A DNA stretch of 64,000 nt from Octopus vulgaris (Eukaryota): positions 82,150,001 through 82,214,000 of the forward strand of contig OX597819.1 in the NCBI GenBank assembly GCA_951406725.2, written 5' to 3'. Under the pieces are notes generated by a model. That model saw only the letters and a program-made list of their open reading frames with translations. It was not told the DNA's origin and did not search any database. Made by a program: the position numbers and the translations under genes. This document shows positions 1-64,000 of the stretch, piece by piece (position 1 is the first letter of the stretch; the number at the start of each line of letters is the position of its first letter).

Positions 1-941
1 TGTAAACTTCGTAGTTAATATTATAATTGTCTATATCAAAATATTGATTATGTCAAAATACGTATGCTGTTTTAGAGATTTGACATCGATTTCATTGTGT
101 TTTTCTTAAAAAATATGATTATTCTTTCTATTTTTCTAAAGATTTGTGGCTCTCAGATCATCTTATTTCTGCTTTTATTTTTGTTTGAGTAGTCGGTATC
201 GTGGTTTGCATAATTTCTTTTCTTAAAATTAAATATGATTGAGCCTTAGTTTGAGGGAAGTATATCAATAATACCAGGGCTCTAGAATGATACACCAATA
301 ACGAGAAAAATTTAGAGAAGTTTATTACAAGATGGCAAAACAAAATAAAATAAAACAAAAAAAGGTATATGCATCCAACGGAGTTTAGGCAGGGTGCATA
401 TTGTAGCAGACACTATTATAATACTGGTGAAATAGGCATCGAGAAAAGAAGTAGTTAAGGCCTTAAATTCACACTTTATAAGTATATTTCCACATCAGCC
501 AACGAACTGGTTAATCAGTATTATTTATATAGTGCTTTTATACTTTCTAGACAGTTTCTGAAATTTTATGGGCGAAATAGCTATTCGCTTTTAATAGATG
601 TATTTCGTTTAATAAAAAAAATTTGATAAGGAGTGTTGTTGCTGAAATTGTGATAATGTCAGTATCTGCTACTATCGTAAACATCGAGGTAGTGGAGAGT
701 ATCTCTAAAACTGTGACATATATTTCCGTAAATATAAATGATTTGTAGAATAGCACTGACTCTTTTTCAATTATCTAGAATCATTCTTTCAATGCAGTTA
801 AATATGATTAAATTATCACGTCTCGGTTGTAGTATCTCTGAAAGTCTTCTTTACTAAGAATATAATGATTTTAAATATGTACTTAGCTTTCATGTATATG
901 ACAGTATCAAACAACCAAATGTGAAAACAAATATTTCTTAA

Positions 942-1329
942 CTAGCAGTATCGCCCGGCGTTGCTCGGGTTTGTTTCGACCCGCTGGAATTGGAATTTTT
1001 GAAAAGTAAAAATTTTGCATTATGTAGCTTGTTATTCTCTTCAAGTGAACATTTTTTGGTTGAAATACACCGAAAAGTGGTGACACAGCAGTGAAAAATC
1101 GTAAAAAATAGGGATTTTCATAGAAAAAAGCACCTTTTTGATGTAAATAATTGTTGGTGTTAACATGGTCCGATTTGAATTTTATCTTCTACGGAAGGAA
1201 AAGCAACCCTTCTATCATATACTCTCAATTTTGGTCAACTTGCGCCGCAGGGTCTCGGAGGAGATAGTGTTAGTTGAAGGCTACCAAACCTGGCGCACAC
1301 AGACAACTTCAGCTTTATATAGAGAGAGA
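942..1329 (-). mobile_element. Non-autonomous Helitron-type element
   Basis: Minus strand starts A|TCTCTCTCTATATAAAG (1329) and ends with hairpin CCCGAGCAACGCCGGG followed by CGATACTGCTAG|T (942). This is the 5'-TC...hairpin...CTAG-3' Helitron signature at an A|T target. Confidence 0.75.
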
Positions 1330-1399
1330 TAACACACACACATTAATACACATACATACACACACACACATGTATGTATGTATGTATGTATATATGTAC

Positions 1400-2101
1400 A
1401 TCTGTCCACTTCTTGCCATATTTTTATCCTTCACTTCCTACACACACACACACAGACACACACACACACTCACACACACACACACGCACGAACACACACA
1501 CACCTTAGCTTACAATTTTCTTTCAACAATTGACACTGTCATATATGTATATGTTTGCGTGTCTATGTGTGTAAAGAGAAAGTGGGAGAAAGTGTGGTAA
1601 TAGGCGGAGTAAAGCCTTTGAAGTGAGAGAGGGAAATCGTAAAATATTGAGTTTTCTCGAATTTTTGCTTAATTGGGGGTGAAATTGAAAGAAATTTATA
1701 TGCCATGACCGAATGGAATGTACTTGGAAAAATCATAGGTAAACTCCAATTGAAGAAATTGTGTGAGGAGTAAATCGTTATGTATTTATTTGTTTCTGTT
1801 TGCTCTGTATTTTTTTTGAGTAGTGGTTTAAGGTACACTGGCAAAGAGAAAGTAGGAGAAATTATGGTAATAGCAGGAGTGAAGCAGTTGAAATTAGAGA
1901 GGCAAATCGTAAAATATCTACTTTTCTCGAATTTTTGCTTAATTGGAGGTCAAATTGAAAAAAATTTATATGCCATGACCCAATCGAATCTACTTGTAAA
2001 AATCGTAGGTAAATTCCAATTGAAGAAATTCTATATTGTAGAATTGTATTAAAAAGGAACATGGGAAGAGGCAGAGAAAATATGCCTTTTATCATAAGAG
2101 A
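1400..2101 (-). mobile_element. Helitron-type 5' portion with internal ~200-bp diverged direct repeat
   Basis: A second 5' terminus A|TCTCTTATGATAAAAGG lies at 2101. Segments 1573-1770 and 1843-2035 are diverged copies sharing ttttctcgaatttttgcttaattgg and aatttatatgccatgacc. Confidence 0.55.
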
Positions 2102-3099
2102 TACAGGCAAAAGATCGGAAATCATCGGAATTTTAACCGACTGGTACGTTTTTGTTGATTTCAGAAAAAGTAAAAGTCAAATTCGACACCATATGTATTT
2201 AAACACAAATTACTGTCAATAAAGTTTAAGTTGGCATTATCTATTCTTCCAAATCACCGTTCCAGCAATTCGGTAATTTGAAAAATAAGTATAAGAAAAC
2301 AAATTTTAAGAGAGTGTTACTAATGATTGAGTTGGGATGTTATTGAATATGGCTTGTCTCAGTGACGAGAGAATTTGGTATACTTAGTCACACCGAATAA
2401 AAATGAAATAAATGGAGTTAGATGAAGTGTCATTCAGAAAGTTTGATATTTATGATGAATGGAATTGATGAGGTTATATGGTTTGATATTAGGTTAATCC
2501 ATTGATGTTGATGGAGAATCAGATAAGAAGCATCACAGAAATATACGTTACATTCATGTTCTATTATTAGGTATAATTGCATTGAACTCAAACATGAGAC
2601 GGACAAAACTGAACACTTTGAATATTTAGTCCAGTTCTTAAATGTTTATCCTGCATTTACAAAGCTACAACTTTAATCTACAATTAAGAGAGATATTGTA
2701 TTTGTGAATTTACCGTAAAACTATTTTGTAAAACCCTTATCTGTTTTACTGCACTGTGCAAAGATTACAATATTGTTAGGCACTGATTAATTTGGAAATT
2801 GATATTTTCTTATAGAATTCTAATGATTATAGAGTTCTGATGTTTAATTTGATCCCTTTTTCCCAGAAACGTTGTAACGTATAATTTTTATTTAAAGCTT
2901 TTATAAAAAAAAAAAAAAAAATACTGTCAGAAAGTTACACCATTTTATGTTACGCTGTAATGTTAAAATTTCACGAATAATTGTTTTGAAATGTAATTTT
3001 GCATTTTCACGCATAGCAGAACCAGAACATTTTAAGAATTGAACCAATTCATTGCGTTTATATTGATGGACTTGAAAGTGAAAGGTTTATTAGTGTCGT

Positions 3100-5100
3100 A
3101 AAATCTCAAGACCTTTAGCGAGAACTTTTTCAGTTGTTTGCTCTGTACATACTGAGAATTGATTCTCCCTACTTCTCAACGCTCTTACCTGTATTTCCAC
3201 AACAAAATTTCAAGGTTATTTTAGTTCAAGGTCTCTCTTGCTCATTATAATACATAGTTCTACAACCTCTAGAAACGAATATCTGTCATCCCGCATTGGA
3301 TGCTTCTGGTGCATCTTACCTATTTCTGAAATTATCACTCTCATTGAATTCAAGGAAAACACTATATTTGGCTTTTCCGCACACCGATGTTGTTAAATGC
3401 AGATGTTGAATATTTTGGCATTTTGAAGTGTCTAACTAGTTCGTATTAATACTGATTGCATATGTATTAAACATGCAAAGACTTCAAGCACACTCGATCC
3501 CATTTTAATCGTCGATTCCCAATCTTTTCCCCTACTGGATCGTCTGACCAGAGCCTTCATCAACTCCATGTACATCACATCTATCTTAAAATACACAATT
3601 CTTCTTCGATACTTTAAATCAGTTAAAGCACCAGGAATTCTGCCTATTCATCCTCTCTGATCTTGAATGCAAATGTATTTTGGTATTGAGTGATTGAAAC
3701 CCTCTTCCTTGCCTTGTTTCTTCGCGCCTTTAACTCAATTAAATGTCACCACCGCTAAACCAAAAGTGATTTTCTAGCACTTGTAAGACAGCAATACAGC
3801 AAAATAATACTATGTATAAAATCTGGAGAATGACATCCAACACAACCAACTAGGAAATTCATATTCACCGTCGCAACGTCTACCATCAGAAAGAAAAAAC
3901 GAATGACTTCTTCCAACTTCGCACAGCCTACAAGTAACAGGAGACTCTTCTGTTCGCTTATCGAGAAGTTTACCAGTTTTGTAGAATTCTTCTTTATACC
4001 ATCACATAAAATTGTTGGCTATGTTAATACTCGTGTTCAAAAACGTCTACTACCTATGCTTTTCGCTTCCTGTATCACGCATTAACAACTCAACAAAACC
4101 TATGCTCAACTTCAACTTCACAACTTCACTATTATCTGCTGACATTGATGAGCATGAATACAAATTGAGTAGTTCATGAAATGCTCACTCCTCAACACTT
4201 TAGAAACTTCTTATATCATTCAATTTATCAAAGCAATTAGTCTCACCTATATCCTATTTTCCCTAAAACTGTTTGCTCCACAGCTGGTTTTTCTATCCTT
4301 GCCACATTCTTCAATATTTTTTCTCAATTCAACCGAACCTACCAATTCTTTGAAAGTTCACTACCTTGTGTCTCCTTCATCAAAGGGAAGGAAATTTCTC
4401 TGTTCTGCCAACCAAAGATATAAAACCGTCACTATTTTACATGTGAGTTAAACATTTAAAAAAATTTCCCCTTTATTTTGTGTCGCCCTCCATCAGCAGG
4501 AAGTGAGTATGAGTTCTGTTGAACTAGTAACTTTTTATCTATGCCACTTCAAACCTCACTTTCAATTCTGAAACCAAACGTATGTCTCTTACACTCTTCC
4601 TTTCATACAATAATGACCTGTGCGTTGTCAGTTCTAAAAGTACCTTTATGCTGATAACATAGTATCCCAAAGTTCTAGGAACCTACTTAATATCTAATCA
4701 GCTTTTTACTTTTATAAACTCAAATAAAATACACATTAGAATACTACTCACATATATCGGACAATGCTACATCCAAACGTATACGAGATTGCTTTCAAAA
4801 GAGGTATACCTTACAAATAATCACCCAATAAAGAACTTCAAACACTGAGTCATGTCATGGGGATTCTCTCCGTGCTCTCTGACCATTCTTACATGAATAC
4901 ACCCGCTTCTAATCCTCCAACTAGCTAGCTTTATACCCAGTTTGTTAAGGCTCACCTGTACCACCAGTCTGTACTTTTTTACGTTGATCCCAGTGTGTCT
5001 CATTTCCTAGATACCGCATGATTTCAATGTTTCCTTCTGATAACTAGAAACCCCTCAGAATTTCTCACTCTTCAGTTTTTCTTCTATCGACAATCTTTTC
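3100..5100 (-). mobile_element. Highly decayed non-LTR retrotransposon RT remnant
   Basis: Minus-strand traces resemble YRPIxL (~4240), FVDxxKAFD (~4040) and GxxQGCxxSP (~3830) in the correct order, but are heavily degenerate. Confidence 0.3.
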
Positions 5101-6227
5101 ATTGGGCAATGATGTTCTTACTTAAGTCATGACAGCTCCTCTGTCTTTGGAATCTGATTAAAAAACATTAATAGTTCTAAGAATGGTATCTTCAAAGCAA
5201 GCTTTCAGCAGCGATCTTCAGCTTTCGGTTTTTAGATGCAGTTTAGATGAAATATAAAGATCCATAATTTTTTCATAGGAACAATGCCAAATTCGTTCTT
5301 TGCATATATATTTTCTATATATTACCTTTTGCCAATGTTTTTGTTCGTAATCACTGAGTCCTCTTTGGCTGTAATATGAAGTTTTATATGAATATTTCAA
5401 CCAAACTAATAACAATTTAAAAATTAAAGTCGCCTCTATAGATAGTCGCATTTGTCTATATGTCAGAACAAATAATAATAGTATATAGTTAAAGGCAGTT
5501 ATAATACGTTCCTTTGCTCTCATATTATTAAAACTAACAATTATAATAAATGTAAATCGGTTACAAAGATAAGCTGTCAGATATATTAGAGTCACCTTCA
5601 GTTAGATATGTTCCCTTTTACAAGGTAAAAATTAATCATCTTGAACATATATGCACAGAATGCAATAAAAAGCGTTAACAGACCAGCAATAAAAAGACTC
5701 GATATTTTGTTCAGCAACATAGCATGTCATGTTATTGCCTAACACGCCAGCAGTAATAAGATAACATATGTTGTTCAGAAACATTTCATTCTTTATTAGT
5801 GTTACCGATCAGAATTTGAAGGTAAATTGATAAAAATATGGATACAATTTCCTAATACTCTGAACTAGCTTGATTTACACCCTCTGCATCCAAACCCACC
5901 CGCCTCACCAGTTTATGCTTTTAACGTCAGCATCCTCTGGAGTCTCTCATCTTGCAGATTCCGCAATAGACACTACTTTCAATTCTTCTTCCCGAGAACT
6001 ACAACGTACTGGAAATACTACACAGTTCGCTTTTCCTCTTGCAGACATCCGGCAATTTAATCTCAAGTAGATAAAGAGTTGAGGTTAAAAATTCATAACT
6101 GCCTTAATTTTCAGTTATTTGATATCATAGATCCCGGGCTTTCAACGTATTCATGAAATAAGAGTGACAAGAAATGTTGGTATTTGGAAACAAACGTGTT
6201 ATAGGTTAATACAACAATGAAAACGGT

Positions 6228-6229
6228 AT

Positions 6230-6294
<65 letters not shown>

Positions 6295-6341
6295 CATTAT
6301 CATCATCATCATCATCATCATCATTATCATCATCATCATCA

Positions 6342-6378
<37 letters not shown>

Positions 6379-6425
6379 TATTATTATTATTATGATTGTT
6401 GTTATTGTTATTGTTATTATTATTA
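6228..6425. repeat. Compound (ATT)n/(ATC)n/(GTT) microsatellite
   Basis: Directly visible; source of the poly-Y/H/N/D ORFs in the track. Confidence 0.95.
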
Positions 6426-6569
6426 TGCAAACCCTTTTTATAAAATTAAATTTAACATTCACAAAAATTGTATCGGTAACGCAACAGAGTAATGTTATCT
6501 GTTATTAGAGTATTGCCACGTTTATGTAACCAAATAACCCATAACTTTTATCTTTTAATTGATTCGCTC

Positions 6570-6770
6570 ATTGGATTGCGGCCATGCTGAGCTACCACTC
6601 TGAAGATTTTAGTCGGACAAATTGACTCCAGTACTTATCTTGAAGTCTACTGTTTATTCTGTCATTTCCTTCTTATCGAACCGCTGAGATAAATGGAACG
6701 CAAACAAACCAACACTGGTTCTCCAGTGGTGCGGAAGAACTAACACAAGCACACACAAATATATATGCAC
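6570..6770 (-). mobile_element. SINE family 1, 3' part
   Basis: gcggccatgctg...ccagtacttat...gaaccgct...ccaacactggtt is the reverse complement of the tail of the 8248-8672 copy. Confidence 0.7.
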
Positions 6771-6803
6771 ACACACTAATACATACATATATACATATAT
6801 AAA

Positions 6804-6845
<42 letters not shown>

Positions 6846-6945
6846 TTTATATATGTATTTATGTATGTATGTATCTAGATTTGGTAGATGGAATCTGTGT
6901 GGGTGCCCGTTGCGTATAAATACATACAGACTATACATGTGTATG

Positions 6946-7059
<114 letters not shown>

Positions 7060-7143
7060 GTGTGTGTGTGTGTGTACATATCTATGTCGTATATATAAAA
7101 GAAATTATTTTAGGATGAGATAAAAAACGAAGGCTGTGAATAG

Positions 7144-7191
7144 GTATTACAGCTGTTTCCAGGATATTTCTTATATCCCTTCATCGGAGAC
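7144..7191 (-). ncRNA. Minimal type-I hammerhead ribozyme motif (degenerate copy)
   Basis: Minus strand: GUCU CCGAUGA AG GGAUAU-aagaa-AUAUCC UG GAAA CAGCUG UA AUAC. Stem II is perfect, stem III is palindromic, U4 is C, and stem I has one mismatch. It sits in a ~150-bp island between (TA)n tracts. Confidence 0.65.
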
Positions 7192-7251
7192 GGTGTGAGA
7201 ATATGGTTAAGCAATATTTAGGTCTTACTGAAAACATTACCTCTGATAACC

Positions 7252-7306
<55 letters not shown>

Positions 7307-7688
7307 ACACACACGACAGGCATCCACACACACTCCTTCTACCAAATTCACTTGCAAGACATGGGTCGTCCGAGATATTTGGCCAAGAGATTGTGCAAAG
7401 TGAGCTTCTTAACCACAGTGTCATGTCTTTGCTCTACCAGAATATTCCTAAATTAAATGTTTAAAAGTGAAAGGAAAATTGTTGAAACGAGAAAATCTAA
7501 AGAAACATTTACGCGTGTGAAGATGTAGACAGGCAATTATGAGCTATTTTAAAGATAGTAATTGAAATTCAAAGAATTCGTAATTAATTACATTGAAAGA
7601 CTAACGTTTAAAGAATTCGTTTGTTTCACATTAATTCATATATTTACACATCAAAAAAGTTACTCGTAATTAAAGTCAATATCTATAA

Positions 7689-8020
7689 GGCACGGGTGTG
7701 GTTGTGTGGTTAAAAGATTGCTTTTCAACCATAAGATTCCAGGTTCAGTCCCGCTTCGTGGCAAAGCTTAGGCAGCTGTGAATTTGTTGACGGAAACTGA
7801 AAGCAATCCGTTATGTGTGTGTGTGTGTGTGTTTGTTTCCAACCGGTGTTGGTATGCTTAAGTCTTCGTGACTTAGCATTTCGGCAAAAGAAACTGATAG
7901 AATAAGTACTACACTTAAAGAAAATATAAGTACTGGGGTCGATTCATTCGACTAAAATTTCTTGAAAATTCTGCCCCAGCATAGCCGCAGTCTAATGATT
8001 GAAGCAAGTAAAAGATAAAA
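7689..8020 (+). mobile_element. tRNA-derived SINE family 1 (diverged)
   Basis: A-box-like TGGTTGTGTGG, B-box-like GGTTCAGTCCC, and body/tail homologous to 8248-8672. Confidence 0.85.
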
Positions 8021-8157
8021 GTTAGAATGTAGCATCTAAAGAACTATACGAAGTGAATTTTAACTGTAAACATATAAACCAAATAACATGCATCAGGATC
8101 AAGCTTCATCAGTAATATGACGCAATCTGTCATAAAAATCCTTTTGACTACAGATTC

Positions 8158-8760
8158 AAGGCCAGAAATTTGGGGAAGAAGCCGAGTCGATCACATCGAC
8201 CCAAGTGCTCAAGTGGTACTTTTTTCATCTACCCCTAAAAGATGAAAGGCGTAGGAGTGGCTGTGGTAAGTAGCTTCCTTACGAACCATATAGTTCCGGG
8301 TTCTGTCCCACTGCGTGGCACCTTGGGCAAGTGTCTTCTACTATGGCCTCGGGCCGACCAAAGTCTTGTGAGTGGATTTGGTAGACGGAAGCTGAAAGAA
8401 GCCCGTCGTGTATATGTATATATATATATGTATGTGTGTATGTGTTTGTGTGTCTGTGCCCCCCCCCCCCAAAAAATATATATCGCTTGACAACCGATTC
8501 TGGTGTGTTTACGTACCCGTAACGTAGCGGTTCGACAAAAGAGACCGATAGAATAAGTACTAGGCTTACAAAGAATAAGTCTTGAGGTCGATTTGCTCGA
8601 CTAAAGGCGGTGCTCCAGCATGGCCATAGTCAAATGACTGAAACAAGTAAGAGAGTAAAAGAGTAAAAGAGTAAAGTCGGTGGGATTTGAAGTCAGAATG
8701 TATAAACGAACGCAATGGATTAAGCGTTTTGTCCGGCGTTTCTACGAGTTAGTTGGCTTC
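8158..8760 (-). mobile_element. SINE family 2, split by a family 1 insertion
   Basis: Family-2 sequence ...gatgaaaggc|aaagtc...atttgaagtcagaa is interrupted at 8250/8673. Confidence 0.75.
8248..8672 (+). mobile_element. tRNA-derived SINE family 1, full length
   Basis: Head GGCGTAGGAGTGGCTGTGG...GGTTCTGTCCC, core ccttgggcaagtgtcttct, internal (TA/TG)n and (AAAGAGT)n tail; highly similar to 58408-58828. Confidence 0.92.
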
Positions 8761-9988
8761 ATTTGTCATAAAAACATATGTATTCACAAATAATGACGTG
8801 TATATGGACGAGTAAATATAACGTTAAATAAGTATTCGCTGCAGCTTTTGTTTTCCAGAAGATTTAGTGGTTAAGAAATACTAATGAGGTCGAGTGTCAT
8901 AGATAAAAGTGTCTTCCTAAATTTCTGTAAATTAAGAAATATTGCAATTTTTATTAGACAAAAATATTTTTCGAGTTGCACTGTACAATCTTGGTAATCT
9001 ATAAAGGTATACTATTTGTCAATCTCAGAAAAACTAAAGATATCGCAACATTCAAAAGTTTTAAAACAGAAGATTAAGAACGAAACTAAATTAAGTAAAC
9101 TAAATAAACAAGTTCTCTAGTGCTTCGGGTAGTTCTACCTCTCCAATGTTGGATATTGATTATTTGCATTAGCGTCGGTTTAGGATTTGAAATCATGGAG
9201 ATGAAAACTAAATAATAAAGCTACTTAGCTGAGAGCTCTAACACTTAAAACATTTTACAGCGTCGATGTTAGTAATTATTAAACACAAATATATTTTTCA
9301 CTGCTGAAGACTTTTTAACTTTTCGAGGGTATATTTCACAAGACCAATTTCAGTGTTTGATTTCTATGACAGATGATTTTTGTCTTTCATGAGCTCGACA
9401 TTCTCAGTACACCACTGGAAGAAGGTGTAAAAATGTAATTTGACACCTAGGCTGGCTTTCTGTTAGTAATTAATTAATAAATAATTAAGTTAATTCTGAA
9501 ATTTTCATCAATTCAGAAGGAAAGTATTCTTTAACAAGCGGTGTCATAATTAGAGACTTTAAAACCATTTACAGAACATAATGTACTTTTGTATTAGAGA
9601 GTGTTGACTGGGGAATTTCAGTGAACGCTGCTTAATAAATATTGTATTCAGCTGTTAGCTAATTGAAAACTGTGCAGTAACAAAAATATACCATAACAAT
9701 TTTACTTTCAGAATTCTCTTGTTCTAGGAAACCTGTAACTGAATGTGAAAGATATTTAGGTAACTGATCTATGCCCAATAATATTTTAGTCAAGGATAAT
9801 TTCTCGGGCAAAAACCAAATAAGCAGAAATAAAAATTGAATTAACAGAATGAAACTATAATTGAAAAAACGCGCTTTGAATAAAGCCCCAAATGGCATTA
9901 ATTACTTGCACAGAATAATCTGTGTAACTATCTATCCATACGTATATATCATATATGTGAGTGTTATCTCTATCTCTCCCTCTTTCTT

Positions 9989-10019
<31 letters not shown>

Positions 10020-11028
10020 ATCCATTTATCTATCTATGCATGTATGTGTGTGTTTGTATGTGTGTGCGCGCGCGCATACACACGAGTACACATAGAAGAT
10101 ATGTAATTAGGGAGTGATGGCTAAACTAATATTTACAAAGTGAGGTAATACTCATAACAGCTGAATTAAAATTAAGTAATGGGATCAACTGAAAAGTCAA
10201 ACAAGAGACATGTAACACCTTATTAGATCCCAAAGAACATGTACTGAAAATCGAATATGTGGTTTGGTTAACCCTATAATGAGTTATCCACCGTTTTAAA
10301 GTATAGTAAAATATATCAGCATGATATTGAGAAATTATCGAATGACCGGCTAGGACAGCATACAAGGAAGTAATGAAACTTCGGGACAAAAGATATATTT
10401 CCCCTTAATAGAAATGCTTCTCGTAAAATTTTATATTCGAAAGAAGTAAAATCTCAAATTAGCTGCATATAAAGAATAAAATATTACGCAAGTGTGAGAG
10501 AAGACAACCTTAAAAGCCGTTGCAGCAATTATATACACCCACCTTCAGCAATTACCAAAAGAGAAAACGGAACACTTTTCTAGACATTTATAAAATTTAA
10601 AGTAAAGGTGTTGTAACCATATCGGTATGCCAACATAAACAGAGTAACGCAACGCAACCAATGTACTGCCGAGACAAACAAATTAAGCAAATTTTATAAA
10701 CAAAAGGAAAAAAAAACTAGAGATGATATAGAAAATACCGTCACGAAAACAATTTCTTCTTGGCAACGATAACTGCAAAATAGGTACTGATCAAGCTAGA
10801 ACAAGACCAGCCTGAAGCTTGCAACATGCTGATAGCAGCATAGAAAAGCATTGAAAATATAGTTATACTACCTGAGGAACATTTGTCATGCATAAAATGA
10901 AAGTAATGGATAATCAAATTTAACGTGTGTGTGTTGTATTTATAAAAAATGTAGTATTTATATACGCTTAAATATTTGCATGAGAGCATGTTTATATACA
11001 TATAGATAGGAGTATTTGTGTGTGTATA

Positions 11029-11134
<106 letters not shown>

Positions 11135-11502
11135 GGGTACGAATATGAAATGTACTGTATACACTTTTAATAAACGTACAATATTGTCTTGCGGCGAAAA
11201 CAGTCAAAGCTGTTTAAACAGATATTCTATCCTTTTGTGATCAAAAGATAAATGCAGTGGCCTTCTTTCTTCTTTCATAAAAAGATTACCCAAACTCTGT
11301 TACCAGAAATGTTAAACTAATCTCAACTGTCTAAATTATGATACACTGCAAGTGTTGACAACATGGGTTAAATAAGTAATTAATCTGTTTCTAGTACCAT
11401 TACAAACTGTTTATTTAATAATTTCGAATGTATTGCAAACACAAGCCCACACATACGCAAATAAGCACGCTCAACCGCATGTACATATATTCTTTTCTAC
11501 TC

Positions 11503-11690
11503 AAGGCACAAGGCCAGAAATTTTGAGGGAGGGGGGCCAGTTGATTAGATCGACTCCAGTACGAAACTGGTACTTAATTTATCTACCCCGATATGATGAA
11601 AGGCAAAGTCGACCTTGGCGGAATTTGAATTCAAAACGTAAAGACAGACGAACTACTGCTAAGAATTTTGACCGGCGTGCTAACATTTCG
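11503..11690 (-). mobile_element. SINE family 2 (tRNA head plus Nin/Deu-like core)
   Basis: Minus strand has a B-box-like segment and GTCGACTTTGCCTTTCATC...GGGGTAGATAAATTAAGTACCAG core. Confidence 0.85.
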
Positions 11691-12559
11691 CGTGTATATA
11701 TATTGAAGTAAAATATATGGACAAGAACAATATTCATCAGTTGGTTGATTCCATAAAATCTATCACTCGCCACAAAGGATCAGGACCAGATTTCGCATTC
11801 GATGGCAAGGAAGACTAAGACAATTAGTTTACACTAGTCGGCTCTTAAGTATAATGAAGCTTTTCAAGACTCTTAGACGGAGTTAAGCATAGTATGAAAA
11901 CTACATGCAGATTTGAAAGTCTCACCTCCGATCGTAACGGTGACTTGTTCTTTCCATGAGATACTAGTCTCCACGAAAGACTTGGTTGAGCATTTCCATT
12001 AAAGGACAATGTCTTTTCTTTCTTTTTTTTTATGGCCAGCATTTATATTTAGCTTTCTGCATATTGTTTCATCTGACCTTCGAAAGCTATTCACTTTCTG
12101 GCTTCACTTCCTTTTCGAACACCTTGGAGTACAGTTGATAATAATAACTGGTTCAAATATTTCTAGGATTCATCGACTTACTTGTTGGGTATACCATGCA
12201 ATATTTTTTTTACTCTTATGGTTACTACCATACTAGTTGAAAAAGTGGCAAAATGCAAACAGTGGATTTTCTTTTTACATTCATTATATGTTACCCATTG
12301 GACTGGATCATGGTCGAACCCCTTCTTGCTTAATGCGTGTGTATTTGTGTGGTAGTGTGTGTGTGTGTGTGTGTGGACGAAGTGTTAAGAAGTTCACTTC
12401 ATGATCACGAGGTCCCATCTTCCTTCCGACTAAGTGTCATTTTAGGCAATCATATAGGATAGCTTTCCACTTTCCATTATAATTCAATGAATTTAATCAT
12501 TAGTTAATAGAATCTATCGAAGATTCCTTCATGTATGTATGTATATGTACATATATATA

Positions 12560-12586
12560 GACAGACAAACAGACAGAGACAGACTG

Positions 12587-12619
<33 letters not shown>

Positions 12620-12621
12620 GT

Positions 12622-12690
<69 letters not shown>

Positions 12691-12706
12691 CGATAGATAG
12701 ATAGAC
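12560..12706. repeat. (GACA)n-(GATA)n microsatellite
   Basis: Directly visible. Confidence 0.95.
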
Positions 12707-13702
12707 AAAGATATACATACATCTGTATAAGGTATTTAAGCATGTACATATATATATACATATGTACATATATCTAAGTATGCTCATATTATAAATGTAC
12801 GTGTGTGCATCAGAAGCCACATGTTTTATCAATATAACCAATAAATAATAATAGACATGTATTAATTTGTTTCAAATTTATGAGTTCTATGCAATGCTAT
12901 AAAATATAATGAGGAAAAGGAGAAAATTGGATAATGGTTTTGTAGGTGTTAAGAATAGGCATTTTAACGTAAGAGTAATAAAGCTTTCTGAAAAATACGT
13001 ACATATGCGGAGTAAGAAAAGCGAAATAATAATACATAATTTCAGTTCTAGCAATACATCTGCAACAGCCACTCAATATAATGATTTAAAGCATGAAACA
13101 ATGGCAATTGATATGGAAAGATACGATCAATCGATATGGCAATAAACTCAGACCTAAACAATTCAGATAGAAAACCATTCATGGTTTGCAGATTTGTCAG
13201 TTGTTAATGAATATGACATAACAAGTAAAATTCAGTGAACTGATCGAATTGATAAGAATCAGTGATAACGTTCGTCAGAGTATTTTTCTCAAAGCTAAAT
13301 ACTCGAACACAAAGATTAATTATCTTGGACATAAATCCCAAGGTATATTCTGAAACAAAGCAAGTTATATTGTATAAACAAATAGTCTGTATCAAAAGTA
13401 TTTCATCCTTTTATACATCATCTCGAAAACAGAGCTTTTACTTTCTATAATAATGGTAAGATGCAATCTCGGCATGTTAGACAATCAAACAACAAACCAG
13501 CCAATCATGCTCTAGTTCCTATTACTTAATAGTCATTAACAATTCAGCAGCCAGCTAAATGGTATAGTAGAAATCAACTGCTGTTATCTCCCTTTAAGCT
13601 AAAGAATATAGAGGGCAATAAAACACCTTACGATTCTTATAAGCAACATAAACACACATGCACATACATGTATGTGTGTGTATATACATATGTGTGTGTG
13701 AA

Positions 13703-13997
13703 GGCGTGTGGCTTAGTGGTTAGGGGCATTCGGCTCATGATCGTAAGGTTGTGTCCTTGAGCAAGACACTTTATTTTACGTTGCTCCAGTCACTTAGCTG
13801 GCAAAACTGAGTAGTACCTGTATTTTAAAGGACCAGCCTTGTCACACTCTGTGTCATGCTGAGTCTCCCCGAGAACTACGTTAAGGGTACACGTGTTTGT
13901 GGAGTGCTCAGTTCCCTGCACGTTAATTTCATGAGCAAGCTGTTCGGTTGATCGTATCAGCTGGGACCCTCGTCGTCGCAACCGACGGAGTGCTCCA
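13703..13997 (+). mobile_element. tRNA-derived SINE, third subfamily
   Basis: A box GGCGTGTGGCTTAGTGGTTAGG and core gtccttgagcaagacacttt; related minus-strand copies at 20480-20735 and 59100-59390. Confidence 0.8.
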
Positions 13998-14478
13998 TAT
14001 ATCCATATATATATATATACACACCCACACACATATGCATGTGTACAAATATGTATGTATGAGAGTGTGTGCGAGCGCGTGTGAAAGTATGTATGCGAGA
14101 GTGTATGTATTTATACATGTGTATGCGTGTATATATATGAATATATGCATGTATTTGTATGTATATATATATATATATTGAAATTTTCCCGTTTAATTGC
14201 TAAAGGTGTTTACAATGTTTCATCATCAATATTGTGAATGTTCCCATTTTTTCATGACTGTGTCATCGAATGTTTAAAATAAAATATGGCACACGAAATC
14301 GTTACTGAAATTGTGGAAATGCCCTGGAACAGTAGACGTTGTTGGGGGTATTTCGTGCTGATTAGTTTTTCTTTAGATTTCCATATTGAAGAATTCCGTC
14401 TGTGCATGATTGCATCCCACGAGCAAATATCAAATTCATTGGCGTTTGCAATAAACATCTGTGTGTGTGTGTGTAAGT

Positions 14479-14557
<79 letters not shown>

Positions 14558-14559
<2 letters not shown>

Positions 14560-14925
14560 AAACAAACAGATTTATTAGTATAACGCTCAGGAATAGAAAA
14601 AGTATTTTACGTTTCGAGCCTACGCTCTTCTACAGGAAGGGACACAGAAAAAACAAGGAGAGAAATAAAAAGGAGAGAAAAGGGAGAGAAATAAAGGAGA
14701 GAAAAAATGTGTGTAGTGGCTAACGCGCGCGCGCACATACACGCACACACACACAAACATATATGTATGTATACATTTATATTGTTTTTTTCCTGTCCTT
14801 TTTTGTATCGTCTAACTATCCGGATGTTTTGTCGCCTGTTACGTTCTTGTTTCATTTTTTGCTTTCTTTTTTTATATGTACATATAGCGGCGTACGTACA
14901 CTTTTGGTCTTCGGTATGTAAGTAC
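14558..14925 (-). mobile_element. Short (TA)n-inserted non-coding element carrying a variant hammerhead motif (14605-14640)
   Basis: Minus strand: CUGUAGA A GAGC-guag-GCUC GAAA CG UA. Homologous to 38560-38660 (aacaaacagat.tattag..taac). Flanked by (TA)n. Confidence 0.7.
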
Positions 14926-15029
14926 ATATATATATATAAAACATCATTTGGGTAATGACCTTATAGCATACTTTACAAAGCTCGGGTATCGCTTACGTTT
15001 GTTATCATACGGCTTGAGTTCATCTTTTA

Positions 15030-16360
15030 CTGAATATGCATGTAGAAATCCGTTAGTATCCACAGACTTCATGCCAAAAAATTATAATACATGAAAGTGA
15101 ACTAAACGGGCTTTAATACAAATCACTAAAATTGTTTTTGTACATACACTAATACTTTTCATGTTGGAGCAGCAGCTTTAAAATAACTTTCTCGAAACAT
15201 CTATTGAAAATTTTCTTTTACACATGGCTATAAAATAAATACATATCCATCAAGGTTAGAAATTTTCTCTGTGCGTTTTTCTTAAGATCAGAGCGGAAAA
15301 CCATATAATCTTCTGGGGGTCTATTTTTAGGCTGCGTACTTTTTATGGTAAGAGTGTAAGCTATCTTTTTTTGAAACTACTGTTACCAGAGCATTATTAT
15401 AGGGAGAGCCTTATAAAATATTTCTTTAGAGGGGGAGAGATTAGATGTCCTATATATATCAGCTATTAGGAAGGCGGTTTGCCGATAGAGTCGTTAGCAC
15501 AACTGGCAAAATGATTTGTAGCATTTCGCTCGTCTTTATGTTCTGAGTCCAAATTCCGCCGAGATCGACTTTGCCTTTCATTCTTTCAGGGTCTCCGTAA
15601 AATAAGTACTAGTTGAGCACGGGGGTCGATCTAATCGACTTACTCCACCACACTCCGAAATTACTGGTCTTGTGACAAAATTTGAAATCCATTTTAGTTA
15701 TAAGGTTTGTAAAGACGGTTAGCGTATATACGTAGTTTTTTCATGATGATTATTACAGGAAATTTAAGAGCATTAATTTTGTTCTTGGGAAGCGTCTAAG
15801 AAAATGACTTTAGAGAGGTTTATGGTGATTTTGAGACTTAATTTGCAAAATATCGATATGAAATCTTTCCTAAATGCATCGAAGGAATTACCATAACAGC
15901 CGTGAGATATGCATAATCCATCGTCGCGGTAGAGACCAATATCAGAGTAGGGTAAGCCTCAGCTTTGTCATACGATCCCATTAATACATCAAACAATTCA
16001 CCTGGTTCCGATTTTTGTTTTTACCTATGCTGAACTGTTACCAAAGTGGAAAATATTTTCGCTTAAGTATGATAAAGTCAAGGAAGTTTTGTCAATGGCG
16101 ACGTTTTCTGGAGAACTGATTTGTCTTATCCAGAAAGTCTCTTGATATCGAGGAATAAATATCTATGATATCAAATTGTTCGAATCTAGCTTTATACATT
16201 TCTTTTATGTTCATAAGCCAGTAAATTGCTCTAGGTTTGTAGCACTACCAATTCTTTTATTAATATGTCTTAGTATTTTGGGAACTACTAAACCTATTTT
16301 AGTTCTAGCTCGGTTTAAAAGTCAACAGGTGAACTAATTGTGACCTTTTAAAAATTAGGA
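15030..16360 (-). mobile_element. Penelope-like retroelement RT remnant (frameshifts and stops)
   Basis: Minus-strand motifs in PLE order: LLNRARTKIG (~16310), FEQFDIIDIYSSI (~16160), FDVLMGSYDKAE (~15980), LYRDDGLCI (~15920), YKPY (~15705), KIIWF (~15305), KIFNR (~15205). Interrupted by a SINE. Confidence 0.82.
15471..15690 (+). mobile_element. SINE family 2, inserted in the PLE remnant
   Basis: aaggcgg...gttagcac...ttctgagtccaaattccgccgagatcgactttgcctttcattctttc. Confidence 0.88.
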
Positions 16361-16598
16361 GAGGTACACTTTTGACTAAGCATACTAATTTATATTTTCA
16401 TTATATATATATATATATATTGGAAAAAAACCCACCTTTTATCAATTCAACAATAAAAAAATTAAATTATACCATATAGAAAAACATTACATCTTATAGA
16501 AAAATTTAAAATAAGATAGAAACATAGATGTGAAATTTAATTTAGTATTTCTAAATTGAATTTTTCCCAGTAAGTTTGGAATAATATTCCCTAATATC

Positions 16599-16661
<63 letters not shown>

Positions 16662-17993
16662 GTATATATAGTAGATATATATACACACACATATATACAC
16701 AAATATGTGTGTGCGCGCGCGTGTGTGTTTGTAAACCTATTAAATGATTTTTCGAGTGCCTATTACTTTTACCTCTATTTATCCGTTCTTATACTGTCAC
16801 TCAAAATGTAATTCTTTTCTGTTTTATTATCCTTTCTTGCCTTTCACAAAAAGAAGTATTTTTTCCTTGACTACAAAATATTTATCCCTGTATTTACAGT
16901 GCTTGTGTGTGTTTGTATATCTGTTCGTGTGTAACTAATAATTCCGTGTAGAGAAAATTATAGGGAGTATGAGGCATATCAAACAGGAGAGAGAAAACCA
17001 AACTATGAATGTAATATAAAATATATTACAATTTCAATTTTATTTGGGCTTTGTATATGTCTATGTCTTTCTGTCACTCGTATTCAAATATTCACAGCGT
17101 AATTAATTTTAGATCGTGTATAATTTGATATCTGAGGCAAAAGTATATTGCATACTTAAAATACTTTCTTTCACACAAAGTTATTGCATAAATATATAGA
17201 ACACTCACTTCCTTCCGATTTGTCACAAAAGAGAACACAGTCTGTTGTGTATATATATATTTCTAACTGCATGAAACGAACGAGTTGATAAAAAAAAATA
17301 GGAATTTTGGTTACATTTTGATAAAATATTTCAACAGTTTGTTGTTATATATCTGGATTAGATACCTGAAAATAAACTCCAAAATCAGTAGTAACATTGT
17401 ACAGAAGAATTACTCTCGTTGTATATATAACAATTTATAACCGAAGTTATTTCGCTTTATGACACACAGCATAGGGTAATGTAAAAAATTCTGACGAATG
17501 TCGATATTGCATTCTGTTGTATTAGCTATACAGTAATGTTATATCATGATCAGAGGTTTAACTACAAGCTACGTATGACAGTGGAAGACCTATGAGCTAA
17601 GATAGTAAATAACTATGTTATCCATAGTTTTTCATGTGTAGATACATAGGTTCAAGAGAATTCTATCTCCAGTATGAGGCTATCAGTTTTACGACACTGC
17701 TATAATATAAGAACGTTGACTGTTGAATTACAAATATATAGGTGAGAAGTAATATTCTCAAAGACTTTCCCTAGTCTCACGGGTTTGTCGCTTTCTTTCG
17801 ATGAATGAACATTTGAACTTCAAACATATCGCTATTCCATTTGGGAGCATGATATGTAATGCCCATCTATTTATTTTTAGCTTGTTATTCTTTACTATAA
17901 AGCGTTATTCATTCCTGCAACCAAAAGTTAATATCTTCAATAACTACTTATAAGAAAAGATTTTCTCTCTGTCTTTTTCTTCGAGTCTCTCAA

Positions 17994-18037
<44 letters not shown>

Positions 18038-18075
18038 CACACACAGACACACACATGTATACATACATACATACA

Positions 18076-18121
<46 letters not shown>

Positions 18122-18165
18122 AACGCATATATAAATGTACATACATCTATATATGATATATAATG

Positions 18166-18225
<60 letters not shown>

Positions 18226-18833
18226 TAATATATGTGTGTAACTAAATATATATGTATATATGCGTGTGTGTATGTGTGTATGTGGAAACATGAGAACATC
18301 ACGTTCTGTTTCTTTTCCAGTTCATAAATATTCTTTGGGTTTCTATCCCGAAATAGATTTAGCAATGAAGCGGGGAATACTTGTTTCTTGTCTGATATCG
18401 ATTTTGTTATTTATCTAAGCAACTTGTTTTTGTTTATTTGGGAACATATAATATCTTCGTTTCACAAAGACCTTTATCGAAAGACATTTTTTTTTATTTC
18501 GTTTTTATTTTACAATTGTAAAACACTAAGCACATTTTATCGAGTTTCAACTTCAACCTAATATCTTTTCTGCATAATAACTTGTCAATCCTGATCAATG
18601 AATTGATCCATGTTACTAGACGCACAACTACATTGAAATGTAAAAGAATGACTATAGGTCGATTTTTAGCTGCCATCTTTTATATATTAGTTATAGATAT
18701 TTAATATTCAAACTTTTCGGATTAACAGCTTAAGCTAGAAAGAATACATTGAACATTATATGTTCATAATGGCAATAGAAATAATACTGACGATGATGAT
18801 AATGCTAATACTAATAACAATAGCAATAAAGGA

Positions 18834-18835
<2 letters not shown>

Positions 18836-18918
<83 letters not shown>
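18836..18918. repeat. (AAT)n microsatellite
   Basis: Directly visible. Confidence 0.95.
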
Positions 18919-18922
<4 letters not shown>

Positions 18923-18964
18923 CGACGACAACAACAATGAAAGAAACAACAACAACAACAAAAA

Positions 18965-19170
18965 TGATTTCAAGTTTTGGCGTAAGCTACTAATTTTAAA
19001 GGCAGAGGGCTTTTCGATTACATTACTCCCGGTACGTGACTGGTACTTTATATTTTTGACCGCTAAAAGATGAAAGCAAAGTTAATCGAAGTTGTATTTG
19101 ATCTCAGGATGTCAAGAGCCGGAAGAAATGCCACTAGTTTGCTAATAATTCTGCCAGCATCTCGCCTTAA
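18965..19170 (-). mobile_element. SINE family 2 (diverged)
   Basis: gactggtacttt...aagatgaaag...ttctgccagc..cgcctt matches the family. Confidence 0.75.
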
Positions 19171-19199
19171 TAATAGCGGGGCATAGAATTGCCAAAAAG

Positions 19200-20420
19200 T
19201 GAGTGAATGAGTGGCCTAGATGATGATGAGTACAAATGCCTCGGGATCCTGGAGCTGGACAATATCTTGCGCAGAGGAATCAAAGACAAAAAGTCACCGC
19301 TGCATATTTGAAACACCTCAAACTTTTCCTGGAGTCAAAACTGCGCTTGTGACTGCCATCAACATATGTGGTATTGTTGTAGTTTGCTAAAGTGTATCCA
19401 TTCTGAAATGGTACACGAGCAGAGATTGACTAACTCGATCGCACTTCTCAAAAGACAATGACAATGCATGGTGTCCACCACCCTAAGGTTATATACAAAG
19501 AGGAATGAAGGTGGATGTTGCCTGATAAGCGTACGGCAATGCATCGACAGTAAAAGAAAAAAACTTAACAGAGTATAAGGTAAACAGCGAACAAGACCTA
19601 CTACAATATGCAGCTAATGCAGAACGATCTAATAACAATGGATTTGAGAGTGCTAATGAATTCCGATAACAAATAGCCAACGAAAGAGAAGAAACACTAC
19701 TCCGCATGGAATCATGAGGTCAGTTCTACCGCGAATCTAACAGCTTAAAAGACCAAGAATCATCATGGATGTAGCTCAGTAAAGGTGATGTTAAAAAGAG
19801 AACTGTAATCCTGATCATCGCTGCCCAAGTCTAGTCATTGAATATTAACTCAGTGAAAAGGTAATATGTACCATAAAAATGCAATGAACTTCTGCGGAAT
19901 GTGTGGAAGGAATGTCGAAAGCGTGACTCACATCGTTAGCGCACGTGAAAGTCTTGTGCAGAAAGAGTACAAGCGCAGTTAGCCCTAAAACGTCACTCGC
20001 TACTGTGCCGGAATTATGGATATGAGATAACGGATATGAGATAACGGGCGCTGAAAAGGGGAACACAAAGATCCTCTTGGACTTTGGCTTCCAGACCGAA
20101 TTTAGTAGCCATTAAGAGGGATAAGAAAGAGTGCTTAATAATTGACTGGTTGTGCCAGAAGATACTGTCATGAAAGAAAGACAAAAGTCGACAAATTAAG
20201 ATTGCCAAGAGGTGGCAGCTAGAGAGTCAAACATAAAATTTGTTCTTATCATCGGAGCATTGGGTTCAATACCACCCAACCTGAAGAAAACATCTGGATC
20301 CTTGAGAAATACATTACATACAATCGTGATGTATTGCAAACATCGGCTTTACTTGGAACAGTGCATATTGTATAAAGCGCTGTCTGTATGAGGCTCTTGT
20401 GACTTTACATCACAATATTG
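19200..20420 (+). mobile_element. R4/Dong-clade LINE 3' remnant (RT C-terminus, zinc knuckle, RLE)
   Basis: Frameshifted motifs YKCLGILELD, KLFLESKL, MHGVHHPK-LYTKRNEGG, KGDVKRETVILIIAAQ, ESVTHIVS, RPNLV..CLIID, IIGALGSIP and LLGTVHI. Confidence 0.85.
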
Positions 20421-20479
20421 GATACTGTGTGTTGTCTTAGATAATAACGATGTACTCTCCCGTCGAAGACGACATATAA

Positions 20480-20735
20480 GTATTTAGGTTTAGCTGAATA
20501 ACTAGTACGAATGACTTGTTTATAGTGATCAGATGTATGTGCTATACATTAGCTCATTCTCTCTATCAAATTGACGTTGTCTAAACAGATACACGATGAA
20601 CCACGCCTCAGGTGCCGATGGGATCGCAGAGCAACGTGAGATGAGGCGCTTTGCTCAAAAAGAAACACGCGGTCTATGAATTGAAACCACGATCCCACGA
20701 TCGAGAATGCAACACCCTAACCACTAGGCCATGTG
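20480..20735 (-). mobile_element. SINE (13703-type)
   Basis: gcaacgtgagatgagg.gctttgctcaa...accctaaccactaggcca is the reverse of a tRNA head plus core. Confidence 0.75.
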
Positions 20736-20740
20736 TTCTC

Positions 20741-20809
<69 letters not shown>

Positions 20810-20975
20810 CCTTTCTACTATAGGCACAAGGCCTGAAATTTTGGGCACGGGCATAGTCGATTATATTAACCCCAGTACTCAACTGATACTTATTTTTTCA
20901 ACCTCAAAAGGATAAAAGGCAAATTTGAACTCAAAATGTGAAGACGGACGAAATGCCGCTAAGCTAACGATTCAA
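20741..20975 (-). mobile_element. (AAT)n array plus SINE family 2
   Basis: (AAT)n runs into cctttctactataggcacaaggcctgaaatttt... Confidence 0.85.
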
Positions 20976-21499
20976 CAGACGATAATGCATATGTAAAAAC
21001 ATAAAATCTTTTGAATGATTAAATATCGTACAAATACATGGCCAAATCGACAAGACTTATAATTATGCACCACAAGGCATTGCACGTATATTGCGTACAG
21101 TAAGTACCGTCTATGCAACAGCGAATACAAAATTGAGTGAAAATACTGCACGTACCTACGGGCACAGAGATGTGTTCGGTAGTATAGTAAATGCAGCCAG
21201 CAAAAATAAAATTACTGAAAAATGATGATGATGATGATGATGATGATGACGACGAAAAGTAATATAAAGTAACAACAGTGATTTTAAAAAATACGCAAAG
21301 GAAAACTGATTAGTGTAATAAATGATCATGAAAAAATAGAAAAATCTTCTGTATATCAAAGGAAACAATAAAGTACAAACTAGAAAACTAGACTATGCTG
21401 ATGGAAAATGTTTAGGCAAGGAAAAAGCTCAAGAAAACCTAAAACAAAAATATAAGACAAAAATCAATAGAGAATTCCCAAATATTCTCTAAGGATAAA

Positions 21500-21925
21500 T
21501 ACGAGTAAAAACGAATGCATGGCCAATATTTTGCAATAGTTGACAAAGAGGTAGTAAACTTACATAAAATTCAACAATAGCTCAAACCTTTGAACTGAAA
21601 ATAGGAACGGAAGGTTTTATTTTACCAGTGTAGGATCAAAGGCTAGCAAAGAAAAGTATAAGAAGAAAATAAAAAGAATAGAATAAAAAGTTACCATAAA
21701 ATGCAGATTATGAAATTTGTAGAAATAAACAATTAACCACATCATTTCGGTTGCTACCCAGCCCTTTCAAAGACATAATGTATCCACAGACGAATCTAGG
21801 TTAACAATTCTATCCATTGAGCAAATATGCAAACACTTCAGCTCAAATTGAGAAGTAGCGAGACATTCTTGTCTAGTCTAACAAGAACTTCAATGTGAAT
21901 CATCTAGATATAATTATTTAAAACA
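21500..21925 (+). mobile_element. R4/Dong-clade LINE fragment
   Basis: MHGQY, LKIGTEGFIL..DQ, KCRL, TINHIIS and NHLDIII-like motifs. Confidence 0.65.
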
Positions 21926-24199
21926 GACCTTTGTGACAGATGTGTGGTGTACTACCTCCGCTTGTTTCTCGTCTCCTCATTAGGTTTAACTACTAGGCAC
22001 ACATCTATATCCTCTGCTTTAGTCAATGAAACAAACATTGTGCCATCTATCCACCAAGATTTCTTCGAACTGCTCGGGCATAGGAAACTTAATTTCTGAA
22101 CCCTTCCGCCTCTCAAACAGATAAATGAAAATCAGTTATGTCACTTTTCTTCCTTCTCCTCTTAGGTGGAGTGACGCTATTTTTTAGGGGGCGGGCAGAG
22201 CTGATTAAGGTCCCAGTGTTTGTTTCTAGCTCGTAATTTTAACAAACCTTTTGTTTTTTCTCAGCTCGAGCATGTTAAAAGTGTACAAGAGTGTTTTTAC
22301 AAACGCATTTCTGCAATTATCTATGTGCATCTCGTCTGTCGATGTGGCTAAGAAATGGCCCACGTTCACCTGGTAGCTACAGTATAGATTTTTCAAGTGG
22401 TTTATATTAGCAGTCTATCGCTTGTAAGTTCCACGTTATCGATACATATTTCTTCCTTAATTTGTGCATTATTACTTTCTTCTTCATCCAGTTCACTCAA
22501 ATTGACAATTCGAAGAACTGCGAACTTCATTCAATTCTAAGTGAAATGGGTTCCCCCACACAAGCCACATTCGCTTTCTGTTCCGGTTCCTCTCTTTAAT
22601 TTTATTCATTTATTTTTCGGCATTTTTATTTCCAACAATTTTTCAACCCTGCTCGTGATCTATGTTCTTTTATTGTTGTAACAGAATGAAGTGGTTCTAC
22701 TGGTTGCTGCCAGTTGACATCTTCCGTCAGTTAAGACGATTTCGTTTTGTTATCGTAGATGCTGTAACGGATTGTAGTGTAACAGGTGGTGCACTAGAAG
22801 CGGCAGTTTCTGAGTCCTTTTATTGCTTCTGATGTTCACTTTCTTTCCCCATCTTTCTAGCGACTCTGTGATGAAAGTATTCAATGGCTCTTACTTCCAT
22901 ACATGTAACAGGTGAGCGTTCAACTTTGCACCACAAATTGATTTGTCTTTCCACCATTCGATATAGCTGGTACAAACAAACAATAGACCATATCTTGTAC
23001 ATGGGTTTGGAAATATTTATAAAGAAATTATCCAACGGAAAGAACGGCCGAAAATTGTTGATAAATTGAGCCAAGACATAAAAATGGAAAAGGTAACTGT
23101 GACGAAGTAACTAAAACTGAAAATATTAAATGAATCACAAATGCCAAAATCACAGACACACAGCACAAACAACAATATAAAAACTTAAGAGATGAAAATA
23201 ATATAATAAAATATGTGGATGTGTGATAGAATATTAGACTGAAGCCAATGCTATAAATACGCTAGCACATATGAATACACTAACCATTCCATTTCTAGGT
23301 TACAGCTTTTATATAATAAAGCAGAAGTTTAAAGCTGGAGAGGGCAAACAATAAACTTGCGTCAGAGTGCTGAAAAACACACCTTCAAATCCGATTGATA
23401 GGATAAACCTATTCAGCACACAAGCTGGAAGGATCTGAGGCAAAAAGAAAACTAATGCAAAATAACAATAGAACTACAAAAATACTTTAAAGCATGCAAA
23501 GGGGAAGCTGATAAGTATAACGAAGGAGCATTTTTAAAAGTTTAAAAGGTATTTTGTTTCTATTTAGATGCAAAGAAACGATAAAACATAAGCTGGAGAC
23601 TAATAACTCAAAATTGATAGAATTAGATGAGAATAAATCAACAAAAAGAATTAAAAAAAACAGCAGACGAAAGAAAAGCAGAATTCTAAAATATACTGAC
23701 ATAAAAGTGGGGGGACAAAATCCTTCCACAGCTAATATCCCTTCATACTCAACGAAAAGAAAGTAGGCCAGAGTCCAATTCAACAATGGCTCAAAAACAC
23801 TGGACGATAAGCAGAAACAGGTCTGATATTATTTATACAAAATAATGCCTAGTCCCAAACAACAAAATAAATAACAGAAATAAAGTAATGGAAGTTACTT
23901 AACATGAATAGCAGATAATGCATCCAGTATATTAACGGTTGACCACATTATATCGAGCTGCTAGTCATTTTGAATTCTTTACTATTCCCAAACGGGAACG
24001 AATCGGCAGTTATATTCACTCTGCAACCGAAACGCAGAAAGGAAGTGGTACGAATATTCATCACAGTACATGACAAGGAACTGATCACAGTCGTCTGGAG
24101 CTATGCAAACTCTCTGGGTATAAACCCCAAGAACTACCAATAGACTTCTTGTATGATGAGATACTTCTTGATCCTTTCTAATCCATTATCTGAGTGACT

Positions 24200-25040
24200 A
24201 ATGGGGAAAACAATCAAAATACATGGATCTTGGAACTGGAATAAACAGAATGAGGGGCATGAAAATGAAAAAACAATTCCTTCTAAATATACCAGGAGAG
24301 GGAAAAAGTTATGTAGACCAAGCTTAATGGAGGAAACCTGATTAGAGGCATCAACGCTTGGGCTGTAGATGTGGCACGCTACTGCGCAGGAGTTGCTTTC
24401 AAACTGGAAGTAATATAGGAAGGCTTTACTTACCTTGAAAGGAAGGAGGAAGAGGAATGGTTGGAATAGCGGATAATGTTATTAATGAGATCAAGTCCTT
24501 GCATGCCTATCTAAGAAATAGCGATGAAAAATGTTACAGGTTGCACTAAGTGAAGTGGTAATCAGTGCCCACGGTGAGACCAAGTTCAAAATGAGGACTA
24601 ATAAAGGAAAGATCAGCTACTGGAAAGAGAAAATTCTACACGAAGACTTTTTCAAGCAAACATCGAATCAAACGGATGAAGCATGTTGGAAATGGTTAAG
24701 ACACGGATTTTTTTTAAGGCGACAGGACTAATCTTTGCTGCTGAAGAACTATCTTTACGAACCAACTCAATTAAATGTAGCTTTGATAAGACAGCAGTAT
24801 ACCTTTGTCTAGACTATGTGAAAAATCATCTGGAACTGCAAGATATATATAATATTCTGGCATGAAATGCTCTAAATACCAAACTTTATAGGAAATACAC
24901 CGTTGGTACCAATACTTGGAACAGCATATGTGTTGAGAAAAGTGTTGAGTCTCTAAACTGCGGGATGGTGCGGAGACTCCTTAGTGAGGAGTCGAACATG
25001 AATCCAGTTTTCTTGTTTGTGTTGTGTTAAACTGCTTGCA
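24200..25040 (+). mobile_element. R4/Dong-clade LINE remnant, internally deleted
   Basis: KLNGGNLIRGINAWAV..RY, WKEKILHEDFFKQ, WKWLRHGFF, GLIFAAEELSLRTNSIK and terminal ILGTAYVLRKVLSL-stop (~24957). Confidence 0.85.
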
Positions 25041-25339
25041 CGTTGGTATGACAATATTCAGTCAAAGTTTAGATAACAAAGTTAGTCAAAGTTTAGTCAA
25101 AGTTTTATATAACTGTGCTTTTACAAAAAGTGCATGTGAAATAGTAAAAGGTGTACAAACGTGGTTGTTTCATAGCTAGTGAAAACTTATTGGTCGGTAG
25201 TTGGCTGGAGAATAGTCAGTTGACATTAATGGTTAAAGGTTCACCTTATGAACGCGCCAGCTACATAATGAGTTAACTGTAATGGCTCCGAGAGCCAGAA
25301 GTCAAGAACTCAGAATATGAATAAGAATAGACATATTTC

Positions 25340-25562
25340 TACGATAGGCTCAAGGCCTGAAATTTCTGAGGAAGGAGTTAGTCGATTATATTGCCCCAAT
25401 GCATGACGGGTGCATATTTTATCGACTCCGAAAGATAGAGAGTGACATTTGAACTCAATGTCACATTTGATCTCGGTGACATTTGAACTCAAGACGTAGA
25501 GACGGACGAAATACTACTAAGCATTTTGTCCGGCAAGCCAATGATTCAGCCACCTCGCGCCT
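25340..25562 (-). mobile_element. SINE family 2
   Basis: aggctcaaggcctgaaattt...atttgaactcaagacgtagagacggacgaaatac... Confidence 0.85.
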
Positions 25563-25599
25563 TATATTACTACTACTACCACCACTACTACTACTTATT

Positions 25600-25782
25600 T
25601 CATCAGATATCACTCTCATCAAAAGTAATCCAAAGAATGGACCTTCATGGCAGACCAGAGTATCGTGAAGACAGAGAACGTAAAGTTACGAAGTACCAAG
25701 ACACGTTGCATCTTTAAGCTACGGGAAGGAGCTAAGATGTAACATAGATAACCCAAGGAAAGAAAAGAGATAATAATAATAG
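25600..25782 (+). mobile_element. R4/Dong RLE-domain 3' fragment ending in (TAA)n
   Basis: REDRERKVTKYQD resembles the RLE motif KExEKxxKYxxL. Confidence 0.5.
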
Positions 25783-27106
25783 TTCTTTCCAATTTTGGTA
25801 CAGATGTAGCAATTTTAGTGGACGGGACTAGTTGATTGCATCAACTCCTGTACTCAACTGGTACTTACTTTATCGAAGTAAAGGCAAAGCCGACCCTGGT
25901 AGTATTTAGAACGTAGAATGCCAGGACAGTTCCTGAAATTGCTTTAGCAATTATGCCAACCCGTCGGCCTTCATACAAATAAAAGATGTAAAACAAATAA
26001 GGGCAACTCACCTCAAACCAGTAAGGAGCTGCCTGTTAGGTTGAGTCAATGCGTCCCATGTCCCTGAACATGTTCTTTTCTTATATCTCCTCTGCCATAT
26101 TATTGCCTCTTTGCTGGGGATTCAGCGATCGTAAATCTCATGCAATCCCAAACTGCAATCGGCTCTTCTTACTGTTTTTCGCCTGAACTCTTTTTCTTCT
26201 GTCTTCGATATTTTGTCGCCTCTCTATATTTTACATTTTTTTTCTCTCGGTGCACACATTGCGGTTTTACGCCCTTTCTGGACAAAAGAATACTCGCTTT
26301 GTTATTTGTTCCCACACATGTTATGATTAAGTTTCTACTATGTATCCCAAAACTTGTTGCTTTACTCTTCTACTCCTACAACGGGATGCAGCTCCAGTAT
26401 AGTATCATGGCTTTCGTGGGGTGAGGGAGAGGGTTATCAGGACATGTACTTTCATTCAGGATCCAACCGACCGTATACCAGTGCGTATCATTGATGCACT
26501 CACCAAGTACTCGTACTGTGCTGCAAAGATGACGATGATATCACATCCATGACAAAGTCTGTATTGCAATTAATCTACGTGCTAAGTATTTCCATGTACT
26601 GCGGTATCGTTGCTTCACTTTGTCCTCGGTCTAAAAGACCATACATACACTCTTATACGCTTTACTGACACTTGAATGATTCCTCATTGTGCCATACATC
26701 GGCCAGAGCTTTTACAACTGCTCTTTTGGAAGCATATTAAACCCTCGCTGATTTGAGAAAAACGGGGATATTTTACTTTCCCTGCAGCGGTATTTTTATG
26801 ATTTCATCAATCAAGAGAGTACTCATTTTTGTTATTTATTTTCCTGTGTCATTTTTTTCTCCACGAGAGCTGACCCATAACCAACATTTCTCTCCGGTTT
26901 CTAAAGTTCAAACAGCTGCTGCTTTGCTTTTGTTATAAAACTCACCGAAACTAATATTACATCTTTTTCATGTTCATTTGTATTTGTGAAAGTATTCACA
27001 TTTGTTTTTTTCTCTTTTTTTAAAAGTCTGTGAACTTTGAGTCACTTCTGTAATTTTTCACCCGCCTAACTTGTGTGCGTGTGTGTGTGTGCATTAATGT
27101 ATGTAT

Positions 27107-27293
27107 ACATGCACACATAAATGTACGTAAGTATAAACACATATATCTACATATACATATTTATGTGTATATATATGTATATATATCTACATGCACACAT
27201 AAATGTACGTAAGTATAAACACATATATCTACATATACATATTTATGTGTATATATATGTATATATATCTACATATACATATTTATGTGTATA

Positions 27294-27300
<7 letters not shown>
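27107..27300. repeat. 82-bp tandem duplication plus partial third unit
   Basis: acatgcacacataaatgtacgtaagtataaacac occurs at 27107 and 27189. Confidence 0.85.
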
Positions 27301-27347
<47 letters not shown>

Positions 27348-27365
27348 CATACATGCATATAGAGA

Positions 27366-28604
27366 CAGGGTGTTCGGGCTAAATTTGACAATTTTTATGT
27401 CTCCTTTTTTCAGGAACAGCTTAATGTTTTGGTGAACAGTCAACGGTGTTGAGGAGCATTAAGATTTAAGATGTTGATGAGAAAAACTTGTCTGGCATGG
27501 ATAGCTGGATGTCATCTGAATATTGGAAAAGATTTACCTATATCATGGTGATTGATACCAGGTGTTAAAATGCTGATATCACAACTGCTGTTCAATGCTC
27601 TGTGGACACTGTAAAGGCTGCAAGGTGTGACAAAGAGACAAAGACGATGTGAGCAAGAAGAGACACAGCAGGCATTTTGAATGCATCTGCGTACTGGAAT
27701 TAAATCAACAACTGTAGAACGTGGTGATCGAAAATCCGAGTAATTTCCTCCAGGCTTTGATGAGAGAGATGAGCGTTGAAGTCGCCACCATGAAGTTGGA
27801 TTTGAATGAAGACCTTCGCTATTGTAAAAGAGGCGCAAAGGGCAGATTCTGACAGTCAAGGCTAATGAGAAATGCTTGACGAAGGCAAAGAAGCTCCTGA
27901 ACAATTTGAGTCATCCTCTTCAACCGAGGATAATTTGGTTCTTTTCAGACAGAACTTCTTCCAGGACCCGTTGCACAGCATCCATATTTTCCGCCTACAC
28001 TCCATGTTATATTTTACATATCATGAAAACCCAGTTCTCCCAAACTCTGATGATCTTTAAATATCTCCAGTGAGTGTGACGTCATACAATGAACGGGACC
28101 TTAGGCTATATGAAACTGCTGGAGACTGTGGTTAAACTCTGGCTGAAATGGGTTGCTGCTGAAAAGCCATATGCGTGGCAACAGGATTTAGCTCCTGAAA
28201 TATATAGAGTGTTGGAAATATATAGACGTAGTTGGAGAAGTTTTGCGACTTCACAAACCATAATTTCTGGCCTCCTAATCCTTCCTATTGTAATCCCATT
28301 GTTCACTATGTACGGGGGCGCGGTTGAGAAAATAGCAACCGCTCTGCCTGCAACACTAAGGCCGAGCTAGTGGCCAAAATCAAAGAAGTATCTGAAGGTC
28401 TTCCAATTGACACAGTGAGAGAAGCAAGCTCTAAGTTCCGGAGCCGTCTTGAAGCTGTGATGGAAGCTGAGGGCGGCTACTTTGAGTAAGCTAAATGATT
28501 TAGTTGATACGTTTCGAATTTTTTTAAATACTTTATTTTTAGATAGGATGCTGTTTTTCATATTTTCCTGTTTTTGCAAACCTAAATTTAGACCGAATAC
28601 TCTA
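27366..28604 (+). mobile_element. Tc1/mariner transposon, decayed transposase (maT/DD37D-like)
   Basis: TIRs CAGGGTGTTCGGGCTAAATTT / AAATTTAGACCGAATACTCTA; motifs WFFSD, PYAWQQDLAP, WPPNPSYCNP and terminal AEGGYFE. Confidence 0.88.
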
Positions 28605-28607
28605 TAT

Positions 28608-28890
28608 ATTTCAGTCATTTGACTGTGGCCATGCTGGAGCACCGACTTTTAGTTGGAGAAATCGACCCCTGGACTTATTCTATCGTTCACCTCTGCCGAA
28701 CCGCTAAGTTACGGGAAGGTAAACACACCAACATCGGTTGTCAAGCTATGGAGTGGGAAACATAGGGAGCCACAAGCACGCACGCATGAACATATGCATG
28801 TACATATATATGTACAATGAATTTCTTTCAGTTTCCATCTACCAAATCCACTTACAAGGATTTGGTCGATCAGAGGCTCTCTCAAGACCC
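28608..28890 (-). mobile_element. SINE family 1
   Basis: ttcagtcatttgactgtggccatgctggagcacc...tttccatctaccaaatccact is the reverse complement of family 1. Confidence 0.88.
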
Positions 28891-29024
28891 GGGTTTCTGG
28901 GTAGTTACCCGTCTTCAATGTGTGATAATCACCAGCTAGTGATGAAAACTCATTGCACTCACAAAATACTATATGCATTTTTCCAGCGACAAAGTGTCGC
29001 TGATCTCGAAAAAGGAGAAATAAG

Positions 29025-29391
29025 CTATATTAAATCTTTGAGCGAGAAGTAAACAGTAACTGTACAGAATCGTAAAATATATTTGCCAACTAAATGTGGC
29101 GGTCTCATACAGGACGATGTCACTGTTGCTTTTAGCTCCAAGAAGACGGGTAATTACAAAGAAACTCGGGTCTGTGTGTATCACGTAAGACTAGAGATGG
29201 ACGCGATGACCTCTCCTCGCAAACACTAATCAGACTCAAACAGTGTGTCGTTAGCCAACTGGAGGAGATGTTTTCCTGGGGCTAAAAACAACAGTAACAC
29301 CGTTCTCTATGGGACCGCTACATTTAGTTGGCAAATATATTTTACGATTCCATACTGTTAATATTTACCTCTCGCTCTGAGATTTAATATA

Positions 29392-29392
<1 letters not shown>
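29025..29392. mobile_element. Fold-back/MITE-like element with ~120-bp inverted arms
   Basis: ctatattaaatct...gaatcgtaaaatatatttgccaactaaatgt pairs with acatttagttggcaaatatattttacgattc...agatttaatatag; inner arms actgttgcttttagctcca / tggggctaaaaacaacagt. Confidence 0.85.
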
Positions 29393-29424
<32 letters not shown>

Positions 29425-30637
29425 AGATAAGGCCTCTTAAAAGGCGAAATTGTTAGAGCGTTGAAAAGGTGCTTAATGATATTCAGTTCTTGAGGGCTAA
29501 ACAAACTTAATCCCGTTGACTGGTTTTTGAAGTCCTTCAGTTAACTACTCTCTGTTGCAAACATTTTATTCAGTTCTCCGCTTGAGGATAATTTTCTAAT
29601 TCTTTCCTTGCAGTCTCAGAATTCCTGAATACAAACGTTCATCTCTGCTGTTTTTCTCTCCCTGATTAAGTGACAAGAAACACACGCCACCAAGTTTGCT
29701 TCTATGTGGTCGTCGGGGGCCTTTAGAAAAACAGGTAAACCTCCTTCCTTTTACACTGTACACTCTTAGACAAGTATACTTATTATAACTTTGTCCTTGA
29801 TTTGAAATGCAAATTGGCAGCAGTTTAGTTTATATTGGATCGCTTGATTATGATTGATCTAGGATCAAACAATAACAACAAGAATCACAACAAAAGCTAA
29901 CACTAGTTGAGTAAATTTGGCGCATTAGATTACTTAAAATGCGTAATGGAAAATTTATGAACAGAAATAGCGTTCACTGTGTTATGAATGATTTTTTTTT
30001 TATAATCATAATGTCATGATATTAATACACACTTTGAAAGCTACAGAAGACTTTATAAAAAACAAGCCTATGGTATTTCATGTGTTCTAGCCACAATAAT
30101 TTTCGTTATGCAATAGCGATTAAATTAGCTGATTAAATGTCACTGAACCTCACATTATATTGCAACATCTGTTCACTCTTCCATAATATGGTTTGGTGGA
30201 GATTCAAGAATAATGTTTCAGAGTTTTACTTAATTTTTTTTTTATCAGTAGATTAATTTTTCATGGACCGAAGATAACTACGTAAAATTGCATTTTCATT
30301 TTCTTTTTAAAGCAACCCACGTTGACAATAAGAATCATCCATTATTATTTTTTAAAAAACAAAAAAAAAGACGTTCAGCTAATTCACGTCAAGAAAGAAA
30401 ATCTAAAAGAAACAGACACAATAGAAAAAACGAAAATAAACCCTGAGATATAAGAACACAAATCGAAAACAAAAGGAAATGAAGCAATTTTATGTTACTA
30501 ACGGTGACATAAATTATGCAGTTTTCTAGGCAAATCTGCTTCGCTCAAGAATAATTCTGTGTGCCATTACAACCACCACTCATCATAAACACCAGCATCA
30601 CTTTTTTTATTAATATTAATTATAATTCATTCTATTA

Positions 30638-30825
30638 TAGGCACAATGACTGAAATTTTGGTTATTTTGGTTATTTTGAAATTAGTTGGTTATTTTGATC
30701 CCAGTGCTCGACTAGTACTGTTTTTATCGACCTCGAAAGGATGAAAGGCAAAGTCGACCACGGCGAAATTTGTACTTGAAGCATTTTGGCCGGCGCAATA
30801 ACAGTTCTACAAGCTCACCACCTTA
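30638..30825 (-). mobile_element. SINE family 2
   Basis: aggcacaa...ttatcgacctcgaaaggatgaaaggcaaagtcgacc. Confidence 0.85.
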
Positions 30826-31269
30826 GTTAGCATGGTTCCATAGTAGTAGGGATTTACATATAGGATGGGAAGAAAGAAATAGAAAAGATGAAATGCAATA
30901 AAAGTATAGAGAGAATACAAGATATGTGATATCATGAATGATACAGTCCTCCTGAAACAGGAAGGAGACTCCAACAAGGGCCAATAAGGATTACTCTAAC
31001 CACCAAATGTACGATGACTCTCTCCTGCTCTCGAATCTATAGGCGCACGCTTAGAGTAGAACCATTCACTCGAACCATTTTTACCACAGCTTCCCATCTT
31101 TTCACAAATTCACTGGGAGGTAACACTCCCCTTTCCGCCTTCATTTTCCTTTCCAAGTGGAACTTTAAAAAGTCAGTGAGAGCTTGACTGAAAGGAGGTG
31201 TTTTTCCTCAATCCTTTCAGCCTCGTCCACCACATAACCTCTTTTGCTAAAAACTATAGCTTTAAGTCT

Positions 31270-32540
31270 AACATAAAATACGTCTAGTTTTTTCAAAAAC
31301 TAGCATTGTTTGGACACAAAAGTTAAGTTTTCTGGAGGCAGAATAGTGACAGAGTTATTTTGCAAGCCCACGTCATCCCACATTTATCTCCACGCCACAC
31401 CAATCATCCACATCATATTTTTCGATAAAATCCGAAATCCCAATTTTTGAGGATAAAACGGTTTAGTACTGACATAGGGGGCTGCTGGAAATATACAAAG
31501 ACTTCTGTACATCATGATGTCAAACGCGGTTACAGTGAATCACGATTAGAGGAAATAATAAATGAAATGGCTAAGATTAGCAAAGATAGTCAAACCTTCA
31601 CGCATAATTTTAGCAATCGCAATACAATAGATGACAAATTTCGCTGGTATTTCAAAAGTGCTGCTTGAAAGTTACCAACACGTAGCGAAAAAATATCCGC
31701 ATTTCAAACAGATATTTCCTCAGCCGCCTATTGCAGCCTTTATACGGAGGAAGAATATAAGAGAATTATTGACCTCTATTTCTGACTCCAAGAAAACGAA
31801 CATTGGAGCATCTGCACACTGTACCTTGAAAAACAGACGCAAGAGAAGTAAGCCACGTTCATTGTGCAACAAACACGAGTCAAGTGAATTCCATCAGGAA
31901 TCATAACAGAAATGTTATGATTTATACAGAAGGTGGGTCATGTAGAGATTCACATTTGGTGTACGCAGCAGAATGCATGAAACACAACTTGATTTATGTT
32001 GGTTATAGAATTGAACAATTAAACAAAAGATTTAATGGGCACATATATGACATCAGGCACAATAACAGTAGTTCGACAGAAATTGCCGAGGATTTTGCTT
32101 CAAAAGGCTGCAATTTTGAAAAAGATGTGAAAGTGCGTATTCTCAGAAAATATTCTGAATCTGCTTCACTTTTACTTCTCAAAATGCATGAGGAGAAATA
32201 TGTTTGCGTATTGTTAACATCACGCCCTGGAGGAATGAATAAAATGACAGGAGAATATCATCAAATTTATATAAAACCGTTTGATTAAATATTCTTCTTT
32301 TTTACCTTATCTTTTTCTTTCCTCTTTCTTACTCTCGTTTTTTTCTGGTTTTTTTTTCTTTTCGCCTGTTATAACATTGGAATTCAAAGACTGGTGATGT
32401 CATTCCATCAACATGTGGACGCTCGTTTCTCTCATTCATAGTTTAAATTTAAATTTCTATAATTTCGAATTTTTATCACTTCTTATTTTGAACTTGACAA
32501 AGACAAGCTTACTGTCGAAATATCGTTCAACCAATAAAAT
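31270..32540 (+). mobile_element. Penelope-like retroelement, 5'-truncated: RT thumb, GIY-YIG endonuclease and 3' pLTR
   Basis: LDTKV..GRIVTELFCKPTSSHIYLH; IFPQPPIAAFIRRKNIRELL; ORF 31884-32288 CRDSHLVYAAECMKHNLIYVG...LNKRFNGH...PGGMN; T-rich 3' UTR, hammerhead motif and AATAAA. Confidence 0.9.
32488..32530 (+). ncRNA. Minimal type-I hammerhead ribozyme, U3-A8 variant
   Basis: UUGAAC UUGACAA A GACA-agcuuac-UGUC GAAA UA UC GUUCAA: 6-bp stem I, 4-bp stem II, predicted AUC cleavage after 32524. Confidence 0.8.
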
Positions 32541-32572
32541 ATCTATTTCAATCGAATCACGCTCTTCGTTTT

Positions 32573-32573
32573 A

Positions 32574-32640
<67 letters not shown>

Positions 32641-32874
32641 TGATAATAATAATAATAATAATTTTTTTTCCTCTAAAGGCACAAGGCCTGAAATTTTGAG
32701 GGAGAACTAATCGATTGCATCGATCTCGGTGTTTCACTGGTACTTAATTTATCGACCCCGACATGGGGATAGGCTAAGTCGACCTCGGTGAAATTTGAGC
32801 TCAGAACGTAGCGACGGGCGGCATACCGTGAAGTATTTCGTGCAGCGTGCTAACGATTCTGCAAGCTTACAACC

Positions 32875-32966
<92 letters not shown>
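32573..32966 (-). mobile_element. Full-length SINE family 2 (32668-32877) between two (AAT)n arrays
   Basis: Complete family-2 sequence with (AAT)n at 32573-32662 and 32876-32966. Confidence 0.9.
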
Positions 32967-32967
<1 letters not shown>

Positions 32968-34345
32968 GTCGTCATTATCATCTACATCGCCCCTGTCGTT
33001 ATCGTCATTTAAATTAAAATAAACGACAGTTAAACACGCAGTGACTCAAGCTTCTAGAGCTTATAAGTTCATGTATGCACGCATGGATGAACATACATAT
33101 GATGTAGTCTTACGTCAGTGATAATGCATTAATCCTCAGTAACATGAAATATTAAAATTTGGTTGCTGTCCATCGTTCTTGTTTTGATAAGCCTTATTTC
33201 ATGAATGGTGAATAATAGAATGGGTAATTTTCCTCTGTTCAGTTTGTTTATCATGTCTGTGTTGCTGCTACTAGCATTATGATAAAAGAAATCTTCCTCT
33301 TCTTGAAATGTGACAAGCGTTTATTTCTGTTAATGGGCAACAGAAAATCTAAACAAAATCGATATACAAACTTGCGTTCAGTCTAATTTCACAAATAAAA
33401 GATTTCGAAACTACAATAAAACTTTTAATGAGGGAGTAATTTGCAAACAGATTTTAATAAAAATCCATGTGAAATGATTATTAAATTGAAATGAAGCGGA
33501 AGAATGAGAAAAAGGAATAAACACTAAAATAAAACATTTACAGAGATTAAAAAAAATTAACTTAATGAGCATAATTTAAATTACTGCATGAGATCTGACT
33601 TTCTACATAGGCCTATCTCATCTTTTTAAAGTATGTGGTGTTCCATCGAACAATATGTATGTGTTTATACATACGTACATACATACATACATGCATGCAT
33701 ACATACAAACATACATACATACACACATACACACATACAGACATACATGCATACATACATACACACACGCATACATACATATATTAATACATACATACAT
33801 ACATGCATGCATGCATACATACATGCGTAAGTGGCAATATGGATGGATCAGTAAACTCTTCTTATCTTTAGGTAGCCTCAGTTGATCAGACTTATTATCA
33901 GAGGCAATGAAACTGTTGTCATCCTGTTACTTTCCTGTGTACAAGAAACTAGTGACCACATCATATATTCGAGGGAGAATCTCTCTCTTATTTCTTGTGG
34001 ATTGAAGGACCACGTGGAAGATACCTCGTTTGAAAACATTGCTTTGAATGTAAACTCCGCCCCCTTTTATCGGAAAACAAAGCATTTTACTCAAAATCCT
34101 CTGCGCAATAACGGCATTAGACTTGGAAAATCTTTAAGCCACTGCCTCTCTTTTTTAGCTTATCGATCCAAATACCAGTGGATCAGATAACAGGAAAGAA
34201 GGCAAGAAAACTTCCAAGTTGGGGACTCTTTTTGCCTTTATCTCTCTTTTTCAGTGTCTGTTTGTCTGTCTGTATCTCTTTCTCTCTCTCTCTCTCTTTG
34301 ATTATCTGTCTCTGCTCTCTCCCTCCCTCCCTTCATTCCATCCTC

Positions 34346-34410
<65 letters not shown>

Positions 34411-34433
34411 ATATCTATCTATCTATCTATCTA

Positions 34434-34515
<82 letters not shown>

Positions 34516-34540
34516 AATATGTCTATCTATTTATCTATCT
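34346..34540. repeat. (TCTA)n-(TCTG)n-(TCTA)n microsatellite
   Basis: Directly visible. Confidence 0.95.
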
Positions 34541-34859
34541 TCCTCTTTCGAATAAAAAATTCATTCAAACAGATTCATTGAACGTTTTTTGCATAGCCAA
34601 AAGGGAAAAGCAAGTCACAGAACTAATATTTTACACCACTTAATTCACATTATTATATTAAGGGGAGAAAGAGTCAACATCTACGTGGCGATGTTCAAAA
34701 TGGCAATTTCCTTTCACTGGTTGAACTTCCGTCTTAAAAGGATCCCGTACTTGAAACCTATGCTGGAAAATCAAACATTTATCTTATGTTAGTTCAAATT
34801 CTTGATTGTTAGTAAAAGTCCCAAAAGAGATGTCTATATCTCGAAAACTGATGTAAGAA

Positions 34860-36400
34860 AACAGGTTCTGCAAACTTGATAAAGAAATCCATGGAAGAGT
34901 TTAGGAACTAAGGCTATGAAAACGAAGCCAATGCAGCGGTCACGTTTAAGGGAACACTAAGAACATTACCGAACAAAAATTCATTTTTGTAGTTGCAATA
35001 CATTGAATTAATTTTAATGTGGATACAGCAGAGAGGGCTATTGAATTAATTACCCATTTTCGGAATTATTGAAAATGTTCATAACTTTTCCTTTTGTCCG
35101 TAAATATAGCAAATTCTTCTGACACATACAGGCTATCAGTTACTCCATCGATTGTCAAGTATACCGAAATTGGCAAAAATCAATAGCGTGAAATCTTTTG
35201 CATAAAATTTTCATGGCATCAAATTTGCCCTACCAGCTTCCTTTCCGGAAACATTGCTATAGTAGCAATAAGTTTGTTCGTCACATGGGAAGTCAAGGGC
35301 AATGATCGTTACTCTAAATTTATTTCCTTTTTATTATCTCTCTTGACTGATAGGAGAATCAGGATAACCAGGTAAAGAGAAAGAGGGAAAGAAAGAGAGA
35401 GAGGAGGGAGAGAGAGAGAAAAAATGGGTTGGACCAGTAGTTGGCTGATACTCGAAGCTGAGCAGACAGGAAAGATGTGAAATGCAGTGTCTTAATCAAG
35501 AACACAACGCGCTGCTCTGTTCAGGAATGCAACCCACGTGTGTATGGTCACCTAACACAACAGACAGAAGTAAAGTTACAGATGCATACTTTTGTCTGGT
35601 TCATCCTTCCTGCTCCTGTTAACATCTGCACATGATATTACAGAGAAAAAAACGCTTCTGTGGTTGATAGTGATTCAGAGAACAATAAAATGTTTATTGA
35701 AAATCGGGAGAAACTGTGAGATCAATGTGACGTTTAACTGACAGAATCAAAGCATGTTACTGTCTGAAAATTGAAATTCAAGTACAAGCAAATAGAAGAA
35801 AATGAAATAATTTTTTAAAGATAGTCTGTTGAATGATAAAAGTCAGCCAAGAAATCCTGACAAGTTTATTTTTTCGGCAACAATTTTCTTTTTTGTTATG
35901 CTGTTATTAATCTAACTAGATTTGAAGCTGGAAATAAATGTTCTTATGGGTTTTTTTAAATTCCTCCGGCAGAGCCTGTTTAACATTGGAAATTTTTTGA
36001 TCAAAAAGTGCGTGTCATTTACTTAAATTTACAAAGGTGAAGTGAATGACCAGCAAAATTTCAAAAGAAGCAATCGACATGAAAAATATGATATACCGTG
36101 GTCACTTCAAGGAATTATAGAGTGAACCCAAGGGTTTACCCAATAAGGTATAGAACTACAAGCTAGAAAACTTTGAGCATTATTCCATTTTTGTTTCACG
36201 ATACCTGCAATGGCAGTCTAAGCAGAGCGTTCATTCAGTAAGTTGCAACTAATAAAGAACTATTTCAGAAAAAAAATGTCAGAAGACCACCTAATGGCCT
36301 TAGCTCCACTAAGCATCGAACTTAGTGAAAATATTGATTTCAGACATAACTTACAAAATGCTGCACACAATAAAGCCTGCATAGCAATTCTGGAAAAGAG
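34860..36400 (+). mobile_element. hAT transposase remnant (Tip100/ZMYM1-like)
   Basis: GYENEAN (~34915) resembles GQGYDNxANM; C-terminal dimerisation motif AERSFSKLQLIKNYFRKKMSEDHLMALAPLSIE at 36220-36320. Confidence 0.75.
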
Positions 36401-36857
36401 AAAACCTACGATGTTTGGTAATCCATAAGTAATGAAAATTAATCCGCTATTGTTTTATTGTAATAATTTGTGGCTTCGGCATTAAAACAATCCTGATCTG
36501 AAAAAAGTCATTATCTCGGGGGCTTTTGTACACACACACACACATACAGATACAAACACATACGCAAATACAAATACACACATTTACAGACACACTTACA
36601 CACGCGCACGCACACAGATATACACATATATATGTATACGAACTTATAAGCGCTGCATGTGTGTGAATTCTAGAGAAAATAGAGGAATTCGCAAACGCAA
36701 GGTTTCTTTTCCGTCTAAAGGGTATTTGCCTGATATTTTAAGCTGTCTTCACAGCCATCCCGCGTTCGCAGACTCCTTCATTTTCTGTAGAATACCGATA
36801 TATGCGCGCGCGCGTGTATGTATATATATATATATATATGTATTTATCTATCTATCT

Positions 36858-37515
36858 AAACATCTAGGCGCAGCATAATACCATAAAAGAAAACTTTAAT
36901 CGTCACTAAATGTGACTGGGGGTGCCGAAACATCTAAATTACTAGAAATAAAAGTTAAAAGCCCTTAATACTGTAAGAGGACAATATATATATACACTGA
37001 CAGGGGAGTAACCACCCCATGACCGTCTCTACAATCACTAGACTAGATTAGCTTCGCCTATTTCGTAGGTATCATTAGTAGTGATTATTCAAACAGTCGG
37101 TGGCTTGGCTAAATCCGTCTGCCAGTATACATATTTTTGCAATAAAGATTGATGTCTGATTTAACAAAATGCTAATGCGTATACTGAAAATTAATATAAA
37201 CATCTAGGCGCTATATGATACCATAAAAGAAAAAATTAACCGTGACTAAATGCGACTGAAGGTGCTGAAGCAACTACATTGCGAGAAATAAGAGTTAAAA
37301 ACCATTAATGCTGGCAGAGGGATTTAGACAAACCATCAACCGTTTGAGTAATCACTAATGATGTTGCCTACGAAATAAGCGAAATTAGTCTACTGATTCT
37401 AGAGACAGTCATGGGGCGGTTACCTCCCCTGTCAATATATATATATTGCGCTCTTCTTACAACATTAAGGGTTTTTAACTCTTCGGCACCCTCAGTTACA
37501 TTTAGCGACGGTTTC
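36858..37515. mobile_element. Fold-back element with architecture A-B-A-B'-A'
   Basis: aaacatctaggcgc..ataccataaaagaaaa is direct at 36858 and 37198; 36898-37127 is inverted at 37311-37515 (gacaggggagtaaccaccccatgacc / gtcatggggcggttacctcccctgtc). Confidence 0.8.
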
Positions 37516-37516
37516 A

Positions 37517-37589
<73 letters not shown>

Positions 37590-37596
37590 TTATCTA

Positions 37597-37645
<49 letters not shown>

Positions 37646-38422
37646 GTTTGCGCGTGTATATGTATGCATGTACGTATGTATATATGTATGATGGCATGCC
37701 TGTATATGCGCGTGTGTTGAACAAATATTTGTGTTTGTACCACAATATTCGAATAAAGTATGGGTTACCATCCCTCTAAAGAAAACGTATAATAAATTGG
37801 GGCAAAAGTTACCGGTAAATTGAGATCACAAGATCGTTTCAGTTTTCTTCATATATAACCCTATTAGCTTTGACATGCATGAATGTAAGGCCACCTCTTC
37901 ATTTATATGTATTGACTTTTTATTGACTTCTGCCTAAGTACATTTATCTTAAATCGGCACGCAGATGCACACAATACACCTCACAACATCCGTCTTCTCT
38001 GCTTATACATTCCTACTCAATGTGTGCGCATGTGTACGCGTCTTCAGGAAAATACCTGTAGATTCATACAATATATACATTCCTCTGTTTTATTTTACAT
38101 TTCTTGTTTAGATATTTGTATTATACTTTTTTTCTCATCAGCACTACTTGATTTTCTGACATAATATTATATATCTATTTATTGAAGGATTATATGTGTC
38201 CTTTGTAATGAGACACTAAATACTAAGCCTAGATATTTCTCTTACTTGAACCTGAGAACTACTGACCTCCTTTTTGTAAACATTCCTACCTAAATAATTT
38301 TCGGGCTTTCTTATGATGTACATACACTCAAATACACTCACGTACACACACATATACATATACATGTATAAATATGTATATATACATATATGTGTATAAA
38401 TTTATTCATATATATTTCTATC

Positions 38423-38471
<49 letters not shown>

Positions 38472-38510
38472 ATGTATGTATGTATATATATATGTATATA
38501 TATATATATA

Positions 38511-38925
38511 GTTGGAATTTACAAAAACCAAATAAACAAAAGACGAAGACGGGTCTGTAAACAACAAACAGATGTATTAGTTTAACACACGGGAAGTGAG
38601 AAAGTCTTTTTATGTTTCGAGTCGACGCTCTTCCACAGAAAGGAACACAGAAATAAACAGAGGAACAAAATAAAAAAGGTTCAGTGGCTAGCGATCAATC
38701 ATGGCGAATGCTGGACAGTGGTGGTTAGACAGGAGAGCTATGAAGAAGGGGAGATAATAAAGTAGTGGTCCCAAAACGAAGGTGCGCGTGCGTGGGTGCA
38801 TGTGTAAGTGTGTGGATGATGGTGTGGGTGCTGGGAAGAAGTCAGTGCTAGTGTGTGCGGCGTGTTGTAATGTGGTGTGGTGTGGTATGGGGTGTGTGGT
38901 GTGGGTTGGAGTGAGGGTGGGGTAG
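38511..38925 (-). mobile_element. (TA)n-inserted non-coding element with variant hammerhead motif (38605-38643)
   Basis: Minus strand: CUUU CUGUGGA A GAGC-gucg-ACUC GAAA CA UA AAAAG; second copy of the 14558 family. Confidence 0.65.
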
Positions 38926-38933
38926 GATATATG

Positions 38934-38967
<34 letters not shown>

Positions 38968-38977
38968 TGTATCCCTG

Positions 38978-39023
<46 letters not shown>

Positions 39024-39389
39024 ATGTATGTATACATATCAGTTTTAAAATAACAATATACACTATATAAAAAATAAGACAACTTTTTTAAAATGTTCGA
39101 AATTAAAAATGTTGAAAGGTTAAAAAGTGCATGTACACACACATACACACACCCAGCCACACGCACACAATACACATACAAATGCATACACACACATACA
39201 CACACATTTGGATGGCCACTGACTCTTTCATCCTGCAGTGTCCAAATATCACCCTCCTCACCAAGCAAGTTCGTGGGGTGCTGCCGGTTTGGTTGCCGAC
39301 GACCTGGTCATATGACAATGTTGCATGTTACGAGTAGCACTCAAGTGTGACCTGCTTTAAGATTGGGTTCATGTTATTCTCATTTCCAA

Positions 39390-40600
39390 GTATTAATCTT
39401 GTCCCATGGACATTCGTGGAAATTTCCGTGAATTATCTTTGTTGTCAGTTGTTAGAAGGGTGAGTTTTCGTCTTTTCTTAGAGCGCCTTGATAAATTCAT
39501 TGCCCCAAGAATTCTATCGGAGTCATAATGTGGCTTCTCGAGGGGACAGTTGATATGATCTTCACTGTCCAGCAGTAACAAGAAAAGTGCAACTGATAAA
39601 TCACTGGCTTCTATCATTGTTTGGTGATTCTTATCAAAACTTTTGAAACGGTCATTAGGAATGGACTGTGGCTGATGTTTAAGAAATTTGGCTGTCCAGA
39701 AAAGCTTGCGAATACAACCAGGGCTCTCCATAAGGATATGAAGGCTAGAGTTAGTTTTGGTAAAAACTTGGTCTGGACCATTTCCGGTTGAAAATAGAGT
39801 TAAGCAAGGTGATCTCAAAGCACTAAAACTCTTCTCCATATATTTTGCAGCTATGCTTTCAAATGCATTTTCAACTTCAACAGATGGAATTTATGTACGA
39901 TATTGCTATTCGCATAATATATGTAATCTAACAAGAATGAACTTTTAATCGAAGGTCTTTACCTCTCTGGTACGTAATATTTTGTACGCGGGCGACTGGA
40001 ACCTTGTACGTCACTCCGAGCAAAGCTTAAGAACCTAGTTAGTGCCTTTGATTTTTCATATGACGTATTTGAAAAAAAAAAACTGTTGTAATGCATCAAC
40101 CTGCCTCTGGAAAATAATTCAATGCATCTAAAATATTGTTTAAGGGTACAGTGCTTAACGTGACAACTTCTTATGAATACCTGGATAGCTTAGTTCATGG
40201 TGATGGCACTAATATCATGGTATATGTCTCATTTGTTCTTTCTGCACTGTTGTATTCTTCTGAAACAGACAATAAACAAGCGTCAAGTAAAAATCTTGGA
40301 AAGATTTCACGAGAAATGTCTCCGACACATACTCAGAATAAGTTGGTTCTCACTTGCTCCTGACACTGAGATTCTTGCTAGAGACATGCTTATTGGATGT
40401 CAACTGCGATGAACAGGTAATCTCATCCGTATTGATGAGAGCATTCTTAAACAAATGCTTATAGTGAGTCTGTACTGGGAAAGAGAAAAATAGAAAGCCA
40501 AAGAAATGATTCTTTAAAATCAAATGTGAAATGCCTTAAATTATATTTACAAAAATCTTGAATCATTTGCGGCAGATAGAGAAGCGTGCAGGGCTACGAT
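39390..40600 (+). mobile_element. RTE-clade (BovB-like) LINE RT remnant
   Basis: GNFRELSLLSV, ES*CGF, GTVDMIFTVQQ*QEKC, GLWLMFKKFGCPEK, GPFPVENRVKQGDLKALKLFSIYFAAM, VLSALLYSSET and RQVKILERFHEKCLRHILRISW. Confidence 0.9.
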
Positions 40601-40659
40601 TTTGATCGGTGTTAAGTCATATATCAATAAGCGACAGACAACTCAAGCCTGTCCCGTAT

Positions 40660-40930
40660 GCACATCTAGAGACAGATCTAAGTGTCCTCTAGAAGAGGAG
40701 TACGATATACCTTCCGTTGCTTATGAAGCACAAGTTTCAGCGAACTACAACAATGATCGCACGGATAGCAAACGTTATATCGGAGCTGTGGCAGTGAAAT
40801 TTGATTCTAGTTATAACAAATATCTTCCGAATTTTAGGTACCGTGGTCAGTGACATTCAACAACCCTTTCGAATTTAATCTGGAAACTTAAAGGCAGAGG
40901 GACCAGTTTCGAGATCGAATGGAAAATCCC
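40660..40930 (+). mobile_element. Penelope-like GIY-YIG endonuclease fragment
   Basis: KCPLEEEYDIPSVAYEAQV...KRYIG...*HSTTLSNLIWKLK..FEIEWKI matches the PLE pattern CPL..CL...VVY.A...YIG...STELS.YIW.LK...I.W.I. Confidence 0.75.
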
Positions 40931-40939
40931 TTTCGAAAT

Positions 40940-42025
40940 CCAGACCCGATGTTAACGGATTCCAAAAAATGTTCAGCATGTTGTCCGATTTTGATGAAAA
41001 TCGATGAGTGAGCGAAGCTCATGACAGTGAGTTGATGTCCGTATATGGCGTTGACAAAAATCGATAACTGCTCCTGACCAGTGGTTTTATAAAATCAATA
41101 GGCTTTTTGCGTGCAAATACCCATAAGGATATTATTTTTGGCCTTAAATTTTATATTTTTTATCCGATTGTAATAAAATTTGAGATGTAGATAAATTTTG
41201 TGGTGAGAGAGGGCTTCAAAAGGGCACAAATGCAAATAAGCATTTCCTTAGGGACATTCTTATCGATTTTGTAGAAATTTTACACGTGATTATAGTTCTT
41301 GTCCATTAGTTAATGCCAGCATGAAGAGTTGACAAACATTCGATAATTGCGCGTGAGCGAGGGATTTTAAGAAATCAATAGGCTTTTTGGATACAATTAC
41401 CCATAGGATTAATATTTTATGCTGTAACTTTTACAGAATTCTTCCAATTTTTATGAAATTTGACATTTAGGTAAAGTTTGTGGTTGGAGTAATGTAGTAG
41501 AATTAAAATTAAACTGATGAAAGACAGAAATCGTCAAAATTCACTCAAAATAATATAATGAACTGATTTTGAAGAAAATTGACCCATGAGTAAAATTAAG
41601 CACTTCGACAAATGAAACATTGATTATTCATATTATGTATTGGGATTTTAAAGTCAATGGGATATTTCCATGTAACTGGTCACATGGATTCTATTTCATT
41701 ATGTAACTTTAACACTTTTCTTCGGATTTTGCTGAGATTAGACACACAGATCAATTTTGTATAGAGGGTGGCATTAAAGGGAGAGAAATAAACAAACATC
41801 ACTCTCAACGGGTCGAGGTGCACCCAAAAGTTTGCGATTTCAGACGGCCCAGTATATAGGAGTATGTTGAAATCGTTAACCGGGTAAAATCACTGCCGAA
41901 CCAGATATAACATCTTAATGGGTAATAGTTGTTACGGGGAACGTAGAAGATTTCAATACGAGGTCAGAGGTAGGCTTAACTTCTTCAACACGGAAAACAC
42001 GTGCAACACTGGGTACAACAGCTAG
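40940..42025 (+). mobile_element. Non-autonomous Helitron-type element with about three internal ~280-bp diverged repeats
   Basis: The 3' end CACGTGCAACACTGGGTACAACAGCTAG|T resembles the 942 terminus; aaatcaataggctttttg and cccata recur at ~41092 and ~41372. The 5' end was not located. Confidence 0.65.
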
Positions 42026-42439
42026 TATATATATATATATATATATATCGTATTTGCATTTGGTTTGCAAGATTCTTCATGTGAATTTTCGCATGTTGAA
42101 ACAAACTGCCTTAATATCTAACACACTTACAGGTTCCACTGTCTTCAAAAATTTTCGTTGCCTTTGCAGTCTTGTCAATGGATGCCGACTCTGTCCGTTT
42201 TCGGAGCTGCGTTCCTTTTTCGGGAGACATAAAAAAATTAATAATAATAAATCAGTGGAAATTGAACCAGTGATTGTGTTAGATATTAAGGCAGTATGAC
42301 TCTCCCCAAACACAACAAGATGTGTGTGTGTGTGTGTACATATACGTTACTATCGAACAGTGAAAATGAAAGCTCAACACTGCAATGCTGCATCTATCTA
42401 TATGTGTATACATATATACATATACACACTCACACACAC

Positions 42440-42486
<47 letters not shown>

Positions 42487-42487
<1 letters not shown>

Positions 42488-43786
42488 TGTCTCTTACAGT
42501 TATATATTTATTTTTCCACTGTTTATATATCTTTTTTTTACTGTTTATATGCTTGTACTGTCGTTACCGTCTTGCTTTTTTTACCATTTTTTACCCCTCT
42601 GCGAAAAGATCTCAGAATTTTAATTGATTTGCTTTTCGCAGGAAGGAAGTTTCTTCGAAGATACGTCTCGCTTTTATCCTTCGAAACGTAGAGTAGATGA
42701 AACCTTAGCGACTGAAGAAGGGGTTTTTTCGTTGTGCTAATTGTCCTTTACTCCCCTTTTTTCTTGTCCTGTTCCTTGGTTTGTGTCTATGTTTTTCGTC
42801 TCTCCATGTGTTCGACGTGTTTTTGGTGTCCTGTACACATATATGCGTGTATATGTACATGTAGAGGTAGGTACGTACATATATGTTTATATATATGCAT
42901 ATGTTCTATTCTTTTATTAATATATTATACGACTAAACGCACGCACCCTCTTAAGTAAGATTGTTCTGTTTATCAAGTTAGCCTTGATATTAACTCTCAC
43001 GCGACTCTGCATCTTTCTTTCTTTCTATCCCATTCCCTTTTTCGTCTTTTTTCCCTCACTTAACTTGTCTCTTCCTCTCTCTCTCATTCTTCACTCTCTC
43101 TCTCCCCCTCACCATTCTTCATGGTCTCCTCGCACCATTCCCCTTCTTCTCTCCCTTCCTCTTGCTCCTCCTCCCCCATTCCCGTCGTCCATCTGCGACG
43201 ATACTTCCGTCGTAACTGCTATCCTGTCTTTTCTCGCCCGCCTTCTAAGGCTACTGGTCGACATTCCTGCTCTCTCGTCGTCCACTATAATCCAGCGTTT
43301 GCAATACTTTTTTCGTCTGGCGTAAACAGCCCTTCTTATCTTGTTCTCCTTGTCCTGTCTCTTACTGTTATATATTTATTTTTCCACTGTTTATATATCT
43401 TTTTTTTACTGTTTATATGTTTGTACTGTCGTTACCGTCTTGCTTTTTTTTACCATTTTTTACCCCTCTGCGAAAAGATCTCAGAATTTTAATTGATTTG
43501 CTTTTCGCAGGAAGGAAGTTTCTTCGAAGATACGTCTCGCTTTTATCCTTCGAAACGTAGAGTAGATGAAACCTTAGCGACTGAAGAAGGGGTTTTTTCG
43601 TTGTGCTAATTGTCCTGTACTCCCCTTTTTTTCTTGTCCTGTTCCTTGGTTTGTGTCTATGTTTTTCGTCTCTCCATGTGTTCGACGTGTTTTTGGTGTC
43701 CTGTACACATATATGCGTGTATATGTACATGTAGAGGTAGGTACGTACATATATGTTTATATATATGCATATGTTCTATTCTTTTA

Positions 43787-43795
<9 letters not shown>
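42487..43795 (+). mobile_element. Non-coding element with ~440-bp near-identical direct repeats (42487-42925, 43355-43795)
   Basis: Repeats differ at a few positions, are separated by a ~430-bp pyrimidine-rich spacer and are flanked by (TA)n on both sides; no TG...CA ends. Confidence 0.9.
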
Positions 43796-43835
<40 letters not shown>

Positions 43836-43873
43836 TGATCAAAATAAAATAAAAACATGATGCGAAGGATTCA

Positions 43874-43951
43874 GCGGTACATATGTTTCGGGCCTTTATT
43901 AGACAGATTTATAACAATGCATAATGTATGTCTGTGGTCTTCTTCAGCCGC
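43874..43951 (-). ncRNA. Type-I hammerhead ribozyme (left-arm copy)
   Basis: Reverse complement of 46090-46167 with one stem II substitution (AGACC instead of AGGCC). Confidence 0.75.
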
Positions 43952-46089
43952 GCACAACAGCTTCCACAAGGACATGTGTTACATCAAAAATTCTTGGTTG
44001 GGGATGCAAATCCTCTCATTCACGTACGACATAATGCGGCAGCAGCATAGAATTGAAGCGTCCATCTCTTTCTTTTCTCAATGTAGAATGAGGAAAATTG
44101 GATGTTGAGGTAATGTAAATAAATAAATACATATATAGAGGTGAAGATGGAGGGGCGAGAGCTCGGGACGAGGGATAAAAAATGTATAAAAAGTGTAAGT
44201 ATAGAATAATATAAAAATGTAGAGGATAAAGATATAAAGAGTTGTAAGGAGATGTAAAGGGGGTATAAAGAAATATAAAGAAATATAAATAAATGTAAAG
44301 GCATAAGGTTATAAAGTAAAAATAGAAATAGAAATAAAATTAAAAAAACCTGATAAAAACATGATAAAAGTGTAAAAGAATGTAAAGATAAGGGATGTGT
44401 AGAGGTTACGGACCAAGCATGGTGGTCAGGAGATTGATAAAATTTAGTTGTAGAATTGTCAGTAAATCAACAGTTTTGTCTGGGGACCTAATGCGTTGTA
44501 AATCAGAGCTGATGAGCATTTAATCTGGTTCTTTGAATTAAATGGACTTCTAGTGCATACATATCATCATGGATACATACACCCACATACACGCGTACAT
44601 ATACGCCTCCAAGCTTATAAGCATACACACGCACTCGCGTGTAAACACGTACATAAACACACACGCACCCACACGCACGCGCGTACACACACATACATAC
44701 AACAACAGAATATCCGCATGTATACACGGACATTATACGCGTACACACTCACATGTGTATACGCGCGCCCGTCACTACATACACACACGTATATGCCCAC
44801 GCCTCTAGGTCTAGGTATAAGATATTAAAGGATGTGTATAAGAACGTATGTAAAGAATCCCGTACTCATGTCTATACGTGCACGCACACACGGCTGTGTG
44901 TCCGTATGTGCGTGCACATATACACTCATATACACACACAGAGACACACGCGCACATGGGTATAGCTATAAGATATCGAAGTATGCATGTACATATGTTT
45001 ATATATACATGCATACTTCGATATCTTATATCTTATACATATGTTTATATATACATGCATACTTCGATATCTTATAGCTATACCCATGTGCGCGTGTGTC
45101 TCTGTGTGTGTATATGAGTGTATATGTGCACGCACATACGGACACACAGCCGTGTGTGCGTGCACGTATAGACATGAGTACGGGATTCTTTACATACGTT
45201 CTTATACACATCCTTTAATATCTTATACCTAGACCTAGAGGCGTGGGCATATACGTGTGTGTATGTAGTGACGGGCGCGCGTATATACATGTGAGTGTGT
45301 ACGCGTATAATGTCCGTGTATACATGCGGATATTCTGTTGTTGTATGTATGTGTGTGTACGCGCGTGCGTATGGGTGCATGTGTGTTTATGTACGTGTTT
45401 ACACGCGAGTGCGTGTGTATGCTTATAAGCTTGGAGGCGTATATGTACGCGTGTATGTGGGTGTATGTATCCATGATGATATGTATGCACTAGAAGTCCA
45501 TTTAATTCAAGGAACCAGATTAAATGCTCATCAGCTCTGATTTACAACGCATTAGGTACCCAGACGAAACTGTTGATTTACTGACAATTCTACAACTAAA
45601 TCTTATCAATCTCCTGACCACCATGCTTGGTCCGTAACCTCTACACATCCCTTATCTTTACATTCTTTTACACTTTTATCATGTTTTTATCAGGTTTTTT
45701 AAATTTTATTTCTATTTCTATTTTTACTTTATAACCTTATGCTTTTACATTTATTTATATTTCTTTATATTTCTTTATACCCCTTTACATCTCCTTACAA
45801 CTCTTTATATCTTTATCCTCTACATTTTTATATTATTCTATACTTACACTTTTTATACATTTTTTATCCCTCGTCCCGAGCTCTCGCCCCTCCATCTTCA
45901 CCTCTATATATGTATTTATTTATTTACATTACCTCAACATCCAATTTTCCTCATTCTACATTGAGAAAAGAAAGAGATGGACGCTTCAATTCTATGCTGC
46001 TGCCGCATTATGTCGTACGTGAATGAGAGGATTTGCATCCCCAACCAAGAATTTTGATGTAACACATGTCCTTGTGGAAGCTGTTGTGC

Positions 46090-46167
46090 GCGGCTGAAGA
46101 AGGCCACAGACATACATTATGCATTGTTATAAATCTGTCTAATAAAGGCCCGAAACATATGTACCGC
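46090..46167 (+). ncRNA. Type-I hammerhead ribozyme (right-arm copy)
   Basis: GCGG CUGAAGA A GGCC...AGACA..UGUCU...GGCC C GAAA CAUAUG UA CCGC: intact core, 4-bp GC stem I, palindromic stem III, predicted GUA cleavage after 46163. Confidence 0.85.
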
Positions 46168-46274
46168 TGAATCCTTCGCATCATGTTTTTATTTTATTTT
46201 GATCAATTTACTCCACCACCTACACCACTAAACGGTATACACAGGTGCTTATAATTATCAAGTACTCACCCCGA

Positions 46275-46315
<41 letters not shown>

Positions 46316-46635
46316 TATATGTACACATATATATACACATATATATATACATATATATACACACATACATAACATACATACATACATATATACATACATA
46401 CACAGATATACAAGATGATGGTGAAATTTTCCTTGTTTAAGGGTATCGCGAAAGGCCTGGCTGGAGGCAAACCCTTCCGAATTCTTTTACAAGGCTTAGA
46501 AAAACTGAAGGACTGCAGCAATAAGTGTGTGAATGTGGGAGAGGAATATGTTGAATACAATCATAATTAAGCCAACCTCCTGTATTTTCTTTTAAACAAA
46601 GCCGGGAACTTTTCGGCACCTACTCGTTTATACAT

Positions 46636-46688
<53 letters not shown>

Positions 46689-48374
46689 AAACACATTTAT
46701 ATTCATACATAATCAGATGTGTATATGCATGTGTGTCCGTGTGTATGCGTATGCGTATGTGATGGGTTTCAGCTAGTATCTGGCTACAAACGCTTCCTGA
46801 ACATTGAAAATAGGTCTTGGCATAATTGTCGATTCCGACTTTTGAGATGACGTTTTAGTCCACCTCGCAACTTGCAAGTCATCCAATAAGTTGCGCATTT
46901 CATTTTATCCGATAGCGTTTATTCAGTTGAGTGACATAATTTGAGTTTGCGTTTTAATCTACCCTCAGGTCATACGAAAAATCAACCGGAGTTGTATTTC
47001 AGTATGATAAGTAACGTGACTCCGCTCGAGACTAAACAACCTCGCTTTTGAAAGATAGACACGATCAGAAGCCTTGCACTGTATGGACTGCCGACAGCCC
47101 CTTTGTGGGAGTGGTACTGCAGTATCCATATCTCCCGCAATATGTTTAAGAAACATACACCATGCATACATACATGTGTACATACATACAAACATACATA
47201 CATACATACATACATACATACATACATACATACATACATACATACATACATACATACATGTGTGTGTGTGTGTGTGTGTACGTATACATATATATATGGA
47301 TGGAAGAGTAGGCGGATGGATGGATGGATGGATGGATGGATGGATGGATGGATGGATGGAAGGATGATTGGATGTGTGTGGGGGTGGATGTTGGTGTTCA
47401 GAAAATGCGTTAACCATACAATGGCATATTCATACCTTTCAAGTAATTTGATTTTAGCAGCCAAACTACTCTGCTAGAATTTTTTCTATCTGGTTGTTTC
47501 TTTCTCTTTTCTATTCTTTTATAGATTTTAAAGTACCGAGGAACAGTGCAATATATTTATCACTGCAACACTTTCGATACTAAGCCGTCGATCTTATGAT
47601 ATATGTATTTTTCTAATTTTTTGATAAATTCGATAAAATTTTTCAATATTTTTGTTTGCACATTCAAGTGAATACATATGCTCAATCAAAAACTAAAATT
47701 AACGTGCAATTTGATATATTGGTGATAAATGTCACATTTAAAATGTCTCGATAAATTAGTGTCAAGAATTATTTCCTCTCAAAAATAAATAGATAATTAA
47801 TTAATGAAATAGAACAATTAATCTAAATATACAAACACTTCTATCTTTCACATTCAATACCAAAATACATACATAGACATAAAATCAGATACACACACAC
47901 ACACATGCACACACACTTACATATACACACATACATACGTATATACATACATACATTTTATACCTATGTTTGTATGTTTATATGTGTGTATGTACGTATA
48001 TCACATATGAATATATACATGTGTGTATGCGTTTGCATGTGTGTGCTTGTGTGTGTGTGTGCATGTGTATATGTACGTACATAGATATGTATATATTTAT
48101 ATATGGTGTACGTTCTGACAGAGTAGCAAATCGGTGACATTTCCATTGCACCATATAAAAACGCACGACTTGATGCCAGTCTTTTGAAGTGCTACTCCAA
48201 AATCATCAGCTCCTTACACTGCGTAATTTTTCACATGGAATCACATACATTCAATGGCGTGTGAAACAGAGCAGCTCGGAAAGATTGTAACTAGTACTTA
48301 AGTTGTGCCACAATAATTCTTCGACTTCTTACGTACACACACACACACAGTATACACAAATGTGGCAGTACTTA

Positions 48375-49107
48375 TTTAGAATAGCCATGTATACCATATA
48401 CTAAGGCCACTTACTACAGTGGTTGTCCGGAGATAATATCTCTTATGGACTTACTGTATAAAAAGCTCAATAAATATTAAAGAGAAACGAATATTCGTTC
48501 CTGCAGCGGCCTTCGAGAGCGCCAGATGTATTCCGGAATTTGGAATTTTTCAATTGCGTGCACTCGCAGCCAGTCACATATTCCAACGAGAGTTCGTCAT
48601 CTTTGGTATAGAGGAAGTATGTTGCAAATAACCACCCTGTCGATTAAAAATCCGGCATATTGCTAGGACGAACTTTCGCCCCTCTCTGACATTTACTGTA
48701 TTTTTAAAACAGCAAGTCATTAAGAGATATTATTGCAGGACAAATACTGCAGTAATTGGACTATCGCCAGTATGTATACATTGACTATGCTTTATAGATG
48801 ACCATTCTAATTCAATTCTGCCTCAGTTGCGTATCGTAGACTTTTAATCAACAGGGAGGCTATTCGCAACATCAGATATTAAACTTTTTTTGAATTTTTT
48901 TCCTATATCAGAGAGGCAGAATTTTATTTCAAGCATGTGGTCTGCCGCGAATGCGTACCATTGATATGGCTCAAGAAAGCCGAAATTCATTAGGCACCCT
49001 CATTGACCACTGCTGAGACAGATTTTTGTCTCTGATATTTATAGTGTTCTTGACATAGCAACTCCATAAGATAAGTTATTCTAAGACAAATACTGCAGTA
49101 ACTGGCC
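48375..49107. mobile_element. Diverged fold-back element A-B-A'-B'-A'
   Basis: ttactacagtggttgtcc..ataatatctctta (48411) is inverted at ~48720-48755 and ~49065-49101; atgttgcaaataaccaccctgtcgattaaaaatc (48619) is inverted at 48839-48872. Confidence 0.7.
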
Positions 49108-49329
49108 TAACGATAGCATTTATACATTAAGTATGCAATATATAGATCTCTACCTATATTTTTTAAGTGTATGTCTATGTACGTATGAATTGTTATACGT
49201 ATACACACACACACGCACACAGACTCACACATACGCAGAAGTACATGCATACACATATTTATATATCTATATGTACGTTGGAATGAATGAAAAAACGTTG
49301 TATAGTGAGCTTCTATGCGGAAAGCACCG

Positions 49330-49650
49330 TTATCACAAACCAAGGACATGATTTAAGGACTGTGTGAAACACTCCTTGAAAGCATTCCATAAGCTTAATG
49401 ATTTCTACGAATGGAGAAAACAGGTAAAAGAGTGAAGGGATACTTTTTCAAGAGTACAATTCCCATGCAGAATTTATGCCATCTACACGAACAACCACAA
49501 TTTTTGAAGCAGGTGAGGTATGCTTGGTCTTCAGTTTCTGTGATCGCATACATCTTTTCAAGGCTGTGTTCGCTAATCAACAAGGAAGTCAATAAATCTT
49601 TGTTTGCAGTACGTATAGGAACACATGAAAATTCCGTGAAAGCTTAAAAA
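49330..49650 (-). mobile_element. Possible mariner N-terminal HTH remnant
   Basis: RWHKFCMGIVLLKKYP loosely resembles RWFxKFxxGxxxLEDxP. Confidence 0.3.
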
Positions 49651-51061
49651 AAGAAAGTGTACACACACACACATATGTGATGGTTGCCTTCCTTGTTCGA
49701 AGAAGACTGTCATTAACTAATAAAGAAATACTGCTTTCGACTGCGGCTTTTGAGCTCCTATGCAGTACAAGGCTTTTAGCAGCCCTTACAAAACTGTGTA
49801 CGTTTACATGAGCAAGAAATTATATATTCTGGCATACGTGTACATGTATGCACGAGTATGTCCATATTCAACCCAGCTAGTTGCAAGGTAGTATAACGAG
49901 AAAAGTATATCGCTATACTACCTGCATGTCGAAGTTAAATTTGTCGACTATTAGATATTAGTAAAACTACAAGATCTTGATCTAATTTCTAACAATACCT
50001 GCTAATTTATGAGTGAATCTGACACCTGACAACGGCATTATTTCAAATTATTTCTCCAAGCCTCTTTGCCCAGTCATTTGGAAAGTTTCTCGGGTTATTT
50101 AAACTAATCATTGAAATCGCATTTGGAATTCCGTTTCTGCAAACCAGCAAAGTATATACAACTGTAAAATGAACGACGATAATCTGGTCACATAAATTCA
50201 CGTAGGTGCAAAATTGTACTAAATTTTCATTATCTGTGATAGCACATACACTTAACTAAAATTATATGCAAGATGTATATTTCTTTTATTCGTTCTTTTT
50301 TATTTTCTTACTTTTAGTGGCACTCTAAATAACTTGCGTTATTGATCAGCGATAAATTAAAAGTAAAGAAAGAAGTTGGAAATAAATGGTATTTGGAGAG
50401 AGAATCAACAGATATGTAATGCTGAACACATCACAGGGCTCTTGAAACGAAGTGATGAAATATATTTTCGGCATAGAGCAGAGAAACTGCAAGACAGCGT
50501 ATTCTTATTGATCGTAAGAAACTGCTCCAAGATATTATCTCACATTTTGGCAACGGCAGTTTCTCATCAAGGACAATTTATTCTGAAATTGTTTGGTTTT
50601 CCTACATAATATATTGACAGACTGGTAGTCTGGGAGCATGAAAAATAAAGATGATTGAGAAATATATCGCATACGCATTTAAACTTTAAATTTAATTTGT
50701 TAGATATAACTACATTTTTTATTCGATATGTCTACTGTATTTATAGGAATATCAATTGAATTACATGTACTGCATTTATATATACGTGTTTACATATAAA
50801 TATATGTGTCTGTGTGTGTGTATGTGCGTGTGTGTTTATATACATAAGTAGGTACATATATTTGTATGCATGTATCTATCTATCTATATATATGTGTGTG
50901 TGTGTGTATTCATATGCACAAATGAATATTATATATATACACATACACACACATACACACACATACATTCGCAAACATGCATATATATGTATGTGTATAA
51001 ACTGGAATGTATATATGTGTGTATATACGTGTATATATAATAAACATGTGTGCATATATGC

Positions 51062-51108
<47 letters not shown>

Positions 51109-51110
<2 letters not shown>

Positions 51111-51958
51111 AAGGGTACCCAAAAGCAACCGGAAACGTTCTCTGTGGAAAAAACCCGTTGAAGACACTTGATGCAACCCTCAGGAATCAGTCTGTCGACT
51201 GGTGTCGTCGAGTGAAGTCTTACTGCCACGTGAGACTTCTTTGTTTGGCGGTACTTCTCCCCTGTTCGTCCATTTTTGCTATGGCTGAAACGAAATGTTT
51301 TCTGCTGGGGAAAAACGGCGGCCGGAATACTTCTCATGCTTCAAACAGCTTACAAGGACGCTATCATGTGCAAAACACAAGTTTACGAGTGATTTCCACG
51401 CTTTGGAATAGTTACTTGTCGCTCGTGATTATTCCAGCCTCGTTCTGAACGATTGTCGACCAACTGAAGACATCAAGAAAATTCATAAACTGATCTTGGA
51501 AGACCGTCACCGAAAAATTCACGAGCCTGAGAATATGGCTAGTGTGTCCTGGAGTTCCTAGCAACGAATTTTGAGCGAAGAGTTGCGAATGTAAAGAGCT
51601 GCAGCAAAATTTGTGCCTCTCTTGCTCATGGAAGATAAAAAGCAGTCACGACTGAATGCGTGTCGTGAACTGAAGGAACAGTTGGAAGTGGAACCGGACC
51701 GGTTTTCGAAAGTCATCACAGGTGACTAAAGCTGGAGCTATGGAATTTGCAGATGTGGAAGGGGTGAAGAAAAACATGACGGAGGCTTTAAAACTCATTA
51801 CTTCGCAAGAGTCCAGCAGGGCTTCTAATAGTGGAAAACGAGCATGGACCATGCATTGCTTCAAATGGAGAATACTTCGAAGGCGATATAAGTGTAAACA
51901 TGTAAAACTAAGTGAATAAAATAATATTGCAAAATTCTGGTTTCTTCTGGGTAGCCCT

Positions 51959-51959
<1 letters not shown>
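51109..51959 (+). mobile_element. mariner transposon, internally deleted
   Basis: TIR-like ends aagggtacccaaaagcaaccgg / ctggtttcttctgggtagccct; motifs KCFLLGK, LQTAYKD, LILEDR, AAKFVPLLL and FSKVITGD join directly to the C-terminal part ending ..GEYFEGD. Confidence 0.9.
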
Positions 51960-52014
<55 letters not shown>

Positions 52015-52064
52015 GAAAAAAAGTCAAGATAGAAAATGCTAAAATAATTTTATAAAAAACATTT

Positions 52065-52099
52065 CAGTACCGGTTTCAGTTATTGTGATTTTTCAACTG
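52065..52099 (-). ncRNA. Minimal hammerhead-like motif, U3-A8 variant (decayed stem II)
   Basis: Minus strand: CAG UUGAAAA aucacaauaacu GAAA CCGG UA CUG, within a (TA)n-flanked island at 52013-52445. Confidence 0.55.
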
Positions 52100-52265
52100 T
52101 GACAATTAAACAATTAAATTTAGAAAAATTAAAAGAAAAGTTTTTTTAAAAGAATATTTGTATAGTGTTCAAATACAAGAAGTGGCATTTTCCTTGTTTC
52201 TGCCTGTCTCTGTCTCTCTTGTTTACTCTTGTGGGTTCGAGGTCGCTGTGAATTTTTGGTAGGGA

Positions 52266-52347
52266 TGAAGAAGAAGAAGAAGAAGAAGAAGAAGAAGAAG
52301 AAGAAGAAGAAGAAGAAGAAGAAGAAGAAGAAGAAGAAGAAGAAGAA
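52266..52347. repeat. (GAA)n microsatellite
   Basis: Directly visible. Confidence 0.95.
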
Positions 52348-52468
52348 TGTGGGAGTGCCATGTAATCTGTTGAATGGTCAGCTTCGCTGACCCCCCACAG
52401 TTGATGGTGGCAGTCGCTGTTCAATTCATGAAAATATTTCTTTTGAATATTTTGTTATGAAATTTGCG

Positions 52469-52522
<54 letters not shown>

Positions 52523-52553
52523 GTGGGGGGAGAGAGAGAGATACATACATACA

Positions 52554-52600
<47 letters not shown>

Positions 52601-52679
52601 GCATTCATACATACTTATATGCCTGTGTACGTATTCATGTATGTATGTATGTATGTATGTATGTATGTATGTATGTATG

Positions 52680-52741
<62 letters not shown>

Positions 52742-54059
52742 ATATATATAGAGAGTGGGGGGGGATCCTTTTCAGCTATTCACATTCTTACTCACAATTT
52801 TAGTATCAAGCTTTGACAATACCTCTCCACTTACCCTTTGTAATAAATTGAATAACTAAGTAACTACTCCAAAAGCTCTTAATATCAAAATTACTGCGGC
52901 TTAAACTTTCGTAGATTGGAAAGTTACGAATTTTTCTTGAAATAACAAATAACGCCGACATATCTATACATATACACATATACATATTCTTTCCACATGA
53001 ATGAAAAATGTTAAAACAAGGTAAAATAAGACAATTAAGGGATTAACCTAGAGCTGGTTATGAAGAGCAGGTCAAGGTTAAAGCCGTAAATATCAAAAAC
53101 GTCAGAAACTAAAATCAAAAAGGTACAGTGAATGCTCTGACTTCTATAAAAGGTCAATTTTGTTTTAGAGTTTTGATAAACAACGTGTCATCTGCTCGGG
53201 GGAAAGCTATATAGAAGTAGGCCTAATCTTCTGAATATTTTACAAAACATTGTAATATCATCTGGCTTTAAGTATCTTCAAGGGATAAATGGTTAAGATC
53301 GAATATACATTGATGTTTTCAAATAGATTAAACTCATTAATCAAACCAATAATATTTTTAAAGAAATAATAAGCATAGTTTTTAAAATATAAAATTTGAG
53401 ATTATATTTTTTTCTTTTTACTGCATAGCACTTCAGTATTTCATTTTATTATTTGATGGAGCATTTTCATATTTATTTCAAATATTTTTTCCTTTTAAAG
53501 ACTGATTGATTATTTCACAGTGACCTCTACGCTTATATATTACGTTTCAGACTAGTTCAAAAATGTTATCGAAACCGATTCAATTAAAACCGTCTTGATT
53601 TCAGTACACATAGACTGAAGAGAAAAATCGTAGGTAAAACTTATATCAATAGCTAAATATAATGTGATGCTAATCCTTAGTTAATACAACGGTGTAAGGC
53701 AATAGAGTTTGTATAAAACACATACTCCTTTGAGCGATATTCGCAAGTGGTAAAAGAAATATGCATTGTGTTCAGTAAGATATGTTTCAGCAAAACTAAA
53801 CTGAGATAAGTCACGTTCAGAGTTCAGGAATGTATACATAAAAACAATCATTCAATAAATATTGATTTATGTTACTGATTAGTAAATATCGAATAACATA
53901 TGAGTAAAATTGTATTTCGAAATGCATAGAATGTCTGAAAAATGCTGATTTCTTTTGAATAGCCGGAAATTTCCTCTGTTTTAGGGGAAAATAATAAATA
54001 AGTTGTAAAGTTCGTGTTTTATTAAGATATTAGCGAATATCAAATATTAAAAGTAAGAA

Positions 54060-54273
54060 CTGGGGCCGATCAAATCGATCCCAATACTTATTCTTTTAAG
54101 TTCAGTACTTATTTTACCGGCTCTAATTTACTGTACCGCTAAGTTACGACAAAACCCTATTGTTAATTGATGTCTCGCAAAGACAAGTTACTGCGACATA
54201 CAAACACGCAAGAAATTACACTACACATGCATACATATACATACATACATACATACATACATACATACATACA

Positions 54274-54305
<32 letters not shown>

Positions 54306-54420
54306 CATACGCATGTGTTCTTATGCGTGTATATGTGTGTATTAAATTCACTCATTAGGTGTTGGTCGGAACTCGAAACCATATAACCTCCAAGTGGACT
54401 TCTTAACCATACAACCTTGT
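54060..54420 (-). mobile_element. SINE family 1 remnant with expanded (CATA)n
   Basis: aaatcgatcccaatacttattc...accgctaagttacg and cttcttaaccatacaacc. Confidence 0.6.
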
Positions 54421-56922
54421 TTATTATGTATTTACATTGGCTTATGCTAGGCAGGCTAGATATAGGGGTAGACGACAGAGTCGTACACTGTTTAAAGTTG
54501 GAGAGGATTCTGAAGAAATAAATTTGACTAAATACACAAGATAATTCAGCCTAATCATTTTACCGTCCGTCAAGCTAATCATACCTAAACACAGTACTAC
54601 AAACTAAGGAAACAAACGTCAAAATACACAGTGTTTCTGTTTGTTAACCACATTGACCCTTTGGTTGACAATCGGACACCAGACAATTCTGTCAACAATA
54701 GCTCTCCTTAACTAGAATTGCGTGTTGGTGACTATTAAAACTATGTGGCATCTGTCAGTCAATGTGGGTATTACTGCTGGTATTATTTAACTTCAGGTTG
54801 GTTCTGATCGAGAAAGTATTTTAATAATTACCGACCGTTTTATATTTACATACAATGTATCTACATGATTCTCCCTGTTTTTTAAGCGGTCAGGTAGTTT
54901 GGCTACTATTTCTTGCAAGCCGAGTAACTGCCTAAATTCGTACTAATATGAGCAACTTCATATCTTTAAAAAAGTGGTATGTTGAAAAATACAGTCCCGA
55001 ATAAACTTTGAATAAAAATGGCACGGATACATATGTAAAGTCTTTGAACATAGGTCTGCTGGATCAGGCTAATGTATGATAAAGCAACCATAAAATAACC
55101 GGAAACTACTCCATTGTGTCCTTTTACTCTCAAGCAATTCTATCATGGAAATAGCTGAAAGCTCGGCAGATAATTTATATTGTCTTAACTTTGGCTCTAT
55201 TTGTCAAAAACAAATATTAATACTAATGTTAGGAATCAATATTCTTTTTATGTCGCCATACGCAAGTGTTAAGCTCTAAATTGCATTACTTTCTTTTCAT
55301 GAATCTTAAAATCAAATAAAATGTTTCTGTTGATTATAGGAGATGTCCAGATATCGTGAGAGCTATCGACAGTTTTTGAAATCAACAGGACTAATCACCT
55401 TTTGATTATTGCTCTTGATAGTGACGCATCATGCAAAAACACTGATATTAGATGCTTATCTCTCTCCACCTCTATCTTCCCCTCTTCTCTCTCGCTCTCT
55501 CTCTCTCTCTTTTTCTCTTCCTCTTTCCCTTCTCCATTTTTAACATCAAATTTTTACTACAGATGTAAACATTTTCTTTGGAAACTACGCGAAGGAGACA
55601 TTTTGTCATCTCATAATGTTACAAAGAATTTCTTTGGCAATGTAATAGCCACAATCTAAGCATATTTGCTCTTTATTTTTACAGTGTGAACCTGTATCTC
55701 ATTTAGTTTTAAATTACTTTCAATGTGTTTCAATTATTCCTCTCGTTGCCCAAACTATTACCACAAATACCAGCTTATTATTAATGTATTTTAACATCGT
55801 TTCCAGGAAGCAAGGTGACAAACGACAATCTGTTCCTTGTGTCCTATATATGTAATCTGTGCTCGTGCAATACTACCTCCAACTTATTCAATGTCTTTAA
55901 GGTGTCTATAACGACTGAAAAACTTTTTCCCGTATTGAAAATTACAGCTTAGTCATCAATAACACATTTTATTTGATCTTTTAAACACTTGTCTTTGTTT
56001 TGTCCTTTCGCCATTTCAGCCTTAGTTGCTTTGTACTCTTTGAAAGTTATGGCATTCATTATTTCGTCAGTTCATTACGATACTGAAAATCCTCTCAAAT
56101 TCAGAACTTGGCATTTTCAACTTCCTTTTCAAGTCATTGACAATATTTTCCTCTATTCTACATACTTCTGATTCTTTCAAATAGATTTTATTTTCCAATA
56201 ACATGCCACTAACTTATTTATCTCCTTCTATATATCAAGAATATTCGCTACACAATTTCTTTCACTTTACCTTATTATTTGCTTGTCTGTTGAACAGGAA
56301 GCTTTCAACAAACCGTGTCCACTACTCACTTTTATTAAAGCGAGAACTACTTCCATTGTCTTACATTCTTAATGCTTTTAAGTAATGCATAAATGTCACT
56401 CAGTCCCACAATTTCTCTCAACAAAATGTAAGGCTTATGTAAGAAGCAATGTTATCGACGGTGAATTTTATGTAGACAGTGGAAAATCGATATGATGGGT
56501 TAAAGTGTTCAATTCAAGACCTCACAACCTTGCTTTTAAACGTACACATCACATAAATTCCCTCCCTTCTCGACTGGTTAAGTAAGATAATATGAATTTC
56601 AGATGTTATATAATCCCTCTTTGATATGATCATCGTCTTTCAAAGAAGTTTCTTATATTTCCTTGTTTCAAATATAACTAACTTGTTTGTTGAAAACAAT
56701 TGAAATCTTTGCTTATTTGAAATGTAATCTCCGTTAAACCAAGAAATCATTGTTATTAATACCACCTTGCTGTAGTTAAATTCAGACATTTTATTTTGTA
56801 TATTATCATTAATAATTTCCTTTATTTGAATAATAATTTCTTAAAACTAACTCTCGGGATCGCTTAGTCGAGATTATTAGCTTGTAACTAATGATATAAC
56901 CAGATAAGTCTTTTCCCTCCCC

Positions 56923-56991
<69 letters not shown>

Positions 56992-57145
56992 TCTCTACTG
57001 TTGCTTTTTCCCAGAAACAGGACTTGGAATTTTCACCACACATGTTATGCTTTCAGAATTTTTTTTATCGGTTTTCCTAAATAACACAAGACTTGCTAAC
57101 GCAGACCAACACCAGACTCTTTCGTGTCGGATCATGTGTGCACAT

Positions 57146-57304
57146 GTATGTATGTATGTATGTATGTATGTATGTATGTATGTATGTATGTATGTATGTA
57201 TGTATGTATGTATGTAGGTAGGTAGGTAGGTAGGTAGGTAGGTAGGTAGGTAGGTAGGTAGGTAGGTAGGTAGGTAGGTAGGTAGGTAAGTAGGTAGGTA
57301 GGTT

Positions 57305-57382
<78 letters not shown>
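57146..57382. repeat. Compound (TATG)n-(TAGG)n-(TAGA)n microsatellite
   Basis: Directly visible. Confidence 0.97.
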
Positions 57383-57894
57383 GAATTTACAAAGCTAAAA
57401 CTTTTATAATTGATTAATGAAGACAATCATTACCTTGAAATTTTTTTCTCCCGACTAACAATGCTAACTTATTCAAGAAAATCTTCAGATTTAACTAAAG
57501 ACAAATCAATATACAGTGTGATTCCCAAATGCCTTTAACATTAATATAGACCATCTAAAAACCGAACTCCTCTTCTTCACGTTGCTATTTACTCCCCCCT
57601 CTCTCTCTCTGTCCTTTCACATCTGCCCCTTCCTCACTACATCCTTCACCCGCTTACATTCATTTCTCACTGATCCTAGTGTTTTCGTTCCCTGCCTCAT
57701 CGAAGTTATTCAGGATAACTAGTCTACTGTTCTGATGCTCATGTTGCCAGCCATTGAAACGGCTCCGTATAGTTGAACTATGCATGCCCGGGGGATTGAA
57801 TGAGATATATTGTCCCATCTATAGGACAATTAAATTTTTCTCATATTTCGGTGTCATGTTTCCCAAAATATGTGAAACTAGAAAAGCACTCGAA

Positions 57895-58405
57895 GAGCGC
57901 AGACCTCCGCCAAGCAGCTCATTTCCACCCATATACACGCATACTGAAAATCGCCCATTTTCCCAAACCAACGCCGGCAAAAGCATAACCTCCTTGGCGG
58001 GATTTTAAAAAATAACACAGCCATATGATTTTTAAAATAAAACCTTTAAAAACAGGAATCATCTGAAGCAGTTATAATACATCAATGACAACAGCGGCGG
58101 TGGAGGGAGCAAAGCCTGAGATTTTTGAGTCGATCCCAATAGTCAAGGCTTGTCATGTCATCCTCTGCAGACCTCCACCAAGCAGCTCATTTTAAGATAG
58201 ATACGCGAGTAAAATTACTAATAGAGAAACGAAAATAAACTTTGGAAACAGCAACGCCACCATAGGTTAAGTGGAAACGATGAACGTGTTTTCAGGGGAG
58301 ATAGTCAAAGAACGTAACGTAATACTTCATGTAAAGTAAATATAATAAATGAAAAATCCTTCAAGAATCCATAAAAATTCTCGGATTACTACCAAAAGTT
58401 CATCA
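57895..58405. mobile_element. Fragments of a Helentron/DINE-like non-autonomous element
   Basis: gcagacctccgccaagcagctcattt at ~57899 and ~58167 with inverted partner cataacctccttggcgg at ~57985. Confidence 0.45.
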
Positions 58406-58407
58406 TA

Positions 58408-58572
58408 GGCGCAGAAGTGTCTATGTGGTAAGTAGATTGCTTACCAACCACATGGTTCCGGGTTCAGTCCCACTGCGTGGCAACTTGGGCAGGTGTCTTC
58501 TACTATAGCCTCCGGCCGACCAAAGACTTGTGAGTTTATTTTGTAGACGGAAACTGAAAGAAGCCCATCGTA

Positions 58573-58617
<45 letters not shown>

Positions 58618-58828
58618 ATTTGTGTGTCTGTGTTTGTCCCCCCAAGATCGCTTGACAACCAATGTTGGTGTGTTTACGTCCCCGTAATTTAGCGGTTCGC
58701 AAAAGAGACCGATAGAATAAGAACTAGGCTTACATATAATAAGTCCTGGGGTTGATTTGGTCGACTAAAGACGGTGCTTCAGCATGACCGCAGTCAACTG
58801 ACTGAAACACGTAAAAGAGTAAAAGAGT
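58408..58828 (+). mobile_element. tRNA-derived SINE family 1, full length
   Basis: GGCGCAG...GGTTCCGGGTTCAGTCCC...(AAAGAGT)n; colinear with 8248-8672. Confidence 0.92.
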
Positions 58829-59099
58829 ATCTGTTCCTTGTGTCATTACCAGCTTTTTCTTCAAGTTTCATCAAATACCGTTCACACCTTTTTGAGTTAT
58901 TTTCCACAAAGACGGACAGACTGACAAACCAACGCCGGACAAACAAACGGCGGAAGTAATAATATATGCATACACACATATTTGTGTACGCATGCATAAA
59001 TATACATATATGCATACACACAGGCGGACGCAAGCAGCTCTCTCTCTCTCTCTCTCCCACACACACACACAAAAACAAACATACATGAATTATATCGCT

Positions 59100-59387
59100 G
59101 TTTTGACCACACAATCGGTCATCGGGTGTTGTTACGTTGCACTGGCCACGATGCGCTTCTTTGCATTGTTTTAGTTTCCAAACGGTACCATCAAGCTGGC
59201 TAGGTGGGCAAGCCAACATTCCATCTGAACAGGACGACTGTCTGTTGCAGAGTTACACGTTTACAGCTGAGTAGACTGAGAAACGTGAAATGAAGTGTTT
59301 TCCTCAAAAACACGGCATACAGCTGGACTGGAAATCGAAACCATGGTCTTATGATCGAAAGTGTAACATTCAAAGCACTACGCCACG

Positions 59388-59390
<3 letters not shown>
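59100..59390 (-). mobile_element. SINE (13703-type)
   Basis: aacgtgaaatgaagtgttttcctcaa...aatcgaaacc...cactacgccacgcgc. Confidence 0.7.
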
Positions 59391-59440
<50 letters not shown>

Positions 59441-60789
59441 ACACAAAGGAAATTCACGACAAAATAGTAAGGAAAGTATTAAAAACGTATAAACCTAAGT
59501 GATAAATAAACAAAATAAAACCAATTATCTTATTAAACTATTAAAGAGACTTCTGAAACACTTTAGATCTGAAAATAGGCAGTCAAAAAGACGGCTGGAG
59601 TCTTCATACTGCTCAACAACTTCAATAATCCTTTTAGGCAAATATTTTCAACTCCGGTAAACAATGAAAACAAGCAAAATACCCAGGTTATTCGATCCGA
59701 TATTGTGTTGATTAGACTTACTTGGCGAAATTGTCATAGAAATGGGAATCACGAAGAAATAAGGAATTTACATTAGTTCTGAACTAAACATTGCTATTAG
59801 TTCAAATTCTCTGATTTCCATCCAATACATCTTATGTTTGAAGTAAGAAATATTTGTGTAAGTCAATTTTAGTTCCATTTGTAGTGGCTCTAGTGACTCT
59901 TTAAAAGAAATTACAACGAAACTCAATACATGCTATTAATTCCTTTTAAATTTAAATGCTTTTGAGTAGAGTTCTGCGACACTGCTTCGATTCATTTTGC
60001 TACGATTTTCAATTACGTTGCTTCGTTCATTGAAATGGTCATAAACATATAACTCTCTTATTTTCTCTGCTCATATAAATATTGTGTTCGTGTAGGAAAT
60101 TCCTTTTACATAAAATAGAAGTAGGATTCCTCATTAAGTCAGGCCTACTCGACAAATATTGCCTTTTAGTTTTGCTTCAACCAGCATTTTTCAAACTCAT
60201 AAATTCATGGCTAATCCGTTAAAGACAACTTAAACAAATCCATAAGTCATGTCAATACGATAGCTGAGATTGTATTAAGATAGTTGAGATTGTATATTTA
60301 TCACGCCAGAACAAGCTATAAACTCCTGACGTAACGGTTTCAAATCACTTAGCTTACACCATAACTCATATTCGTAAAGACATTAATCATACCTTTGTCA
60401 TCCTTCAAAATATAGGACCTTCTTGAAAAGAAAACACTGTTATGTTAATGCGGGAGCAAAAAGGTTGTAATCGTCGGGTTCAAAGATTCTTACAAAGAAA
60501 AGAGCAATATGTCTAATAGATGTGTGTGTGTGCGTGTGCGCGCGCGCGCGTGCATGTGTGCGTGTGTGTGTTGGTTAAATTTATTAGGAAAATCTTTCAA
60601 GGTTCTCAGATTGATGGGGGAAAATTGTATTTGCATTCGGTAATAGTTGAAACTGTTACAATGAATACAGATGAAAACGTTGATGAAGATGATAACACAA
60701 TGACGATGATGAGGAGGAGGAAAAAGAGAATGACGGCGATGATGATGATGACAATGAGGATGATAGTGATTCCAAATATTTTTTTATAC

Positions 60790-61357
60790 TCTAGGCACAC
60801 GGCCCAAAATTTTAGGGCAGAGGGCCAGTCGATTAGAACGACTCCAGTACATAACTGATACTTAATTTATCGACCCCGAAAGGATAAAAAGCGAAGTCGA
60901 CCTCGGCAGAATTTGAACTCAGAACGTAAAGACAGACGAAATCTCTATTTCTTTACTACCCACAAGAGGCTAAACATAGAGGGGACAAACAAGTACAGAC
61001 AAACGGATTAAGTCGATTATATCGACCCCAGTGCGTAACTGGTACTTAATTTATCGACCCCGAAAGGATAAAAAGCGAAGTCGACCTCGGCGGAATTTGA
61101 ACTCAGAACATAAAGACAGACGAAATATCTATTTTTCTTTACTACCCACAAGAGGCTAAACATAGAGGGGACAAACAAGTACAGACAAACGGATTAAGTC
61201 GATTATATCGACCCCAGGGCGTAACTGGTACTTAATTTATTGACCCCGAAAGGATGAAAGGCAAAGTAGACCTCGCGGAATTTGAACTCAGAACGTAACG
61301 GCAAGCGAAATACTGCTACGCATTTCGCCCGGCGTGCTAACGTTTCTGCCAGCTCGT
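60790..61357 (-). mobile_element. Head-to-tail SINE family 2 trimer (~185-bp period)
   Basis: agtcgatta...taattta..gaccccgaaaggat...tttgaactcagaac occurs at 60827, 61011 and 61197. Confidence 0.92.
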
Positions 61358-61792
61358 AACCGTAGTGATTCCAAATATTAGAATGCCATAAGTCTATTTG
61401 TGCGCGATTTGAAATCAAAACCGAAGAATGCGTAACTAAATACTGTTGTTTATTTCCTTACAAAGATTTTTTTCTTTTTCTTTTTGTAATGTTTAGAGCT
61501 GCACATTTGTTAGGAAGAAATATGGAGACTGAATCGACCCTCGTACTTAACTACTAAAGGGACAAAGGAGGGAAAGAGTGAGATGGGAGAGAGAAAGCGG
61601 GAGAAAGAGAGTAGAGAGGGGGATGGAGAGGGAGAGAGTACCAACCGAATTCTGGTACAGCTTTCTTCCTCCCTCCAGTTGTTACAACCTGAATGGACCG
61701 CTGAGTCAAAGAGTGGGTGAGTCGAGTGGTTGCCGATGTAAGCTTGGGACTACATTGTCACCTAAAACAGCGAAAGCATGGTACATGTTAAC

Positions 61793-61900
61793 TAAATTAA
61801 GTACCAGTTAGGCACTGGGGTCGATATAATCGACTTAATCCGTGTGTCTGTCCTTGTTTGTCTCCTCTATGTTTGGCCCCTTGTGGGTAGTAAAGAAATA
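61793..61900 (+). mobile_element. 5'-truncated SINE family 2 with 13-bp TSD
   Basis: Flanked by GGTACATGTTAAC (61780-61792) and GGTACATGCTAAC (61901-61913). Confidence 0.88.
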
Positions 61901-61937
61901 GGTACATGCTAACAGGCCAGATCCGTACACGAGTAAC

Positions 61938-61969
<32 letters not shown>

Positions 61970-62028
61970 TCAGCAGCGGTAACAGCAGTAGTAGTAGTAA
62001 ATATTTACCATCAAACCACGTTCTGGGA

Positions 62029-63130
62029 CAATGGTTCCCAACCGATTTTTAGCCATGCCCTACCAAATCATTTCTAAAGTCCTGATGCCCCCCCCCCCCC
62101 ATGTAATATTTAATTTTTGTTATTCAAAATTTAGTTAATGTTCACAATATTACCCGGAAACAAATATTTTTTTTTAATAGTGCAACGGATGTATAAAAAC
62201 GTTTAAGAAACGAATATGAAAAAAAATGCGCGGAAAGCAACGAAGGCGGGGAGGACTTTGAAAAATTCACACGATCCGAGTTTTCTCCACATAACTTAAA
62301 AAATTTTTTTTTAATGAAATTTTATGTAAATGCCTTTTATCCAGCATAGATTACGATTATAAAGATATTTGTAGGAAAATCTTTTCCGAGGTGTGGGGAG
62401 AAGACTTCGGAAAATTCAGAAGATCCGACATTTTCGCTCATAACTTGTGACAGTTTATCGTGGATAAATCCAAATTTTAAATACTCCTCTGAATATTGAC
62501 GAACTTTTTTTTATTTGCACTACTCATTTTATGTAGTTTTGAATCGGCATAACTACAGATTTTTACGCCCCCGACTGTGGATGATCATTACTTTCAGAAA
62601 AATGAATATTTTTAATGGAATTGTCTACAAATAGGTGTTATATCAAGTAGATTCCGAATATACAAAATTTGGGGAGGGAGTATTTTAGGAAAGGTTGGGG
62701 TTGGGAATTTCAGAAAATGCACCGGGGCCCACCTCAATTCGTCTTAACATTCAAGAAAATGGATATTTTTTAATGAAATTCTCTACAAATATACCGCGGA
62801 CTATGTAGATTCAGAGGACCTTGGAATTTGGTGGGAAACCAATTGGGGACTATTTTTAAGAACTGTTCCCCACTCGCAAGTGTTTCTGAACCAGTCATCT
62901 ATATTTTCCCCCCAAATTCCTATGTTTTCGGAATCTACATAGTCCGAGGTCTGTAGTCATGCCTGTGCATCAAACACGAAGAGATTTCAGTTCAAGCAAA
63001 TTTTTTCAACAATTTCTTCAAAAATATTTCAGTATAAACTTTCCAAAAATATTCTCAAAAAGGGACAAAAAATATTCCGTGAATCATCTCAGCTCCAAAA
63101 GCGTTTGTATCAATGATGGAAGTTTTTTCT
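62029..63130. mobile_element. Composite non-autonomous DNA-element region (hAT-MITE-like start plus internally repetitive element)
   Basis: CAATGGTTCCCAACC at 62029; repeated aaaatg.atatttttt.aatg.aatt.tctacaaata at ~62600 and ~62756; 19-bp inverted repeat at ~62795 and ~62931. Confidence 0.45.
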
Positions 63131-63206
63131 TACCTTTTTGCTGAATTCACAAACTGACTGGTGGGAATAAAATGACCTGTTAATTTTCATCTCTGTTCAT
63201 ATATAT

Positions 63207-63248
<42 letters not shown>

Positions 63249-63622
63249 TACCACTACCATAAATCTCTTTCTCCCTCTCTCTCTCTTTATATATCTATCT
63301 ATCTATCTGTCTGTCTCCCTCTCTCTCCTCTCTTTTTCTCTCTCTTTCTGCCTCTTTCTCTTCCTTCACTGACTTCCACTCCATTTCAACCCATTTCACA
63401 CCGTTCAGTTCTTTTACCCCTCACCCCTAACGCCATTTATTGGCCTATCAACAAACTGCAGCACCACATTTTTCTTGTGTTCCTAGATTTTTTTATCGCC
63501 AGAGATAAAAGAGTCAATACTTTTAGACACACCCGTTCACATAGGTCTGTCTCCAGTTTATTTTTCCATGGAAATTAAGATGGTATTGCTTTCAGTACTG
63601 ACCAGTACTATACTACATACAT

Positions 63623-63677
<55 letters not shown>

Positions 63678-63914
63678 TATACACACACCACACACGCACA
63701 TGCGCGTTTGCAATTACCTACATGTTTTCACATACCACTAAATCGAAGGAAATAATCTATTCCTTCTTAGGTAACATCAGATCTTATGAATAAGATTAAA
63801 ACGACCTATTGTCTCTATAGTGTCCAAAATTTGATAAAATAGTCCACAGAAGGGACGACATTTTTTTTTAATAACTCATTCCTGAATTGTCTCCTTTCTC
63901 TATTGGTATACTAA

Positions 63915-64000
63915 ATTTCGTCTGCCGTTACGTTCTGAGTTCAAATTCCGCCGAGGTTGACTTTGCCTTTCATCCTTTCGGGGTCGATAAATTAAGTACC
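63915..64000 (+). mobile_element. SINE family 2, cut by the window end
   Basis: atttcgtctgccgttacgttctgagttcaaattccgccgaggttgactttgcctttcatcctttcggggtcgataaattaagtacc. Confidence 0.9.

Follow-up and report, generated by a model that had tools for sequence, protein, structure and literature searches.

A palindrome of paired hammerhead-bearing arms in Octopus vulgaris and its probable origin from a Hydra-clade Penelope-like retroelement

Penelope-like elements (PLEs) of the Hydra clade, including Hydra-1_Obim, are described as having a C-terminal GIY-YIG endonuclease, RWx and DKT motifs and a CxCX5C linker, together with CxxC and CxH motifs near the C terminus, a hammerhead ribozyme and (TA)n targeting (Craig et al. 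2021, PMC8557442), and the octopus family presented here shares each of these features. PLE insertions are also known to include a head-to-head inverted truncated copy, a tail at one end and small palindromes at the junction (PMC8557442, Fig. 2; PMC3846280). The tail is called optional or 'often' one-sided in these accounts; in the octopus family it was counted on one side in 40/40 pairs, and the ancestry of the arms was measured. How PLEs form inverted repeats and tails is named as an open question in PMC8557442.

An insertion reaction has been studied with the Poseidon element PAc, which belongs to another clade (Frangieh et al. 2024, PMC11167929). In the in vitro experiments described there, the purified protein cut and extended both strands and reverse transcription started at two sites flanking the tail; ribozyme cleavage was not needed and the protein was predicted to be a dimer. 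As in the octopus family, the PAc tail is the sequence just after the pLTR with two fixed 3′ ends flanking it, the target is AT-rich and uncut RNA appears to be the template, whereas the PAc ORF starts inside the hammerhead and the octopus ATG lies 151 nt past the pLTR end. Non-LTR retrozymes, as described in bioRxiv 10.64898/2026.07.22.740005, likewise carry a type-I hammerhead of PLE origin, and the copy studied here resembles them in having no ORF. They are nevertheless built of head-to-tail tandem units, each with a hammerhead, in contrast to the head-to-head stump of a coding element found here.

Within the Hydra clade, elements are said to be 'generally short (<3 kb)' with a tail of 30–40 bp (PMC8557442), whereas the octopus unit is ~4.7 kb long with a 2-kb 3′ UTR and its tails measure ~70–85 nt. 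Hydra-1_Obim was judged by eye to be a separate family, with another hammerhead, a distant protein and a 2,507 bp consensus listed with 'no pLTR'. We describe a family that is new, although both its clade and its architecture are known; its separation from Hydra-1_Obim was made by eye. A 2026 octopus repeat annotation reports 31 recently active Penelope-like families, and its main text names no Hydra, hammerheads or palindromes (PMC13282606); the family may already be in that library under an automatic name. Our search of the literature on PLE twin priming and octopus hammerhead PLEs (subscription papers, Repbase and Dfam being outside its scope) returned no account of the family and no count of the one-tail rule.

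The palindrome and its hammerheads

We analysed a 64-kb stretch of genomic DNA (the window), to which all positions refer. The ~2.4-kb palindrome at 43831–46279 is composed of inverted arms at 43831–45007 and 45036–46210, and contains the following features:

43790–43832, no strand: left (TA)n target microsatellite, which also flanks an adjacent repeat of 870-bp units on its 3′ side
43831–44996, minus strand: tailless arm, the final ~1,170 nt of the element 3′ UTR/pLTR in inverted orientation, up to the pLTR end
43874–43951, minus strand: left hammerhead copy, cut site at 43878, stem II G-to-A at 43938
44089, minus strand: mirror of the Initiator-like 5′-end hot spot, matching 45953 by arm register
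44990–45083, no strand: centre junction, a 46-nt tandem duplication spanning the strand switch
45046–46210, plus strand: tailed arm in sense orientation; last ~1,170 nt of the element 3′ UTR/pLTR
45953, plus strand: A of the Initiator-like word TCATTC, at which the 5′ ends of copies cluster; 257 nt before the pLTR end
46090–46167, plus strand: type-I hammerhead, PLE variant, cut after 46163; descriptor match
46211–46279, plus strand: tail of 69 nt, right arm only; first ~70 nt of the element 5′ UTR (sequence of locus L031)
46280–46400, no strand: right (TA)n target microsatellite, degenerate distally

An earlier, sequence-only reading had described ~1.16-kb inverted arms with about a dozen differences and no credible ORF, (TA)n on both sides and an extra tail of ~70 nt on the right arm only, and all of this was borne out. 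By global alignment the arms differ at 18 positions, 12 in the arm bodies (10 substitutions and 2 one-base indels) and 6 in a rearranged centre, where the 46-nt duplication had escaped that reading. The longest stop-to-stop frame of the arms is 148 aa and of low complexity. A separate screen of 25 stop-to-stop frames, each at least 130 aa long, revealed no recognisable host exon. The palindrome, the hammerhead sequence, the tail and the (TA)n flanks are confirmed as real; the palindrome is not a chance structure and is probably not an assembly fold-back. A target-site duplication is unreadable within (TA)n.

The same reading had placed a type-I hammerhead at each arm end. This holds at the level of sequence for both arms; the left copy is however damaged by the stem II change at 43938 and fails the type-I descriptor, leaving the right one as the single match on both strands of the window. 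An A at the position equivalent to 43938 was found in 1/136 arms. Rfam gave no match in the window at its gathering threshold. The right hammerhead has an extra A before stem II, an imperfect stem II, a long loop II and a palindromic CAUAUG helix III, features that match the variant described in PMC4209133, where PLE hammerheads of this type are reported to be poor cleavers as monomers. Among 141 family arms, variation was 0.46% and 0.44% in the hammerhead core, the 3′ half being biased by the search pattern, compared to 2.1% upstream, and an older relative (L060, ~80–85% identity) kept the core and stems with a changed, longer loop II. We conclude that the family pLTR has a type-I hammerhead, with cleavage as a prediction. 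Since each arm ends in a pLTR, the two outward-pointing hammerheads are a by-product of the arrangement.

The source element and its copies

The palindrome is very probably one insertion of an autonomous Hydra-clade PLE into (TA)n, made of two 5′-truncated 3′ ends arranged head to head, of which one runs to the end of the tail and the other stops at the pLTR end. It holds the last ~1,170 nt of the element unit twice, plus the tail. The full unit of ~4.7 kb has a 2-kb 3′ non-coding region, of which each arm is the last ~1.17 kb, and the tailless arm shows 96% identity to positions 3515–4686 of copy L051. Longer copies run upstream past the window arm into the 3′ UTR and then into an RT/endonuclease ORF, and the locus was for this reason read as a 5′-truncated insertion of an autonomous element. 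Locus L031 carries a whole unit, composed of a partial pLTR, a 151-nt 5′ UTR, a frameshifted ORF, a 2.0-kb 3′ UTR and a pLTR. The first ~70 nt of its 5′ UTR are the tail of the window, the 5′ UTR continuing to the ATG in full copies, and its pLTR meets (TA)n at the same base as the left arm. The pLTR-ORF-pLTR arrangement was observed in L031 and L051–L058, and an intact ORF of 836 aa in 4 of the 20 loci fetched for the ORF start (L051–L070), namely L053, L055, L056 and L063.

These copies support the Penelope-like origin proposed from sequence alone, with its pLTR hammerhead, inverted copy and one-sided tail, and provide the autonomous PLE that shares the pLTR. They contradict the further proposal of a non-autonomous, PLE- or retrozyme-like element, as copies continue upstream into the ORF.

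The 836-aa ORF carries RT motifs (QFD..SI, MGS..Q and YRDD), a C-terminal GIY-YIG endonuclease (VIY..TYIG) and the Hydra-clade marks RIRWA at 37 and DKT at 126, as defined in PMC8557442. It also has a CxCX5C linker (CNCRCASEC at 696), CQLC (CxxC) at 793 and CIH (CxH) at 823; the CX2-5CxxC motif was absent from the ORF. With regard to the CCHH motif, which Hydra-clade endonucleases lack, the unaligned sequence showed one Cys between the GIY and YIG words and one just after. Pfam gave no RT or GIY-YIG match on the ORF, and a sub-threshold Desmo_N match was taken as chance. The nearest Atlas neighbours (0.95–0.98) are mostly unnamed proteins of 690–1,070 aa, and some members of the nearest clusters carry HTH_animal, GIY-YIG or RVT_1. 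Motifs and Atlas neighbours together led us to assign the predicted protein to an EN+ Hydra-clade PLE.

Two variations of the unit were observed. A subfamily (L052, L053, L056, L067 and L110), which includes intact-ORF copies, has an internal 3′ UTR deletion with a boundary ~1,570 nt before the pLTR end. L060 (G000:C16:4650900-4659899) and L061 are older relatives of the family, with ~75–85% identity.

The genome-wide search revealed a young multicopy family, as the sequence-only reading had supposed, with single, tandem and inverted copies. The last 320 nt gave 1,920 genome candidates, the 40 scored among them being 98–100% identical, and a hammerhead 28-mer gave 1,547 exact matches, against 0 for the reversed control. 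Among the first 100 of the 1,547 matches listed, 28 outward-pointing pairs within 6 kb were counted by hand, and 2 further pairs were found among 15 apparently single matches. Outward-pointing hammerhead caps are thus nothing unusual in this family. Across the 30 loci fetched, copies shared a fixed 3′ end and differed in their 5′ end. (TA)n or a related microsatellite was present at the 3′ end in 28 of them, in line with the proposed (TA)n targeting and with a family preference for (TA)n insertion; at the two exceptions, the 3′ end continues into the element's own ORF (L023) or meets other sequence (L030). Family copies were also present in contigs of run X12, which we guess to be RNA, and none was tied to the window locus.

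Insertions are not always paired. The 13 single copies comprised 6 tailed and 7 tailless ones, showing that either end can join (TA)n alone. That every insertion is two-armed was rejected, as the 5′ junction of most single copies lacked an inverted piece, short pieces being present in L034 and L038. In one further arrangement (L043 / L027–L028), two copies lie tail to tail (convergent) across one (TA)n, with a duplicated piece of tail. The window locus is ordinary for its family. The family itself is useful, as a young Hydra-clade PLE with intact ORFs and more than 1,500 ends, allowing the origin of PLE inverted repeats and tails to be counted genome-wide and then tested with purified protein.

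Paired arms and how they may form

We collected 40 inverted pairs. The window supplied one, a query that included the tail 14, and the hammerhead list the other 25. In every pair, one arm was tailed (~70–88 nt) and the other tailless (<=10 nt). In the hammerhead list, which is blind to the tail, 27 of the 28 pairs could be read and 27/27 obeyed this one-tail rule; the L051 pair was left uncounted, its inverted end lying outside the fetched region. The rule was also obeyed by L096, L099, L062, L067 and L069. L064 (G000:C28:8611000-8619999), in contrast, has two tailless arms; as the mirror symmetry extends into its flanks, a later duplication is suggested. One flank is common to L062 and L064 and is included in the L064 mirror, either through a larger secondary inverted duplication or as an assembly effect.

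Kinship was compared over 141 arms from 88 loci after 16 duplicate fetches had been dropped. The nearest relative of an arm was its partner in 28/38 pairs (ties counted) and in 13/13 pairs with an overlap of at least 400 nt; the 10/38 pairs in which it was not all had overlaps below 400 nt, the clearest exception being L071, with arms 7.8% apart over 64 nt. The window arms are 0.9% apart, compared to a minimum of 1.3% and a median of 3.3% to 56 other arms, and share 4 private alleles found in no other arm.

The inner ends of the pairs were then compared by permutation, omitting L084 and L095, for which tail status was read separately and the inner ends are ambiguous. They lay within 20 nt of each other in 14/38 pairs, against 3.6 expected, and near-symmetric centres outside the hot spot numbered 6, against 1.0 expected. 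The longer arm was the tailed one in 14/38 pairs and the tailless one in 10/38. In L078 and L082, the tailless arm reaches 4.2–4.4 kb upstream, compared to 0.28–0.29 kb for the tailed arm. Pair centres carry small palindromes and duplications, with longer templated duplications in L088 and L089. Junctions vary from locus to locus, and the centre of the window was found at no other locus examined.

A distinct cluster of 5′ ends was observed, 28/141 arms beginning 240–265 nt before the pLTR end in a sample that is not length-neutral. The hot spot is the A of TCATTC, the sole match to TCAKTY, the Initiator consensus, in the last 1.2 kb. Position 45953 would thus correspond to the transcription start. 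At the ribozyme cut no excess of 5′ ends was seen, with 3 arms compared to 1 and 5 at the control positions, which lie 3 nt to each side, and hammerhead-cut RNA was rejected as the main template on this ground. The 3 arms starting at the cut are real inverted junctions, and L038 ends within 1 nt of it; rare use of hammerhead-cut RNA as template is possible.

We put somewhat better than even chances on a two-primer model, in which a single RNA is reverse transcribed from the two ends of the target, each of them using its own fixed start. The GIY-YIG endonuclease would cut both (TA)n strands, and their 3′ ends would be extended along this RNA, itself uncut, from the tail end in one case and from the pLTR end in the other. 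Synthesis of the two cDNAs would then halt, in the window ~1,170 nt from the start in both cases and within a series of self-complementary words, and end-joining would unite them, small templated duplications often arising in the process. The short, ~257-nt arms would represent run-off copying of the 5′ pLTR and would mark where transcription starts. The model is supported by the one-tail rule, by single copies of either type, by the kinship of partner arms, by the pairs in which the tailless arm is the longer one and by the behaviour of the Poseidon PLE, in which both strands are cut and extended from two starts, albeit in another clade. Against it, the excess of near-symmetric centres could be explained only through a shared stop, the 10/38 pairs with closer relatives elsewhere are unfavourable, as are the two tailless arms of L064 unless a later duplication produced them, and shared alleles would also arise if an unsampled source locus had supplied two RNAs, or through gene conversion after insertion. 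The fuller proposition, which we regard as an even call, is that the family preserves a natural record of the PLE integration step in its unresolved state, with a dimeric RT priming from the two cut strands on a single uncut RNA. The strict one-tail rule would follow, as would sister arms of unconstrained length, run-off copies pointing to a start 257 nt inside the pLTR, and the seeding of several hundred long inverted repeats.

The excess of symmetric centres would be explained more directly, and better than by the two-primer model, if a single cDNA (or antisense RNA) folded back and was copied by self-priming, the endonuclease trimming the tail from one side. PMC3846280 puts forward self-priming as the source of PLE inversions, and PMC8557442 endonuclease resolution as that of the tail; such a route would also yield shared private alleles and the small palindromes and duplications at centres. 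We nevertheless consider it rather unlikely, since the tailless arm reaches further upstream in 10/38 pairs, by ~4 kb in L078 and L082, and tailless single copies are as frequent as tailed ones. A lower probability still, though not a negligible one, goes to arms derived from two RNA molecules of one source locus, which a dimeric protein could carry, or homogenised later by gene conversion in the palindrome; both would produce shared alleles, but alone they leave the one-tail rule unexplained in 40/40 pairs.

We find it highly improbable that the palindrome belongs to a non-autonomous fold-back family of the retrozyme-like kind, mobile as a 2.4-kb unit and giving rise to a self-cleaving dsRNA hairpin. 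The lack of an ORF in the arms and the lower variation of hammerhead cores than of flanks among the 141 arms speak for it. However, the arms are plain, variable truncations of a coding element, their junctions differ and the window centre does not recur at the other loci examined, tandem hammerhead units, the mark of non-LTR retrozymes, are lacking, and the ribozyme is sequestered in the predicted hairpin. Tandem hammerheads in the octopus family flank an ORF. Membership in the non-LTR retrozymes was rejected, as neither head-to-tail units nor a fixed non-coding unit was found. An assembly fold-back is even less probable. The available contigs are short-read ones and no single read or contig spans both arms; on the other side stand the 12 arm differences, the one-sided tail, the unrelated flanks, a like architecture at 39 other loci and a short-read contig across the centre (76 nt from run X1, equal to 44991–45066 with 0 differences, although X1 may be the assembly's own sample).

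Hairpin RNA and neighbouring repeats

A read-through transcript of the palindrome is predicted to fold into a duplex of more than 1.1 kb, and the sequence-only reading had proposed a self-cleaving dsRNA hairpin. This proposal fared poorly. In the predicted fold of the full-length transcript, 78/78 hammerhead bases are paired with the antisense arm, which makes a self-cleaving hairpin unlikely; the lone hammerhead fold, at -13.9 kcal/mol, lies ~5 kcal/mol above the minimum-energy fold (-19.1). The putative promoters of the element point outward (45953, plus strand; 44089, minus strand) and therefore would not make the hairpin, for which an outside promoter would be needed. Inverted pairs, if within transcribed regions, would be sources of long dsRNA. 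If the two-primer model is true, ~430 inverted repeats would be expected genome-wide, as extrapolated from 28 pairs per 100 matches to all 1,547; each would bear two pLTR promoters facing outward and be a potential source of dsRNA and A-to-I substrate.

An ADAR imprint in the retrocopies was considered and rejected, as A>G remained below T>C and no A>G cluster occurred in the 141 arms. In the 3′ UTR, sense-strand singletons comprised 1.15 A>G and 2.25 T>C changes per kb, and in the ORF 1.29 and 2.37, T>C being about twice as frequent. The T>C excess may reflect G-opposite-U errors of the RT.

Several other repeats were noted in the window. A second young repeat at 42487–43795, adjoining the palindrome, is a partial tandem of an 870-bp non-coding unit ending in (TA)n. 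It gave 2,575 candidates, the best 40 of the 2,575 at 95–100%, with 5′-truncated copies and head-to-tail units in L116, L119 and L123–L125. Its hammerhead core halves are in reversed order (GAAAC ~43553, CTGAAGA ~43582) and fail the type-I descriptor. It is this repeat, and not the palindrome, that looks like a non-autonomous PLE-type family. A frame of 152 aa on the plus strand at 31830–32288 matches GIY-YIG below threshold (E 0.0004, 21.1 bits compared to a cut-off of 22.6) and is probably the remnant of another PLE endonuclease. At 60827–61312 there are 2.6 tandem copies of a 186-bp unit with a probable resemblance to an octopus SINE. Finally, three degenerate direct repeats with a spacing of ~280 bp and 60–75% identity are located at 41080–41768.
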